From Heptranchias perlo (lineage: Eukaryota), in assembly GCF_035084215.1 (NCBI RefSeq), contig NC_090370.1, positions 25,730,001 through 25,794,000 of the forward strand: 64,000 bases of DNA, in the 5' to 3' direction. The position numbers and the translations under genes are program-made. This document shows positions 1-64,000 of this stretch, piece after piece; within the stretch, counting starts at the first letter, position 1, and each line of letters opens with the position of its first letter. The notes beneath the pieces are model-generated. The model was not told the DNA's origin. It worked only from the letters and a program-made list of their open reading frames with translations, and did no database searches.

Positions 1-31
1 GGTTGTTTGATGAGAAGCAAGTAACCATCCA

Positions 32-126
32 GCTCCAGTGGCGCAATCGGTTAGCGCGCGTTACTTATATAACAGTATCAAGCTCGAGCAATGCCGAGGT
101 TGTGAGTTCGAGCCTCACCTGGAGCA
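32..126 (+). tRNA. tRNA-Ile(TAT), intron-containing (intron 70-90)
   Basis: Matches vertebrate Ile-TAT: GCTCCAGTGGCGCAATCGGTTAGCGCGCG..CTTATA-[21 nt]-ATGCCGAGGTTGTGAGTTCGAGCCTCACCTGGAGCA. T4 terminator at 135-138. One anticodon-stem mismatch (CGTTA instead of CGGTA). Confidence 0.9.
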
Positions 127-409
127 GGTGAACCTTTTGCATCTGAATATTTCCACCGGAGTTCAAGGTCCAGCTGGTCTGTTCCAAAAAAACTACTTCT
201 TCGTGTTCTCATGTGGGCACTTTGGTTCCTCTGGTCGGCCGTATTGCAATAGCAGGTGTGAGTTCAGTTGTTAACAGGCGGGAGAAGGAGCGATTGGCGA
301 CAGCATGAAATGGCAAAGGAGGCGCCACGAGATCTGAAAATCTAAAAAACCGAACACACAATTCTTCTTTTCGTGAAACAGGCATTCTTCTGTTTGAAGT
401 GCCGTGTGG

Positions 410-525
410 GAATATGGGGATCGGGCGGGAAAATAGAGTCGAGGTCGAAGATCAGCCATGAATGGCGAAACAGGCTCGAGGGGCCGTCAGGCCAACTCCG
501 GCTCCTATTTATTATGTTCTTATGT
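410..525 (+). mobile_element. CR1 LINE 3' UTR/tail fragment
   Basis: GATCAGCCATGA..AATGGCG..CAGGCTCGAGGGGCCG...CTCCTATTT tail shared with other CR1 copies in the window. Mirrored at ~16580-16702. Confidence 0.7.
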
Positions 526-1382
526 AACAGCTGACACGCTCCTGGTTGCTTGGCTGTTTGTTTTGCAATATCCCTCCCCGCCTATCCGCTTAATCCAGTT
601 TGTTGCTCCCACTTTCAAATTCAACTTGTTTCGCTTCCTGATCATGTGATAAAAATAGTGGAGTGCAGAAGGTTCATAACCCGCAGGAAGATCAACGGTG
701 GAAGGAATGAAAGCAGCGATTTTGCTTCGACAACAATGACGAAACACTCACTTTTCCTTCATTTTTCTCTCAGAGTAAACTTTGGGGAAAGTGAAGCGAA
801 CTTGAGTGACTGTAAAATCACCAGGGGTTCTTGCTGCACAAGATGAAATTGGCGACATCGGCATCTGAGAGGCTGCAATCGTGAACATTGTTCCCGAGTT
901 TCGGTAAGAGGCGGCACGGATTGATTTGTAGCGCTGAATGTCTCTGCATTCTACCGCCCAAGTAGATGATGCTGGAAGTGTCTGCAAGGAGTGGGTGGGG
1001 GTTAAAAAGTATCTAATTTACTCGAGCAAAGAAATCAGATCAGCCCAACTAAACTCCGTGTTAACCATCCAATTAACAAGCTACAGATAAATGCACCAAT
1101 CCAAATATTTCCAGGTAACGATGGAAGAGACTCACTTTGAAGCAGTTTAAACACTAAGCAATCTCTGTGCAAACAAGGGACGGGTGGTGTGAACGGGCAA
1201 TCAGTGGTCTTTCGAAATGATCATCGACAGTCCGAATATTTCTGGGAAAAATGGTGATCAGAGAAGAACAAAGTCCTTTTCTGAGAATGCTCACCAAAAG
1301 TCAACATATTGACACACATCGTCTCTCCCGCAGTTGTTCCTCCGCTGGAGGAGAAGAACTTGGCAGCTGTTTTATATTTAAC

Positions 1383-1465
1383 AGCCTGAAACAAGGATTA
1401 TGAACTCTGGACCCTCAGATCACGACTTTGCTTATCTGATGCTTTACGGACTGAGCTATCCATGT
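1383..1465 (-). pseudogene. tRNA-Lys(TTT)-derived pseudogene with expanded anticodon loop
   Basis: Minus strand reads GGATAGCTCAGTCCGTAAAGCATCAGA..TCTGAGGGTCCAGAGTTCA, matching the Lys-TTT body. The anticodon loop is replaced by 15 nt. Confidence 0.7.
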
Positions 1466-2132
1466 GCACGGTTTTGTAACACTCCATCATAAAGATTCAT
1501 GGTAGGTCTCTAAATTATCGCTTGTGGGCGTCGAACTCGAGTGAGGGTCCGTTTGACAAAATTCTCAGCAATGTCTTGAGGAGAATCCTTGTTTGTGTTG
1601 AACCTGATGTTAGAAACATGGAGAGGAAACTCGTGAGTTTACAACTCTTCCTGTTTGTGCCAAATGTCTTGTCATTCGTTTGCACCAATTAAAAAAAACA
1701 CTTTACCCAGTTGCTCAAAATCTAAACTTGTGCCACACGGGAGCTGGAAAATGTCTCTTGACCTGTCAGCGGATCAACAACTGAAAACGGAATAATTCCA
1801 CCCGTTACTCAGTGACACCGGGCAACACATTAACCTTCCGAATTTTCCTACACGGCACTTCAAACAGGAGAATGTCTGTTTCACGAAAAGAAGAATTGTG
1901 TGTTCGGTTCATTAAATTTAAAGATCTCGAGCCGCCTCATTTGAAAATTCATGCTGTCGCCAATCGCCCCCTCTCCCGCCGATGAACAAATAAACTCACA
2001 CCTGCAATTGCAATACGGCCGGCCAGAGGAACATAAGTGCCCACTTGAGATCACGAAGAAGGAGATGCTTAATGGAACAGACCAGCCGTGTCTTGAACTC
2101 GGGTGTAAGTGTTCAGAAGCAAAAGGTAAAAC

Positions 2133-2229
2133 TGCTCTCCGTGAGGCTCGAACTCACAACCTCGGCGTTTAACTCAAGCATGATACTGTTAAATAAGTAC
2201 CGCGCGTTAACCGATTGCGCGACTTGAGC
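2133..2229 (-). pseudogene. tRNA-Ile(TAT) pseudogene, intron-containing
   Basis: Degenerate copy of 32-126 with a disrupted acceptor stem and homologous flanks. Confidence 0.8.
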
Positions 2230-2648
2230 TGCGCATGATTTGTTTTCCATCAAACACCCTCATTTTCGGCCTGTGAGATTGTCTATTCTTTCTGACAGGT
2301 TTCCAAGTGGAAACATGCAGCCAACTGCCGTTCGGCCATTGGTGTTTTCGTGGTCAAATTCTTGCCTGTCACACAGGAAGCAGAGGTTTGATGACCGCCC
2401 AATGCAGGAGCATTTTCATTCTGCATTCATGACATCGCGTGAATTGGGATAAATTCACAATCAGCTTCAATCTGCACACCATCTTGGGACATTTTCTTTT
2501 CTCCACGTGTGTTGCGTTGACGAAACCTTGGTATTTTATCCTCTGGAGCTGAAACTTGCTTTGGAATTCAGTTAATTCTGCCTTCTGTATCGCTGAAAAA
2601 ATGTGAGAAATAAATGAGTGAATTTTCACCGTAAGTTGCGACACAGCC

Positions 2649-2739
2649 GTGCTGGATTGGGATTTGAACCCGGGATTTGTAGCACAAACAATTAGGGAAA
2701 TCTCCGTAAGCGATAATTACACCCCAAGACCAAAGAAAC
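2649..2739 (-). pseudogene. tRNA-Pro pseudogene with 19-nt insertion at 37/38
   Basis: Minus strand TTGGTCTTGGGGTGTAATTATCGCTTACGG-[19 nt]-TGCTAC..CCCGGGTTCAAATCCC resembles tRNA-Pro. Confidence 0.65.
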
Positions 2740-3614
2740 GCCACGAACAAAGCCATGCAGCAAGTGTACAATTCGCAGCCACCCACAGCCGACCAGCCAG
2801 CCTTTCAGATCCCTTCTGTTCATTCAATCTCGTTTTCTATTCCGATGTTCAGCAATGTCAAGTTGAGCACGAACTATTTCAAGTCACCAATATTAGGCTC
2901 TCTTCACCACATTCGTTTTGAATGAACGACTTATATTATCAAGTAAAACGTTGCAGAATTTTCTGCTCGAAAGCGACATTGTCAACTGTCTCGGCATCCG
3001 CAGGTTACACACTGAACCATAAGTATAATAAAATTGCTACTTTTTCACTGTGAGGGGGAAGAGAGATAAATGTTGAGACATTAGCTCCGAATTCATCTGG
3101 GTTGCACTTTTGCTTTTCCTACCGTCTCAGTATTTCTTTCTTTACCCTTCCCTGTTGGTTTTGCAGGTTCGAGCAGCATTGTCCGTTCAAGGAAGCCTGA
3201 GAAGTCCACCAGAGGAAAATACAAAGAGTCAAGAGACTGAGACAGGGAGATTAAAGTATAGGAAAAAAGAGTGCAATTGTCAACTTTTGCGAATTAGCAG
3301 AATTTAAGATGGAGCTGGGAACAATTCCTTCATGTATTTTGAAATCTTGCAAGAGATCATTCGATTCCCAACTGAAAGTTCCCGCATTGCGGAGAATCTT
3401 TCCGAGAGTTGGAAAGACGATTATTTCGCTTGAACCCAAACACTGAACATGCCTTGGAAAAGTCGATTAAATTATAAGTCTAAAGCCTTAACCATTCAGA
3501 CATTTCTACACGGTTGTGCATCAGAATGCATACGGTTATCACAGGCGATCTGGCAGACTGCAAATTCTTTCAGACAGGTTTCCAAAGCGATATATGTAAC
3601 CTGCTGCCGTTTAA

Positions 3615-3685
3615 ACATTGAGGGTGAAGTGGGAGAAATCTCGCTTTCTTTGCAATTCAGTAGGTTTCGTTTCCCAGCCATTGCG
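3615..3685 (+). pseudogene. tRNA-Gly-like pseudogene (very degenerate)
   Basis: CATTG..GAAATCTCGC..TTCGTTTCCCAGCCATTGC. Mirror of 9502-9572. Confidence 0.5.
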
Positions 3686-3925
3686 GAAACTTTTTGCATT
3701 AAGCACCCATCAGATGGCCTGAATTGGGATCAATTCAAACTCAGATTCAATCCACACACCATTTTGAGACGTTGTCTGTGCTGCCCGGATGTTGCGTCGA
3801 TGAACACTTTGCATTCTGTCCTTTGGTTCTCAAACATGCTCTGAATATAATTCAATTCTGCCATCGGGAACGCTGAAACGATGTGAGAAACCAATTGGTG
3901 ATTTTTGACTGAAATTGTGACACAG

Positions 3926-3950
3926 AGGGGGCTCGTCTGGCATTTGAACC
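3926..3950 (-). pseudogene. tRNA-Pro 3' fragment (T-arm/acceptor)
   Basis: GGTTCAAATGCCAGACGAGCCC, followed by the same downstream flank as the other Pro relics. Mirror at ~9237-9262. Confidence 0.5.
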
Positions 3951-5364
3951 AAATGCTCGTCTCTTCATTTGAGACTCTCCCATTTCAATCTCCATTCACG
4001 GGCTGAGTCTGAATAAATCCGTCAGCTTGTGATTCTTTGCGAGAGAGCGGGAGATGTTGAGAAATGAGCTGAAGATTTCCGTGGATTCATTAATAGTGCA
4101 CATTCTCACATATATTAGAAAATGGACTTTCACACAAACTTTCAACAATTTTTCTTTGTTGATCACAGCCTGCTGGAGGGAGGAGCGCATTGGTACATCC
4201 GGGTTTGTTGGAAAGACTGTGCTGGTGCGGGGAGCAAAGGGCCAAATGGCGGAGCGGACCTGTTTGTTCCCCGAGTCCATCACAGCCTCAGACTGACGAA
4301 AGGAAGGGGAGGTTCGTGAAAAAATGGGCGAAGAGTAGTTATTGAGTAGATTTTGTTGGGAGGAGGGTCAGTTCCCAAGCTCACTTTTCAAAGTTCTGTC
4401 ACTTCCTTTGCTGTTTACAAACCGTTTGTTTATTTAATGTTTAAATCAGCAGGGCCGAAAATAAAATTGCCTCTTCTCTCCGCTTATATTGAATGACCCG
4501 CCGTGTGTTTTTGTATTGTATGTTTTAGTTTAAAGCTCGGGTTTACCATAAACCGATGGACGTCAAAACCTGCCGTGGATGGAGGGCGGGTTGATTTTCT
4601 TGAAGGGGCAAATCTCACTGGGCAGGTAAAAGGACCTCCAGCCGAATGCACAGAAATAACTCCGAACAAAAATGACAATGTTCTAAGTGCAATTTAAACC
4701 CCCATCGACAGAAGAAACCGTGAAATAAACACTGCGTTTTAGATCGCTCGACCACCTGAGCCAATACTGGAGACAGCCTTCCTGACTGAAACCTGTGTGT
4801 GGGAGTTAGTCCTGTATCGATCCCCTTCCGTGCGACGAGGCCCGGCAGGCGGCTGCCAGAAACGGCTCGGAATGGGACTCGCTTCACTCCGGCATCAGCG
4901 GCTGGTTTAGAAACGTTCTGGCTGCTGCTGTTACTCGGCCTCCCAAACTCTGGGTGCTCCGCAGAGGTCGGTCCTGATTTCTCTCTTCTGGATCCGGCTC
5001 CAACTCTTTACTGTTGACGGGAGCGCGTCTGGTACCAAGTGAGACAGAACCGTGTGCAAATCACGACCCGAGTACATCGACTCGGGGACTGGCGAATGGT
5101 TTTATATTGGGTTATTGTTTAAGGTATGGGCTGTTCAAAGTTTGTGTCATAGTAATTATCATAATTATTTCCAGCTCCTCCTGCTCACTGGTGCTCGGTG
5201 CTTCACCCTGTGATTTACCCTCAGTCTCACTGTACACATCCTCTCGAGAGTGTGCATCTGGGCTGCTGATGGAAACGGTGAATCGGGTGCAGCAATAGAC
5301 GCTTCGGAGTTACCAAGCTTACTGTCATATCCTTACTTCTTTAAATGGTGGGAGACCTCACAAT

Positions 5365-5820
5365 TAACAACAGCTTACATTGATATAGCGCCTTTAACAT
5401 AATAAAATGTCCCAAGGCGCTTCACATGAGCGTAATCAGATAACATTTGACAGAGATCCACAAAAGGAGATATTCGGACAGGTGAACTAAAACTTATTGA
5501 AAAAAGGTCGGTTGTGATGAGCGTCATAAAGGAGGAGAGAGAGGCGGAGGGGTTTAAGTCGGGTATTCCGGAGTTTGGGCCCAGGCAGCTGAAGGCAAGA
5601 CCGCCAATGTCGGAGCGATTAAAATCAGGGGTTCACAGGAGGCCATAATTTGAGGAACGCAGTGATCTCGGAGGTTTGTGGGACTGTGAGTGGTTTCATC
5701 AATAGGGAGAGGCGAGGCCACGGAAGGGTCTGAACGCAAGAATGAGGATTTTAACATCGAGGCATTGGCGAACTGGGAACCAATGTCGGTGAGCGAGCAC
5801 GGGGGTGATGGACAGTTTCA
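5365..5820 (-). mobile_element. L2-type LINE 3' end
   Basis: Reverse complement of 7365-7815. Confidence 0.7.
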
Positions 5821-7364
5821 AAGCGAAGCAACGTGTGCAGGATTGGAGGGACAGTGTGACTCGGGATAATTGGCCTGGGGCAGTGAGAACATCTCTTGAG
5901 CATTAAGATATTCAGCAGCAAAAGAGGCAGGGAGATGAGATCTGTGTGTCTATTTATTCTGGCATCTGCAAAATCCATCGTTTCTCAATGACCAACATCT
6001 TTCTCCCCCCTGTCCCTGCTTTCCAGTTAACCGTTTTATTTTCAGTCGCTGTATTTGCTTCGAACATCTAATTCCCCGGCATCTGGAGAAGCAGAGGAAG
6101 CTGGAGGAAAATAACAGACAGAAGCAGAAGGAGGTGGCAGGTGAAACTGGCAGAAGATGTGAGTGTCACTTGCTTCAAATGAGGCATGAGAGGCCGGCGT
6201 TACCTTGCACCTTTCAGAGGAGATGCGTTGATCAGGGAGGTGTATTTTGGAAATGGAAACAGTTACACCAGCAGGTTGTGATAGTATTTCCCCTCACTGT
6301 CCATTTCATGTTCATACCTACCCGCACTTTGTGATTTCATTCTCTGTACAAGTCTTTCGTGTTCTTACAATAAATGTCATTTTGTCCGAGCAGCTTGTCT
6401 GGGGCGAAAGTGACGTCAATTTCAAAGGGACAAGTCGGTAAAGCAGCGTTGGTCGGCTTGCTTGAAGGAAAATTGCATAAGTTCCCTGGTGGTCTGATTG
6501 TTAGGATTCGGATACAGGTCGGGTTGGTTTTCTGGAAGGAGCAAATCGACTCCCGACTCCTGGGTGCAGGGGACACATTCTCTCATTTCCAGATTAAAAC
6601 CCAAAGAAATTTTCACTCATTCTGGACTTCGTTAAATGCTTCTGGAGGGCTGAGCGACTGGGATACAATCTTCCAGGTATTTCCTGCCCATGTGCTCGGT
6701 GTATGTGGAGCTTTGAACGGGCCGCGGTTGCATGTTTCCCAGGGAAGGGCAGTAATGCAATGTCTGAGGCTGCATTCACTGCTTTCCGCCGGCAGCGGGT
6801 GATTGGAGAGAGCGGGACCGGACAGACGGCCTCAATGTTACTGCTTGTCGAGGCCTCACTTACTCCGGGAGCTGAGGAACAGAGTAAAACTGATGTCTTT
6901 GTTGCCGCGGCTGTAACTGATCCCATTTTCAAAATGCACCTCCCTGATCAACGCATCTCCTTGGAAAGGTGCAAGGTAACGCCGGCCTCTCATGCCTCAT
7001 TTGAAGCAAGTGACACTCACATTTTCTGCCGGTTTCACCTGCCACCTCCTTCCGCTTCTGTCTGTTATTTTCCTCCAGCTTCCTCTGCTCCTCCAGATGC
7101 CGGGGAATTCGATGTTCGAAGCAAATACAGCGACTGAAAATAAAACCTTACCAGGAAAGCAGGGAGAGGGGAAGAAAGATATTGGTCATTGTGAATCGAT
7201 GGATTTTGCAGATGCCAGAATAATTAGACACACAGATCTCATCTCCCTGCCTCTTTCAGCTGCTGAATATCTCAATGCTCAAGAGATGTTCTCACTGCCC
7301 CAGGCCAATTTTCCCGAGTCGCACTGTCCCTCTAATACTGCAAACGTTGCTTCGCTTTGAAACT

Positions 7365-7815
7365 GTCCATCACCCCCGTGCTCGCTCACCGACATTGATT
7401 CCCGGTCCGCCAATGCTCGATTTTAAAATTCTCATCCTTGTGTTCAGGTCCCTCCCAGGCCTCGCCTCTCCCTATCGCTGTCAACTCCCACAGTCCTACA
7501 ACCCTCCGAGATCACTGCGCTCCTCAAATTATGGCCTCCTGTGAACCCCTGATATTAATCGCTCCACAATTGGCGGTCTTGCCTTCAGCTGCCTGGGCTC
7601 AAACTCTGGAATAGGCGAATTAAACCCCTCCGCCTCTCTCTCCTCCTTCATGACACTCCTTGCAACCGACCTTTTTTCAATAAATTTTAGTTCACCTGTC
7701 CAAATATCTCCTTTTGTGGATCTGTGTCAAATTTTATCTGGTTCCGCACCTGTGAAGCGCCTTGGGACATAATTTTATTATGTTAAAGGCGCTATATAAT
7801 TGTTGGTTGTTGTTA
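7365..7815 (+). mobile_element. L2-type LINE 3' end
   Basis: Translates to FKILILVFRSLPGLASPY..YNPPRSLRSS (L2 ORF2 C-terminus), followed by the tail TGTGAAGCGCCTTGGGAC..AAAGGCGCTATATAA. Confidence 0.75.
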
Positions 7816-9501
7816 ATTGTAAAGTCTCCCACCACTTAAAGAATTCATGATACGTCAGTAAGCTTGGTAACTCCGAACTGTCTGTTGCTGCACCCGATTC
7901 ACCGTTTCCATCAGCAGCCCAGATGCACCCTCTCGAGAGGATGTTTATGGTGAGACTGAGGGTATATCACAGGGTGAAGCACCGAGCACCAGTGAGCAGG
8001 AGGAGCTGGAAATAATTATGATAATTACTGTGACACAAACTTTGAACAGCCCATACCTTAAACAATAACCCAATATAAAACCAATCCCCAGTTCCAGAGT
8101 CGATGTACTCGGGTCGTGATTTGCACACGGTTCTGTCTCACTTGGTACCAGACGCGCTTCCGTCAACAGTAAAGAGTTGGAGCCGGATCCAGAAGAGAGA
8201 AATCAGGACTGACCTCCACGGAGCACCCAGAGTATGTAAGGACGAGTAGCTACAGCAGCCAGAGCGGTTTCGAAACCAGCCGCTGATGCCGGAGTGAAGC
8301 GAGTCCCATTCGGAGCCGTGTCTGCCAGCCGCCTGCCGGGTCTCTTCACACTGAAGGGGTCCGATTCAGGACTCACTCCCACACACAGACTTCAGTCAGG
8401 AAGGCTGTCTCCAGTATTGGTTCTGGAGGTCGATCGATCGAAAGCGCAATGTTCAATTCACGATTTCTTCTGTAGATGGGGGTTTAAATTGCACTTAGAA
8501 CATTGTCATTTTTATTCACTCACGGAGTTATTTCTGTGCATTCGGCTGGAGGTCGCTTTTTCCTTCCCAGTGAGATTTGCCCCTTCCCGAAAGTCAACCC
8601 GTCCTCCACCCACGGCAGGTTTTGACGTCCATCGGTTTATCGTAAAACTGAGCTGTAAACAAAAATATAAAATACAAAAACACACGGCGGGACATTCAAT
8701 ATAAGCGGAGAGAAGAGATATGTTTACTTTCGGCTCTACTGATTTAAACATTAAATAAACAAACCGTTCGTAAATCGCCAAGGAAGTGGCAGAACTGGGA
8801 AAAGTAACCTTGCTCACTGAACCTCCTACCTTCAAAATCTGCTCAGTAAATGCTTCTTCGCCCATTTTTTTACTAACCTCCCCTTCCCTTCGTCAGTCTG
8901 AGGCTGTGATGGACTCGGGACCGAACAGGCCCCCTCGGCAATTGGGCCCTTTGCTCCCCGCACAAGCACAGTCTTTCCAACAAACCCGGATGTACCAATG
9001 CGCTCCTCCCTCAAGCAGCGTGTGATCAACAAATAAAAAGGGTTGAAAGTCTATGTGAAAGTCCATTATCTAATGTATGTGAGAATGTGCACTATTAATA
9101 AATCGAGGGAAATCTTCAGCTCATTTCTCAACATCTCCCGCTCTCTCGCAAAGAATCACAAGCTGACGGATTTATTCAGACTCAGCCCGGAGATGGAGAT
9201 TGAAATGGGAGAGTCTCCAATGACAGACGAGCATCAGGTTCAAATGCCAGGCGATCTCCCTCTGTGTCACTATTTTAGTCAAAAATCACCAATTGGTTTC
9301 TCACATCGTTTCAGCGTTGACGATGGCAGAATTGATTCATAGTCAGAGCATGTTTGAGAACCAAAGGACAGAATGTAAAGGATTTGTCGACACAACACAC
9401 GGGCAGAACAGAAAATGTCTCAGGATGGTGTGTGGACTGAATCTGAATATTAATTGATCCCAATTCAGGCAATCTCATGGGTGCACAATGCAAAAAGTTT
9501 C

Positions 9502-9572
9502 TGTAATGGCCGGGAATCGAATCCAACTGACTTGCAAAAGAAGCGAGATTTCTCCTGCTTAAACACCAATGC
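9502..9572 (-). pseudogene. tRNA-Gly(GCC/CCC-type) pseudogene
   Basis: Minus strand GCATTGGTG..GAAATCTCGC..TTCGATTCCCGGCCATTACA. Anticodon arm degraded. Confidence 0.6.
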
Positions 9573-10478
9573 CTGAACGGCAACACGTTACATTTGTCGC
9601 TTTGGAAACCTGTCTGAAAGAATTTAAAGTCTGCCAGATCGCCTGTGATAACCGTACGCATTCTTATGTACACTCGTGCAGCAATGGTTGAATGGTTAAG
9701 CCGTCGGACTTGTAATCTAATGGGGTTTTCCTCGGGATTTTCGCATTCTCCTTGCATCGCAGCTGTTTGAGTTGAAACGAAATGATCAGTTTTCCAACTC
9801 AAGGAGAGATACTCCGCAACATGGACACTTTGAATTGAAAGCCCGATGGTCTCTTGTAAGATTTCAAAATACATGAAGGAATTGTTCCCAGCTCCATCTT
9901 AAATTCTGCTGATTCGCAAAAGTTGACATTTACACTCTTTTTTCCTGTCTGTAATCTCTCTATCTCTCCCTGTGTCAGTCTCTTGAATTCTTTGTATTTT
10001 CCCCTGATGGACTTTTCAGGCTTGCTTGAACGGCCAAGGCTGATCGAATCTGCAAAACCAACAGGGAAGGGTAAAGAAAGAAAGACTGAGACGGTAGGAA
10101 AAGCAAAAGTGCATCCCAGATGATGAATTCGAAGCTAATGTCTCCACATTTATCTCTCTTCTCCCTCACAGTGAAAAATTAGCAATTTTATTATACTTAT
10201 GGTTCAGTGTATAACCTGCTGATGCCGAGACAGAGGACAATGTCGCTTTAGAGCAGTAAATTCTGCAAAGTTTTACTTGATAATACAAGTCGTTCATTCG
10301 AAACGAATGTGGTAAAGAGAGCCTAATATTGGTGACTTGAAATAGTTAGTGCTCAACTTGACATTGCTGAACATCGAAATAGAAAACGAGATTGGATGAA
10401 CAGAAGGGATCTGAAAGGCTGGCTGGTCGGCTGTGGTGGTTGCGATTTCTACAGTGGTCGCACGACCCTATTCGTGGC

Positions 10479-10569
10479 GGCTGGGATGTCGTGGGGAAGA
10501 ATCCTCGCTGCGGGCGGTTTTGCTGATCATTTATGCGACAGGTCTCGGGTTCAAATCCCAATCGAGCGG
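10479..10569 (+). pseudogene. tRNA-Pro pseudogene with 19-nt insertion (10515-10533)
   Basis: CTCGCTGCGGG-[cggttttgctgatcattta]-TGCGACAGGTCTCGGGTTCAAATCCC. Mirror of 2649-2739. Confidence 0.65.
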
Positions 10570-10977
10570 TGTTTTGGCGCCACTTTTGTTGAAAATTCAC
10601 TCATTTGCTTCTCACATCGTTTCAGCGATGCAGAAGGCAGGATTGACTGAATTCCAGAACATGGTTCAGCTCTCGAGGACAGAATGACGAGTTTTCGTCA
10701 ACGCAACACACGTGGAGAAAAAAGAAAATGTTCAGATTGAAGCTGAATATGAATTTATCCCAATTCACGCGATGTCATGAATACCGAATGAAAATGTTCC
10801 TGCATTGGGCGGGAATCAAACCCCAGCTTCCTGTGAGGCAGGCGAGAATTCGACCAATAAAACTCCAATGGCCGAATGGCAGTTTGCTGCATGTGTTCAC
10901 TTGGAAACAGACTGGAAGAACAGAGAGTCTCACCCGCCGCAAATGAGGCTGTTTGCTACAAATGTTATCCTTACGCG

Positions 10978-11072
10978 GCTCCAGTAGCGTAATCGGTTCG
11001 CGTGCAGTATTTATGTAACAGTATTAGGCTCGAGCAATGCCGAGGTTGTGAGTTTGAGCCTCACCTGGAGCA
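10978..11072 (+). pseudogene. tRNA-Ile(TAT) pseudogene, intron-containing
   Basis: Acceptor stem intact but several D- and anticodon-arm substitutions and GTTTGA in the B box. TTTT follows. Confidence 0.8.
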
Positions 11073-11814
11073 GTTTTACCTTTTGCTTCTGAACATTTCC
11101 ACCCGAGTTAAAAATGCAGCAGGTGTGTTCCAATAAGCATCTCCTTCTTCGTGTTCTCCTGTGGGCACTGAGGGTTCTCTGGCCGGATTACAATCGCAGG
11201 TGTGAGTTTATTTGTGAATGGGCGATTGGCGTCAGAATGAATGGCAACGGAGGCGGCACGAGATCTTTAAATTTAATGAACCGAACACAATTCTTCTTTT
11301 CGTGAAACAGACATTCTTCTGTTTGAAGTGTCGTTTCGGAAAATTCGGAAGGTTAATGTGTTGCCCGGTGTCACTGAGTAACGGGTGGAATTATTCCGCT
11401 TTCAGTTGTTGATCCTGTGACAGGTCGGGAGACCTTTTCCTGCTCCTGTGTGGGACAAGTTCTGCCTTTCCAGCGGAATAATAACTGTTGGAGAGTCGAT
11501 CCCTGCGATGTTTTGTCAATATGTTGACCTTTGTTGAGCATTCTCAGAAAAGGGCTTTGTTCTTCTCTGATCACGATTTTTACCAGAAACATTTGGAGAG
11601 TGGAATATCAGTTGGAAAGACCACTGATTGATCGTTTACACCACCTGTCCCTTGAATGTACAGAGATTGCTTTGTGTCGAAACTGCTTCAAAGTGAGTCT
11701 CTTCCATCGTTCCCTGGAAATGTTTGGATTGGTGCAGTTATCTGCAGCTTGTCAATTGGATGGTTAACAGTGAGTTTAGTTGGGCTGATCTGATTTCTTT
11801 GCTCGAATAAATTA

Positions 11815-14800
11815 GGAACACTGGAATACTGGAACAGGAGTAGGCCATTCAGCCCCTCGAGCTTGCTCCGCCATTTGATAAGATCATGGCTGATCTGTGA
11901 TCGAACTCCATACACCTGCCTTTGGCCCACATCCCTTAATATCTTTGGTTACAAAAAAGCTATCTCTTTCAGATTTAAATTTCGCAATTGAGCTAGCATC
12001 AATAGACTTTTGCAGAAGAGAGTTCCAAACGTCTACCACCCTTTGTGTTTAGAAATGATTTCAAATCTCATTCCTCAAAGGTCTGGCTCTATTTTTTATA
12101 CTGTGCCCCCGACTCCGAGAATCCCCAACCAGCGGAAATAGTTTCTCTCTATCCACCCTATCTGTTCCCCTTAATATCTTATAAACTTCGATCAGATCAC
12201 GCCTTAACGTTCGAAACTCGAGAGAATACAACCCCAATTTGTGTAATCTGTCCTCGTGACTTAACCCTTGAAGTCCGGGTATCATTCTAGTGAACCGACG
12301 CTGCACTCCCTCCATTTCCAATATGTCCTTCCGAAGGTGCGGTGCCCAGAACTGCTCACAGTACTCCAGGTGCGGTCTAACCACGGTTTTGTATAGCTGC
12401 AACATAACTTCTGTCCCCTTGTACTCCAGTCCTCCAGATATAAAGGCCAGCATTCCATTAGCCTTCTTGATAATTTTCTGCACCTGATCATGACACTTCA
12501 ATGATCTGTGTACCTGAACCCCGAAGTCCCTGTGGACATCCACTGTTTTTAACGTTTTACGATTTAGAAAGTACCCTGTTCTTTTCTTTTTTGATCCAAA
12601 GTGGATGACCTCACATTTGCCTATATTGAATTCCATTTGCCCCAGCTTTGTCCATTCATTTAATCTATCAATATCCCTTTGTAATGTTATGTTTTCATCT
12701 AAACTGCTTACAATGCCACCAATCTTTGTGACATCGGCAAACTTCGATATGAGACTTTCCATGCCTTCATCTAAGTCATTAATAAATATTGTGAATAATT
12801 GAAGCCCCAAGACAGATCCCTGCGGGACTCCACAAGTCACATCCTGCCAATATGAGTACCTACCCATTATCCCGACTCTCTGTCGCCTTTCGCTCAGCCA
12901 ACTTCCGAACCAAGTCCGTATTTTTCCCTCGATTCCACGGGCTTCTATCGAAGCTAACAGTTTCTTATGTGGGACTTTATCAAATGCCTTCTGGAAGTCC
13001 ATATAAATAACATCCATTGGCATTACCCTCTCCACTAATTTGGTCACCTCTTCAAAAAATGCAGTCAGCTTTGTCAGACACGACCGACATTTCTCAAATC
13101 CATGCTGGCTCTCCGATTAACTGAAAATTCTCGAGGTGTTCAGTCACTCTATCCTTAAGTATAGAATCCAGCATTTTCCTCACAACAGATGTTAGGCTAA
13201 CTGGTCGACTATTCCCTGGTTTCCCTCTCTCTCCTTTCTTAAAAAGCGCAGTGACATGTGCAATTTTCCAATCTAGAGGGACAGTTCCTCAATCTAGGGA
13301 ACTTTGAAAGATTATAGTTCGGGCATCTGCAATGTGCTCACCTCCTTCCTTTAAAACCCCGGGATGGAAACCAGCTGGTCCTGGGGATTTGTCACTCTTT
13401 AGTGTTGTTATTTTCTTCATTACTGTTATTTTACTTATATTAATTTTATTGAGTCCCTGTCCCCGATTCAATATTAATTTTCTTGGGATTTCCAGGATGC
13501 TATCCTCTTTTTCTACTGTAAATACCGACGCAAAGTAATTATTCAACACGTCCGCATTTTTCCGTTGTCAAAGATCACATCCCCACTTTCAGTTTTCAAG
13601 GGGCCAGCACTGCTCCTGACTATCCTCTTTTACCTAATATAACTACAAAAGTTTTTCGTATTAGTTATGATATCCATTGCAAGTTTCTTTTCATACTCTC
13701 TTTTTGTAGCTCTAACTATCTGTTTTGTGACCATTTGTTGATCTTTGTATCTTTCCCATTCGCCAGGATCTGTGCCATTTTTTGCCTTTTTGTATGCCCT
13801 TTCATAATGTCTTATACTGTCCCTTATCTCTTCAGTTGTCCATGGCTGGTTTGTTTTGGCAAGTAGAGTTGTTGCCCCTCAGGGGTATTAACTGATTCTG
13901 TATCACGTTAAATGTTTCTTTAAACATTTCCCACTGATCATCAGTCGTTTTACACATTAACAGATTTGCCCAGTTTACTGTGGACAGTCTCTGTCTCATC
14001 ACATTGAAGTCGGCCTCACCCAAGTCTAGAATCTTATCAGGTGATTCACTTTGTTCCCTTTCAAATATTACATTGAACTCGATCATGTTATGAATGCTTT
14101 TGGATAGATGTTCACGTACAGTCAAGCTGTTAACTAAATCTGGTTCATTACTCATTAGAAAATCTCGTTTGGCTTGCCCCCTTGTTGCCTCTAGGACATA
14201 CTGCTGCAGAAAACTATCCCGGACACACTCAGTAAATTCACTACCTTTCTGACAGTTGCTGGTCTGCTTTTCCCAATCTATGTGAAGGTTAAAATCCACC
14301 ATTACGACCACTATGCCTTTGTTAAACGCTTGTCTAATCTCTGCATTTATACAATCTAGCACTTCAGAGCTGCTGCCAGGGGTCCCATACACAACTCCCA
14401 CTGTAGTCTTAGGTCCTTGCCTATTTCTCTATTAAACCCATAAGGTCTCTTTTGCCTGCCTACCCCTCGTTATACCCTCCATGATCATTGAAGTGATTTC
14501 ATCTCTAATCACGATGGCTTACTCCTCCACCTCCTCCATTTTCCCTATCCCTCCTGTCGACCTGATCACCTGGCACATTTAGTTCCCAATCCTGACCATC
14601 CTGCAGCCATGTCTCAGTAATAGCGGTCATGTCATACCCTCCAATTTGAATTTGTGCCTGTCGTTCATTTAATTTATTCCTTATACTCCGTGCGTTCGTA
14701 TGTAAAACTCTTAGATGGGCCCACACCCTCGCCAGACCTTCAGCTTTGATGCTTGGTTAATCGCTTTGCACCTTCTAGTTTTCACTTTATCTGTAGTGTC

Positions 14801-16090
14801 GAAAGTACACTTTCCTTCTGCTGCTCCACGCTTTTCTCTTCCACTTGTTCTTGAACAAGTATTTGTACTATTTTTAATGTAAATTTACCCTGGGTCCTCC
14901 CGTCTCTTGCTTCTCTCAACTTTACTCTCTTCTGACTCCCCGCTCAGGTTCCCATCCCACTGCCACTCCACGCCAACAGCAGTAGCAACTTCCCCTGCAA
15001 GGCTGTTAGTCCCGGATCTGTTGAGGTGCAACCCGTCCGGCTTGTACAGTTCCCACCTTTCCCAGAATCGGTCCAAATTCCTCAGGAATCTAAATCCCTC
15101 TCTCCTGCACCAACCCTCCAGACACGCATTCACCTGATCTATTCTCCCATTCCTATAATCACTAACACGTGGCACTGGGGGTATTCCTGAGATTACTACC
15201 ATTGAGGTCCTGCTTTTTTACTCATTTCCTTACTCCTTATATTCTGCTTGCAGGACCTCATCCCTCTTTTTACCTATGTGGTTGGTACCGATATGGACCA
15301 CGACCTCTGGCTGTTCACCCTCCCCCTTCAGAATGTCCTGCAGCCGCTCAGTGACATCCATGACCCTGGCACCAGGGAGGTAACATGCCATCCTGGAATC
15401 ACGTTTGCGGCCGCAGAAACGCCTGTCTGCTCCACTAACTATAGAATCCCCGATCACTATTGCTCTCTTGACCTTTCTCCCCCCCCCCCCCGCTTTACAG
15501 CTGAGCCACCCATGATGCTTTGGACTTGGCTCTGTCTGCACTCCCCAGAGGAACCCTTTCCCCCACCAGCACCCAGATCTGAATACTGGCTGAAGATTGA
15601 GATGCCCTCAGGGGAATTCTGCACGAACCCGGAGCTCGAGCTCCACCAGCTGACGACACTTCCTGCACATGTGCTTGTGCAGGACACGGGAAGAGTCCTG
15701 GAGTTCCCACATGGCACAGGTCGTGCATTCGACAGGATTGAGCTGCCCTGCCATGCCTTAATTTTTTGATTAACTTAAATATAGCAAAAACAAATTACGG
15801 TTATTTTTGGTTATATTACTCTAGTTAAGTAGTTTAAGCTTTAATTTTAATGAGCTTCCAGGAGTTTTACACTTCAAGCTTTTAATTCAATTTTACCCAA
15901 TTCCCGAACTCAGAGAAAAAAACGAAGACTCACCAGCCAATCACCGACCTGCTGTCCTGTGACTTGTTTTTTTCACCGATTGCCTCTGTGCCGCTCGGAG
16001 TGCGGGTCGGCCTTCGAGCCTGGGCCTTGAGCAGTCTCCGAGTCCTGCGCTCTCTCCCAGGTCCGCTCCCGCCTGCAGCTCCGCTCTTTT
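11815..16090 (-). mobile_element. Near full-length, decayed CR1 LINE (ORF1 SGNH esterase-like; ORF2 APE + RT)
   Basis: ORF pieces IVIGDSIV..VVVHIGTN (ORF1 esterase), LHTNARSIRNK..ITETWL (APE), MDFQKAFDKVPH..GVPQGSVLG..KFADV (RT), CR1 3' UTR. Absent from the left palindrome arm. Confidence 0.9.
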
Positions 16091-17042
16091 TCATCCCACC
16101 CACTCCTTGGAGACACTTCCAGCATCATCGACGTGGGCGGTAGAATGCAGAGACATTCAGCGCTTCAAATCAATCCGTGCCGCCTCTTACCGAAACTCGG
16201 GAACAATGTGAACCATTTCAGCCTCTCATATGCCGATGTTTCCAATTTCATCTTGTGCAGCCAGAACCCTTGGTGATTTTACAGTCACTGAAGTTCGCTT
16301 CACTTTCCCCAAAGTTTGGTCTGAGAGAGAACAACGAAAAATAAAGGAAAAGTGAGCGTTTCCTCATTGGTGGCGAAGCAAAATCGCTGCTTTCATTCCT
16401 TCCACCGCTGGTCTTCCTGCGGGCGATGAACCTTCTGCACTCCGCTATTTTTATCACATGACCAGGGACTGGAAACGAGTTGAATGTGAAAGTGGGAGCA
16501 ACAAACTGGATCAAGCGGATAGGTGGGGCGGGATATTGGAAAACAAACAGCGAAGCCACGAGGAGCAGGTCAGCTGTTACATCAGAACACAAGAAATAGG
16601 AGCAGGAGTCGGCCTCACGGCCCCTCGAGCCTGCTCCGCCATTCAATAAGATCATGGCTGATCTTCGACCTCAACTCTATTCTCCCGCCCGATCCCCATA
16701 TTCTTTACACGACATTTCAAACAGAAGAATGCCTGTTTCATGAAAAGAAGCTTTGCCTGTTCGGTACTTCAGATTTAAAGATCTCGGGCCGCCTCCTTTG
16801 CCATTTCATGCTGTCGCAAATCGCCCCTCTCTCCGGCCTATTAACAACTAAACTCACACCTGCTATTTCAATACGGCCGGCCAGAGGACCCAAAGTGCCC
16901 ACATGAGAACAGTAAGAAGGAGAAGCTTAATGGAACAGACCAGCTGTCTCTTGAACTCCGGTGGAAATGTTCAGAAGCAAAAGGTTAAAATGCTCCCGGG
17001 GAGGATCGAACTCAACACTTCGGCATTCCTCGAGCCTGATAT

Positions 17043-17310
17043 GGATATGGCGGGAGGTTTAGAGGGGATTTGAGAAAGAACTTTTTCACCCAGAGGGTGG
17101 TTGGAGTCTGGAACTCACTGCCTGAGAGGGTTGTGGAGGCAGGAACCCTCACAACATTCAAGAAGCATTTGGATGAGCACTTGAAATGCCATAGCATAAA
17201 AAGCTACGGACCAAATGCTGGAATATGGGATTAGATTCGACTGGGCTTGATGGCCGGCGCGGACACGATGGGCCGAAGGGCCTCTATCCGTGCTGTGTAA
17301 CTCGATGAAC
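17043..17310 (+). mobile_element. CR1 LINE 3' end
   Basis: TTTTTCACCCAGAGGGTGG..TGGAACTCACTGCCTGAG (FFTQRV..WNSLP) followed by a GGGCCGAAGGGCCT tail. Confidence 0.8.
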
Positions 17311-17651
17311 TCGAAGTGTAGTCGGAGGAAGAGACTGTAAATCACATTGGGTGGAACAGAACAGAATGCCTCTTGATGCCGATGATCAAACGTCCCTGGT
17401 ATTTCTGTATCCCACCCGCCCAGTTTAATGACAATTTTGATATTTTGTCTCATTCACCACACAAACTGCAAATATCAATCTATTGGAGGTTGGCGACATC
17501 TGCTGTCCGGAAGCGAGTACTTCAACAGACCGATCTGGATCATTTGTGATCAACAAGTTATTGTTAGTTCTCGAATCGGAATCAAGTCCTTATTAAATTG
17601 ATTCCTGACTCTCTTCAGTCAGTAACCAGCCCTTTCAAAGATACAGTGGGT

Positions 17652-17884
17652 GGCTCTGAAAAGAGCCTTTGGGTTATCAGATTAAATCTTGGCCGCTTTA
17701 CTTGCTCTTGGTGCTCACATTGCTGGTTTTCTTCGGCAGCAGCACGGCCTGGATATTAGGCAGCACCCCGCCCTGAGCGATGGTCACCCGTCCCAGGAGC
17801 TTGTTGAGCTCCTCGTCGTTGCGGATGGCGAGTTGCAGGTGTCTGGGGATGATGCGGGTCTTCTTGTTGTCCCGGGCCGCGTTG
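17652..17884 (-). pseudogene. H2A: 5'-truncated histone H2A fragment with stem-loop
   Basis: [52 protein letters not shown], stop at 17698, stem-loop at 17652-17667. Flank 17317-17650 matches 57835-58170. Confidence 0.9.
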
Positions 17885-18224
17885 AAACTATTATGTAATA
17901 CCGCGTGCTGACCGATTACGCTGCTAAGGCCGCATGCTATTAATACTCTCATTAAACACCCTCATTTTTGGCCTGTAAGGTTGTATGTTTTTTCAGACAG
18001 GTTTCCAAGTGGATACATGCAGCCAATTGCCGTTCGGCTATTGGTGTTTTAGTGGTCGAATTCTTGCCTGCCACACGGGAAGCGGGAGTTCATTGCCGCC
18101 AAAAGCAGGAACATTTTCTGCATTCATGACATCGCGTGAATTGGGATAAATTCATATTTAGCTTCAATCTGCAAAACATCTTGAGACTTTTTCTTTTCTC
18201 CAGGTTTGTTGCGTTCATTTAACC

Positions 18225-18395
18225 TCGGCTTCTATACGCAAAGGGTGGGAGACGTTTGAAACGCACTTCTGCAGATGGTAGTTGACGGTAGCTCACTTGT
18301 GAATGTTAAATCTGAGATTGATAGATTTCTGTGAACCAAGGGTATTAAGGGATATTGGGCTAAGCCGGGTGTATGGAGTTAAATCACAGGTCCAT
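18225..18395 (+). mobile_element. CR1 3' end fragment
   Basis: TTAAATCTGAGATTGATAGATTTCTG..AAGGGTATTAAGGGATAT motif. Confidence 0.65.
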
Positions 18396-18684
18396 ATCTA
18401 AATGTCACTGCCACTTGCTGCCTCCTGATTTGAGCCACCTTCACCGGCAAGAAAGCGGGACGTATGTCTGGGTGATGTTCCTGTCATGGTTAAATAGCTG
18501 CCAGCGTGTGTCACCTATGAGTTGTGGGTGGGCGGCTTGCAACAGTGGTAATGTGTAAGAGTGAGAGGAAGCGTCTGGTTACAAGAGTTGAGGACTGATG
18601 GAAAGAGTTTGTTGGTATTTGGGGGATGGGGGTGTATTGCATGGTGCAGTTGGTAGGAGATGCCACTTGAGAATTGCCCTCACT

Positions 18685-18965
18685 CAGCTTGACCACTCAT
18701 GTCAAAGCATTGAACTTCTTCCTGCACTGCATCCATGTTCATGATGATGTGCGCCTGGCATTGAATTCGTCCCCCGCTGCCTCCAACTGCCTTTTGGATA
18801 TCTGTCTGGAGGACCTCTTGCCCTCACCCACCCCTGCGGATACATCATGCTCCTCCTTCTGTTCAACTCCTGCACCACCGACTCTGAGCATCAGCAGAGA
18901 ACCTTGGTGCATGCACCCTCCAGGCCTGGTACCAACTCAGATCGGCAGATTGGCGAGGCCTGGCG
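18685..18965 (-). mobile_element. Decayed Myb/SANT-like ORF, probably PIF/Harbinger transposon
   Basis: Minus-strand translation includes HAPRFS and TWMQCRKKFNALT, with stops. Confidence 0.55.
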
Positions 18966-19479
18966 TGCAGATCGGAGGATGTGGGATTTGGTAGTGTATA
19001 ACTTTTATTCAATGTTTGAACATAACTCATCAGTGTGCAAACATAGGGATGTACCTGCATCTATGTTTTACGTGAACAACGTCTAATCTCTGTTCAGACT
19101 CCGTTTAGACAGTAGACTGTTATTTTAAGCAAATAACAGGTCCCAGCTGCCTTCAAGCGATTTCGAAGAAAAATCCTCCCTTAAAGAGATTGAGCTCCCC
19201 CGGGCGGTGGAAAGTGCGAATTGCAAAGATTCCACGTGCAAGGCCCGGAATGGAACACTGAATCACTGAATGCAGGTGAGTCTTCGGGCCAGCCGAATCT
19301 TGCGTCCTGCGTGCCCAAGGGTCATTGGGCGCGGATTAACAGCACATCACGCTACCTGCGCCCAAAAACGGCCCTTATCCAATTCCCCCCCTACCCCCAC
19401 ACAACGTTTCCTGTGTGTGCCAGTCGACAGGATTCGGATATGGTACCTGACACATGGGGCCACAGGAAGAACGATTCCA

Positions 19480-19692
19480 CTTAGATTGCCCTCTTCACAA
19501 CTCGGACGTCCCAATGCGCTTTACAGACAACAAACCACTCGTTGAAGTGTAGTCACTGCTGATATGTAGGAAACGAGGCAGCCAATTTGCACACAGCAAG
19601 ATCCCAAACACAGCGATGTGACAATGACCAGATAATGTGTTATAGTGATGTTACTGGAGGGATAAATATTGAACAGGGTAGCAGGGAGAACT
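19480..19692 (-). mobile_element. DeuSINE-family (SacSINE1/AmnSINE1-like) fragment
   Basis: TGAAGTGTAGTCACTG..TGTAGGAAAC..GGCAGCCAATTTGCACACAGCAAGATCCCA resembles the remembered Deu-SINE consensus. Confidence 0.6.
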
Positions 19693-20688
19693 AATTACCA
19701 TTAAAGGTGAAGACAAGGTGATTGTATCAGTTCGAGTTTGGACCTTTGTAATGTTTTTCTTTCCTTATTTTTATCTTCTTCAGATTCCAACTGATCAGAA
19801 AACTGACAACTGAACTCTCAATGAATTTTCGATAAATCTGTCACTCAAAATAAACAATGTTAGAAATAAAGAAATCAACCGGATTGAGACGGTTCACTTC
19901 ACTTCACTGAAACGTCGAATTCCGGTTAAACCGGCGCGGCGGAGTCACAGCAGCTCATCGCTGATCTGCACCTCAACTCTATTTAGCGAAACAGAAACTG
20001 GAAAATTCATGTTTCGAGACGAGTTCACTAATTTCCTGAAAAATGAATATCACTAAACCAGAAAAATATTCCCTGCCCTGATTAAAGACACAGTCGAATA
20101 TATCGCAAGAAACCCGCGAATTTATTATTACACGGATAGAATACCGTGCTCAATATTAACATTAACACTGAGCGCTTTACCCCGTGGTGCGGGACCCCGT
20201 CCGCGTTTATATTTACCAAAAAAAAAGAAAACCAGAAAATAATAATCTCACCCGGCGGAATTGGGGATTGTTCGTATTTTACAGGAAAGGATGAGGCCAC
20301 TGGGCCCCTCAGGCTTGGATAGTAAATTCTGTTCACATTCTCCGCTCGGTGTTGTTCTCCGTGTACATTTTCAGTTTCCCGATTTGACTTTGTTTTATTT
20401 CCCGTCTCTTTATTTTGCTGACTGAGTGCGAAAGCGATTGCTTTAAAGGCAAAACGTTTTGATCAAAGATTTGAACATTGTTTATTCTGATTGTAGGTTT
20501 CTCGGAGACCCAGCGGGAGTTCAGTTGTCAGTTTCCGGATCAGTCGGAAACAGTCGAGCCAACTTGCTGCAAGAGAGAAAACAATAAATGAACAACGTCA
20601 ACAAAGCGAAAGGAAGAGAAAGAGACAAGCAGTGTATTAACCATCTCTGCCCATCGTTTAGGATCATTTGGTGAATCAATTCGTCATC

Positions 20689-20778
20689 GGTCGCGTGGCC
20701 TAATGGATAAGGCGTATGACTTCGGTATTAACTCGAGTTGTTATCAGAAGATTGCAGGTTCGAGTCCTGCCGCGGTCG
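20689..20778 (+). tRNA. tRNA-Arg(TCG) with a 17-nt insertion at the canonical intron site (20726-20742)
   Basis: GGTCGCGTGGCCTAATGGATAAGGCGTATGACTTCGG-[tattaactcgagttgtt]-ATCAGAAGATTGCAGGTTCGAGTCCTGCCGCGGTCG then TTTT. Exons differ from vertebrate Arg-TCG at two positions, one giving an anticodon-stem mismatch. Confidence 0.88.
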
Positions 20779-20988
20779 TTTTACTCGCTGGGTGAAAATT
20801 TGTCCGACGTGTGCCCGAAATGTTTTGCACCCGACCGTTTCGAACAGTCGGATGGAACAGAAATCCCTAAATTACATTGCTTTCAGAAATTGACTCCACA
20901 TTTTCAAAATTGTAGATCTGGGTGCACGGGCAGGACATAGTGTAAAAGTGACTTTATTTCTACTGTTTGGATTCAGAAATGTTCGGCG

Positions 20989-21034
20989 AATCCATTGTGC
21001 TCTGTCGGTATGGGTCCGAATCCCATCCGTGTCG
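20989..21034 (+). pseudogene. tRNA-Ser(GCT) 3' half relic
   Basis: AATCCATTGTGCTCTG..TGGGTCCGAATCCCATCCGTGTCG matches the Ser-GCT variable arm, T arm and acceptor. Confidence 0.6.
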
Positions 21035-21193
21035 TTATTGTATTGAACTTTTGTTATGGCCCACCATAAGTTTTGTACAATCAAAATGGGCTTCAAAGCT
21101 ATTAATACCAATCCGACACCGGTGTTTGAAGTCTGTATCCCTGGATTGTTTATATTTTGTTGAAATGGAGAGGGACAACTTGTCTCATAAACC

Positions 21194-21332
21194 ATGATGT
21201 GGAGATGCCGGTGATGGACTGGGGTGGACAAATGTAAGGAATCTTACAACACCAGGTTATAGTCCAACAGTTCTATTTGAAAATAAAACTGTTGGACTAT
21301 AACCTGGTGTTGTAAGATTCCTTACACTTGTC
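21194..21332 (-). mobile_element. Short fold-back Penelope-like terminal fragment
   Basis: Same terminus as 38140-38218. Inverted repeat 21227-21272 / 21287-21332. Confidence 0.75.
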
Positions 21333-21807
21333 TTATCAAGTAAGACTTTCTAAAATTTAAATGCTCTGAAGCTGCATTGCCGTTTGTGTGAGAATAGATG
21401 CACCAACTAGACTAGCGCTAATACACATTTCCTAATACAAAACACACACACATTAAACTCTTGTGCAGTATTTGTCGGAGGTCACCCACAGGAGGAGGTC
21501 AGGGCCTGGTGCATCACAGACATTACTCACCAACATTTTGTGGGAAGAGATGAGAAATGCAATAGGATAAGACCAGATAGTCTGGAGAGAGTGTGGGAAT
21601 ACAACAGGATGAATAGAGCGAGATATAAGATGTACTGACAGGGGATAAGGAAGGGAAGATCATGACTGATACCCATGGTTTCCCTTGCAGAGACCGACGA
21701 ACAAAAGATAGATGTTATTGCGCAGACGTATTGAGGGAGAAGGCGCAACAAAGTGGCTTGGCAAATGTATCAATAACATAACGTTCGGAAATAATTAAAT
21801 TTATGTG

Positions 21808-21883
21808 GGTGCCGTGGCTTAGTGGTTAAAACACCTGTCTTATCAACCGAAGTATTTCTGAGTTCAAATCACAGCTAGTGCAT
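21808..21883 (+). pseudogene. tRNA-Thr(AGT)-derived pseudogene
   Basis: GGTGCCGTGGCTTAGTGGTTAAAACACCTGTCT..GTTCAAATCACAGC. A second 3' fragment lies at ~21892-21912. Confidence 0.6.
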
Positions 21884-21914
21884 TTCGCTCATGTTAAATC
21901 CCAGCGGTTCCTTT

Positions 21915-22200
21915 CGCAAAGTCCTCCTCACCAACATCTCGGGACTTGTGCCAAAAATTGGCCAGAGTTGTCCGACAGACAAGTCAAGTAACAGCCTGAC
22001 ACAGCCATGTTCATCGAATCAGAGCTTTCAGCCAAAGTCCCCGACTCTTCCATCACCATCCCTGGGGAGCTCCTGTCCCACCGGCTGCACAGACCAACCA
22101 GCGATGGCAGCACAGTCATAAATATCTCGAAGCGAGTGTCCCTGGGAGTCCTCAACATTAACTCAGGACCACATCATGGCGTCAGGTCAAACATGGGGAA
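21915..22200 (+). mobile_element. LINE ORF2 N-terminal (APE) fragment
   Basis: LLTNISGLVPKIG..FIESELSAKVPDSSITIPG..HRPT. Confidence 0.6.
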
Positions 22201-23129
22201 GGGAGAGAAAGACAGCCAATGGGAGGCGGGAGGGAGAGAGAGAGAGAGAGAGACAGACAGACAATCTGTGTGTGTGTGAGAGGGGAGGGTCTGGGAGGCT
22301 CGGGTTGTGGGGGGGGGGGAGAGTGTGTGTTGGAGGTAATGAGCGGGTGGGAGAGCATGGACCGCCTGTGTCTGAGGTAACCGGCGTAACTATGGATGGG
22401 TGTGCGCAGATGGCTGACAGACTGGGCGAGAGTATTGAATGGGGGAATCAGACCTCGCCTCCTCAGGCCGCCCACCTCGCTGGGGAGGGTGAGGCTGACC
22501 AGCCTTCTGATGGGGTCTTTATGTGCAGGAACCTCAATCTGCAAACGGAACAATATTAATGAGACCCTTCTAGATTAACAGAGTTGTTTTTCAAAGAATT
22601 CCAGATGGTCAGCTTGTTTTAACATCACTCGTCGAACCACGAGGCCCCTTCATCAAGGTTGTTTTTCAAGGTTGGCCAGTTTGTGTGACCGCGCTCGTCA
22701 CGATCCCGGCCCACGCGCTGTCTTTGGGTTATTGTTCGGCTCCTTTGGGTCTTTGCGCCTCTTTGGTCACGTGGCTGCCTTGCCTCACACTGGGGGTGGG
22801 TGAGACGGGTCAGTCACCAATCAAAGTTTAAGAAAAAACGTCAATATATCCCTCCTGCCAATATTCTCCCCTGGGTCCCCACTCAGAGAGCCAGGGGACA
22901 GCTCCCTCAGACGGCTGGGCTAATGCACCGTCCAGCGCTGATCCCCAGAGATTAGGAAAATCCCAGGCTCGAGCTCGGGCCTGCTGCTGAGGTTCGACTT
23001 CTTGCCTTTGACCTCGGCTGGACATGGGCTCAGTGCCCTCGGGCTTGGTAGGGGGCGGGGGTTTGCGGGGACAACATGTGAGGAGGAGAGTGTGCCAGGC
23101 AGCTCTTTAAACTGAGGAGTGGGTGACGA

Positions 23130-24135
23130 GGAAATTGACTAGAATGGTGCCAGGGATGAGGGACTCCAGTTCCGGGGAAAGACTGAAGAAGCTCGGGTTG
23201 TTCCCCCGAGAGCAGTGAAGGTTAATTACATGGAATCACTTTGAGAGTACAGAACAGGGACAGGCCATTCGGCCCATCAAGGCCATGCCGGTGTTTAAGC
23301 TCCACACGAGCCTCCTCCCTCCCAACTTCATCTCACCCTATTCTTCTATTCCTTTCTCCCTCATGTCTTTATCTGCTGTTCGCCCCAACCACTCCTTGTG
23401 GGAGTGAGTTCCACATTCTCACCACTCTCTGGGTGAAGAAGTTTCTCCTGAATTCCCTTCATGTCTTAAATGTCTTCATATCTTCTTCGATCTCTCCTTC
23501 CAATGTCCTGCCCACCTTGCTGGTCTCTGTGATCAATAGAAACATCGAAAATAGGAGCAAGAGTAGGCCATTCGGCCCTTCGGGCCTGCTCCACCATTCA
23601 AAATTATCATGGCTGATCGTCCAACTCAGTACCCTGTTCCCGCTTTATCCCCATATCCCTTGATCCCTTTAGCATTGAGAAATATATCTATCTCCTTCTT
23701 GAATACATCGAATGGCTTGGCCTCAACTGCCTTCTGTGCGAGAGAAATCCACAGGTTCACCACCCTCTGAGTGGAGAAATTTCTCCTCGTCTCTGTTCTA
23801 AATGGCATACCCCGTATCCGAAGACTGTGACCCTTGGTTCTGGACTCCCCAGCCATCGGGAATATCCACGCTGCATCCAGTCTGTCTGGTCCTGTTAGAA
23901 TTTTATATGTTTCGATGAGATCACCTCTCATTCTTCTAAACTCTAGTGAATATAGGCCTAATCGACCCAATCTCTCCTCACACGTCAGTCCTGCCATCCC
24001 ATAAATCAGTCTGGTAAACCTTCGTTGCACTCCCTCCGTGGCAAGGACATCCTTCCTCAGATAAGGAGAACAAAACTGCACACAATACTCCAGATGTGGT
24101 CTCACCAAGGCACTGTATAACTGCAGTAAGACATC
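23130..24135. mobile_element. Cluster of CR1 3' fragments (main one 23540-24135 on minus)
   Basis: ORF VRPHLEYCVQF..LGLYSLEFRRMRGDLIETYKI..FSTQRVVNLW plus CR1 tails. Confidence 0.85.
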
Positions 24136-24227
24136 CCAATCTTCTCACATTCCCCTTTCCCATCCTTTCCTTTATTGTCGATGTACTCAGCGTACGCCTT
24201 TTTCTTTAGTTTTAATTTTATTCATTA

Positions 24228-24360
24228 TTCGCGGGTGACTCACCTCCTGACTCCACAAAGCCTTTCCACCATCTACAAGGCACAAGTCAGGAGTGTGATG
24301 GAATACTCTCCACTTGCCTGGATGAGTGCAGCTCCAACAACACTCAAGAAGCTCGACACG
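24228..24360 (+). mobile_element. LINE RT C-terminal fragment (same family as 28755-30488)
   Basis: RVTHLLTPQSLSTIYKAQVRSVMEYSPLAWMSAAPTTLKKLDT. Confidence 0.8.
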
Positions 24361-24364
24361 GTGA

Positions 24365-24830
24365 AGGTTCCCATCTCTCTCTCTCTCTCCTCCCCTGAAG
24401 GTGCTGACTCTGACTAGGTTCAGTTCTACACTCACTGGTTCCCCTCCCTCTACTCCCCTGAAGGTGCTGACTCTGACTGGGTTCAGTTCTACACTCACTG
24501 GTTCCCCTATCTCTCCTCCCCTGACGGTGCTGACTCTGACTGGATTCAGTTCTACACTCACTGGTTCCCCTCCCTCTCCTCCCCTGAAAGTCCTGAATCT
24601 GACTGGGTTTAGTTCTGCACTCATTGTTTCACTTCCCACTCTCACCTCTCCCCCTCCCCCACCACGAATGACCAGGCTCTGACTGGGTTCAGTTCTGCAC
24701 TCATTGGTTCCTCTCCCTCTCTCACCCCTCTCCCCCCAAGCACGATGGTCAAGGCTCTGACTGGGTTCAGTTCCACACTCAGTGGTTCCCCTCCCTCTCC
24801 TCTCCTGAAGATGCTGACACTGGCTGGGTG
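24365..24830. repeat. Tandem repeat, ~60-bp unit
   Basis: Repeated GACTCTGACTGGGTTCAGTTCTACACTCACTGGTTCCCCTCCCTCTCCTCCCCTGAAGGTGCT. Confidence 0.85.
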
Positions 24831-24929
24831 TTTATGCTCTCCCCCTCATTTCGACATTCCGTCCCTCCCGATTGCTGCCGGTAAGCTGTCCATCTGTGGT
24901 ATCTCCCACTTTTGGCGACGAACTCTCTC

Positions 24930-25165
24930 TGACCAGTCACCATTTCTCCTTCATTTAAAGACGGTCCCTAATCTGTCACTATTTCTCCTTCATTTACAGA
25001 CACTCCCTGACCCGTCACCATTTCTCCTTCATTGAAAGACTCTCCCTGACCTGTCACCATTTCTCCTTCATTTAAAGGCTCTCCCTGACCAGTCACCATT
25101 TCTCCTTCATTTACAGTCACGACCTGACCCGTCAACATTTCTCCTTCATTTACAGACACACCCTA
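24930..25165. repeat. Tandem repeat, ~36-39-bp unit
   Basis: Repeated CCTGACCNGTCACCATTTCTCCTTCATTTA. Confidence 0.85.
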
Positions 25166-25264
25166 ACCAGTTCTCTCCTCTCTCCGCATCTCCCACCAGA
25201 TGTCCGTTCACTTGTGAACAAGGACCTTGCCATCCACAACCTTATTGCGGGTGGCTGCATCTGG

Positions 25265-25630
25265 AAACATAGGAACAGGAGTGAACCATTCCGCCACAGC
25301 TTGGTATCATAACCCTTAATACCCTGGCCAAACAAAAATCTATCAATCTCAATTTTCAAATTTTCAATTGACCCCCAGCCTCAACAGCATTTTGGAGTGA
25401 GGAGAGTTCCAGATTTCCACTACCCTTTGTGTGAAGAATTCCTTCTGACATCACCCCTCAACGGCCCAGCTCTAATTTTATGGTGATTCCCCCTTGTTCG
25501 AGACTCTCCCAACAGAGGAAACGGTTTCTCTGTATCGACCCTATCAAGTCCTTTAATCATCTGAAACACCTCAATTCGATCACCCCTTAATCTTGTATAT
25601 TCAAGTAAAGACAAGCCTAGTCTATGCATC
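25265..25630 (-). mobile_element. CR1 3' end
   Basis: LGLSLLEYTRLRGDRIEVFQMIKGLDRVD plus tail. Confidence 0.8.
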
Positions 25631-25734
25631 GATCCTCATAAATTATATAAGTGATCACTGTAAGTACAGGATAGAAATTCAGAACAGACAGTTTCAGTTT
25701 GTGTGGAACATTATTTTCTCCATAGTCCCAAGAA

Positions 25735-26670
25735 GATGCAAATCCCCCGTCCCACACTCTCCCTCTTTATCCCTATTAAGCTGTGAATCCCCCGTCCCAC
25801 ACTCTAACTCCTTGTTCCCATTCAGCTGTAAATCCCCCGTCCCACACTCTCCCTCCTTGTTCCTATTAAGCTGTAAATCCCCGTACCACAACACTCTCCC
25901 TCCTTGTTCCTATTAAGCTGTAAATCCCCAGTCCCACACTCTCCCTCCTCGTTCCGATTAAGCTGTAAACCTCCCGTCCCACACTCTCCCTCCTTGTCCC
26001 CATTCAGCTGTTAATCCCCGTACCACACACTCTCCCTCCTTGTGCCTATTAAGCTGAAAATCCCCCGTCCCACACTCTCCCTCCTCGTTCCGATTAAGCT
26101 GTAAATCCCCCGTCCCACACTCTCCCTCCTCGTTCCGATTAAGCTGAAAATCCCCCGTCCCACACTCTCCCTCCTCGTTCCTATTAAGCTGCAAATCCCC
26201 CGTCCCACACTCTCCCTCCTTGCTCCTATTAATCTGTAAATCCCCCGTCCCACACACTCTCCTTCCTTGTTCCCATTCAGCTGTAATTCCCCGTCTCGCA
26301 CTCTCCCTCATTGTCCCCATTCAGCTGTTAATCCCCGTACCACACACTCTCCCTCCTTGTGCCGATTGAGCTGAAAATCCCCCGTCCCACACTCTCCCTC
26401 CTCGTTCCGATTAAGCTGTAAATCCCCCGTCCCACACTTTCCCTCCTCGTTCCTATTAAGCTGTAAATCCCCCGTCCCACACTTTCCCTCCTCGTTCCGA
26501 TTAAGCTGTAAATCCCCGTACCACACACTCTCCCTCCTCGTTCCGATTAAGCTGCAAATCCCCCGTCCCACACTCTCCCTCCTCGTTCCTATTCAGCTGT
26601 AAATCCCCCGTCCCACACTCTCCCTCCTTGTTCCTATTAATCTGTAAATCCCCCCCACACACACTCTATC
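25735..26670. repeat. Minisatellite, 45-bp unit (~20 copies)
   Basis: CTGTAAATCCCCCGTCCCACACTCTCCCTCCTCGTTCCGATTAAG repeated. Confidence 0.95.
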
Positions 26671-27369
26671 TCCTTGACACGTCCTCACTGTTTGAAATCC
26701 AAATTCATTGCAGGCTCTAATTTTCTCCCTTTCTCTCCTGAAGGTGCAGCGTGATGGTGGGGTTCGGCCCCAGTCACTGTCTGCCCTCCAGTACCCGGCC
26801 AAGTGGTAATTCTGCAGTTGAGAGCCGAAACAGCGAGCTGCCGGTATTTCGACCATCGGTAGCCGCCGTCTCTGGCTGATTCTCTCCGGCAAATCTGAGG
26901 CCAACGGTGGCAGATCAACAATAACCTGCATTCACACTGAGCGGAGTCTCAGCAACACCGAGTGCTGCTCAGGCCCTGAATCAGAGCCGGGGGACCCGGC
27001 GGACTGGCGGGCGGGGGCCCCGGACATGTATTAAACCGATCACCCAGCGCCTCCCACGTCCAACCCGCCGCTTCCCGATTTCTTCTCCCGTTTCCACCGA
27101 GTCCGACTCGAGACAAGAGACAGGGCAGCGGCGCTCCCAGAATGCGGGGCGGGCCTGGGGAGCTTGCGCCGTCTGAGCGGAAATGCAGCGCCTTGGAGAG
27201 ATAGAGGGGTTTCTGGGGCGCGGGGAATGTGGGGCCGGTGGCCGCCATTAGTCGCCGGGCGTCGTTCAGTGTTTTATTGCCCGCGTCGCGCACAGAACCG
27301 TTTCTCGAAATGCAGACTGAGGAGTTCAGAGCCGGTTTGCTGAACAGACACTGACCGTACAATGTAGAA

Positions 27370-31340
<3,971 letters not shown>

Positions 31341-32084
31341 ATTTTGGGAATTAAGGTTTGGTGATTAAGCCGCCCCTGACTCATTTCCCCGTAATACTGG
31401 GCCCAGACCAGCACCACTCACCGTGGCTTTGGCGGCGAGGAAGGGCGCGTCCTGGTTGATTCTCGGAAACACGAAACCTAACAGAATGACTATTCCACTG
31501 GAACAAGGTCATCGCTCCACAGAATGAAATGACTGTCTGTCATCTGCCCAACGGAAATTACCTGATAAAAACGTGAATGTGAACTTCAGTCCAACATTCA
31601 ACCAATCAATGTCACGCAATCACAAGTTCTGATTACAAAACTGCCCGTGACATTTCATCTCTTTATGAAATAATTGTTTGCCCTTTTCTTATTTAATGTC
31701 CAGTTGTGGTTCATTTGATTTTCTCGACCGCACCCATTTAATGGCAGTGAGCTGATATTGCCAATCGGGCTCAGCATTCTCTGGCAAGCAGTTACCTGCC
31801 CTATAAGCTCCGCTGATAACCTGATATCTGACGAATTTCCTTTCCATGTTCCATTACATTTATGCTTTTATTTTTAGGGTTCAAACGAGGGGGCACAAAG
31901 TTAAACACAAAGCAATTTGGCAACATGCAGGTCTCCCAATCAACGCAAGAGCACGCAGAAGGAATCCCAATGGACCAAACCCCTTCTCATTCACTGCCAC
32001 TGGAAAAAAATCCGAACGGACCAACCCCTTTCCTATTCCCTCCCATTGCAGAGAATCCCAAAGAGAAAAAACCCTTCACAGTCC

Positions 32085-33035
32085 AAGCATTAAAGAGAGT
32101 GCGGTGCCCAGAACTGAACACAGTTCTCGAAATGAGGTCTAACCAGAGCTCTGTATAACTGTGACATAACTTCCACTCCTTTTTATTCCAGTTCCCTTGA
32201 GATAAAGATCAAAATTTAATCTCCATTTCACCTTATATTTTTTGTGAATTCTGTACTTGGACCCATAAATCTCTATCCTCCCCCACAGTTCCTTGCTTTT
32301 TGCCATTTAGAAAATACTCTGATCTATCTTTTTAAGTTTCAAAGTGGATGACCTCACACTTTCCCACGTTGAACTCCATCTGCCACTGTCTTGCCCACTC
32401 ACTTAATCTATCAATGTCCCTTTGCAACTTTCTGCTCCCATCTATAATGCTTACTGTGCCACCTAACTTAGTTTCGTCAGCACACTGGGATATAAGGTTC
32501 TCTGCATAAGAACAGAACAAATAGGAGCAGGAGTAGGGCCGACGGCCCCTCGAGCCTGTTCCGCCATTCAATCAGACCATGGCTGATCTTCGACCTCAAC
32601 TCCACTTTCCCGCCCGATCACCATATACCTTGATTCCCCTAAAATCCAAAAGTCGATCGATCACAGACTTCAATATACTCAACGGCTGAGCGTTCAAAGT
32701 CCTCTGGGTGAGAGAATTCCGAAGATTCACAACCCTTTGAGTGAAGATTTTTTTCCTCATATTGGTCCTAAATGGCCGACCCCTTATCTTGAGACTATGA
32801 CCTCCAGTTCTTGACTCTCCAGCCAGGGGAATCAGCCTCTCAGCAACTACACTGTCAAGCCGTCGAAGATTTTTATACATTGCAATGTGATCACCTCTCT
32901 TTCTTCTAAACTCCAGCGAATGTAGACCAATTTTACACAATATCTCCTCACAGTAAAATTGCAGCAAATCCTCCTTACTCTTATATTCCAACACCCTTGC
33001 AATGAAGACGAATATTTTATTTGCCTTCCTCACTC
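32085..33035 (-). mobile_element. Two CR1 ORF2/3' fragments
   Basis: ADETKLGG..LQRDIDRLSEWARQWQMEFNVGKCEVIHF and IFTQRVVNL plus tail. Confidence 0.85.
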
Positions 33036-33218
33036 TCATTAGACCCTTGGTAACTCACTATTTCCAGTATGTTTTTCCTCTATTCCTTCTGTTGGGAAAA
33101 TAAATCATTGTTGAAAACATTTCACTCTAATTATACCAGTTTCTGTTTGGGGAACAAAATGCAGCTGAACTGCAAACTTAGAGTTTCTGAAGAAAGCGGA
33201 TTAATGTGAACGTTGAAT

Positions 33219-33289
33219 TGCGATGGCCGGGAATCGAACCCGGATCAACTGCTGGAAGGCAGCTATACTCACCACCATACCACCATCGC
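33219..33289 (-). tRNA. tRNA-Gly(TCC) with a 6-nt anticodon loop (probable pseudogene)
   Basis: GCGATGGTGGTATGGTGGTGAGTATAGCTGCCTTCCAGCAGTTGATCCGGGTTCGATTCCCGGCCATCGCA. Confidence 0.8.
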
Positions 33290-33886
33290 CGAAAAAAAGT
33301 TATCAATAAAATGGTTCCCAACCATCAGATCCTGAACATCCACTGCAGGCTGTTGCATTTTTTTCTTCAGTTGAACTGGTTTCTGACGGATCCTTTCTCG
33401 CTCTGTCGCAGTTCCCGTTTCCGCCCAGTAGATGACGCCAAGCCCCAATCAATGGAAATTACACAACAGCCAGTAATTGTTCACCTGATATCGGACTGAA
33501 GAGATCGTCGATCCCTGCAATACTTGACCAGTGGAAATACACATTGCCGCAACTCACATCAGCCATTGTGTAACATTAAGTAATTTCCTTAAATCATTCT
33601 GGAGACCTGAGTACGAACTGGGCACAAATGGCAACTTAATATTCAAGTCGAAAAGATCTTTAGAAAGGACCGAGAAGTAGGGAAAGGAGGAGGAACAGCA
33701 ATATTGCTAATGGAAAATATTACAGTAGTTGAAAGATAGAATATCAGTGAGCGTGAGGGGGCAATGTAAACACTCCGAGAGAGACCGATCAAAAGTGGCC
33801 CCATTGTAATCCTCCAGAAGGTGTAAGAAGGGCGAGTTGGGGAGGATTTCTTCATTCTTTGTGAAAGTGTTTGTGAGATTGTGGAA

Positions 33887-34281
<395 letters not shown>

Positions 34282-36239
34282 ACCCACTGTATCTGTGAAA
34301 GGGCTGGTTACTGTCTGAAGGGAGACGCTGATATCATGCTACCAGTGTTGCTTTGAGCTGCTTTTTTCTCGTTGTGGACGAGATGAGGTATTAATGGGAC
34401 TGGAGTCGGGGCACCGACCACATTCCGAGACTTTAAACCGTAACTTATGGACCCCAGTCCACACATCACCAGATTTGTTGTACTTATTTAAACTACTTCT
34501 CATGCTGGGCTCGTAAAGCATCACCAGAACTGCTCGACTAAACTTTCCACATCAGTGGGATTCAGCGCTTCGCTCCGTTTCTGTTCTATTTTGTTGGATT
34601 ATTCAAATAACTCATCAAACTCACTGGGGAATCACTGAAATGCAACTCTGTACAGAAACAAATGACAGTGAACGGCCTGGTGCCCAGGAGATCAGAAATA
34701 TTATTCGCCTTTCGCCTTGTTGACCAGTAAACCGTGTTTCGAGTCCACCTACCCGCGTTGGTTCCACATGGGAATCAAATAGAGAGGGCGGGAGGGGAGG
34801 AGTCAGAGTGATGGACAGGGCGGAGAGCGGCCTCTGATCTTCCAGCTCCACCTCCAGCTTTCTCCACTCGCCAATTTCAAACCGTTTATTGATAATAGAA
34901 CCGAAACACAGCGCTCCGCACAAACCCTGACAGACTCGGGCTTCATATTCAAGGATTCCCAGGAACCCGGAGCTTTTAAATAAACCCCGTTACAATTAAC
35001 AGACAGTAATATTCCTGCCTAAATACAGTCCCTTCGACAACAAGTCAAACCGTCTCCTTCCATTTCAGTCCCACACCCGATTCTATCTCCCCACACATCC
35101 CCTCCCAGACGGGTTCAGCGTTTTACAAACACCTTATTCCAGCTGATTTGGAGAATCTCATATGTTGGGGTTTGAGTTATGACGCGGAGTTTCTCCGCCA
35201 GTGTTACCGTCTCACAGAGACTCTCGTCCTGAATCTGTGAAAAGAAAATGACCATGAACTGGGAGTGGAGCCGAACACATCCCCAGTTACAGTGAGGCTC
35301 GGACACCCCATTCTCTCTGTTTTATATCAGACAGTATTCCACCTTCATGTCCAGCACTTGAGAGAGACACACACTTTCAGTCTTACACTTCCGATCAGTG
35401 TGTTCATATCACCCTCAATAACTGTATCCAACCTTCAAATACAGCAGCAGAGAGTGAGAGAGAAAGGGAGACAGATACGGTGACAGAGCGAGCGGAGAGG
35501 CACAGTGCCACAGTATCAGTTCCAGACTGACCTGTAAAGTTGCGTTTTATGCAGAAAATCCCGTTGGAGAGACAGAAGATGCATTCTTATCTCTCATGGA
35601 TATACCAGAGACGGACACACTGTTAATCCCACACTCAAGGACAGTACAGAGAGTGACAAAAACAATGTGGGCCGAATTTAACCCTCTCTTGCCGGTTGTA
35701 CTATATTCGGTTTTGCAGATCAGGTCCGTTCGTTATTACTCTCAGTGACCGAGAGTTTCACTCTGATTACATTAATCTGGGACTGTTGCTGTCTGATATT
35801 AATCCTACACAGTCCCAGCAAATACACCGACTCCCGCTTTCCTCCCATGTTCCTCCAGGATTGGTTTGAGAAATCCTCCCTCCAGTTTCGGGTTCACGCG
35901 TTACTTTATCAGTAAAGGGACCAAGAATAAACAGAACCCATTGGCTCATTTCACAGCCGTCCACGTTATCTCTGATTGACCCTTTACCATAAAAAGATAC
36001 CGAGAGAAACAGCAGGGATGGAAACATCCAGTTGAACAGTGAGAGATTGTAAAGTCAGTCTGGATTCCAGCGTTCGGCACTGGTGGAATCCCATCTGTTT
36101 TCCATTCTGGTGCCTGTTCCTGCACTGCCTGTGGACCCCATTCCCTCTGACCTTTCCCCCACTTCCTTTGCTCAGACTCTGAAAAATTCCAACTGGGGAA
36201 AGTTTCCATCGATTTTGGTATTGCGAATTAAACCAGATA

Positions 36240-36370
36240 TCTGCGCATGCGTGACACAGCCCCGCCCCCAGCGCTGCTTACTGGTGAGCAGAAGAGCGCA
36301 TGCGCGCTCCCCTCCCCCAGCTCGGCATGTGGGCGCCATTCCCTCAGTGAGCGGAAGAAGATGGTTAAAA
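36240..36370. promoter_or_regulatory. CpG-rich promoter-like segment (2x NRF1 GCGCATGCG, GC box, ETS CGGAAG)
   Basis: TGCGCATGCG at 36242-36251, GCGCATGCGCGC at ~36296-36307, CCCCGCCCC, GCGGAAGAAGATGG. Confidence 0.5.
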
Positions 36371-37169
36371 ACAGCCGGGAATGGAGAGATCACGGCCCCC
36401 GGGGGAAGGGAGCAAAGAGCAGCCTCGTTACAGCAGCTCATCGCTTCGGGACCGTGTCCGCAGATGGGCTCAGAGATCGGCATTGAGTCCGGGGGAAGGT
36501 CAGGGGGAGTCCGGGGGCTGTTTGTAAGAGGCGGAGTGGATCAGGATCTCGTCCCGGAACATGGAGTGAGCGGGGGAAGGAAGAGGTCATTCTCGGGCTG
36601 GGTGTGTCCAGGGTGTGTCCAGGGTGAGGGAGACAGAATGGGAAGAGCAGGTTGTTTGAAATCATTGCTGCTTTCTCTCCCCAAACCAGTGGTGAATTGT
36701 TCCTGGTTTAGTTCCAGTCTCACCCTGTTTATTGTGATTGGACAGTGAACAGTGGAAACAGAGCCGGACAGTAAGGATATGGGGAGTGATACAAAGAGCA
36801 TCTATTGCAGGCACCAGGTGACAAGTGTGAACACGTTTTAAACAGCGGCTGTTATGTTTCGGTTGAACGGTTAGTTCCATGGTGGAGGGTATTAGAAACC
36901 TGACCTGTACAAAGGTCCCTGCCCCATCGGGTAGTGCCATTCATGGATCAGTGCAGGGGTTGTGTTGTGTCTGGATGTCACCAAATTGTTGTCAAACAGC
37001 CCAACACACCTGGTGTGCAGAAGCTGAGAGCTGCAGTACTGCAGTGGAGTCAGACACTGACACTGTTTGTATGTTTGTATCGCTGGTTTTCATTTGTGGT
37101 TATTACAATGATTATTAATTGTAAACAATTTTACAACACCAAGTTATAGTCCAACAAATTTATTTTAAA

Positions 37170-37209
37170 TTCCACAAGCTTTCGGAGGCTTCCTCCTTCG
37201 TCAGGTGAA
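37170..37209 (-). ncRNA. Minimal type I hammerhead ribozyme
   Basis: TTCAC-CTGACGA-AGGAGGAAGCCTCC-GAAA-GCTT-GTGGAA. Confidence 0.75.
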
Positions 37210-38092
37210 CGGTGTGGAAATGAAATTTTCGAATCCTTCGCATTTTAAAATCACAGAACAATGCCTGGTGATTACTGCCTGTTGCCAAGGCAATCACAGT
37301 GAGCAGACAGAAAGGTGTCACCTAAAAAGGCGACCGAATATACAAACCCCCCAAAAAAAAGAGAGAGAGAGAGAAGGAACACAGTCAATGACCCGTTATA
37401 TTAAAAACAGATAACATTTGTTCGCTGGTGGGGTTACGTGTGGTGTGACATGAACCCAAGACCCCGGTTGAGGCCGTCCGCATGGGTGCGGAACTTGGCT
37501 ATCAATTTCTGCTCAACGATTTTGCGTTGTCGTGTGTCTCGAAGGCCGCCTCGGCCAACGTTGTCTACCTCATACGTTGCAGGAAAGGATGCCCCAGAGC
37601 ATGGTACATTGGCGAGACCATGCAGACACTGCGACAACGGATGAACGGACACCGCGCAACAATCGCCAAACAGGAGGGTTCTCTCCCTGTCGGGGAACAC
37701 TTTAGCAGTCATGGACATTCAGCCACCGACCTTCGGGTAAACATACTCCAAGGCGGCCTTCGAGACACACGACAACGCAAAATCGTTGAGCAGAAATTGA
37801 CAGCCAAGTTCCGCACCCATGAGGACGGCCTCAACCGGGGTCTTGGGTTCATGTCACACTACACGTAACCCCACCAGCGAACAAATGTTATCTGTTTTCA
37901 ATATAACGGGTCATTGACTGTGTTCCTTCTCTCTCTCTCTCTTTTTTTGGGGGGGTTTGTATATTCGGTGGCCTTTTTAGGTGACACCTTTCTGTCTGCT
38001 CACTGTGATTGCCTTGGCAACGGGCAGTAATCACCAGGCATTGTTCTGTGATTTTAAAATGCGAAGGTTTCGAAAATTTCATTTCCACACCG

Positions 38093-38132
38093 TTCACCTG
38101 ACGAAGGAGGAAGCCTCCGAAAGCTTGTGGAA
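38093..38132 (+). ncRNA. Minimal type I hammerhead ribozyme
   Basis: TTCAC-CTGACGA-AGGAGGAAGCCTCC-GAAA-GCTT-GTGGAA: CUGANGA and GAAA core, stem II GGAGG/CCTCC, palindromic AGCT as stem III. Confidence 0.75.
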
Positions 38133-38779
38133 TTTAAAATAAATTTGTTGGACTATAACTTGGTGTTGTAAAATTGTTTACAATTGTCAACCCCAGTCCA
38201 TCACCGGCATCTCCACATAATGATTATTAACGGAGAGATTCAATTGATCACTTTTGTATTTTCCACTTCACCTGTTCTTGAGTTACAAGAGATACTTTTT
38301 CTTCCTACAGTCAAATCCTTGAAGGACCCAGAATCAGTGTGATGTTTATTCCACCCGAGCCACAAGGAGCAGTCAGTGCAGCCAGCTCCTTCTCACACAC
38401 AGTAAGTACATTATCACTCACAGAGCACAGAGACACAGACAGGTCATCAGTCCCACAATCTCAGACAGCAGAAATAGTCAGTCGCACACTGACCCCAATC
38501 CAACACTCAAACAGAGCAGGAGAGACAGACGTAATTTCCATTTCACAACGACTCAGTACTGCTGACCGGCAGATAAATAATTCCCAGTCCAAAATCACAC
38601 CCAGTATCAGATTGAAAGGCACTGTGTCAATCTCACATTAGTTCAGCCTTAGCTACAAATTAAACACCAGATAGAACTGACACATGGTACTGATTGATAG
38701 GTACAGAATGAATCAGAATAGTGTGCTCCAAGATTCAAATTAAATACCAGCCCACAACTCTCACACATTATGAGTTTAA

Positions 38780-40100
38780 AGATGCAGTATTAATGCCACT
38801 ATTGTGCACTGAGATACAAATGAGATACCAGTTCAGATGTTACCCATTTTTGACTCACATATATGTCCAAAAACTTCATAGTGTCAGAATGAAATGTACA
38901 GTTTCAATTCATTCACTGCAGACTGAGGTACACATTAGATACCAGTCCAAAATTCTCATACATGTAAGGCTGAAAGAGAGAGTATCAACCCCATTCTTGC
39001 AGACTGAGCAACACATCACATACCAGTCCAAAAATCTCAGTGTCAGGTTGAAATATACAGTATCAATTCCAGAAGTGCAGATTGAGTTCCACATTATATA
39101 CCAGTCCAAAATTCGCATAAAGTATCGTACTGGAAGATACAGTATCAATCCCATTAGTGCAGACTGAGGTACACATCAGTTACCTGTCCAAAAATCACAC
39201 TGTGTAAAATGAAAGGCACAGTGTCAATTCCTTTATTGCAGACAGAGGTTCATAATAGATAACTGTCCAAAAATCTGGTACAGTATTATAGTGAAAGATA
39301 TAGTGTCGATGTGATTAGTACAGAATGACCTACACGTTACATACCAGTATAAAAATCTCACACAGTATTAGACTGGAAGATACAGTATCAATCCCATTAG
39401 TGCGGACTGAGGTACACATTAGATACCAGTCCAAAAGTCACATTCAGTGTCAAATTGAAAGATACAGTATCAATTCCATTAGTGTAGACTGAACTACACC
39501 TTACAAACCAGTCTAAATATATTACACAGTATCAGACTGAAAGGTACAGTATGAATTCCATTAGTGCAGACTGAGCTACACATTATATATCGTCCAAAAA
39601 TCTCATACATTATCATACTGAAACATACAGTATGAATCCTTTTAGTGTAGACTAAGCTAAACATAACAAAGCTGTCCAAAAATCCCTCGCTGTGTCTGAC
39701 TGAAAGTTAGAGTGTCAATTCCATTGGTACAGACAGAACCACACATCACATATCAGTCCAAAAATCACATACAGTGTCAGACTGAAACATACAGTATCAA
39801 TTCCATTCGTACAGACTGAGCGACACCGAACACACCAATCCAAAAATCTCATTCAGTGTCAGACTGAAATGTACAGTATCAATTCCATTAGTACAGACTG
39901 AGCGACACCGAACACACCAATCAAAAAATCTCATACAGTGTCAGACTGAAACGTACAGTATCAATTCCATTCGTACAGACTGAGCGACACCGAACACACC
40001 AATCGAAAAATCTCATTCAGTGTCAGACTGAAAGATACAATATCAATTCCATTAGCCCAGACTGAGCGACACAATAAATACCAGTCCAATAATTTCACAG
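38780..40100. repeat. Satellite, 82-bp unit
   Basis: ACTGAAA recurs at 39781, 39863 and 39945. Unit contains CAGTATCAATTCCATTAGTGCAGACTGAG..CCAGTCCAAAAATCTC. Confidence 0.9.
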
Positions 40101-40329
40101 TAAAAGGTTGAAGTGAACATTATCTTCACAGAGATTAAGATACAATCATACAACAAAACTCACACATGTTGTTTGATTAAAACAAAATCCAAAAGCGTAT
40201 CCATATTTACACATTAATGCCGGACAAAAGATTTGCATACATTCGTGAATTAAAGACACAGTTTCAAGCACCATACTGCAACCTGAAATAAGAATACAGA
40301 ACGAATCCAGACTTGCACTTTGCCCAGAG

Positions 40330-40820
40330 ACTGAGTTACAGAATGAATCCCACACTGTGATAGAATACCAGAGATTGACAGATACCGAATGAATCCCACA
40401 CTCACACACATTCCCAGAGATTGACAGAAACAGAATGAATCCCACACTCACAGATAGCACCAGAGATTGACAGATACAGAATGAATCCCACACTCACACA
40501 CATTCCCTGAGATTGACAGATACAGAATGAATCCCACACTCACACACATTCCCTGAGATTGACAGATATAGAATGAATCCCACACTCACAGATAGCACCA
40601 GAGATTGACAGATACAGAATGAATCCCACACACACACATTCCCAGAGATTGACAGAAACAGAATGAATCCCACACTCACAGATAGCACCAGAGATTGACA
40701 GATACAGAATGAATCCCACACTCACAGACTGTACTGGAGACTGACTGATACAGAATTAATATCACACTCACATACAGTATCAGAGACTGACAGACAGAGA
40801 ATTAATCTCACACTCTCATA
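40330..40820. repeat. Minisatellite, ~44-46-bp unit
   Basis: GAGATTGACAGATACAGAATGAATCCCACACTCACA repeated. Confidence 0.9.
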
Positions 40821-41580
40821 CAATCTGACATCTACTGGCCATAAGTGAGAACTGTAACAGAGTGGAACAAATTCACATTATCTGTCGTTGTTACAGATTC
40901 AGGACAATGTGCAATGTGAGGAAATAGTTTCTCTCTGTAACTTCTACTCTCGTATTTTTTCATATTTTTTCAGTGAAAATTGGACAATTGATTCATAATA
41001 AAGTTTTTGTTTTGCTCATTCGAAAGTTGCCCCATTGTATTTCACTCTACATTGCGCAATATTTCTGTCTGATTTCTCAGGACACGATTTATATTAATCC
41101 AAATAAACCAAACTGAAACACAAATAAAAACTGAGCGCAAATCTGGAAGTTTGAATGGCGACCGTCAAAAGTGAAAGGGACAAAATATAGAAAAAAATTA
41201 AAACCGAAAATGCTGGAAAGGCTCAGCAGGTCCGGCAGCATCTGTGGAGAAGGGAAGCTCGGGTTAACGGTTCACGACTATGACCCTTCTCTCGATCAGA
41301 AAGGTTAATCAGACATAATTTAAATACGGAACGGGAATCAGCAGACGGAAAACCTTCAGAAAATCAATTAATTTCACTGAATCCGAGCAATTGAGTCCCG
41401 TATCCACCATTCAGATCAGGGCAAGTAATAATACAAAGGAACAGAGTTAAATTCAACGTTATGGGGGAAATAAATGAATTTTAGAAGTATTTTTACATGA
41501 ATTAGACCCGTTTGTGTTTTGGAAACACGATCACTCTGAACATCGTCAAATTCAGTTCCAGTCTTGGTGTTTCTGAATTC

Positions 41581-41652
41581 AGCGTGCTGGGATTCAAATC
41601 TGTTGGAATTAACTGCTTGTAAGGCAGCGATACTCACCATTATAGTGCCTTA
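41581..41652 (-). pseudogene. tRNA-Gly(TCC)-derived relic
   Basis: Mirror of 61765-61836. Confidence 0.5.
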
Positions 41653-41799
41653 TTTCACCAGGAGGGAGAAGTCGAGTGTTTCTGTGGAGTTTGGGACTGA
41701 ATTGCTCCCTTTGGGTTTCTGGCACTTTCATCATAGACAATAAATAGTTCCCAAACATCAGCCCCTGAACAGACACAAGAAGCTGGTGGAATTTCTCAT

Positions 41800-42750
41800 T
41801 CATAGATATTAAATAAGAGGATGGCAAAAGCGAATAGGAAGAGGTTCGGAAGAAGTCACCAAAACAATTAGGGAAGCAAACAGGAACCAGGAAATCAAAT
41901 TATCAAGGAATATAAAAAGAAATAGTAAATTATTCCACTGACCCAAAAATATCAAAAGGAAAATCAGAATATCTTGAGTGCCACGAAGGGATGCACAAGA
42001 TAAACTCACAGATAACGTCAGCGAAATGGCAGAAATATTGAATTGTGACTTTGTCTCAGTATTTACCCGGGAGATTAACAGGGTGAATATATTAGAGGAA
42101 GAGGTCAATAAAGATATCAAGGCATTTAAGTTAGAAAGTGTGGTTAAACTCCTGGTCCAGATAGATTGCATCTGTGCATATTAAATGAAGCAAGGGTAGA
42201 GATAGCAGAGGCACTGTTACATATATAGGAAAAAATCATCACAAAAAGGAACAGTGCCAGAGGACTGGATGACAGCTAATGTGATTCTTATATTTTAAAT
42301 CAGGTGATAGAACAAGTCCAGGGAACGATAGACCAGTTAACTAAAGGTCGGTGGCAGGAATGATCATGGAATCTTTTACTCAATGATGCAACAGAAAAAC
42401 ATCCAGAAACCGAAAATACAATAAAACAGTTTGACAGAAGGTTTGACAGTTTAAATTACATTTCAACATAACTTATTTGCTTTTCAATTCTCTTCCTCTA
42501 GAAATAAACCCCAGTGCTTTGTTCGCTTTTTATGGCCTTATCAACTTGTGTTGCTACTTTTAATGATTTGTCAATCTGTACCCCGAAATCCCTTGCTCTT
42601 TTACCCCATTTAGACTCTTATTTTCCAAGCAGTATATGGCCTCCTTATTCCCCCTAGCCAAATGCACCACCTCACACCTTTCTATATGGAAATTCAATGG
42701 CCATTTACACCGCCTTTCGGCAAGCTTATTAATTCTTCTTGTATCGGCTA
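41800..42750. mobile_element. Old CR1 ORF2 fragments (both orientations)
   Basis: EMAEILNCDFVSVFT and VPEDW..ANV motifs. Confidence 0.7.
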
Positions 42751-43142
42751 TACCCCCTAAATTAATTACAAGGATTTAACACAGCATTACAACTAATGTT
42801 TGATCTAACAAAATGTACTTGCAACTCGTCTCCATTCCCAGTTTTTCTAAATCCCACTCGTGCAATATAATGTGAAGAATTAGTTTCTGTTCTGTCCCTC
42901 TCTCATCTGCAAACTTCACTGTCCCGGGGTTTGGGGACATCTACTGGCCGGAAGCAGAACTGCAACAGTTCGGAACAAATTGCTGAAACCGGACAATGTG
43001 CAGTGTGAGCGTGTTTGTGATTGGTGGCAGGTACTAAATCAGATTGGATGTCTGACGAAACCAATCAGAGAGTTACAGTTAATAATTATTAAGACCTCAC
43101 TCCGAATGACCCAATCACAATCATTGCCTTCCCCCATCCCTC

Positions 43143-43174
43143 ATTAGCATAGGGCTGTGGGGCTGCCTATTTAA
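43143..43174 (+). promoter_or_regulatory. H2B promoter: octamer-like ATTAGCAT and TATTTAA; CCAAT boxes upstream
   Basis: ATTAGCAT at 43143-43150, CTATTTAA at ~43167-43174, CCAAT at 43061 and 43111. Confidence 0.6.
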
Positions 43175-43227
43175 TCCGAGCTCGGAGCGAATTTGGGTCA
43201 TTTCTCAGTCTGAAATTGAGTTTGAAA

Positions 43228-43602
43228 ATGCCTGAGGACAAGAAAGCAGCTCCCAAGAAGGGCGCCAAGAAAACCTTGAGTAAAGCACCGGGCAAAGGCG
43301 GCAAGAAGCGGAGAAAGTCGAGGAAGGAGAGTTACTCCATCTACATCTACAAAGTGATGAAGCAGGTTCACCCCGACACCGGCATCTCCTCCAAGGCCAT
43401 GAGCATCATGAACTCCTTTGTGACCGATATTTTCGAGCGCATCGCAGGTGAGGCTTCCCGCCTGGCCCATTACAACAAGCGGGCGACTATCAGTTCCCGG
43501 GAGATCCAGACCGCCGTGCGCCTGCTGCTGCCCGGGGAACTGGCCAAGCACGCCGTGTCAGAAGGGACAAAGGCGGTGACCAAATACACCAGCTCCAAGT
43601 AA
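43228..43602 (+). CDS. H2B: Histone H2B (124 aa)
   Basis: [47 protein letters not shown]. Confidence 0.97.
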
Positions 43603-43632
43603 AACTCCACAATGAACTGAAAAAAAAACAAC

Positions 43633-43673
43633 GGCTCTTTTAAGAGCTACCCACAACCTCTCTGAAAGAGCTG
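43633..43673 (+). terminator. Histone 3' stem-loop and downstream element
   Basis: GGCTCTTTTAAGAGCT-ACCCAC followed by GAAAGAGCTG. Confidence 0.9.
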
Positions 43674-44502
43674 CATTTCCTGTATATTTAATTAGGATCA
43701 TTTTATTGCAGCAATATTATTATTCCAATCGCAAAGTGACTCGAACTACCCCGTTCAAATCCCTGGCCCCTAAAATGAACACGAGTTTATGATCCGCTCC
43801 TTCCCATTTGTTTTGATCTTAAAGCATCACTATTCTGGCCTCTCATCCCCTTTATGGCCCCCTCAGCAATTCCGTTCTATGAATGCAGTTTCTGAAATAT
43901 TTATGGACTGACGTGAAAATCCCCAGATTAACAGTAACCCCACCCCTTGCAGTAACAGCGGAATCGGGGCAGAATGAGAGCTCTGTCCTGGTCCCTCTTT
44001 TCACAGAAGCACTCCCGGCTCTGAGAAGGGACCAATCTGTAACGTTTCACTTTTCTAAAGACTAAAGTCAAATGTGTCCTTTCACGGAATGCTGTGAATG
44101 GGGTTTTAGTCCCGTCCGGTGCAGTTTGAAAGCTATGGTCGAATGAGCCATAATTTAAAGCAGATTTTAAAACAGAGCGAGCGATTAGTGACGGGGAGCG
44201 CTGAATAAGACAAGATAAAAAGAACGGGTTTAAAATCTTGTGCTCAGGGCGACATTGATCGAAATCCGATCCTTCACTGCACTGAAATTGGCGGGCTTTT
44301 TGAAATTCATAAAATTCCTGGTCTGACCGTTGAGGCCGGTAAATCCCGCCCTCTTCTAATTTCCAGCTATCTGGTTGGTTAATGAAATAGGCAAATGAGG
44401 TGTAATAAGGTACAACCAATCAGATGATCTTTCAGTCTTTGAGAAGGGTAAATACAGAAGTCATTCTTCATTCTTTGTGAAAGTGTTTGTGAGATTGTGG
44501 AA

Positions 44503-44937
<435 letters not shown>

Positions 44938-45619
44938 ACCCACTGTATCTTTGAAATGGCTGGTTACTGACTGAAGAGAGTCAGGAATCAATTTAATAAG
45001 GACTTATTATTCCGATTCTCGAACTAACAATAACTTATTAATTACAAATGATCCAGATCGGTCTGTTGAAGTACTCGTTTCCGGACAGCAGATGTCGCCA
45101 ACCTCCAATAGATTGATATTTGCAGTTTATGTGGTGAATGAGACAAAATATCAAAATTGTCATTAAACTGGGCTGGTGGGACACAGAAATACCAGGGACA
45201 TTTGATCATCGGCATCAAGAGGCATTCTGTTGTGTTCCACCCAATATTATTTACAGTCTCATCCTCCGACAACACTTGCTCGGTCTGTGTTATTTTACCC
45301 AGATTTGTGCAACAGAAGCTGACTGATGTGTTGAATATTGTGTCAGCGATTGCTGAATCAAGAATGTGAGTGAAATTTGCCCATGTTATTAGATGTGATT
45401 GAGGGATTGATTCTGTCCCTGTATCAGTTACGAGTGTTCGTGAATGTAACACTAATGTTTTACACTGCTTCTGATTCTAGCGCTGATAGAGAGCAAGACA
45501 CACTGCCTTTCGATCTATTAGTGCGAGTTGCATTAAAACAGCCTCTGCCACTATATCTGCAGGGGGAGAATAGACTGAAACGTTATATCATCCGAGTCTG
45601 ATTCCTGACATCCAGCATG

Positions 45620-45754
45620 GGTTTTAGGTCCCGTCCGATTGCACCTGTCCTTCAGTGCTGGACTCAAATGTCCAGTAAAGTGTTGGAGTGAGGCTTGAAC
45701 TTTGAAACCCCTGACTCCGACATTCGAGTGTTTCCAACCGAGCCAAGCTGACAC
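45620..45754 (-). mobile_element. tRNA-derived SINE head (SacSINE1-like)
   Basis: GTGTCAGCTTGGCTCGGTTGG..GAGTCAG..GTTCAAGCCTCACTCCA with A/B boxes. Confidence 0.55.
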
Positions 45755-46250
45755 GACATTGGAAATGAGAACTTGTATCTCTCGTGCTTTCCACGAGTCC
45801 CTCTCTGCATATATGTCCCAGTAAGTTTGACACTGGGGGTGTATGTACCTCATGTGAAAGAGTGGGGTCGGAATCAGAACTTTCTGCAGCTGTTTGCCAG
45901 AACTTTCTCTGTCCGAATGAGGCACTGGTGGTGATGAGAGTCAGTCTGGTGGAATTCACCTCCCTCCAGTCCTGCGTGTGTGTGAAAATGAAACTGTCTC
46001 CGTTTCAAATTCCTCATGTTGGTCAGTCTGGAATTGGCACTCCTCTCTGGTGCTGAATCTTCGTCCAAAATGAACAGCAGCTGTTTCTGCCATAAAACGT
46101 AGACGTCTCTGTTCCCATCTCTCTGCTGTTATGATGGGCCAACAGATTGTCAGGCCTTGCGTCTGACATCCGCTCCCTCCCCTTTATGCATTTCCCATTT
46201 AATCAAATTTCTGTGAACTGCACGGCCCTGCGATTTCAACCCCAGAGATC

Positions 46251-46292
46251 ACAGCTCTTTCCTTTGCTGATTTGATGGCTCTGAAAAGAGCC
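46251..46292 (-). terminator. H3 stem-loop and downstream element
   Basis: GGCTCTTTTCAGAGCC at 46277-46292, then GGAAAGAGCTGT. Confidence 0.9.
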
Positions 46293-46325
46293 TTTGTTGC
46301 ACTTGGTGCTGAAGGCGGGTCGGGT

Positions 46326-46865
<540 letters not shown>

Positions 46866-47553
46866 TCAGGGAGGGACCGCCCCTGGCCTGTGATTGGCAG
46901 GTTTGAACCGAGCTCTGACAGTCAGAACGAAACGGCGGGAGGTCTTGGGCCCCAATTGGCTGAGCTGAAATTAATCATCAATTTCAAAAAGCCCGCCAAT
47001 TTCAGAGCATCAAATAACAGTTTGAAGAAAATCTCATTTCCCTCCAGCAATTTAAGAATCTCTCTCTTTATAATCTCCATTATTTCCTACTCGTCAGCAC
47101 AAATCTCAGGCTGATTCACATTCCGGTTCATTCTCTGACCTGTCTGTAAACGGGCGGGAATAAAGTCCCGGTCATTGCTTTCCGTGGGAAACTGGTGAAC
47201 GGCTCCTCAAACAGAAACTTCACATCGAACTAATATTTGAATGAGGGCAAGAAATAAACACCGAGCAGAGAGGACACAGCGGGAGAGGGAGTGAGGAGGG
47301 ATTTTACTCTGAGTGAAGAATGTAATGTCTGTGGAAAGACTCTGCATCCCCGCCTGTTCATTTATACCGTGAAACCGGGAATTCCGCACCTTCTCTCGCG
47401 ATGGCCGTGAACCCCGGCCGTTTTTCTGATCTCCCTGTTACGAGTGCTGGAGAAATCTCCCCATATTAATAGAATATCGGAAACTACTTCCCCACCCCGA
47501 GATCGTCCCACTCCCCCTTCCCAGGTCACTGCTCTCTCTGTGAGGCGGTGGGT

Positions 47554-47569
47554 GGCTCTGAGAAGAGCC
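47554..47569 (-). terminator. H4 stem-loop
   Basis: GGCTCTTCTCAGAGCC-ACCCAC. Confidence 0.9.
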
Positions 47570-47604
47570 TTTGTTTTGTGTTTGGTTGGAAAGGGTCGAG
47601 TCGT

Positions 47605-47925
<321 letters not shown>

Positions 47926-48000
47926 TCACTGAAATGAACAGCGAACTCGTGCTGGTTCCCTTTTTTATGCAGCTTGCCCCGACCTGACTGAAACATGCAC

Positions 48001-48135
48001 AGAGTGAAAGTGGGAGGGGAGGAGACAGAGTGAGAAATTAAACAGGGAGGGGAGGAGACAGAGTGAGATATTAAACAGGGAGGGGAGGAGACAGAGTGAG
48101 AAATTAAACAGGGAGGGGCGAGAGAGTCAGAGTGA
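48001..48135. repeat. 33-bp tandem repeat in the H4 promoter
   Basis: AGAGTGAGAAATTAAACAGGGAGGGGAGGAGAC, about 3 copies plus partials. Confidence 0.85.
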
Positions 48136-48800
48136 TGGACAGGGCGGAGAGCGGTCTCTGATCTTCCAGCTCCAACTCCAGCTTTCTCCATCCGCCAATT
48201 TCAAACCGTTCATCGATAATAGAACCGAAACACAGCGGTCCGCACAAACCCTTACAGACTCGGGCTTCATATCCAAGGATTTACAGAAACCCGGAGCTTT
48301 TAAATAAGCCCCGTTACAATTATCAGTCAGTAATATTCCTGCCTAAATACAGTCCCTTCTATAACTGGTCAACCCGCCTGCTTCCATTTCAGTCCCAGAC
48401 CCGATTCTATCTCCCACGCATCCCCTCCCAGACGGATTCAGCAGTTCACAAACACATTATTCCAGCTGATTTGGAGAATCTCATGTGTTGGGGTTTGAAT
48501 TGTGATCGCGGCGGATCTCCGCCAGTTTTCCCCTGTCACGGACCCTGGCCCTGAATCTGTGAGAAAAAGAATGAACTGGGACTGGAGGTGAACACGCCCC
48601 CAGTTACAGTGAGACCCGGCCCGGGTATCCCATTCTCTCTATTTTATATCAGACAGTGGGAGTGGGGCGGGGGGAGCGAATGTCAGCGAGTCACCAGGAC
48701 CCTGGGTTTATTGTAAATGATTTCAATCTGAAATCTGAGCCCGGCCCCGGGACAGGAATCATCTGATTCCGGGATCAGCTCTTTTCTGAGAGACGTGGGT

Positions 48801-48816
48801 GGCTCTGAGAAGAGCC
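48801..48816 (-). terminator. H1 stem-loop
   Basis: GGCTCTTCTCAGAGCC-ACCCAC, with AAAAGAGCTG downstream. Confidence 0.9.
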
Positions 48817-48852
48817 GTTGGGTTCAGATGGTCACAAGTTGCACTTGATTTT

Positions 48853-49479
48853 TTACTTCTTTTTGCCTGCTGCTTTCTTCGGTTTGGGCTTGGCGCTCGG
48901 ATTTTGTACCTTCTTCGCCTTCGCCTTCACTGGCTTTGGGGTCTTGGGCTTCTTCACAGCCGCTTTCTTCTTAATTGGTGATTTCGCCGCCTTCTTTGTG
49001 GTCGATTTCTTGACAGCTGTTTTCTTGACCGCTGGTTTCTTGACCGCTGGTTTCTTGGCCGTTAATTTCCTGGCCGCTGGTTTCTTGGCCGCTGGTTTCT
49101 TTCCGGGAGATTTCTTGGTTCCTTGTTTCTTCACCTTCTTTCCCACTTTTTCCTGGGCTTCCTTCTTAGCGACTCTGAAGGAGCCCGAGGCGCCCGTGCC
49201 CTTGATCTGCACCAGGGAGCCTTTTTCCACATTTCTCTTGATACTTAATTTGATCTGGGTCCGGTGCTTCTCCACATCCAGGCCTTTGGTGGCCAGAACC
49301 TTCTTTATCGCGGCCAGGGATATCCCCTTGCGATCCTTGCAATCCGCCACAATCTTGAGGATCTGTTCGCCCAATTTGGGACCGTCTGTCTTGGGTCGGT
49401 GAACCGCCTTCTTCTTCTTCGGAGCATTGGTTTGAGCGGCGGCGGGAGGTGCCGTTTCGGCGGCTGCAGTATCTGTCAT
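48853..49479 (-). CDS. H1: Histone H1 (208 aa)
   Basis: MTDTAAAETAP.., globular domain RKGISLAAIKK..LVQIKGTGASGSF, Lys/Ala/Pro-rich tail. H1-box AAACACA at 49624-49630. Confidence 0.95.
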   Translation of the reverse strand: MTDTAAAETAPPAAAQTNAPKKKKAVHRPKTDGPKLGEQILKIVADCKDRKGISLAAIKKVLATKGLDVEKHRTQIKLSIKRNVEKGSLVQIKGTGASGSFRVAKKEAQEKVGKKVKKQGTKKSPGKKPAAKKPAARKLTAKKPAVKKPAVKKTAVKKSTTKKAAKSPIKKKAAVKKPKTPKPVKAKAKKVQNPSAKPKPKKAAGKKK

Positions 49480-50052
49480 GTCCGGGACTCTGAAGAAAAT
49501 CTCTCTGACAGTCAGAGCTGGGTCAGAAATGAAACGAGAGGCGGCGGCACAGAGCAACTTAAAGGCCCAGAGCGGACGGGGCGGAGACACCCTGCTGTCA
49601 GCTTTCGGCACCTCCAGCCACTCTGTGTTTCTCTCTCCTCTTAAACTACCCGATTCTAATTATAATCGGGCACTCCAGAGTCCCAGACTAGCCCCTTCCC
49701 ATCTCCAACACCGGAATGTTTGCTGTCGAAAAACTTTCACCGGAATTAAAAGCACCAGTTTCGATTTAAACCCGTTTCATTGCTGCACTGATCGCGCTCT
49801 CTCACCCGATCGCTGACATGATTTCTGTTTTTCGGCTGAAATCTTGAATTGAACTGAAACCGTACCTTTAATTTTCACTTCGGGTCTCGGCAGGGGAGGA
49901 AGGCGATGCTTTGACAGGGATTTTTTTAAAATTTTACTCATATTTGACTCGGACATCCGGCGATGAGACCGGCCACACAAACACAGTGGCATTAATCCAA
50001 ACCGCCCGCCCATTGAACACACTCTCTCTGACACAATGTTCACATCTGTACA

Positions 50053-50257
50053 CAATTTTACAACACCAAGTTATAGTCCAGCAATTTTATTTTAAATTCA
50101 CAAGCTTTCGGAGGCTACCTCCTTCCTCAGGTGAACGATGAGGAAGGAGGTAGCCTCCAAAAGCTTGTGAATTTAAATTAAAATTGCTGGACTATAACTT
50201 GGTGTTGTAAAATTGTTTACAATTGTCAACCCCAGTCCATCACCGGCATCTCCACAT
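50053..50257. mobile_element. ~205-bp fold-back Penelope-like insertion with 13-bp TSD
   Basis: Inverted repeat ~50053-50129 / 50139-50215. TCACATCTGTACA at 50040-50052 and 50257-50269. Confidence 0.85.
50097..50135 (-). ncRNA. Minimal type I hammerhead ribozyme
   Basis: TTCAC-CTGAGGA-AGGAGGTAGCCTCC-GAAA-GCTT-GTGAA with perfect stem I. Confidence 0.8.
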
Positions 50258-51224
50258 CACATCTGTACATTCACAGGACAAACTGTTCGCCAGATTGACA
50301 ATTCCCGGGACAAGCTTTCCTCCCCGCTCGGCCTGTGCTGCGGATTCTCGGGGGTTGGTTGTCGTTTCCCAGCTCAGTAACTGTTAAACACTCTGAGGCC
50401 GGCGCTCCTCACAGTCTCTGGTCTCCAGATTCAGGGACAGGAGCCAATCACAGCTCTGGCTGTGATAATCCATATCTGCTTTTACATTATTGTATTGTTC
50501 GCACACAGAAATATGTTTGGTTAAGTTGAAAATTCAAATTATCCGCTCTGGGCTCCTCCAGTCTCTCTGTGTTTCCTTCTCCTGCTAAACTGACTGACAG
50601 GCAATAGTAACTGGCGTCCGATCCATCCCATTCTCCACACACAGAGACGGCTAGTTACTGAATAAATTCAACACTCACAGACAGTCCGGAGTCAGACTGT
50701 TACAGGCTGTTTCTCGCCACCTTTACTTTTCGGCGGATAAATGCACCGTCAGACCGGCTCATATACAGTAGAAGGGAGAGTAATCGTCTCACCAACAGCA
50801 CAAAGACACAGAATCAGTCTTTCACATTCAATCAGTGGGTCTATATTACGCTCAGTAACAGTGTCCCGCATTGATGTGCAGAACTAAAGAGAGAGAGAGA
50901 GAGAGACGGACCGGCTGATAAACGGACAGACAGAGACACAGTCAGACAGACGCAGAATCAGTCTTACACATCCCATCAATGTGTCCGTTTCACGCTCAGT
51001 AAACATTATTCCAGCTTCATGTACACCGCGAGAGAGAGAGAGATACAGACAGGCACAGTATCAGTCTCACACTTCCCATCAGTGTGTCTGTATCATGCTC
51101 AATAACAGTATCGCACCTCCATATAAAGTACAAGAGAGACAGAGAAACTGAGCTGTAATGAACGGTTTTCACCCAGTAACAAATAGGGAATCACTCCATT
51201 CCAATTGCTATTCCAAGGTTGAAT

Positions 51225-53240
51225 GACAGAAGATGCAGTCTCATCTCTAACTGATCTTATTCCAGAGACAGGCACGTTATTAATCCCACTCTCAGGGACA
51301 GTGTCACACATTTAATCCTCTCTTGCATATTGTACCCTCTGTAATCTTGCAGCAGAGGGCCGTTCAGTATTACTCTCAGTGACCGAGAGTTTCACTCTGA
51401 TTGAAATAAACTGGGACTGTTGCCGTCAGATACTCATCCTGCACAGTCCCAGCAAATACACCGAGTCCCACTTTCCTCCCATGTTTCTCCATGATTGGTT
51501 TGAGAAATCCTCCCTCCAGTTTCGGGTTCACGCGTTACTTTATCAGTAGAGGAACCAAGAATGAACAGAACCCATTGGCTCATTCCACAGCCGCCCACGT
51601 TATCTCTGATCGACCCTTTACCATCAAAATATACCGAGAGAAACAGCAGGGATGGAAACATCTAGTTTAATGGTTGGAGATTGTAAAGTCAGTCTGGATT
51701 CCAGCGTTCGGCACTGGTGGAATCCCATCTGTTTCCCATTCTGGTGCCTGTTCCTGCACTGCCTGTGGACCCCATTCCCTCTGACCTTTCCCCCACTTCC
51801 TTTGCTCAGACTCTGAAAAATTCCAATTGGGGAAAGTTTCCATCGATTTTTGTATTGGGAATTAAACCAGATATCTGCGCATGCGTGACTCAGCCCCGCC
51901 CCCAGCGCTGCTTGGTGGTGAGCAGAAGAGCGCATGCGCGCTCCCCTCCCCCAGCTCGGCCTGTGGGCGACATTCCCTCAGTGAGCGGAAGAAGATGGTT
52001 TAAAACAGCCGGGAATGGAGAGATCACGGCCCCCGGGGGAAGGGAGCAAAGAGCAGCCTCGTTACAGCAGCTCATCGCTTCGGGACCGTGTCCGCAGATG
52101 GGCTCAGAGATCGGCATTGAGTCCGGGGGAAGGTCAGGGGGAGTCCGGGGGCTGTTTGTAAGAGGCGGAGTGGATCAGGAACTGGTCCCGGAACATGGAG
52201 TGAGCGGGGGAAGGGAGAGGTCATTCTCGGGCTGTGTGTGCACAGGGTGTGTCCAGGGGAAGGGAGACAGAATAGGACGAACCTGCTATTTAAATCATTG
52301 CTACTTTCTCTCCCCAAACCAGTAGTGAATTGTTCCTGGTTTCGTTCCAGTCTCACTCTGTTTATTGTTATTGGACAGTGAACATTGGAAACAGAGCCGG
52401 ACAGTAAGGATGTGGGGAGTGAGACAAAGAGCATCAATTGCAGGCACCAGTTGAGAAGTGTGAAGGACACAATTTAAACAGCGGCTGTTTGGTTTCGGTT
52501 GAACGGTTGGTCCCATGGGAGAGGAGATTAGAAACCTGACCTGTACAAAGGTCCCTGCCCCATCGGGTAGTCCCATTCATGGATCAGTGCAGGGGTTGGG
52601 TTTTTTCTGGATGTCACTAAATTGTTATGAAACAGCCCAACACACCTGGTATACAGAAGCTGAGTGCTGCAGTACTGCAGTGGAGTCAGACACTGACACT
52701 CTTTGTAGCACTGGTTTTCACTTGTGGATATTCAAAATGATCATTAACAGAGATATTAAATTGATCACTTTTGTATTTTCGACCTCACCTGTTCCTGAGT
52801 AACAAGATATAATTTTCTTTCTACAGGCAAATCCTTGAACGACCCAGAATAAATGTGATGTTTCCTCCACCCGAGGCAGAAGGAACAGTGCGGCCAGCTC
52901 CTTCTCACACACAGTAGGTACATTATCACACACAGAGATACAGACAGGTCATCAGTTCCACAGTCTCAGACAGCAGAAGTGGTCAGTCCCACACTGATCC
53001 CAGGTTCCAGAGACACATTTTCAATCCAACAGTCAGACAGAGCAGGTGAGGCAGACGCTGTTTCCATTTCCCCCGAACTCAGTCCCGCTGACAGGAAGAT
53101 ACAAAAATCCCAGTCCAAAATCACACTTTCAGATTGAAAGGCACTGTTTCAATGTCACAATAGGGCAACATTAGCTCCGAATTAAATACCAGATAGAAAT
53201 CACACATGGTACCCGATTCAAAGGTACAGAATGAACCCCA
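51225..53240 (+). repeat. Direct segmental duplicate of ~35570-38720 (without the Penelope insert), including the NRF1-motif segment at 51876-52000
   Basis: Collinear high similarity. Confidence 0.9.
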
Positions 53241-53379
53241 ATGATGTCCCTCGAGATTCCAATTGAATACTAGCCCAGAACTCTCACATGTGAGTTTAAT
53301 ACATGCAGTATCGATTCAAATAGTGTATCATGAGAAACAAACTGCAGGCAAGTCCAAAACTCATGTACATTATCAGATT

Positions 53380-55310
53380 GAGAAATGCTGTGACAGTGTA
53401 ACCTGAGAAACAAATTAGAAACCAGTTTATAATACACTCATTGTATGAGATGTAAAGATACAGTATCAATTCTATAAGTGCAGACTGAGATAAACATTAC
53501 ATACCAGTCCAAAAATCTCATATAATATTAGATTGAAAGGCACAGTATCGATTACAATAGTACAGACTGAGCTGCACATTATGTACCAATTCAAAAATCA
53601 CTTTCAGTTTGAAGTATATATTATCATTCACAATATTACAAAGAAATATAGATTTAATAGTGGTCCAAAAAGCACACAAATTATCTGAATAAAAACCTCC
53701 AGCACCAAATCCTAAAGTTAATCCATATTTACCAATTAAATAATGAGAAAAACTATTTAAACATATTAAAGCTACAGTATTGTATGCCACAATATAATCT
53801 GAGAGAATAATTATGGACAGACACAGAATGAATCCCGCACTCATATATGGTACCAGAATTGACAGATACAGAATGAGTCCCACACTCTCATAATGTACCA
53901 GATACTCGCAGATAAAGTATGGATCCCACACTCACAGTACCAGAGACTGAGAGAGACAGAATGAATTGCAAACTTGGAGTTTGAGAAACTGCACATATAT
54001 AATGAATTCAACACACACACACACACACAATATTAGAGACTGTATAAAAAGACGGAAACCCACACTCACACACAGTACCAGAGACTTACAGATACAGAAT
54101 TAATCTCTCAATCATATAGAGTACCAGATGACTGATTCAATCCCACACAAACATACAGTATGAGAAATTGCATATTTAAAATGAATTCAACACCCACATG
54201 CAATACTGGAAACTGACAGACACAGAATGAATCCTAAACAGTATCACGGAGTGAGAGATACAAAGTGAATCTCACAGTCACCTACATTAGTGCAGGCTGA
54301 GTTACAAATTACGTACCAGTCCAAAAATCTCAGTGTCAGATTGAAAGATACAGTATCAATTCCATTAGTGCAGATTGAGCTACATATTATAAACCACTAC
54401 AAAAAAAATCTGATACTGATTCAGACTGAAATATACAGTATTCCATTCATGCAGACTGACCTACACATTATATACAAGTTCAAAAATGCCACCATATCAG
54501 TTTGGAAGATGCACGAAATCACAGTTGTGTTCACATCGAAGCAGATTTAAGAGTAGCCCAAAAAGTGCACTCATTCTCTGATTATAACCTACAGCATCAC
54601 ATTTTAAAGTATATGATTATCTACCACTTAAATACTGGGAAAAATTATTTATACATTTAGGTATGAAAGATACAGTTTTGAACGCCATATTCTAAACTGA
54701 GATACAAATTAGATACAGATAAAGAATGAATCTCATACTCAGATCCAGTGCCAGAGACTAACATATAGAATGAATCTCACACTCACACAATGTACCAGTG
54801 ATTGATAGATACCGAACAAATCCCACACTCACAGACAGTACCAGAGACTGACAGATACAGAATAAACCCCACACTCATGTACAGTAACAGAGACTGTCAG
54901 ATACAGATTAAATCCCACACTCATATACAGTACAAGGGACAGGAGATAAAGATAAAACCCCACAATCACACACAATACCAGAGACAGACAGATACAGAAT
55001 AAACCCCACACTCACACACAGTACCATAGACAGACAGGCGCAGAATGAATCCCACACTCACACACAGTACAAGAGACTGAGAGATGCAGAATGAATCCCA
55101 CTCTCATGTAAAGTACCAGAGACAGACAAATACAAAATAAACCCCACACTCATACAGTACCCGAGACAGACAGATACAGAGCAAACCCCACACTCACACA
55201 CAGTAAAAGAGACAGACAGATACAGAATAAATCCCACACTCATGTACAGTACCAGATACCAACAAATACAGAATAAACCCCACTCTCATATTCAGTACCA
55301 GAGACTGGCC
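53380..55310. repeat. Degenerate 82-bp and ~45-bp satellite arrays
   Basis: Same motifs as 38780-40820. Confidence 0.8.
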
Positions 55311-55784
55311 TCTACTGGACGTAAGCGAGAACTGTAAAAGAGTGGAACAAATTCACTTTGTCTCGTGGTTGCAGAATCAGGACAATGTGCAATGTGAGGA
55401 AAGTTTCTGTCTGTAACTTCTACTCTCGTATTTTTGCACATTTTGATCGTGAAAAATGAGGACAATTTATTCATAATAAAGTTTTGTTTTACTTATTCAA
55501 TAGTTGTGAATTTTCCCCGTTATATTTCACTGTACATTGCGCAGTATTTCTCTCTGATTTCTCAGCTCGATTTACATTACTCCTCTCCCCCGTTTAGACT
55601 CTTATTTTCCAAGCAGTATGTGGCCAACTTGTTCCCCAGGCAAAATGCACCAGCTCACACTTTCTATATTGAAATTCAGTGTTCATTTACACGGCCGTTC
55701 TGCAAACTTACTTTGTTGCAGTCTTCCTCAGTATTGACTATAACCCCCTAAATCAATTATAACAATGTAACACAGCATTACAAC

Positions 55785-56273
55785 ACACGACAACGCAAAA
55801 TCGTCGAGCAGAAATTGATAGCCAAGTTCCGCACCCATGAGGACGGCCTCAACCGGGATCTTGGGTTCATGTCACGCTACACGTTACCCCACCAGCGAAC
55901 AAATGTTATCTGTTTTTAATATAATGGGTCATTTGCTGGCTTTCTCTGCCTTCCTGATGTTTCTGCCTCTCTCTGTTTTTTTTTCCTGTTTGTTTTTTTG
56001 TTGAATGTGTATTCGGGGGTTCTGCAGGTGACACCTCTCTGTCTGAACACGGTGATTGACTTGGCAACGGGCAGTTGCAGGGCAGTCTGTAAACACCATG
56101 TATTGTTCTATATGTATAAATGCGTAGGCTTCAAGGAGCTCCTGAACATTTACCTGAGGAAGGAGGAAGCCTCCGAAAGCTTGTGAATTTAAAATAAAAT
56201 TGCTGGACTATAACTTGGTGTTGTAAAATTGTTTACAATTGTCAACCCCAGTCCATCACCGGCATCTCCACAT
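55785..56273 (+). mobile_element. 5'-truncated Penelope-like 3' end with 9-bp TSD
   Basis: TRQRKIVEQKLIAKFRTHEDGLNRDLGFMSRYT. TSD CATTACAAC at 55776-55784 and 56274-56282. Empty site at ~42785. Confidence 0.9.
56148..56188 (+). ncRNA. Minimal type I hammerhead ribozyme
   Basis: ATTTAC-CTGAGGA-AGGAGGAAGCCTCC-GAAA-GCTT-GTGAAT. Confidence 0.78.
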
Positions 56274-56584
56274 CATTACAACTAATGTTTGGTCTAACAA
56301 AATGTACTTGCAGCTCGTCTCCATTCCCAGTTTTTCTAAATCCCACTCGTGCAATATAATGTGAAGAATTAGTTTCTGTTCTGTCCCTCTCTCATCTGCA
56401 AACTTCACTGTCCCGGGGTTTGGGGACATCTACTGGTCGGAAGCAGAACTGCAACAGTTCGGAACAAATTGCTGAAACCGGACAATGTGCAGTGTGAGCG
56501 TGTTTGTGATTGGTGGCAGGTACGAAATCTGATTGGATATCTCAAGAAATCAATCAGAGAGTGAAAGAAACAGGTGTGTCTTTG

Positions 56585-57460
56585 GGGATGTCTTACTGCT
56601 GTTATACAGGGCCTTGGTGAGACCACATCTGGAGTATTGTGTGCAGTTTTAGTCTCCTTATCTGAGGAAGGATGTCCTTGACATGGAGGGAGTGCAACGA
56701 AGGTTTACCAGACTGATTCCTGGGATGGCAGAACTGACGTATGAGGAGAGATTGGGTCGACTCGGCCAGTATTCACTCGAGTTAAAAGAATGAGAGGTGA
56801 TCTCTTCAAAACATATAAAATTCTAACAGGACTAGACAGACTAGATGCAGGGAGGATGTTCCCGATGGCTGGAGAGTCCAGAACCAGGGGTCAGAGTCTC
56901 AGGATACGGGGTATGCAATTTGGAACCGAGATGAGGAGAAATTTCTTCACACAGAGGGTGGTGAACCTGTGGAATTCTCTACCACAGAAGGCAGTGGAGG
57001 CAAAGTCATTCGATGTATTCAAGAATGAGATAGATATATTTCATACTGCTAAAGGGATCACGGGATATTAGAGCCAGACCTTTCAGGAGCGAGATTAGAA
57101 AACATTTCTCCACACAAAGGGTGGTAGAAGTTTGGAACTCTCTTCCGCAAACGGCAGTTGATACTAGTTCAATTGCTAAATTTAAATCTGAGATGGATAG
57201 CTTTTTGGCAACCAAAGGTATTAAGGGATATGGGCCAAAGGCGAGTACATGGAGTTAGAACACAGATCAGCCATGATCTTATCAAATGGCAGAGCAGGCA
57301 GGAGGGGCTGAATGGCCTGCTCCTGTTCCTATGTTTCTATATGGGGAAAAAGCGGGAACAGTGTACTGAGTTCGACGATCAGCCATGATCATTTTGAATG
57401 GCGGAGCAGACCCGAAGGGCGGAATGGCCGACTCTTACTCATATTTTCTATGTTTCTATG
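56585..57460 (+). mobile_element. Nested CR1 3' ends in an H2B promoter copy
   Basis: MRGDLFKTYKILTGLDRLD..FFTQRVVNLWNSLP. A second CR1 tail at ~57070-57340 interrupts the first. Confidence 0.85.
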
Positions 57461-57601
57461 TAAAGTGGCATCACTCCCATCCGTCCAATCACAATCATTG
57501 CCTTCACCCATCCTTCATTAGCATAGGGCTGTGCGGCTGCCGATTGAATCCGAGCTCGGAGCGGATTTGGGTCATTTCTGGGTCAGAAATTGAGTTTGAA
57601 A

Positions 57602-57688
57602 ATGCCTGAGGACAAGAAAACAGCTCCCAAGAAGGGCGCCAAGAAATCCTTCAGTAAAGCACCAGCCAACGGCGGCAAGAAGTCGTAA
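57602..57688 (+). pseudogene. H2B: Truncated histone H2B (N-terminal tail only)
   Basis: [28 protein letters not shown]-stop, then a switch to the H2A downstream flank on the opposite strand. Confidence 0.88.
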
Positions 57689-58169
57689 CTGACACAGGAA
57701 CAGAATAATTCCCTCGCTCACATCCAATAACAGACAAATGTGATTCACTGATTCAGTAATCGCTGTCACAATAATCAACACATCAGTCAGCTTCTGCTAT
57801 ACAAATCTGGGTAAAATAATACAGACCGAGCAAGTGTTGTCGGAGGATGAGACTGTAAATAATATTGGGTGGAACACAACAGAATGCCTCTTGATGCCGA
57901 TGATCAAACGTCCCTGGTATTTCTGTATCACACCCGCCCAGTTTAATGACAATTTTGATATTTTGTCTCATTCACCACACAAACTGCAAATATCAATCTA
58001 TTGGAGGTTGGCGACATCTGCTGTCCGGAAGCGAGTAATTCAACAGACCGATCTGGATCATTTGTGATGAAAAAGTTATTATTAGTTCTCGAATCGGAAT
58101 CAAGTCCTTATTAAATCAATACCTGACTCTCTTCAGAAAGTAACCAGCCCTTTCATAGATACAGTGGGT

Positions 58170-58185
58170 GGCTCTGAAAAGAGCC
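58170..58185 (-). terminator. H2A stem-loop
   Basis: GGCTCTTTTCAGAGCC-ACCCAC. Confidence 0.9.
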
Positions 58186-58215
58186 TTTGGGTTATCAGAT
58201 TAAATCTTGGCCGCT

Positions 58216-58710
<495 letters not shown>

Positions 58711-59479
58711 CTATTCACAATCTCATTGGGCTGTTCGTTGAACCAATCAGAGAGCTGCTTTATTCACCAATCAATAGCCGGCAATGAGAAAAGGGCGGAA
58801 AATACCGAACTGAACAGTTTATGAAATTTGAAAAGCCCGCCAATATATTTCCAACACAAGAAGCGGATTTAGTAAATAATGTCGCGTAAAGACAAAGATT
58901 TAAAAATCTCTCCTTTTACTCTGTTATTCCACATTTCCCGTCACAACTTCTAGAATCTTTTACAATCCGGTTAAAATCCGCCTTCATTCACCGTTCGCTT
59001 TCAATCGGGCGGGAATAAAGCCCCATTTTGTAACGGGACAGATTCCAGCTCAATCTTTGTAAAAGTAACAAACCACAGATTGTGGATTGATCCCTGTTCA
59101 CAGGAGCTGCAGCGCGATCGAAACCGGAGCCGAGACTCCTGGTGTAAGAAGTCGAACAGTGACAGAGTCTTTAGACTGTTCTGCACTCGGTGTGAACACC
59201 CTTTCGGGATTGCTGCTTTACAAAGGATTGCGGTTCTGAAAGTGATATTCCCGAATAATGAGCAAACAAAGGTGACAAGGAGAAAGAAATGACTGAAGTG
59301 TAATCCACCGCCTGAAAGCGGCTCTGATGGGGCAGATGCGGGGGAAGGGGCGGAATATGAGCGGGAATGAGAGGATCAAGGACACGTTTTTAGTTATTGG
59401 GACTGAATAAAAAAGCGATCCACTGATTATACCGGGCAGTGATTGAGAGAATCTTACAGATTTCAAGAGAAATTTCAAA

Positions 59480-59670
59480 AGCACAAGAACATCGGAACAG
59501 GGAGTCGGCCATTCAGCCCCTCTTTCCTGCTCCACCATTTGATAAGATCATGGCTGATCTGTGATCTAACTCCATACACCTGCCATTGGCCCATATCCCT
59601 TCATACCTTTCGTTGCCAAAAGCTATCTATCTGATTTAAATTTAGCATTTGAGCTGGTATCAATTGCCGT
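59480..59670 (-). mobile_element. CR1 3' tail
   Basis: Same tail as 11815-12000. Confidence 0.7.
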
Positions 59671-59756
59671 TAGAGAGAACGTCAGTGTCAAATTATCTAC
59701 AGTAAAATGATTCCACACAGAGGTGTCGGTACAGCGTCTTCAGAGAGACTGTGGGT

Positions 59757-59772
59757 GGCTCTTAAAAGAGCC
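59757..59772 (-). terminator. H2B stem-loop
   Basis: GGCTCTTTTAAGAGCC-ACCCAC. Confidence 0.9.
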
Positions 59773-59808
59773 TTTGTGTTTAAAATTTTTTCAGTTCATT
59801 GTGGAGTT

Positions 59809-60183
59809 TTACTTGGAGCTGGTGTATTTGGTCACCGCCTTTGTCCCTTCTGACACGGCGTGCTTGGCCAGTTCCCCGGGCAGCAGCAGGCGCACGGCGG
59901 TCTGGATCTCCCGGGAGCTGATGGTCGCCCGCTTGTTGTAATGGGCCAGGCGGGAAGCCTCACCCGCGATGCGCTCGAAAATGTCGTTCACAAAGGAGTT
60001 CATGATGCCCATGGCCTTGGAGGAGATGCCGGTGTCGGGGTGAACCTGCCTCATCACTTTGTAGATGTAGATGGAGTAACTCTCCTTCCTCGACTTTCTC
60101 CGCTTCTTGCCGCCTTTGACTGGTGCTTTATTCAAGGTTTTCTTGGCGCCCTTCTTGGGAGCTGCTTTCTTGTCCTCAGGCAT
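59809..60183 (-). CDS. H2B: Histone H2B (124 aa)
   Basis: Intact ORF MPEDKK..TKYTSSK. Confidence 0.96.
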
Positions 60184-61764
60184 TTTCAAACTCAATTTCA
60201 GACCCAGAAATGACCCAAATCCGCTCCGAGCTCGGATTAAATCGGCAGCCCCACAGCCCTATGGTAATGAGGGATGGGGGAAGCTAATGATTGTGATTGG
60301 GTCATTGGGTGATGCAACGTCGTCCATTATTTTCATTCTCTGATTGGATATCTGAAGAAACCAATCAGATTTAGTATCTGCCACCAATCACAAACACGCT
60401 CACACTGCACATTGTCCGGTTTCAGCAATTTGTTCCGAACTGTTGCAGTTTTGCTTCCGGCCAGTAGATGTCCCCAAACCCCGGGACAGTGAAGTTTGCA
60501 GATGAGAGAGGGACAGAACAGAAACTAATTCTTCACATTATATTGCACGAGTGGGATTTCGATAAACTGGGAATGGAGAACATTAGTTGTAATGCTGTAT
60601 TAAATGCTTTTAATTAATTTCGGGTTTATAGCCTATACTGAGGAATAATGCAACAAAATACAAGAAGACTTTAATAAGCTTGCTGAAAGGCGGTCGAAAT
60701 GGCCATTGAATTTCCATATAAAAAGGTGTGAGGTGGTGCATTTTGCTCGGAGAAATAAGGAGGCCACATACTGCTTGGAAATTAAGAGTCTAAATGGGGT
60801 GGAAGAACAAAGGGATTTCGGGGTACAGATTGATAAATGATTAAAAGTAGCAGCACAGGATGATAAGGCCATAAAAAAAGCAAACACAGAGGTTTATTTC
60901 CAGAGGAATAGAATTGTAAAGCAGGTAAGTTCTGTCGAACTGTAATTTAAACTGTCAAACCTTTGGCCAAACTGTTAAGCTTTCCTTTTCTGAAATCTGT
61001 GCTGAGTATTCTTTGTTATATTTTCGGTTTCTAGATGTTTTTCTGTTGCTTCATTGGGTAAAGGATTCCATGATCAATCCGACCACCGACCTTTAGTTAA
61101 CTGGTCTTATGTTCCCTGGACTTGTTCTACATCCTGTTTTAAAATATAAGAATCACATTAGCTGTCATCCAGTCCTCTGGCACTATTCCTTTTTTGATGA
61201 TTTTTTCCGATGCATGTAACAATGCCTCTGCTATCTCTTCCCTTGCTTCATTTAATATGCACAGATGCAATCTATCTGGACCAGGAGTTTAACCACACTT
61301 TCGAACATAAATGCCTTGATATCTTTATTGACCTCTTCCTCTAATACATTCACCCTGTTAATCTCCCGGGTAAATACTGAGGCAAAGTAACAATTCAACA
61401 TTTCTGCCATTTCGCTGACGTTACATGTGAGTTTATCTTGTGCATCACTTAGTGGCACTCAATCAATTCTGATTTTCCTTTTGTTATTTTTGTGTCAGTG
61501 GAATAATTTACTATTTCTTTTTATATTCCTTGATAATTTGCTTCCCGAATTGTTTTGGTGACTTCTTCCGAACCTCTTCCTATTCGTTTTTGCCATCCTC
61601 TTATTTAATATCTATGAATGAGAAATTCCACCAGCTTGTTGTGTCTGTTCAGGGGCTGATGTTTGGGAACTATTTATTGTCTATGATTAAAATGCCAGAA
61701 ACCCAAAGGGAGCAATTCAGTCCGAAACTCCACAGAAACACTCGACTTCTCCCTCCTGGTGAAA

Positions 61765-61836
61765 TAAGGCGCTATAATGGTGAGTATAGCTGCCTTCCAA
61801 GCAGTTAATTCCAACAGGTTTGAATCCCAGCACGCT
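61765..61836 (+). pseudogene. tRNA-Gly(TCC)-derived relic
   Basis: TATAATGGTGAGTATAGCTGCCTTCCAAGCAGTT has an intact anticodon arm; the termini are degraded. Confidence 0.6.
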
Positions 61837-64000
61837 GAATTCAGAAACACCAAGACTGGAACTGAATTTGATGATGTTCAGAGGGACAGTGTTTCCAAAA
61901 CACAAACGGGTTTAATTTATATTAAAAATACTTTTAAAATTCATTTATTTCCCGCATAATGTTGAATTTAACTCTGTTCCTTTGTATTATTACTTGCCCT
62001 GATCTGTACGGTGGATACGAGACACAATTGCTCGGATTCAGTGAAATTAATTGATTTTCGGAAGTTTTTCCTCTGATGATTCCTTTTCCTTATTTAAATT
62101 ATATCGGATTAACCTTTCTGATCTATTGAAGGGTCATCGTCCTGAACCGTTAACCCGAGCCTCCCTTCTCCACAGGTGCTGCCGGACCTGCTGAGTCTTT
62201 CCAGCATTTTCGGTTTTAATTTTTTCTGTATTTTGTCCCTTTCACTTTTGACGGTCGCCGTTGAACCTTCCAGATTTGCGCTCAGTTTTTATTTGTGCTT
62301 CAGTTCGGTTTATTTGAATTAATATAAATCGTGTCCTGAGAAATCAGACAGAAATATTGTGCAATGGAGAGTGAAATATAATGGGGCAACTTTCGAATGA
62401 GCAAAACAAAAACTTTATTATGAATCAATTGTCTAATTTTTCACTGAAAAACATGAAAAAATATGAGAGTAGAAGTTACAGAGAGAAACTATTTCCTCAC
62501 ATTGCACATTGTCCTGAATCTGAAACAACGACAGATAATGTGAATTTCTTCCGCTCTGTTACAGTTCTCACTTATGGCCAGTCGATGTCAGATTGTATGT
62601 GAGTGTGAGAGTAATTCTCTGTCTGTCAGTTTCTGGTACTGTATGTGAGCGTGATATTCATTCTGTATCCGTCAGTCGCCAGTTCAGTCTGCGAGTGTGG
62701 GATTCATTCTGTATCTGTCAATCTGTGGGAATGTGTGTGAGTGTGGGATTCATTCTGTCTCTGTCAATCTCTGGTATTTTATCTCAGTGTTGGATTCATT
62801 CTGTACCTCAGTCTCTGGGCAAAGTGCAAGTCTGGATTCGTTCTGTATTCTTATTTCAGGCTGCAGTATGGTGCTTGAAACTGTATCTTTAATTCACTAA
62901 TTTATGCAAATCTTTTGTGTAGCATTAATTTGTAAATATGGATACACTTTTGGATTTTGTTTCAATCAAACAACGTGTGGGAGTTTTTTGTCGGATTATA
63001 TCTTAATCTCTGTGAAGATAATGTACACTTCAGTCTTTTACTGTGAAATTATTGGACTGGTATTTATGGTGTAGCTCAGTCAGTACTAATGGAATTGACA
63101 CTCTTTCTTTCAGTCTGACACGGTATGAGATATTTGGACTCGTGTGTAAGGTGCAGCTCACTCTGTACTCATGGAATTGACACTCTTTCTTTCAGTCTGA
63201 CACTGTATGAGATTTTTGGACTGGTGTGTAATGTGTGGTTCAGTCTGCACGAATGGAATTAACATTCCAACTTTCAGTCAGACACTGCAAGAGATTTTTG
63301 GTCTCGTTTGTAATGTGTAGCTTAGCCTACATTAATAGGATTCATGCTGTATGTTTCAGTTTGATAAAGTATCAGATTTTTGGACGGTATATAATGTGTA
63401 GCTCAGTCTGCACTAATGGAATTTATACTGTACCTTTCAATCTGATACAAACCAGCCTAAATATATTACACAGTAAGGTGTAGTTCAGTCTGCACTAATG
63501 GAATTGATACTGTATCTTTCAATTTGTTACTGAATGTGACTTTTGGACTTGAATCTAATGTATACCTCAGTCTGCACTAATGGGATTGATGCTGTATCTT
63601 ACAGTCTGATACTGTGTGAGATTTCTATACTGGTATGTAACATGTAGGTCAGTCTGTACTAATCACATCGATACCATATCTTTCAGTCTGATATTGTACC
63701 CGATTTTTGGACAGGTATCTGATGTGAACGTCTGTATGCAGTAAAGGAATTGATACTGTACTTTCAGTTTGACACAATGTGATTTTTGGACAGGTAACTA
63801 ATGTGTACCTCAGTCTGCACGAATGGGAATGATACTGTACCTTCCAGTACAATAATTTATGTGAATATTGGTCTTGTATATAATGTGTAGCTCAATCTGC
63901 ACTTATGGAAGTTATACTGTATCATTCAACTTGGCACTGTGATTTTTGGACTGGTATGTGATGTGTTGCTCAGTCTGCACAATTGGGGTTGATACTGTGT

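Follow-up and report, generated by a model that had tools for sequence, protein, structure and literature searches.

In the genome of Heptranchias perlo, a short insert between positions 37 and 38 is the rule for tRNA-Arg(TCG) genes: pattern searches identified 106 genes with the insert versus two without it, the latter on contigs C37 and C26 and the only ones found under looser patterns. Judging from sequence, these genes appear to form a real and well-supported vertebrate Arg-UCG family with a canonical intron, in which the mechanism is ordinary and the isotype unusual. It is this intron family that constitutes the finding, rather than the single copy flagged in an earlier note, which lies at positions 20689-20778 of the window (the whole 64,000-nt stretch of DNA analyzed here). 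That note had called for a genome-wide count of intron-containing Arg-TCG loci and had named an insertion unique to one mutated copy as the case that would go against it; this case is excluded by the 106 intron-bearing genes.

When the genome was searched with a pattern that crosses the splice site and permits a gap of 0-25 nt, 103 matches were obtained, versus none for the reversed control. Among the 100 matches listed, 99 have an insert of 15-17 nt at 37/38 and one has no insert. These 99 copies, together with seven from a separate search, make up the gene set used throughout (n = 106, in which copies on unplaced contigs may be counted twice). They are located in clusters on C49, C284, C402, C1286, C1313, and C1392 and at a lone site on C21. 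Their introns are 17 nt (67 genes), 16 nt (38 genes), or 15 nt (one gene) in length and fall into 32 distinct sequences, with invariant bases at +3, -6, and -1 that partly reflect descent, the copies being kin by recent duplication. Position -1 is T in all 106 genes, and positions -7 to -9 are variable. Two copies, L202 and L239, have C at intron position -3 with no compensatory change and represent natural mismatches of the anticodon-intron (A-I) pair.

At the sequence level, the family has the elements of Pol III type 2 genes (A box, B box, and T4 terminator), and the U13:A22:A46 triplet is kept in 103 of the 106 copies. No broken stem pair is present in 85 genes, an intact count inflated by the search pattern, in which the anticodon arm was fixed; 82 genes combine intact stems, boxes, terminator, A-I pair, and anticodon, and the other 24 fail in at least one of these. 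Upstream 12-mers occur in 46 distinct forms across the set. Among 22 near copies, diversity is 0.071 in the intron, 0.018 in exon 1, and 0.008 in exon 2, and the 30 nt downstream (0.019) are as conserved as exon 1.

The anatomy of the flagged copy is given in Table 1. A profile search of the 64-kb window matched the Rfam tRNA model at 20689-20778 with 48.2 bits (E = 3.1e-07), and both this match and the exon/intron split agree with the coordinates and bases first given for the tRNA. The 17-nt insertion that the earlier note had placed exactly between G37 and A38 is present there, and the same site is used in all 106 genes; the A and B boxes and the T4 terminator are intact, as had been described, and G20740 is indeed the antepenultimate intron base, able to pair with C32.

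Table 1. Features of the flagged tRNA-Arg(TCG) copy and its surroundings (positions in the window)
Feature	Position	Strand	Support or frequency
tRNA-Arg(TCG) exon 1, positions 1-37, 37 nt, ending in G37	20689..20725	+	Rfam match and sequence
A box, inside exon 1	about 20696-20706	+	
C32	20720	+	
Anticodon TCG	20722-20724	+	
17-nt intron at the G37/A38 junction	20726..20742	+	same variant in 10/106 genes
Intron -6 G, in register with C35	20737	+	G in 106/106 genes, 32/32 distinct introns
Intron -3 G, partner of C32 (A-I pair)	20740	+	G in 104/106 genes, 31/32 distinct introns
Exon 2, positions 38-73, 36 nt	20743..20778	+	same sequence as in the intronless gene linked to POLG
B box, inside exon 2	about 20758-20766	+	
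T4 run (TTTT), Pol III terminator-like	20779..20782	+	T4 within 19 nt in 105/106 genes
Private substitution at position 28, 28:42 anticodon-stem pair lost	20716	+	1/106 genes
Variant at position 3, 3:70 becomes a wobble pair	20691	+	common to 6/106 genes
Flanks in common with sibling copies, duplicated segment of the C49 tRNA/histone cluster	20560..21080	+	5-sequence alignment, 396/601 columns invariant

The anticodon-stem mismatch that had also been reported is A28-G42, and the flagged copy is the sole carrier of a broken 28:42 pair in the gene set. Compared with the intronless POLG-linked gene, it shows two differences, at positions 3 and 28. Its forced cloverleaf is computed to lie 11 kcal/mol above its best fold, versus 0-2.5 kcal/mol in six siblings and 0 in the intronless gene; with the mismatch and this fold, its mature domain is not predicted to be intact. 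ARAGORN, run with introns allowed, called an Arg(tcg) gene at 26 of 30 loci, the intron being 16-17 nt long, and missed the flagged copy and three others. The modeling suggests that this copy is probably a damaged and impaired family member, a poorly folding allele that is weak or dead. The proposal of a spliceable intron thus holds up for the family, for which position, length, the kept A-I base, and copy number argue at the level of sequence, but less so for the flagged copy, which is the weakest kind of member.

The inserts resemble introns of the TSEN type in several respects. All 106 lie exactly between N37 and N38, and at 15-17 nt they are short; tRNA introns of this type are generally 15-30 nt (PMC10485636). 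The A-I pair between N32 and intron position -3 can form in 104 genes, including the flagged copy. The other in-register pairs are 34:-5 in 77 genes, 35:-6 in 106, and 36:-7 in 75, and an anticodon loop-intron helix (bulge-helix-loop) is found in one of two registers in 97 of the 106 genes. Counted in Watson-Crick pairs, the loop helix measures 2.56 bp versus 2.04 +/- 0.10 in shuffles; when G-U pairs are allowed, the excess is small (3.63 versus 3.36 +/- 0.16). The earlier note had also pointed out that CGAG in the intron is complementary to the TTCG loop. This pairing is present in the flagged copy, but its interpretation as a conserved helix was rejected, the register occurring in 21-22 of 106 introns and a helix of the same length in 11% of shuffles of the flagged intron (p = 0.109). 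For several siblings, L205 and L183 included, folding predicts a cloverleaf in which the A-I pair forms and a 3-nt bulge is present at the 3' site; for some copies, a slipped helix is computed to be more favourable than the cloverleaf. At the family level, the cloverleaf on which the ruler mechanism depends is intact, a result partly fixed by the search pattern.

The window contains seven histone stem-loops, four tRNA genes, and ORFs reading as H1, H2A, H2B, H3, and H4. Among the relatives listed for its histone H1 (at least 120), all those with a name are from sharks or rays. Two Ile-TAT genes, at 32-126 and 10978-11072 (both on the + strand), have 21-nt introns and are likely impaired copies, each carrying substitutions in its anticodon arm or its boxes. 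The tRNA at 33219-33289 (-) has an anticodon loop one base short, and its isotype call failed in ARAGORN; we take it to be of the Gly type. A decayed tRNA-like remnant, which presumably resembles Ser-GCT, lies at about 20935-21035 (+) and is common to sibling units.

Several other tRNA families were searched for in the genome. Seven pattern matches were obtained for Arg-TCT (including L255-L260), all with introns and about half of them degenerate; under this pattern there was no intronless Arg-TCT gene like the mammalian brain-specific one, and the family is not amplified in the clusters. Most of the 100 Tyr-GTA matches listed belong to a large array on C23, with one 3' intron deletion at C23:13945201. 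Arg-CCG with a TCG-type body had no match in the genome, and the 11 matches to Arg-CCG of another body are all intronless under a pattern that admitted inserts only up to about 14 nt. The Leu-CAA pattern, which was probably too strict, gave a single match.

The intronless Arg-TCG gene on C37 (L031:5010-5083, -) is intact, has a T5 run, and is embedded in 500 CpG-rich bases. It is arranged head-to-head with POLG, the POLG-domain frames of which begin about 5.6 kb away (L174:673-5253, +); support for POLG comes from three PF18136 matches among the 111 frames scanned (best E = 1.2e-37). The exons of the intron-bearing genes are identical to this gene in 20 of 106 cases and differ from it at 0-6 positions, the limit of six per exon being set by the match. 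The second intronless gene, on C26 (L171:1485-1557, +), has another body with nine differences, a compensated 29:41 pair, and a T run. A lone intron-bearing copy is found on C21 (L032:4961-5048, +), 1.3 kb from an Ile-AAT gene; its 15-nt intron has diverged further than any other and ends in the same 3' pattern, its cloverleaf fold is the best, and it represents a candidate founder-like locus. No gene neighbours were identified around the C26 and C21 genes, where only retroelement and repeat matches were obtained. We assume that the shark Arg-TCG body is identical to the human sequence. In human, the POLG promoter contains Arg-TCG-1-1 (PMC5425787), and the linkage shared by human and shark suggests that the C37 gene is likely the orthologue of the mammalian Arg-TCG gene and the intron family paralogous to it, and that the Arg-TCG/POLG linkage has likely been conserved since the jawed-vertebrate ancestor.

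By analogy with the pathway and intron class defined in PMC10275265 and PMC10485636, we consider it quite probable that the family is transcribed by Pol III, cut by TSEN through the ruler mechanism and the A-I pair, and ligated by RTCB. Transcription would follow the established pathway, the intron would be excised before RTCB joins the exons, and the spliced product of 20 of the 106 copies would equal the RNA of the intronless gene. Since all copies have the POLG-type body in common, along with the intron bases at +3, -6, and -1, a single origin would be expected, in which the intron was inserted into a paralog of that body; segmental duplications of tRNA/histone clusters may then have multiplied the family, as with Ile-TAT and Tyr-GTA. 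These two families have 112 and 203 genome matches, respectively, and an intron in 100 of the 100 matches listed for each. The tRNA splicing machinery must therefore exist in the shark, and the high copy number of the Arg-TCG family is accordingly not special. A Pfam search of the shark genome for the TSEN domain, performed exon by exon and therefore weak for an exon-split gene, was negative for all eight candidates. Among 21 sequencing runs listed by a run search, three DNA runs from one sample contained 0.43-0.61 of the words; in the remaining runs, some from other organisms and two from fish gut metagenomes, the share was 0.07-0.18, RNA runs included, and these runs do not count as evidence.

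The cluster copies could instead be mostly silent passengers of segmental duplication, with the intron rarely or never processed and Arg-UCG supplied by the two intronless genes, both of which are intact and have T runs, one being CpG-rich and beside POLG. The co-duplicated and near-identical flanks would agree with this, as would the decayed tRNAs in the same units, the 24 of 106 genes with a defect, and the precedent of zebrafish, in which most clustered tRNA genes are in closed chromatin (PMC11574265). We nevertheless regard it as unlikely: exons remain near-identical across many flank families (46 distinct upstream 12-mers), and introns in 32 forms keep their pairing G bases, a pattern that requires the spliced product to be, or at some time to have been, under selection. 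Far less probable still is that the family was derived from intron-bearing Arg-TCT by an anticodon shift or that a nearby Ile-TAT gene donated the intron. In a yeast, what looks like a gain is explained by such a shift (PMC4090602), and the flagged intron aligns with the Ile-TAT introns of the window at p = 0.002-0.004 when these are taken as single comparisons. However, of the 73 positions of the Arg-TCG body, 21, 21, and 25 are different in three intact Arg-TCT genes, versus 0-6 in the intronless Arg-TCG gene, so that an anticodon shift is ruled out, and the Ile-TAT similarity is lost family-wide, whereby this donor was rejected as well. When the 32 Arg introns were compared with permuted ones, p (mean/max) was 0.37/0.46 for Ile, 0.18/0.26 for Tyr, 0.22/0.19 for Arg-TCT, and 0.89/0.87 for Leu; family-wide similarity to the introns of these isotypes did not exceed chance (p = 0.18-0.89).

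An intron-bearing Arg-UCG family could have arisen by recent gain or be much older. The earlier note had proposed a lineage-specific gain, and its gain part is favoured here: intronless sequence appears to be the older state because the POLG-linked gene, the cow genes (73 bp and intronless in 4/4 of the supplement set; PMC2680898 file 2), and most metagenome matches are without introns (153 of the 155 Arg-TCG matches listed from metagenome contigs, representing 138 loci). The lineage-specific part is where an alternative of evenly balanced probability stands, namely that intron-bearing Arg-TCG is old, occurs widely in vertebrates outside the mammals, disappeared from the mammalian lineage, and is already present in tRNAscan-SE/GtRNAdb tables. 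This alternative is compatible with the proposed mechanism and contests only the lineage-specific gain; an old jawed-vertebrate family lost in mammals, or prior cataloguing in fishes, fits the data equally well. The lone C21 copy beside Ile-AAT, with its diverged intron and shared 3' end pattern, suggests age. Shark genomes have been analyzed by tRNAscan-SE and are rich in intron-containing tRNA loci, the isotype being unnamed in the accessible text (10.1101/2025.06.08.657570), and elephant shark predictions are included in the tRNAscan-SE 2.0 work (PMC8450103). In addition, since 26 of 30 loci were called unaided by ARAGORN, intron-bearing Arg-TCG genes are very likely to be present in automated tRNA catalogues of shark genomes. 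Against an old or catalogued family, no paper naming it was found in the largely open-access literature covered, and no metagenome contig matched the shark body with an insert, vertebrate DNA being scarce in that material. Moreover, near-identical matches to a cow Arg-TCG gene, with introns left in, occur in every vertebrate examined there but lamprey (PMC2680898 file 5). This shows intronless Arg-TCG in bony fishes and leaves room for intron-bearing paralogs there, and the chance that bony fishes or amphibians share the intron family is about even. It is worth noting that two metagenome contigs, L115 and L129, contain Arg-TCG genes of another body with 21- and 23-nt inserts at 37/38; they likely represent an independent case and show, by sequence, that Arg-TCG can carry an intron elsewhere too.

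No description of an intron-bearing vertebrate Arg-TCG was found in the literature searched, which included few subscription papers. The accessible parts of PMC4536317, PMC4839721, 10.64898/2025.12.01.691575, PMC9858662 and PMC8450103 (both with supplements), 10.1101/2024.01.30.575011, and PMC11417395 do not mention it, and the supplements of PMC11574265, as far as accessible, give zebrafish Arg-UCG names without intron data. The set of intron-bearing vertebrate tRNAs is usually equated with the four human families, and a fifth family in sharks would represent either a datable gain or a mammalian loss; how canonical tRNA introns are gained is considered an open question (PMC4090602). The intronless gene and the intron-bearing copies also offer a matched pair for studying the effects of an intron on expression and modification, because 20 of the 106 copies code for a mature RNA identical to that of the intronless gene. 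A more speculative possibility, which we consider less likely than not, is a two-tier supply of Arg-UCG, in which more than 100 TSEN-dependent cluster genes would serve cells with high demand (for example in oocytes or embryos) and the old intronless copy beside POLG would yield the same RNA independently of splicing, the family being a fifth vertebrate intron family, undescribed and gained once in cartilaginous fishes. If so, CGA decoding would be tied to tRNA splicing, and so would CNOT3-linked mRNA decay, as CNOT3 is recruited via U13:A22:A46 by a set of tRNAs that includes Arg-UCG (PMC11583848).

Comparison with known systems places the family close to canonical ones. The human intron-containing families are Tyr-GUA, Ile-UAU, Leu-CAA, and Arg-UCU (PMC10275265), in agreement with the list in the earlier note, and canonical vertebrate families share with shark Arg-TCG a short intron at 37/38, pairing of C32 with the antepenultimate G, complementarity to the anticodon, and introns that vary among copies. 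The difference lies in the isotype, as Arg-UCG is absent from the human families in the accessible text of that paper and cow Arg-TCG is 73 bp in all four genes. The setting of the window is the same as that of the published shark tRNA/histone clusters, which are rich in intron-containing loci (10.1101/2025.06.08.657570); the accessible text gives no breakdown by isotype, which its figure or supplements may list. Human Arg-TCG-1-1 is adjacent to POLG like the shark C37 gene, the body of which is that of the intron family; the C37 gene has no intron, and the intron family is located elsewhere, in the clusters and on C21. Mammalian Arg-UCU comprises four intron-bearing genes and one intronless brain-specific gene (PMC10485636), and is thus mixed like shark Arg-TCG, the minority of intronless genes bypassing TSEN in both. 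Unlike in Arg-UCU, intron-bearing genes outnumber intronless ones roughly 50-fold in the shark, and the mature RNA of one intronless gene is also that of many intron-bearing copies. In yeast, recent intron gains have been inferred for tRNA-Ala(UGC) and Gly(UCC) (PMC4090602), which likewise involve an isotype with introns where relatives have none and no intron-bearing donor body; the shark family differs from them in belonging to a vertebrate, in having more than 100 copies, and in the retention of intronless paralogs.
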